Source: Alphaproteobacteria bacterium (GTDB lineage: Bacteria; Pseudomonadota; Alphaproteobacteria; Rs-D84). Taken from it: DNA of 13,399 nt. The position numbers and the translations under genes are program-made. The DNA is taken from positions 1 through 13,399 of the forward strand of contig JAVBPX010000010.1 of assembly GCA_031549365.1 (NCBI GenBank). Reading direction: 5' to 3'. Below are positions 1-13,399 of this stretch, piece after piece; position 1 is the stretch's first letter, and every line of letters begins with the position of its first letter. The notes beneath the pieces were generated by a model that was not told the origin of the DNA, searched no databases, and was given only the letters and a program-made list of their open reading frames with translations.

Positions 1-120
1 CAACGTGCAGATGGATCATTGCAATTAAAACCCATCTCGCCCCAACGGGGAGAGATAATAAAACATATGATCTTCGATCATCATGTTTTATAGAGAGGGG
101 GAAAATAAACCATTGCGACA
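1..120 (+). repeat. Multi-hairpin dispersed repeat, copy 1 (5'-truncated by the window edge)
   Basis: 1-120 matches 182-303 (period 181 bp) except for a few substitutions and G-run length (G5 vs G7). It also matches from 13263 to about 13366. Confidence 0.95.
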
Positions 121-131
121 GCAACTTTTTA

Positions 132-303
132 TTGTCATCCCTCGAAACCACAACTCCGCACCAATCTTTATCTCGGCGAAACAACGTGCAGACGGATCAT
201 TGCAATTAAAAACCATCTCGCCCCAACGGGGAGAGATAATAAAACATATGATCTTCGATCATCATGTTTTATAGAGAGGGGGGGAAAATAAACCATTGCG
301 ACA
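132..303 (+). repeat. Multi-hairpin dispersed repeat, copy 2 (tandem with copy 1)
   Basis: Begins ttGTCATC and contains the hairpins atctc-g-cccc-aac-gggg-a-gagat and aaaacat-atgatc-ttc-gatcat-c-atgtttt, then gagaggggg. Aligns with 13212-13366. Confidence 0.95.
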
Positions 304-336
304 CAATGTATTATGTCATTACTCGGGATGGACCCA

Positions 337-359
337 GAAAACGATTAATAATCGTTTTC
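337..359. repeat. Perfect 11-bp inverted repeat with 1-nt centre
   Basis: gaaaacgatta-a-taatcgttttc, read directly. Confidence 0.85.
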
Positions 360-375
360 CCAGCCCCGATTGGCA

Positions 376-416
376 GGTGCGGCATGTATATAAACATACA
401 TGAACCCTCGAAAAAA
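376..416 (+). repeat. TGTAT-N6-ATACA palindromic element, degenerate copy A
   Basis: gcggca-tgtat-ataaac-ataca-tga-accc. Shares its core with 7932-7958, 4091-4115 and 7804-7838. Confidence 0.7.
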
Positions 417-428
417 TAAATGTCTTGT

Positions 429-908
429 TTATTGGCGATGCGTTTTCAGCGTTTTTTGCTTTTCGCGTCCCCACTCGCGTTTTTTAATCGTCTCCCTCTT
501 ATCCACTTTATTTTTACCAAAACCAACACCCAATAAAACCTTTACTTTACCACGATCGTTGAAATAAATTTTAATAGGCACAATAGTTGCACCCTTTTCA
601 TTCAACTGCCCAATCATTCGATTAATTTGTCGTTTGTGTAGCAATAATGTTCTATACCGCCTCTCATCAAACTTGAATGCCACATTGGATGTTTTTGCCG
701 ATTGAATAATCATATTTGCCAAAACCAATTCGCCATCATGATTTTGAACAAATGCTTCTGTAATATTTGCCAATCCATAACGCAAAGACTTAACCTCTGC
801 CCCGGTCAAAGCAATCCCGGCCTCAATCGTATCTTCAATTGCGTAATTGTAATTCGCCTTGCGATTTTGCGCAACTAAACCTTTTGAAATCATTTGACGT
901 TCGGCCAT
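429..908 (-). CDS. smpB: SsrA (tmRNA)-binding protein SmpB
   Basis: Motifs NRKANYNY, EAGIALTGAEVKSLR, R.R.LLLHK.QI and GKNKVDKRETIKKREW; 159 aa. ATG overlaps the tatD stop (TAATG). Confidence 0.97.
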   Translation of the reverse strand: MAERQMISKGLVAQNRKANYNYAIEDTIEAGIALTGAEVKSLRYGLANITEAFVQNHDGELVLANMIIQSAKTSNVAFKFDERRYRTLLLHKRQINRMIGQLNEKGATIVPIKIYFNDRGKVKVLLGVGFGKNKVDKRETIKKREWGREKQKTLKTHRQ

Positions 909-1693
909 TATAAAATCTCCATTTTTGGAAATAAATTTTTCGTATTTTTCATCAATTGCTCTTCTAAAATTTCAATTGATACACCGTGAACTTCGGCCAA
1001 CATTTTGGCAGTCTCTACAACATACGCCGGTTCATTAATTTTGCCACGATACGGCACAGGCGTACAATACGGAGCATCCGTTTCAATAACAATATTTGAC
1101 AAAGGAATTTTTGAAAATACTTCGCGCACCCGATCCGAATTTTTAAAAGTCAAAATCCCAGACGCGGAAAAATAAAACCCGCGATCCAACAAAGCCTTAG
1201 CCAATTCGTATGATCCAGTATAACAATGCATCACACCTGAAAATTCTCCACAATTTAACTCATCAATTAAAATATCTTGCGTATCTTGTGCTGCATCGCG
1301 CGTATGAACAACAATGGGCAGAGATAAATCACGCGCCACAGAAATATGTTCTCGAAACATTTTTTGCTGTAATTTTCGCATATCGCTCGAAACATTTTTT
1401 TCTTCGTAATAATCCAACCCAGTCTCGCCAATTCCAACAACCTTGGGATCCATTGCCAATTCACGCAATAAATCAATATCAATTGGTTCATCCACATGAT
1501 CTGGATGCACACCCAATACACCATAAATGTACTGATATTTGGAAATTACTTCCATTGTTTGCCGATAATCTTCTTCACGCGCAGTAACTAAAACCAAACG
1601 TTTAACATCGGCATCTTCGGCCCTAACGACAACCTCATCCAATTGTTCGATTAACCCTGGATAAATTAAATGACAGTGGGTATCAATAAACAC
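908..1693 (-). CDS. tatD: TatD family metal-dependent hydrolase/DNase
   Basis: Motifs DTHCH, GVHP, GIGETGLDY, VHTRDA, GVMHC and ETDAPY. GTG start preceded by AGGAG. Confidence 0.96.
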   Translation of the reverse strand: MFIDTHCHLIYPGLIEQLDEVVVRAEDADVKRLVLVTAREEDYRQTMEVISKYQYIYGVLGVHPDHVDEPIDIDLLRELAMDPKVVGIGETGLDYYEEKNVSSDMRKLQQKMFREHISVARDLSLPIVVHTRDAAQDTQDILIDELNCGEFSGVMHCYTGSYELAKALLDRGFYFSASGILTFKNSDRVREVFSKIPLSNIVIETDAPYCTPVPYRGKINEPAYVVETAKMLAEVHGVSIEILEEQLMKNTKNLFPKMEIL

Positions 1694-2703
1694 GATCTTA
1701 CTCCTGTTAACATTTTGATTAAAACGCTCTCTGCGTCTAAATATAACTTATCCAGCGCGCGCATTTCTTTGATACAATCGGCATACATATCTGCCAATAA
1801 CTTTGATTGCTGGGATTGTGGTGAAATCATAGCATAATGATGAATAACATCTAATAAAATTTCTGTAACAACATCTATCGCGCCATCAACTTTGGCCATT
1901 TGTTTAACCAAAGTCATCTGCTCATTTATCGACACTTCATTTGCGCCAACCAACCGCATCAAAGATTGAAAAAAATCAACTCCGCCCAATTGATATAACC
2001 TTAACGCTTTACCAAAAGAACCCGCAGACAGCTTAATTAAAATCTCTTGCTGATCAATCGTAACATCCGGCATAAAATCAAACATCAATGCCCTCATTGC
2101 AGATGCATCCAACGGATACATTTTTTGAACACTGGAACGCGACCGAATGGTCGGCAAAACATCGGACAAACTGTGCGCAGTCATTAAAAATAAAACTTTT
2201 GCTGGCGGCTCTTCCAAAACTTTCAATAACGCATTCGCAGCAGCATTATTCAAAGAATCCACAGAATCAATAACACAAACCCGCCAAGAATCTTCCATTG
2301 CCGACAATTGAAATTTTTCAATCATATCGCGCACTTCGTCTACTGAAATCGATTGTATTGTTCCATCATCTCGTTCTTCGGATAAAACGAAAAAATCGCC
2401 CAAGCCACCGACAACCATCCTCTGAAAAATTGGATCTTCAATCTCCATATCCATGTTGGTCGGAGTATCATCACCAAACAAACCATCCCCAGAATGCATA
2501 GTCTTAAATACATACCGCGCAATACGGTACACCAAAGTTGCCTTACCGATTCCCTTAACTCCGGATAAAATCCAAACAGGATGAATCCCGTCACGATCCC
2601 GATTAATCCATGCCCTAACGAAATTATCCTCAATAGCCTTGTGCCCAATTAAAACTGGATTGTCTTTCGGATGTAAAATATCGTCCATTTTTTTCTTGGC
2701 CAT
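1666..2703 (-). CDS. holB: DNA polymerase III subunit delta-prime (clamp loader)
   Basis: P-loop-like GVKGIGKAT, ISVDEVR, IDSVDSLNNAAANALLKVLEEPP and LPTIRSR. Located between dacA and tatD, and overlaps the tatD start by 28 bp. Confidence 0.9.
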   Translation of the reverse strand: MAKKKMDDILHPKDNPVLIGHKAIEDNFVRAWINRDRDGIHPVWILSGVKGIGKATLVYRIARYVFKTMHSGDGLFGDDTPTNMDMEIEDPIFQRMVVGGLGDFFVLSEERDDGTIQSISVDEVRDMIEKFQLSAMEDSWRVCVIDSVDSLNNAAANALLKVLEEPPAKVLFLMTAHSLSDVLPTIRSRSSVQKMYPLDASAMRALMFDFMPDVTIDQQEILIKLSAGSFGKALRLYQLGGVDFFQSLMRLVGANEVSINEQMTLVKQMAKVDGAIDVVTEILLDVIHHYAMISPQSQQSKLLADMYADCIKEMRALDKLYLDAESVLIKMLTGVRSCLLIPTVI

Positions 2704-3881
2704 TATTTACCCCCGAATAAAACTGAAATATTTTTTATAACACGACCAATAAACTGGACTTTTTTAACAGAATGCTTGGCAACCAATGGAACCTCTGTAA
2801 CTTTTTCCCCTGTTTGAATATATAACTTGCCAACTTCGTCCCCCCGTTTAATTGGCGCAGGCAACGGATCATTAAAACGTGCATATACTGTAATTTTTGG
2901 CGCAGCCCCGACATTATACGTAACAACAGCCGGATACTTGACTGTCAAATCAACATCTGCCTTTTTCCCATACCAAACAGGCACCCGAACAACCTCGTCC
3001 CCTGGACGATAAAAAACCTTGTTCGAAGTATTGTTAAATCCAAATTCTAATAAACGCTTAACTTCGGCCGCCAACTGCTGATGGTCATTTGCTTTAAACC
3101 CATTTATAACAGCAATTAAACGACGGCCACCACGCACTGCACTGGCGGTCATACCAAAACCACCCTCATTCGTGTGGCCCGTTTTCAAACCATCCGCTCC
3201 GCCCATGTTAAATAATAATTTATTATAATTCATAGTATGATGCTCACCCCAAGTCTTACACCAATCAGTTTTATAATCGTTAAATTCAAAACGGCGCGTT
3301 TTAAACATCGGATATAAATCTGGGAAATCGCGAATTAATCTATCGGCCAAAATAGCTAATTCATGACTTGTCATTAAATTGTCTGGATTTGGTAAACCCG
3401 ATGAATTTCCAAACGTTGATTCACGCATTCCCAATTCACGAGCTTTTTTCTGCATCATTGTTGCAAATTTTTGCTCTGATCCCGCTATTTTTTCAGCAAC
3501 AACAATTGATGCATCTCCGCCAGACATAACAATAATCCCCAATATCGCATCCGAAACTTTTAATTGCTGACCCTTGACCAAACAAATTTTGGACGCAGTG
3601 GGCCAAGCCTTACCCCTATAATCAGCATTTTCAGAAACGGCCATTTTTGAATCCAATTTTAAATCCCCGTTTTTAACAGCATCAAATAACATATATAACG
3701 TCATCATTTTAATCATGGATGACGGTGGCATTAAAACGTCGGCGTCTTTTGAAACAATCACAGCACCCGAATCAAAATCCACCAAATACGCAGACCTCGC
3801 CTTGGTCGTAAAATTTGCAGCCTCAATCTGTCCAATAACTGCGAAAATCGCAATAAAAATAATAAATAACCTTTTAAACAT
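2703..3881 (-). CDS. dacA: D-alanyl-D-alanine carboxypeptidase (peptidase S11, PBP5/6-like) with C-terminal PBP5_C-like domain; SxN replaced by SGG
   Basis: Signal peptide, SxxK (PSSMIK), FGNSSGLP and KTG (GLKTGHT). GAGG RBS. The stop overlaps the holB ATG (TAATG). Confidence 0.92.
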   Translation of the reverse strand: MFKRLFIIFIAIFAVIGQIEAANFTTKARSAYLVDFDSGAVIVSKDADVLMPPSSMIKMMTLYMLFDAVKNGDLKLDSKMAVSENADYRGKAWPTASKICLVKGQQLKVSDAILGIIVMSGGDASIVVAEKIAGSEQKFATMMQKKARELGMRESTFGNSSGLPNPDNLMTSHELAILADRLIRDFPDLYPMFKTRRFEFNDYKTDWCKTWGEHHTMNYNKLLFNMGGADGLKTGHTNEGGFGMTASAVRGGRRLIAVINGFKANDHQQLAAEVKRLLEFGFNNTSNKVFYRPGDEVVRVPVWYGKKADVDLTVKYPAVVTYNVGAAPKITVYARFNDPLPAPIKRGDEVGKLYIQTGEKVTEVPLVAKHSVKKVQFIGRVIKNISVLFGGK

Positions 3882-3905
3882 AAAAACCTCACTAATACCT
3901 TGAAA

Positions 3906-3934
3906 ACTATATAAAACAAATCACCTAAAATCCA
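3906..3934 (-). promoter_or_regulatory. Putative sigma70 promoter for dacA-holB-tatD-smpB
   Basis: Minus strand TGGATT-N17-TATAGT, 24 bp upstream of the dacA ATG. Same style as the promoter upstream of the first pilV-like gene. Confidence 0.45.
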
Positions 3935-3998
3935 GTAAATTATCCAATATCTTACTGATTATTCATTTCCAAACAAAACGTTCAGAATGTGAAATAAC

Positions 3999-4023
3999 AA
4001 ACAAATGTTATTAACATTTGTTT
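3999..4023. repeat. Perfect 12-bp inverted repeat with 1-nt centre
   Basis: aaacaaatgtta-t-taacatttgttt, read directly. Confidence 0.85.
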
Positions 4024-4090
4024 TTATGAAATAGAATCTTCAAATCTCTGATTTGTTAGATTCGTTGTGGAATTCGCCCAATTTTTAGGT

Positions 4091-4115
4091 TCGCGGTGTA
4101 TACAAACATAAATAA
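4091..4115 (+). repeat. TGTAT-N6-ATACA palindromic element, degenerate copy B
   Basis: tcgcgg-tgtat-acaaac-ataaa-taa compared with ccgcgg-tgtat-atagac-ataca-taa at 7932. Confidence 0.65.
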
Positions 4116-4165
4116 CATCCAATTATCAAACTTATAAAAATAAATTATTCCAATATTTTTTATTT

Positions 4166-4198
4166 AAAAAATAAAAAATACCCGTTAATCCACGGGCA
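4166..4198 (-). terminator. Putative intrinsic terminator of the secretin-lolC/E-lolD operon
   Basis: Minus strand tgcccgt-ggatta-acgggta followed by ttttttatttttt, about 60 bp after the lolD stop. Confidence 0.65.
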
Positions 4199-4258
4199 AT
4201 CAAATGCTCTCCATCAAAGAAACTTAATATGCCTTGGTCCAATGTGTTTTCATTGATT

Positions 4259-4972
4259 TTAAACCACTAAACCGTTTTCGATTCGTACAACCCTATCCGC
4301 CCTCTTGGCCAAATTCATATCATGCGTAACCATCAACATGGATAAACCGGTCTTTTTGACCAAGGCCAATATCATTTTAAACACTGCCTCCGCATGAACA
4401 GGATCCAAATTACCTGTTGGCTCATCCGCCAATAAAATCTGTGGACGATTTGCCAATGCTCGCGCAACTGCAACCCGCTGCTGCTCTCCTCCGGACATTT
4501 CCATTGGACGATGTTCTGCGCGATGCTGAACACCAACCATCTTTAATAATTTCATTGCTTCTTCTGACGCTTCACCAGATTGAATTCCATCCGCCATCAT
4601 TGGGAACATAACATTTTCCAGCGCAGTAAAATCATCCAATAAATAATGTTTTTGATAAACAAAACCCATGGTTTTCAAACGCAATTTTGCCCGCGCATCA
4701 TCTGACAATTTTTGAACAGGCGCACCTTGAATTAAAATTTGCCCACGCGTTGGACGTTCCAACAATCCAGCACACTGTAACAAAGTTGATTTTCCACAAC
4801 CACTGGGTCCGACCAATGCGACAATTTCGCCACGACGCAATTGTAAATGGCAACCCTTTAAAATGGTCAGAGGCTCGCCGCCAGACAAAAACGTTTTAAC
4901 AATCCCGTCCAATTCCAAAGCAATGTCGTTTTTCTTTGGCACGCGCGCCAATTTTGAAATAATATTATTCAT
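4259..4972 (-). CDS. lolD: Lipoprotein-releasing ABC transporter ATP-binding protein LolD
   Basis: Walker A GPSGCGKST, GFVYQKHYLL (LolD-motif-like), MSGGEQQRVAVARAL, LLADEPTGNLD and VTHD. 8-bp overlap with the permease gene. Confidence 0.93.
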   Translation of the reverse strand: MNNIISKLARVPKKNDIALELDGIVKTFLSGGEPLTILKGCHLQLRRGEIVALVGPSGCGKSTLLQCAGLLERPTRGQILIQGAPVQKLSDDARAKLRLKTMGFVYQKHYLLDDFTALENVMFPMMADGIQSGEASEEAMKLLKMVGVQHRAEHRPMEMSGGEQQRVAVARALANRPQILLADEPTGNLDPVHAEAVFKMILALVKKTGLSMLMVTHDMNLAKRADRVVRIENGLVV

Positions 4973-6218
4973 ATCGCAAAACCTCCACAGGATCTAACTT
5001 TGCCGCACGATAAGCAGGATAAATCGTCGCCAAAAACGATAATAAAATCGCAACAAAACAAATTCCCGCCACTTGCCAAAAATCAATAATCGAAGGCAGT
5101 TGTGATAAATAATACATTTCTGCGGGGAATAAATCTCGCCCTGTTAACATCTGGACAAACTGACGAATTGGTTCAATATACGTTGCAATTAAAACTCCCA
5201 ACGCGGTCCCAATTAACGCCCCAATCAAACCCAGCAATGTTCCAGATAATACAAACACTTTCATCATCGAACGTTTTGATAAACCAATTGTGCGCATAAT
5301 TGCAATATCCTTGGATTTATCTTTTACCAACATAACCAATGACGAAACAATATTAAACGCAGCAACAATAATAATTAACATCAAAATCAAAAACATCACG
5401 TTTTTTTCAACCTGTAACGCACCAACAAACCCGCTGTTTAAATCGCGCCAATCACGAACAACAAATGAATTCGGCAATACCTCGGATAATGCTTTTTTAA
5501 CTTCGTCTGTCTTTTCTGGATCTTTTAAAAACAAATCGATGTGTGTAACAGAATCTTGAATATTCAAATAATTCTGGGCCGTTTTAAGCGGCATAAAAAT
5601 ATACCCCGAATCATACTCATACATCCCCATAAAAAAGGTGGACACAACAGGATACGATTGAATCCGTGGCATCATTCCAAACGCAGTTGCATGACCTTTG
5701 GCCGAAGTCAATGTAATCGGATCATTCAGCGTTGCTCGCAATGTTCTGGCTAAATTAACACCCAAAATAATTTCGTTATCCTTAACGTCTTTTAATTGAT
5801 TACCATAAATTTTTGCACCAACGCCTGTTTTATTTTCCAAATCAGAAATTCTAATTCCGCGCAACATAGCCCCGCTGGAACGTCCTCCGGATGACGCCAT
5901 AATTTGACCTTCTGCAACCGGAACAATGCCTGAAACGCTGGCTTTTACAACCTTGTTTGCGTTCATTTTTTCAATTAAATAATCAAAATCTTTAATTGCA
6001 CCATCTTGATGATACACAACAATATGCCCGTTCATTCCTAAAATTCTGGATAATAATTCTTTGTGAAATCCATTCATAACAGACATCACAACAATCAAAG
6101 TCGCAACCCCTAAACAAATCCCCAATAATGAAACTGTGGATATAACGGAAATAAACCCATCTTTTCTTTTCGCGCGCATATACCGCAACGCAATAAATCT
6201 TTCCAATGGTGAAAACAT
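4965..6218 (-). CDS. lolE: Lipoprotein-releasing ABC transporter permease, single LolC/E (LolF-type)
   Basis: Motifs FIALRYMRAKRKDGFIS, GVATLIVVMSVMNGF, VAAFNIVSSLVMLVKDK..DIAI.RT.G and ATIYPAYRAAKLDPVEVLRYE. The ATG at 6218 is preferred over the TTG at 6224 because AGGGG lies 7 nt upstream of it. Confidence 0.93.
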   Translation of the reverse strand: MFSPLERFIALRYMRAKRKDGFISVISTVSLLGICLGVATLIVVMSVMNGFHKELLSRILGMNGHIVVYHQDGAIKDFDYLIEKMNANKVVKASVSGIVPVAEGQIMASSGGRSSGAMLRGIRISDLENKTGVGAKIYGNQLKDVKDNEIILGVNLARTLRATLNDPITLTSAKGHATAFGMMPRIQSYPVVSTFFMGMYEYDSGYIFMPLKTAQNYLNIQDSVTHIDLFLKDPEKTDEVKKALSEVLPNSFVVRDWRDLNSGFVGALQVEKNVMFLILMLIIIVAAFNIVSSLVMLVKDKSKDIAIMRTIGLSKRSMMKVFVLSGTLLGLIGALIGTALGVLIATYIEPIRQFVQMLTGRDLFPAEMYYLSQLPSIIDFWQVAGICFVAILLSFLATIYPAYRAAKLDPVEVLRYE

Positions 6219-6236
6219 TAACAAGCCCCTATTGTT

Positions 6237-7568
6237 TTAAAATTCGGAATCATCCATATCGTCTGCCAAAAAAGCCCTTAAATCATTCCCCGACAAACCT
6301 GGCCTTGCGGCGGCTTCCCCAGCAGATTGAATTGAAATCAATCTTGGACTAATAAAAGCAACTAATTCAGCATATGGCGAAATCGTAGTCGTCGCATCAG
6401 CTACAAAAGCATGCGTTGGAATACCAATCACAACATAATTATCGCCCAACGTTGTTGGCACATTAAAACTAGACAATTCGCCCTTTCCGGTACGCAACAC
6501 AATTTTTGCATCTATTTTTTTCATTGATCCATCGGCATACGGACCATATTTTCCGGTTGCTCCAATTGTTAAGTCCGTCTCCAACCTTTCTTCTCTTGAA
6601 CATTGCCCAATGTCAAAACGAGATTGCCAAGAATTTGGGATAACAAACGTTCCTTGCGAAATCAAAACAACATTTGCTTGTTGCGACATAAATTCAGATA
6701 ATGTTTTTGTATTAATTTCCGGACTTACCACCAACAAACGTCCAACCACACCTGGAACCGACATTTTGATATTTTTATCACCAAACGCAGGAATTATATT
6801 CATCCAATTAATTGGATTTTCTGCACGTGGATACAAACGATAAACATCCACATCCCATGCAATTAAATACTTTTTCGATCCAACATCTGCTATCATCCTG
6901 GACATATCGCGCTCTGTTCTATAATTACCTTCGAACAATACAGTCATATCCTCCCAATTAACAATTAAATTGCGCATATTTTCGCCATGCATCGCATCCA
7001 ATAATGCCATCACAATGTATTGGTCTTTTGGCATTTTCATCAACCACTTTGTGTGTGAAAACAAATGAATTTCCTTTGACTCAGCATCATACGAATAATA
7101 CATTTTTCCCAAACGCGTCATTAAATCCACAGCATCTGCTAATGTTCCCGATGACACAGCCCCAGAAATATTCTCAGACACAGGATCATCGGCAATAACT
7201 TTAATTTTTGTCCCTTCCAATAAACGCTCAATGGCTGTTTTTAAATTCATGCTAACAAATTCATAATCATTAACCTGAAATTTTGGTAACTCATCTCCCT
7301 TATCGACCCGATGCATAGCAATCGGTTGTTCTGGAACAACGGACACAATCTGCTGATTGTTCCAATCCACGGTACAACGCTTTGGTAAATCAATTGAAAA
7401 GTTTTTCGCCGTATCTGTGGTTAACGCAGCTTTCTTTTGAAAAATTGGAACACTGTGTTCATTGATAACAAAATTTTCCACATAAGTTGTGTTAATCATC
7501 GGAACTTCATCTTTCTGACAACCCGCCAAAGACATAACAGCAATCACACCAACAATAAACTTTTTCAT
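6237..7568 (-). CDS. Outer-membrane lipoprotein secretin, type IVb pilus PilN/BfpB-like, compact (443 aa)
   Basis: Start re-assigned to the ATG at 7568 (GAGGAAGGA RBS), which gives the signal peptide MKKFIVGVIAVMSLAG|C (lipobox). Has an N-domain-like GTLADAVDLMTRLGKMYYSYD and secretin-like landmarks LIAWDVDVYRL..PINW, SQQANVVLIS..FDIG, GDNYVVIG and ELVAFISPRLI. Confidence 0.68.
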   Translation of the reverse strand: MKKFIVGVIAVMSLAGCQKDEVPMINTTYVENFVINEHSVPIFQKKAALTTDTAKNFSIDLPKRCTVDWNNQQIVSVVPEQPIAMHRVDKGDELPKFQVNDYEFVSMNLKTAIERLLEGTKIKVIADDPVSENISGAVSSGTLADAVDLMTRLGKMYYSYDAESKEIHLFSHTKWLMKMPKDQYIVMALLDAMHGENMRNLIVNWEDMTVLFEGNYRTERDMSRMIADVGSKKYLIAWDVDVYRLYPRAENPINWMNIIPAFGDKNIKMSVPGVVGRLLVVSPEINTKTLSEFMSQQANVVLISQGTFVIPNSWQSRFDIGQCSREERLETDLTIGATGKYGPYADGSMKKIDAKIVLRTGKGELSSFNVPTTLGDNYVVIGIPTHAFVADATTTISPYAELVAFISPRLISIQSAGEAAARPGLSGNDLRAFLADDMDDSEF

Positions 7569-7627
7569 AATCAAATTCCTTCCTCGTGGCACACCATAAA
7601 TACGGCGCAAAAAATCTCTATGAACCC

Positions 7628-7656
7628 ATTGTAAACAACGTAAAAACCCACGTCAA
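7628..7656 (-). promoter_or_regulatory. Putative sigma70 promoter for secretin-lolC/E-lolD
   Basis: Minus strand TTGACG-N17-TACAAT; each hexamer is 5/6 identical to consensus. Confidence 0.65.
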
Positions 7657-7803
7657 CCAAATCATTTCAAAAACACTAAAAAATTTACCCAAAACCTCCA
7701 ATTAAAAAATTACAAAATAACGTCAGAATTACATAGATACAAAGAATTTTAAAAATTAATCAAAACGAGGCATATAGACGTTTTGTTTTTCAAAAGCCAA
7801 ATA

Positions 7804-7838
7804 GCACGCATATAAACATACACGACCCCGCAAAAAAA
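7804..7838 (+). repeat. TGTAT-N6-ATACA palindromic element, degenerate copy C
   Basis: gcacgcatataaacatacacgaccccgcaaaaaaa aligns with copy A (gcatgtatataaacatacatgaaccctcgaaaaaa). Confidence 0.65.
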
Positions 7839-7860
7839 CAAGAAACGCGCCCAAAGGCGC
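7831..7860 (-). terminator. Putative intrinsic terminator downstream of efp
   Basis: Minus strand gcgcc-tttg-ggcgc followed by gtttcttgttttttt. Confidence 0.55.
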
Positions 7861-7879
7861 ATTTTCAATATTACAAAAA

Positions 7880-8011
7880 CGAAATAACGCCAAAATTATG
7901 TAGCTACAACGAATTTATCCCATTTTCAAGCCCGCGGTGTATATAGACATACATAAGGGTTTGAAAATGGGATAAACTTGTTGGTAAATGCGTGATTTTC
8001 GCGTTATTTCG
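7880..8011 (+). repeat. 132-bp long palindromic element (RPE/MITE-like), intact copy D, overlapping the efp 3' end
   Basis: Terminal cgaaataacgc/gcgttatttcg (11-bp perfect pair), inner tttatcccattttcaa/ttgaaaatgggataaa (16-bp perfect pair) and apical tgtat-atagac-ataca. Confidence 0.9.
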
Positions 8012-8567
8012 CTCGTTCGACGTATTCCAACGTTTCGGTATTTACAACTACTTTCTCATCTTGCTCAACAAAAGTTGGAACCATGATTCTGACTCCATTG
8101 TCCAAAATCGCAGGCTTGTTGGATGATGCGGCTGTTTGTCCTTTGACTACCGGTTCTGTTTCAACCACAGTTGCAATAACAGTTTTCGGCAAAGTAACAG
8201 AAACAGGCTTTCCTTCGATAAAGCTGACCTGCACAGTCATACCATCTGCCAAAAATTTCATTTGGTCGCCCAAGCTGTCATTTGCCAATGTAAATTGTTC
8301 ATATGATGATAAATTCATGAAATAACAATCCGTACCATCTGTGTATAAAAATTGGCAATCTAAATCCTCGACCAACAATTTTTCAACAGTATCTTCTGTT
8401 CTCCAACGTTCATTTGCTTTGGAACCAGAATCGACATCTTTCATTTCAACCTGAACAAAAGCTCCACCCTTCCCTGGTTTAACTTTATAAACACTGGTTA
8501 CCGTATAACGACGTTTGTTGTGTTCAATAACCCAACCCGCGCGGATTGAATTTGCACTTTGTTTCAT
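8004..8567 (-). CDS. efp: Translation elongation factor P
   Basis: KPGKGGAFVQVEMK loop, VKGQTAASSNKPAILDNG and VNTETLEYVERA; 187 aa. AAAGGA RBS. Confidence 0.98.
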   Translation of the reverse strand: MKQSANSIRAGWVIEHNKRRYTVTSVYKVKPGKGGAFVQVEMKDVDSGSKANERWRTEDTVEKLLVEDLDCQFLYTDGTDCYFMNLSSYEQFTLANDSLGDQMKFLADGMTVQVSFIEGKPVSVTLPKTVIATVVETEPVVKGQTAASSNKPAILDNGVRIMVPTFVEQDEKVVVNTETLEYVERAK

Positions 8568-8593
8568 AATCTATCCTTTTGGCTAACACCGGC

Positions 8594-8621
8594 ATTATAA
8601 CGACATATTTGAACATTTCAA
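8594..8621 (-). promoter_or_regulatory. Putative sigma70 promoter of efp
   Basis: Minus strand TTGAAA-N16-TATAAT, 26 bp upstream of the ATG. Confidence 0.6.
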
Positions 8622-8812
8622 GCAATTTCAGTCCAAAACCTCTGCATCAACACGCCTTTAAAATAAATCCACACCAAACTCAAATCCAGTCCACTGGTCT
8701 GTTCGAAAAATTGCGTCGACAATTTTTCCATGACAAACCGAACTCATAATAACCAAAAAATTAAATCAAAATACCATGGTTGGCTGCGCTTTCAAGTACT
8801 GATTTAAACGTT

Positions 8813-10111
8813 TTACTTAACTAGTTTAAGGCCACTATACTTACTTTCCACAGCCCCTCTCATTTCCTCTAATATCCCAATAACCATGGAAACCGATGTT
8901 GCGCTTTTTAAACGAGTCTCGGTATCCGTAATCGCGGCAGTTCCTGGGTTTTCGGCATTAACAGCATCAACCATCATTTGCGACAAATTACTTAATGCCA
9001 AACTCTGCATTACTGCTTCTTTGGTTTTCAAATTCCAAAAATATTGACTTCCTTCATACGGTCTGATTTCATCGGACACAACAATTCTCGAAGCAATTGA
9101 CCCTGTATATCCAACCATTACTGACCCGGCTCGAACTTGACCATTATTAATCGACAAATGCTGATTAACACCCAGCTCGGATTTAACCCCTCCAACCGCA
9201 TTTATAGTAAATAAATTCAACGTATTTGTTCTCAACACACCCGTATTTACTTGTTTAAAATAAGCATCCTTTTGCAAAACCAGCCCTCGTGATAAAACAA
9301 TATTTTGATTTTCCAACCCTAAATTTCCACGAACATACGCATCATTTTTGATTGATAATCCTTTTGTAATTGTCATAAACCTACTGAATTCAGCAACATT
9401 TGCATTTAAATTTTTTGCCGTTACTTGTTCAGTAAAATTCGCAACTTCTGGCTCTAATTTTCCCAAATCCATAATATCATGCTGGTTCATATCCATATCT
9501 GTATCCATCGTATTTTCACTCCGGTTCACAGACGCTATGCGCAACAATGAATCTGTTTTTTGTGATTTTAACTGAGTATTCATCAACACGGCATTTTCTG
9601 AAATATTAACATTCCATAAATGCGAAGATTGTTGCCATGTTCCGTAACTTCCATATAATTGTTTTTGCTCGGCATATCCTCCGCGCTCACCCACAGCCAA
9701 TGAAATCTGCCGCGTACGTAACGGTGAAAAGTTTGGATTATTCGCAACAACCAATCCCTGAACAAATGATCGGCCCTTGGCATCAGTTGTTTTAATTAAA
9801 CGCAAACTGTACTGAATCCCATATTTATTATTTTCATTATTAATTTGCTTGGTCAAACCATAGTTATGTAAATCTGCTAATTTAACCTGATAAACAGCCC
9901 CTCCTGGTGTCCCTATTAACTGCGGTTCTTTATCTTCAATATATTGATCCAAAGCCGCCTGAATCATCTGCATTTCACGAACAATTGCAACATCTTGCGC
10001 ACGATGATTCCGCTCGACATTTTGTCGATATAAAATTGGAAATATTGTGCCAATAATTGCAATCATTAATAACAATTCCAATAACATGGCTCCGCGATAA
10101 TTTTTCATCAT
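8813..10111 (-). CDS. PilV/Shufflon_N-like type IVb minor pilin/adhesin, paralogue 3
   Basis: Class III signal peptide MMKNYRG|AMLLE plus hydrophobic helix. GGYAEQKQLYGSYGTW and LLR..NTMDTDMDMNQHDI resemble the PilV constant-region motifs. ATGA overlap with the upstream gene. Confidence 0.78.
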   Translation of the reverse strand: MMKNYRGAMLLELLLMIAIIGTIFPILYRQNVERNHRAQDVAIVREMQMIQAALDQYIEDKEPQLIGTPGGAVYQVKLADLHNYGLTKQINNENNKYGIQYSLRLIKTTDAKGRSFVQGLVVANNPNFSPLRTRQISLAVGERGGYAEQKQLYGSYGTWQQSSHLWNVNISENAVLMNTQLKSQKTDSLLRIASVNRSENTMDTDMDMNQHDIMDLGKLEPEVANFTEQVTAKNLNANVAEFSRFMTITKGLSIKNDAYVRGNLGLENQNIVLSRGLVLQKDAYFKQVNTGVLRTNTLNLFTINAVGGVKSELGVNQHLSINNGQVRAGSVMVGYTGSIASRIVVSDEIRPYEGSQYFWNLKTKEAVMQSLALSNLSQMMVDAVNAENPGTAAITDTETRLKSATSVSMVIGILEEMRGAVESKYSGLKLVK

Positions 10112-11547
10112 CCTTCGCCTCCTTCTTCACCCTCTTCCTCACCTTCTTCTAAATCAATACCACCCTTTGTCTTTAATTTATACCATTCTTTTTCCAAAAT
10201 TAATGGTGTCCCATTTCGACCCAATTGAATTAAAATATAATTATCAACAGTATAACTAAAACTTGTTAATCCTAATAATGTCAGCTTCGCAAATGACGGA
10301 GGCGTCGGCCCCTTATAATTATTTTGCGCAGGGTTCAGAGAATAACTCCAATACCCAAATTTAATCGGAGTATATTCACCCTCTCGTAATATTTCGTTTG
10401 AAATAGCCAATCCAAAATCCCCGGCAAATGTTAATGTTGTTGTTTTAACATACGGCACACTCATTGTGCGCGCAACAATCTTATTAAAAAATGACAAAGT
10501 ACGGGTACTATCAGACTTTGCTTCCAACAATTCCCCAACCCACAATTCTTTGGACACTGCCGTCCTGTTCGCAACGATTTTTCCTTGTTGGTGATAATTT
10601 TGATTTTCCAAATCACCAACTTCTTGATTGCTTAACCCGCCAAAAAACTTTGGAACCTGAATTTCCTTGGCTCCCATAATTTCTTCTGTAACCCGCATGC
10701 TTTGCATTGATGTTTTTTGATCTGATGACTGATCATTAATCGGAATAATCTTGGCCCCCTGAAAGAAAAACCCTTCATTCGCCTTTAATTCTTCGGCATT
10801 TATAAAATAACTACTGATATTTGTCCCAACATTTAAAATATTTCCAAATAAATCGCGCACATTATTTAAATCATGTTTTTTTAAACCTTCTCCCAAATAT
10901 AACGTTGTCTCCATTGAATTTAATGCAGTACGTGATCCCAACTTCAAACGATGTAAATATTGATTGTTTTGAACCAATTTGTTTGTAGCGTCAATTCTGT
11001 ACGCAACAACATTGTCTTCGCCCTTCCAATCCGTAATAGACCAAGATCCCAAAATACTATAAATATTTCCATCCGCCTCGACCGCCCCTCCGGCCATCCC
11101 CAACACAGACGCAATATGATGCGCACGAAACATATTAATACTCTTGTCCATGTCAACAATCATATACGCATTAACAACCATGTTTCCCCGACCCGTCGTG
11201 GATTTATTAATCAATACAGATTTTCCATCAATAAAATTTTTAAATCTCTGATTTTCGGGATCCGCTCCAAAAGGCTTTAACTCTTCATAAAAAGATTCGC
11301 TTGGAATAACTTTTTGAACGGTGGCTGGCCAAGAAACCTGTTTAACCCTAATATAATTTAAAATTGGTTCTTCATATCCTTGAATATACCTGGCAATTCC
11401 AATATCCGACAAATCGCGGGTTGTTTCAAATATTTTTTGATAAGCAAAAGGCGCAATCATCCCAACAATAGCCATAGCCAATATGACCTCAAACATACTG
11501 GCTCCTCGCTCTGTCTTTGAAAAATCTTTTTTTAATCTTTCCAACAT
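10108..11547 (-). CDS. PilV/Shufflon_N-like type IVb minor pilin/adhesin, paralogue 2
   Basis: ..KTERG|ASMFE plus hydrophobic helix; IASVLGMAGGAVEADGNIYSILGSW; YLHR..LNSMETTLYLG..HDLNNV; acidic C-terminal tail. Confidence 0.75.
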   Translation of the reverse strand: MLERLKKDFSKTERGASMFEVILAMAIVGMIAPFAYQKIFETTRDLSDIGIARYIQGYEEPILNYIRVKQVSWPATVQKVIPSESFYEELKPFGADPENQRFKNFIDGKSVLINKSTTGRGNMVVNAYMIVDMDKSINMFRAHHIASVLGMAGGAVEADGNIYSILGSWSITDWKGEDNVVAYRIDATNKLVQNNQYLHRLKLGSRTALNSMETTLYLGEGLKKHDLNNVRDLFGNILNVGTNISSYFINAEELKANEGFFFQGAKIIPINDQSSDQKTSMQSMRVTEEIMGAKEIQVPKFFGGLSNQEVGDLENQNYHQQGKIVANRTAVSKELWVGELLEAKSDSTRTLSFFNKIVARTMSVPYVKTTTLTFAGDFGLAISNEILREGEYTPIKFGYWSYSLNPAQNNYKGPTPPSFAKLTLLGLTSFSYTVDNYILIQLGRNGTPLILEKEWYKLKTKGGIDLEEGEEEGEEGGEG

Positions 11548-11559
11548 ACTACTCGCTTG

Positions 11560-13026
11560 TTATAAATACATCTTTTTGCATAATTCTTTTCCAATCTCGC
11601 CTTCATTGATTAAACAGTTCATAATGTCTAATCTTTTTTGAATACGAATGTAATAGGCATAAGTACAAACTAAATATTGCGATAAACTATTTTTATTATA
11701 AGTATATCCCAAATCATACATATAATTTTCACATGTTTGCGTCGCACCTGTCTGGTCATGCACACCTCTTGGGATCAAAATCTTTCCATTGTCAATGCTT
11801 GTTAAATAAACATCAGGCAGCCTGGATTCTGACGCCAACCTGATTGATAACACACTTAAACTTTCATCTGATCTTTCTGCCAAAGCCTGATAATTTTGAT
11901 CCTGAACTGTAATATGCCCTGCATATAATTTTTCTGTCTCGATTCCGTATAAAACCACACCATCTTCTGTCTCTGTTTCAACCGGACGCGGCACATGTAA
12001 ATACGATTTAATTTCCAAAGAATCGACATCATAAAATCTGAAATTTGTAAAACTAGCATTTTCACGAATATTCCAAACCGCCGGCCCGGAAAAAGATTGC
12101 GGCGAAACATCGGCCTGCTTATATTCATAAACCGAAACCAAATCCGCAGTTAAAACCCCTGGATCCCCATGCACAGAAATATCTTTCACAGACATAACAT
12201 TTGCCATTAAAGCCTGACGCGAAATATCCAGCGCATTTCCAGACAAATCTTGATTTTGAAAAAACACAGAATTAAAACTCATCCGCCCAATCGTATTGGT
12301 CCTACGTGATTCCTCGGTTCCATCAACTCGCAAAACTTTGGTTGACACATTATCAAAATTACCCGTCATCGCTTCAACCTTGGCAACGTTTTGAATATCA
12401 TGTCCCCCCATATATAATGTTGTCTGCATTGCGCTCTGACTGGATGACCCGGTCTTTCTGCGTGATAACAATTCACTAATTTCTGATTCACTTGGAACCT
12501 TCATGTAAATATGATCTTCTGCTAATTTTAAATTATATGTCGTTGGATCTTCTTCCCAAGCACCAGTCGCACCAACTAATAACCCAGTATCTTCATCCAA
12601 CGTTGCGCCATAAAATCCCAACCGTTGTGCAATTTCAATACGACGAAAACCAGATAACCTGTGCTTACTGGCATCAACATCAATCAGCACCAACGTTCCA
12701 CCAGGATTATTTGCAATAATAACCGAAATCGGATGTCCCAGAGGAGTAATAGGCTTAAACCCAATCGGCAAACCATATGGTTCCAACACTCGAACCAATA
12801 AATCTTTGTCCAAAATTGTGCGTCCTTCCGGCATAGAATCTTCTTCCGTCGCCAAAAACAACTTGGTCGATTGATAAACATTTTCGACCTGCCGTTGCAT
12901 CGCGACATTTTCCTGTAACGTACGACGATCGGCCAACTTCTGCACCATCATAGGCATAAAAGCAATCACAATCGTCAACATCAACAATGCTTCGAATAAA
13001 AAATCACCAGCAATGGTTTTTCTCAA
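11560..13026 (-). CDS. PilV/Shufflon_N-like type IVb minor pilin/adhesin, paralogue 1
   Basis: TTG start with GGGAG 7 nt upstream. MRKTIAG|DFLFE plus hydrophobic helix; LEPYGLPIGFKPITPLG; IAQRLGFYGA..LVGATGAW; LLSR..MQTTLYMGGHDIQNV; four C-terminal Cys. Confidence 0.75.
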   Translation of the reverse strand: MRKTIAGDFLFEALLMLTIVIAFMPMMVQKLADRRTLQENVAMQRQVENVYQSTKLFLATEEDSMPEGRTILDKDLLVRVLEPYGLPIGFKPITPLGHPISVIIANNPGGTLVLIDVDASKHRLSGFRRIEIAQRLGFYGATLDEDTGLLVGATGAWEEDPTTYNLKLAEDHIYMKVPSESEISELLSRRKTGSSSQSAMQTTLYMGGHDIQNVAKVEAMTGNFDNVSTKVLRVDGTEESRRTNTIGRMSFNSVFFQNQDLSGNALDISRQALMANVMSVKDISVHGDPGVLTADLVSVYEYKQADVSPQSFSGPAVWNIRENASFTNFRFYDVDSLEIKSYLHVPRPVETETEDGVVLYGIETEKLYAGHITVQDQNYQALAERSDESLSVLSIRLASESRLPDVYLTSIDNGKILIPRGVHDQTGATQTCENYMYDLGYTYNKNSLSQYLVCTYAYYIRIQKRLDIMNCLINEGEIGKELCKKMYL

Positions 13027-13055
13027 ATAAAAACTCCCTTTCCCTTAATGGGTAT

Positions 13056-13084
13056 AGTATAGAAAACCCCGCAAAAAAAGTCCA
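13056..13084 (-). promoter_or_regulatory. Putative sigma70 promoter of the pilV-like operon
   Basis: Minus strand TGGACT-N17-TATACT, 29 bp upstream of the TTG start. Confidence 0.5.
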
Positions 13085-13118
13085 GTCCATTCAAAAACAA
13101 TATTGATAAAAAACAATC

Positions 13119-13197
13119 GTCATCCCAAACTTATTTCGGGATCAAAAAACCATTGCAACGCAATGCAATTCGTCATTACGAGCGCATCGCACCAATC
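13119..13197 (+). repeat. Cluster of GTCAT-led REP-like modules
   Basis: gtcatcccaaacttatttcgggatc (hairpin), cattgc-aac-gcaatg and gtcattacgagcgcatcgcaccaatc. The same modules occur at 107-166 and 290-325. Confidence 0.7.
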
Positions 13198-13211
13198 CCA
13201 ACCATTATATT

Positions 13212-13366
13212 TTGTCATCTCTCGGCAGCCATAACTCCGTGGCAATCTTTATCTCGGCGAAACAACGTGCAGACGGATCATTGCAATTAAAAACCATCTC
13301 GCCCCAACGGGGAGAGATAATAAAACATATGATCTTTGATCATCATGTTTTATAGAGAGGGGGAAA
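13212..13366 (+). repeat. Multi-hairpin dispersed repeat, copy 3
   Basis: Near-identical to copy 2 from caatctttatctcggcg to gagaggggg, with a more diverged 5' GTCAT module. Same orientation as copies 1 and 2. Confidence 0.95.
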
Positions 13367-13399
13367 TAAAAACAATAACCACAATTAAACCACCCCAAA

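Follow-up and report, generated by a model that had tools for sequence, protein, structure and literature searches.

In most type IV filaments other than type IVb (T4b) pili, three different minor pilins make up a heterotrimer. Tip complexes encoded by three genes have been described for T2SS, T4aP and Tad systems. Syntenic three-gene sets of minor pilins giving heterotrimeric tips are described for GspIJK and PilIJK (PMC13533445), and further three-gene sets with heterotrimeric tips for KilLMN/TadEFG, where some clusters lie away from the machinery (PMC12075869), and for PilABC of S. sanguinis (cited in PMC12075869). According to PMC5207764, T2SS/T4P sets have a single member without a glutamate at position 5 (Glu5), namely the large GspK type, which occurs at the tip alone. 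CofB and TcpB, the T4b tips with solved structures, are homotrimeric (PMC13533445). The earlier note had presented three tandem PilV-like genes as a layout without a described counterpart; this stands for pilins of the PilV/type IVb type, but not in general, as shown by GspIJK, PilIJK, KilLMN/TadEFG and S. sanguinis PilABC.

The present locus lies on the minus strand (positions 8813-13026) of the window, i.e. the whole stretch of 13,399 nucleotides analysed. It comprised three genes encoding PilV-like minor pilins: gene A (11560-13026; 488 aa), with a TTG start and GGGAG at 13034-13038, gene B (10108-11547; 479 aa) and gene C (8813-10111; 432 aa). The same ORFs were re-found as in the earlier claim of a single operon encoding three proteins of 432-488 aa, with a spacing of 12 bp between A and B and an ATGA overlap joining B and C. 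Upstream of the trio, a consensus scan returned a terminator-like hairpin with a T run (13151-13165, minus strand), a pattern match only, which probably represents the end of the preceding transcription unit. A sigma-70-like promoter candidate (TGGACT-17-TATACT; 13056-13084, minus strand; 9/12 matches) preceded gene A, but is weak as such sites were about as frequent around this gene as in shuffled sequence. The neighbours of the trio in the window were efp (8004-8567, separated from C by 245 bp), a lipoprotein gene, lolCD and other housekeeping genes. Scans for Rfam families and tRNAs gave no match in the window, and its base composition (GC of 0.36-0.41, uniform skew) bore no trace of recent transfer of the trio.

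All three proteins possessed a class III (prepilin) signal, with a short basic leader, Gly-1, Glu+5 and a hydrophobic alpha-1N, a pattern that fitted 134 of the 151 sampled proteins. The prepilin sites read from the sequence were MRKTIAG/DFLFE in A (leader MRKTIAG, polar Asp+1, Glu+5), TERG/ASMFE at the end of a leader of 15 residues in B (Ala+1, Glu+5), and MMKNYRG/AMLLE in C (leader MMKNYRG, Ala+1, Glu+5), and in each protein the site preceded a hydrophobic helix containing an invariant proline. The prepilin site with Glu+5 put forward for each protein was therefore present in all three window proteins, but Glu+5 is not conserved across the A family: the +5 residue was Gln in 14 of its 17 readable members and Glu in 3, the window copy being Glu. 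Several of the 14 members with Gln are close kin, so that the count is not independent. In the B and C families, this residue was acidic in 6/6 and Glu in 6/6 members, respectively. A search for the prepilin N-terminal motif with the Pfam family N_methyl gave no match for A, B or C.

In the three-way alignment, G137, G140, G155, W157, L187, R189, M200, T202, H209 and D210 (A numbering) were invariant, and the GG/GA..G.W and L.R..M.T...M..HD motifs claimed earlier correspond to such columns. The second motif was located, always on the minus strand, at 12397-12468 in A (L.R...M.T...M..HD; residues 187-210), at 10870-10959 in B (residues ~197-226, YLHR...LNSMETTLYLG...HDL) and at 9473-9547 in C (residues 189-213), and its positions were conserved throughout the 67-row family alignment. 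BLASTP comparisons of the three pairs gave E-values of 6e-11, 1e-14 and 5e-11, restricted to the first ~245 residues; the paralogues are indeed deeply diverged, with a pairwise identity of 23-24% over the N-terminal ~240 residues.

The annotation as PilV-like minor pilins is borne out by the match of C to Pfam Shufflon_N (PF04917; 43.9 bits for a cut-off of 27.5) and by hhalign probabilities of 96-97% to PilV. The domain match expected for the trio was obtained for C, whereas A scored below the cut-off (18.9 bits) and B matched no Pfam family; the PilV profile match extended to all three, the orthologue-group profiles reaching probabilities of 96.8 (A; E 2.9e-10), 96.0 (B) and 95.8 (C) against annotated plasmid PilV. 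With tblastn, C matched a plasmid pilV at 26.8% identity (E 8e-6). Among the orthologues, that of A in L003 scored above the Shufflon_N cut-off (31.4 bits) and that of C in L001 below it (22.7 bits). B had 149 relatives at E<=1e-3, and Pfam recognised 2 of the 48 relatives scanned. NCBIfam returned for C just a sub-threshold N-terminal GspG match (19.9 bits for a threshold of 88.85). The trio matched neither the GspI, GspJ and GspK families of Pfam (E<=1) nor its TadE family, and no pilin was matched significantly in searches of PDB sequences with C or with the profiles of A, B and the family. A, B and C derive from old duplications of one PilV-like gene and retain the pilin half, i.e. the class III signal, the alpha-1 helix, the globular domain and the L.R..M.T..M..HD linker.

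Three such paralogues could form a fixed repertoire of alternative adhesins, each making its own homotrimeric tip on separate pili, and thereby give one cell three receptor specificities at the same time, as a hard-wired substitute for a shufflon. This explanation, which is considered fairly unlikely, is in keeping with the homotrimers of a single minor pilin seen in solved T4b tips (PMC13533445) and with the Glu5 kept by all three window proteins, but gain, loss and shuffling of the genes would then be expected. Five related loci (L001-L005), from one lineage of Rickettsiales-labelled MAGs with a GC content of 49-57%, compared to 38% for the present DNA, were found with a profile built from a 3-sequence alignment. 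All five possessed exactly one orthologue each of A, B and C, in identical order and strand and with no fourth copy, the A orthologue of L002 being cut by a contig end. The three orthologue groups were accordingly kept in order by the relatives (5/5 loci, one copy each), and free variation in the copy number of the trio is not seen among these few loci. In the tree, A, B and C formed three separate clades (support of 100/99, 99/96 and 100/97, respectively), in each of which the window copy branched first, then L001, then L002-L005. This identical branching order fits co-inheritance, and the three genes appear to have been passed on jointly and in fixed order since their duplication. The retention of A, B and C in the same order by distant relatives suggests joint work on one predicted pilus. 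Moreover, the ATGA overlap of B and C was found again in L001, L002 and L003, and both this translational coupling in three further loci and the general scarcity of Glu5 in the A family speak against interchangeable adhesins.

The C-terminal halves were unrelated to each other, as claimed earlier: the C-terminal profile HMMs matched their own group alone (20, 48 and 10 matches for A, B and C, respectively), with no cross-match at E<=1e-3. Each protein has gained its own distinct C-terminal half. Unrelated ends would suit alternative adhesins, as PilV C-termini set recipient specificity in IncI plasmids (PMC9045228), but their variability did not exceed that of the pilin halves. Mean pairwise identity among orthologues was 44.6% in the N-terminal and 43.7% in the C-terminal halves for A, 36.9% and 41.7% for B, and 44.5% and 40.5% for C, so that on these alignments the C-terminal halves are about as conserved as the pilin halves, unlike hypervariable shufflon tips. 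The C-terminal half of A contained four invariant cysteines (C432, C454, C471 and C483), while an ESM Atlas search with it was uninformative (best score of 0.78). B ended in an acidic tail, EEGEEEGEEGGEG, which is absent from its orthologues and whose coding sequence also provides the ribosome-binding site of C.

In the AF2 model of C (pLDDT 80), residues 1-180 formed a long alpha-1 helix and the pilin domain, residues 181-222 a linker, residues 223-367 a beta-rich stalk and residues 376-431 C-terminal helices. The L.R..M.T..M..HD motif lay in the linker that connects pilin domain and stalk, where confidence was low (pLDDT of 60-74 for residues 181-220, compared to at least 88 in the pilin domain). 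Interface segments are often poorly ordered in monomer models, and the position of the best-conserved motif in such a segment of the C monomer model would fit an interface role. The fold search gave no match at E<=1e-3; its top matches, all non-significant, were the T4b pilins 9iuf, 8uhf and 3s0t and PilM 3eoi, with TcpB 7w63 fifth (E 0.43, probability 0.16). Searched against viral folds, the C model likewise gave no match at E<=1e-3. A phage tail-fibre match of a family profile (9cuy, E 1.4e-4) was rejected, as it was made up of four weak repeat stretches of high bias, none with an individual E-value below 0.5, and is treated as beta-repeat likeness rather than homology. Long relatives (58 proteins of at least 800 aa) were likewise discarded as fusions of the trio because they had no C-terminal parts of A, B or C. 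Taken together, the evidence speaks for joint action of A, B and C, probably in a mixed priming or tip module, rather than for interchangeable adhesins.

The absence of a shufflon apparatus reported earlier was confirmed within the window by ORF, repeat and gap checks: there was no rci recombinase among its 11 ORFs of at least 150 aa, no sfx-like repeat set and no silent C-terminal cassette, intergenic gaps being at most ~430 bp. Shufflon-free single pilV genes also occur on plasmids. The setting of the type IVb pilL-pilV operon, with pilV last, was not encountered at the trio locus. Pilus ATPase, platform, major pilin and prepilin peptidase genes were absent from the window and from within 10 kb of the trio in 6/6 loci, and no family of the T4P machinery was found among the 63 ORFs of the five related loci.

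The gene located 1.2 kb downstream of the trio, beyond efp and directly ahead of lolC-lolD, encoded a lipoprotein of 443 aa (MKKF...LAGC; 6237-7568, minus strand), which is probably a very divergent secretin. Its nearest named clusters in the ESM Atlas were Secretin (PF00263; score of 0.93), and a fold search with its poor model (pLDDT 46.8) gave 20 matches at E<=1e-3 (TM of 0.10-0.21), every one of the matches listed being a secretin, with PilQ and BfpB (a T4b secretin) among them. Pfam and PDB sequence searches gave no match for this protein, and hhalign against plasmid PilN reached a probability of 9%. It had 1219 homologues, of which the best 120 shared 60-66% identity with it. The lipoprotein is a possible partner of the trio.

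The isolated position of the trio could also be explained if A, B and C were the pseudopilins of a filament that is periplasmic or of the secretion type (a T2SS-like endopilus), or membrane-anchored envelope proteins in which the class III signal alone was retained, and formed no external adhesive pilus. Such a role is judged distinctly unlikely. It would account for a trio without nearby pilus machinery or major pilin in 6/6 loci and for a probable secretin that is conserved throughout the lineage (best 120 of 1219 homologues at 60-66% identity) while the trio diverges fast, and PMC10847448 mentions type IV pilus or T2SS components scattered in Rickettsiales. However, the closest recognisable relatives of the trio were PilV adhesins of conjugative pili and not GspH-K, for which there was no Pfam match, and C-terminal parts of such size and complexity, with a beta-rich stalk among them, are better suited to display on the cell exterior than to a piston in the periplasm. 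Chance resemblance or an annotation artefact linking three ORFs that are not related pilin genes, which might be suspected because just C exceeded the Pfam cut-off, is refuted by the pairwise E-values (1e-14 to 6e-11), the 149 relatives of B at E<=1e-3, the full-length orthologues of each gene in five other genomes (except that of A in L002, which is cut by a contig end) and the PilV profile matches at 96-97% probability.

The preferred explanation, given about an even chance, is that the A+B+C operon encodes three non-redundant PilV-family minor pilins that co-act on one filament, most likely as a mixed tip or priming module. A prepilin peptidase encoded elsewhere would cleave A, B and C, which, assuming that a pilus is assembled, would then co-act on one type IV (T4b-like) filament. 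Their common pilin halves would join them into a mixed A+B+C module for priming or for the tip, with A as the apex subunit and the three differing C-terminal parts facing outward for attachment. A is the putative apex because its family mostly lacks Glu5, its +1 residue is polar and its C-terminal part is a four-cysteine knob. Syntenic three-gene sets with heterotrimeric tips, some of them remote from the machinery, provide precedents for such a module (PMC13533445, PMC12075869). A narrower version, held as a tentative possibility, is that A, B and C make up the tip of a T4b-like pilus as an obligate 1:1:1 heterotrimer. This tip would have arisen from a homotrimeric one of the CofB/TcpB/PilV type by duplication and specialisation, with A occupying the apex, where Glu5 would not be required, and with three different heads presented together. 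As to these proposals, the window copy of A retains Glu5, so that the apex argument leans on its relatives, and the Gln5 of the family differs from the hydrophobic residue reported for GspK. The homotrimeric solved T4b tips (CofB, TcpB) run counter to a mixed tip, and the fold likeness to TcpB was non-significant.

If this heterotrimer version is true, the trio reached the GspIJK/PilIJK arrangement by convergence, starting from another protein, and did so in Alphaproteobacteria that are uncultured and host-associated. Such a trio of PilV-type paralogues would bridge homotrimeric and heterotrimeric tip designs and offer a test case for a symmetric tip turning asymmetric. The A, B and C types also represent three protein families mostly missed by Pfam in uncultured Alphaproteobacteria, which may mediate host attachment; practical value is modest for now.

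Among described systems, PilV of IncI/R64-type thin (type IVb) pili shares with the trio a homologous N-terminal region of ~240 residues with the same motifs, a similar size (490 aa for the compared plasmid PilV, 432-488 aa for the trio) and a short leader with Gly-1 and Glu+5. It differs in being encoded by one gene instead of three diverged full-length genes, with rci, sfx and cassettes that the trio lacks, and in a pilL-pilV operon on a plasmid instead of chromosomal, housekeeping surroundings; its C-terminus is unrelated to those of the trio, the hhalign matches ending at ~230-258. CofB (ETEC CFA/III) and TcpB (V. cholerae TCP), whose homotrimeric tip primes assembly, are likewise large minor pilins with a pilin domain and beta-rich C-terminal parts, but each is described as a single gene forming a homotrimer (PMC13533445), as opposed to three paralogues with differing C-terminal halves in the window and in 5/5 related loci. 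GspI-J-K, PilI-J-K and PilV-W-X (T2SS, T4aP) resemble the trio in their three syntenic, co-transcribed minor-pilin genes of conserved order and in one large member that tends to lack Glu5, to which window A is an exception (PMC5207764, PMC13533445). They gave no sequence match. The trio members are all large and mutual paralogues, and the Glu5-less member is encoded last and has a hydrophobic residue in these sets, but is encoded first and has Gln in the A family. KilL-M-N (TadE/F/G-like, Myxococcus Kil/Tad pilus) and PilA-B-C of S. sanguinis, described as three-gene clusters with predicted or shown heterotrimeric tips and extra modules (PMC12075869), belong to other pilin classes than the trio (Tad/T4c and T4a, respectively); paralogous Kil clusters are placed at separate genome sites (PMC12075869), like the trio away from the machinery.

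Genes A, B and C, encoding PilV-like minor pilins of 488, 479 and 432 aa (hereafter the trio), lie in tandem at 11560-13026, 10108-11547 and 8813-10111 of the window. All three are on the minus strand, which carries every gene of this whole 13,399-bp contig, whose GC content is even at 0.36-0.41. Gene A starts with a TTG codon preceded by GGGAG, 12 bp separate A from B, and B and C overlap by ATGA. The ribosome-binding site of C (GAAGGAGG) is encoded within the codons of the acidic tail that ends B (EEGEEEGEEGGEG; 10108-10150), a tail absent from all B orthologues. Ahead of gene A, the pattern scan detected a weak promoter-like site (13056-13084, minus strand) and a terminator-like hairpin (13151-13165, minus strand).

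The N-termini of A, B and C consisted of a short basic leader followed by Gly, four residues, Glu and a hydrophobic helix, and the profiles of the three orthologue groups aligned with the N-terminal 213-231 columns of an annotated PilV (probability 95.8-96.8), which upheld the description, in the earlier note, of three PilV-like proteins with prepilin cleavage sites and Glu at +5. Pairwise identity among them was 23-24% and confined to the first ~245 residues (E between 1e-14 and 6e-11). Among the invariant columns of the three-way alignment were the motifs G..G...G.W and L.R..M.T...M..HD, common to all three proteins as claimed. The C-termini proved unrelated, also as claimed, since profile HMMs of the C-terminal halves of the A, B and C groups retrieved their own group alone (20, 48 and 10 matches, respectively), with no cross-group match. 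The proposed scan for Shufflon_N (PF04917), the Pfam family of PilV, was borne out for C only (43.9 bits, cut-off 27.5), with A under the cut-off (18.9 bits) and B giving no match. Among the four plasmids matched by C in a tblastn search, three had an annotated pilV (top match 26.8% identity, E = 8e-6). The window contained neither a recombinase nor an sfx-like repeat set, nor the space for cassettes, in agreement, within its limits, with the reported lack of rci, sfx-like repeats and silent cassettes.

A HMMER search with B returned 149 cluster representatives at E ≤ 1e-3, of which 34 reached ≤ 1e-10 and 10 reached ≤ 1e-30; those with a name were annotated 'hypothetical protein' and came from Rickettsiales or Alphaproteobacteria MAGs. 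The prepilin pattern was present in 134 of the 151 collected family proteins, and Pfam recognised Shufflon_N in 2 of the 48 relatives scanned. Relatives of B split by size into classes of ~400-500 aa and ~900-1200 aa, with only the N-terminal domain in common. Fifty-eight proteins of 800-1218 aa (among relatives P0048-P0151) shared the PilV-like N-terminal ~240 residues alone (GS[ML]M[IV]EA...TELQDIN), and profile HMMs found no relation of their long C-terminal parts to A, B or C; P0061, of the long class, scored 57.6 bits for Shufflon_N.

Five related loci (L001-L005), all titled 'MAG: Rickettsiales bacterium', were obtained by the genome scan; their source assemblies hold JAIRUP010000010, JAISSM010000060, JAITQO010000006, JAITLD010000001 and JAISGC010000079. 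Each locus possessed a single orthologue of every trio gene, arranged A, B, C on one strand, with no fourth copy (gene A of L002 being interrupted by the contig end), so relatives do keep the three orthologue groups in order, a check that the earlier note had proposed. The B-C ATGA overlap also occurred in L001, L002 and L003. Full-length identity to the window proteins was 32-37% for A, 25-33% for B and 28-33% for C, and genomic GC was 49-57% compared to 38% in the window. The careful tree of the pilin half (53 rows) recovered separate A (100/99), B (99/96) and C (100/97) clades, concordant with the quick tree, and within each clade the window copy branched first, L001 next and L002-L005 last. 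The conserved order and congruent clades indicate that the triplication is old and that the three genes travelled together. Mean pairwise identities of the N- and C-terminal halves among orthologues were 44.6 and 43.7% for A, 36.9 and 41.7% for B, and 44.5 and 40.5% for C; conservation is thus similar in the C-terminal and pilin halves, unlike the situation in variable shufflon tips.

The +5 residue was acidic in 6/6 B proteins and Glu in 6/6 C proteins. In the A family, position +1 was polar (Asp, Arg or Asn), and Gln occupied +5 in three of the five locus orthologues and 11 of 12 further A-type proteins, for a total of 14/17 Gln and 3/17 Glu, several of these rows being close kin of each other; A of the window itself has Glu. 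This tendency to lose Glu5 recalls, by analogy, the GspK-type pilins, which the accessible text of PMC5207764 describes as large, without Glu5 and restricted to the tip. Four invariant Cys in the last ~55 residues of A were found in 12 of the 13 A-type proteins of the profile search.

In the AlphaFold2 prediction for C (67-row alignment, pLDDT 80, pTM 0.51), residues 1-180 formed a long alpha-1 helix with a confidently modelled pilin domain (block pLDDT of at least 88 except for the first ten residues), residues 181-222 a linker of poor order that bears the conserved motif (pLDDT 60-77), and residues 223-367 a beta-rich stalk, followed by C-terminal helices. This model had no significant fold match in the PDB; the best weak matches were type IVb PilM (3eoi), an ETEC T4b pilus (9iuf), TcpB (7w63), TCP (8uhf) and CofA (3s0t), with further ones to beta-helix proteins such as MinC. 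The paralogues have the pilin half and linker motif in common, so any pseudo-symmetric contact between A, B and C would more probably involve these regions than the C-terminal halves, which are unrelated.

The window was searched for a pilus ATPase, a platform protein, a prepilin peptidase, a major pilin and a Pfam secretin, and none was detected; nor did any of these occur among 63 ORFs lying no more than 10 kb from the trio in the five loci, where prepilin-like N-termini at ORF starts were limited to A, B and C (ORF listing read by eye). The flanks varied by locus (lepA and infB; a rluD-like gene; tyrS), and together with the lack of machinery nearby this indicates that the trio is a self-contained unit amid housekeeping genes. 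Two conserved genes adjoin it in varying arrangement in three of the five loci (L003:4141-7423, L004:2034-5552, L005:6040-9720), encoding a signal-peptide protein of ~390-410 aa and a cysteine-rich protein of ~660-750 aa; neither has a Pfam match, and both may have a functional connection with the trio. Two small conserved ORFs, absent from the window, lie between gene C and the rluD-like gene (L002:3043-3953, L004:10223-11278) and encode a zinc-ribbon membrane protein (~156 aa) and a lipoprotein-like protein (146-191 aa).

In the window, efp (8004-8567, minus strand) lies between gene C and a minus-strand lipoprotein gene of no assigned family (6237 to 7568 or 7610, with a probable ATG start at 7568), beyond which follow lolC, lolD, a PBP5-type carboxypeptidase gene, holB, tatD and smpB, all on the minus strand. 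The lipoprotein gene, 1.2 kb downstream of the trio and 12 bp ahead of lolC-lolD, probably encodes a very divergent secretin. Its nearest ESM Atlas clusters were Secretin (0.93), and its poor model (pLDDT 46.8) gave 20 fold matches at E ≤ 1e-3, secretins throughout among the matches listed, with PilQ (6w6m) and BfpB (9u5s), a lipoprotein secretin of T4b type, at the top (TM only 0.10-0.21); nothing was returned by Pfam, by sequence searches of the PDB or by hhalign against PilN. The best 120 of its 1219 homologues were 60-66% identical, compared to only 30-39% for the best trio relatives, so the trio evolves much faster unless closer relatives of it were missed. Relatives of the lipoprotein lie on near-complete contigs of 0.85-0.92 Mb. 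As the lipoprotein is not adjacent to the trio in L001-L005, a functional link between them is only a possibility.

A dispersed repeat of ~100 nt with two internal hairpins occurs at 1-112, 182-293 and 13263-13374 (97% column identity), and its presence at both contig ends probably explains the assembly break there. A 132-nt near-perfect palindromic intergenic element (7880-8011) has a folding energy of -53.8 kcal/mol (z -9.6) and matched no Rfam family; related copies lie in other intergenic gaps, near 4070-4123 and 358-419.

Overall, the fixed number and order of the genes, the congruent clades, the conserved coupling and the conserved group-specific C-terminal halves argue that A, B and C are each needed and act together. 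The best reading, on which we are evenly balanced, is that they would combine into a mixed module (A+B+C) that primes or tips a T4b-like filament; a tip of strictly 1:1:1 composition is a more tentative proposition. Three separate homotrimeric adhesins, which would resemble the solved T4b tips (single-minor-pilin homotrimers according to the accessible text of PMC13533445), seem rather doubtful. A non-pilus or pseudopilus role is unlikely, the evidence bearing on it being the PilV-type N-termini on one side and the machinery-free surroundings on the other. An interchangeable adhesin set is opposed by the same four features that argue for joint action. For some Rickettsiales, host attachment is the presumed function of type IV pili (PMC10847448, accessible text); an adhesive role would fit this precedent, which does not itself count as evidence for the present lineage.

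The earlier note knew of no described system with this layout. This stands in part, as no description of tandem PilV-type trios was found in the open full-text literature, judged by titles and abstract openings, but the principle of a three-gene tip is already known in other systems. The accessible texts describe a syntenic PilIJK-type heterotrimer in most other type IV filaments (PMC13533445) and three-gene tip sets in separate genome clusters for the Myxococcus Kil/Tad pilus (PMC12075869). The compared plasmid possesses a pilL-to-pilV operon of the classical kind and one pilV gene, whereas the trio comprises three genes set amid housekeeping genes.
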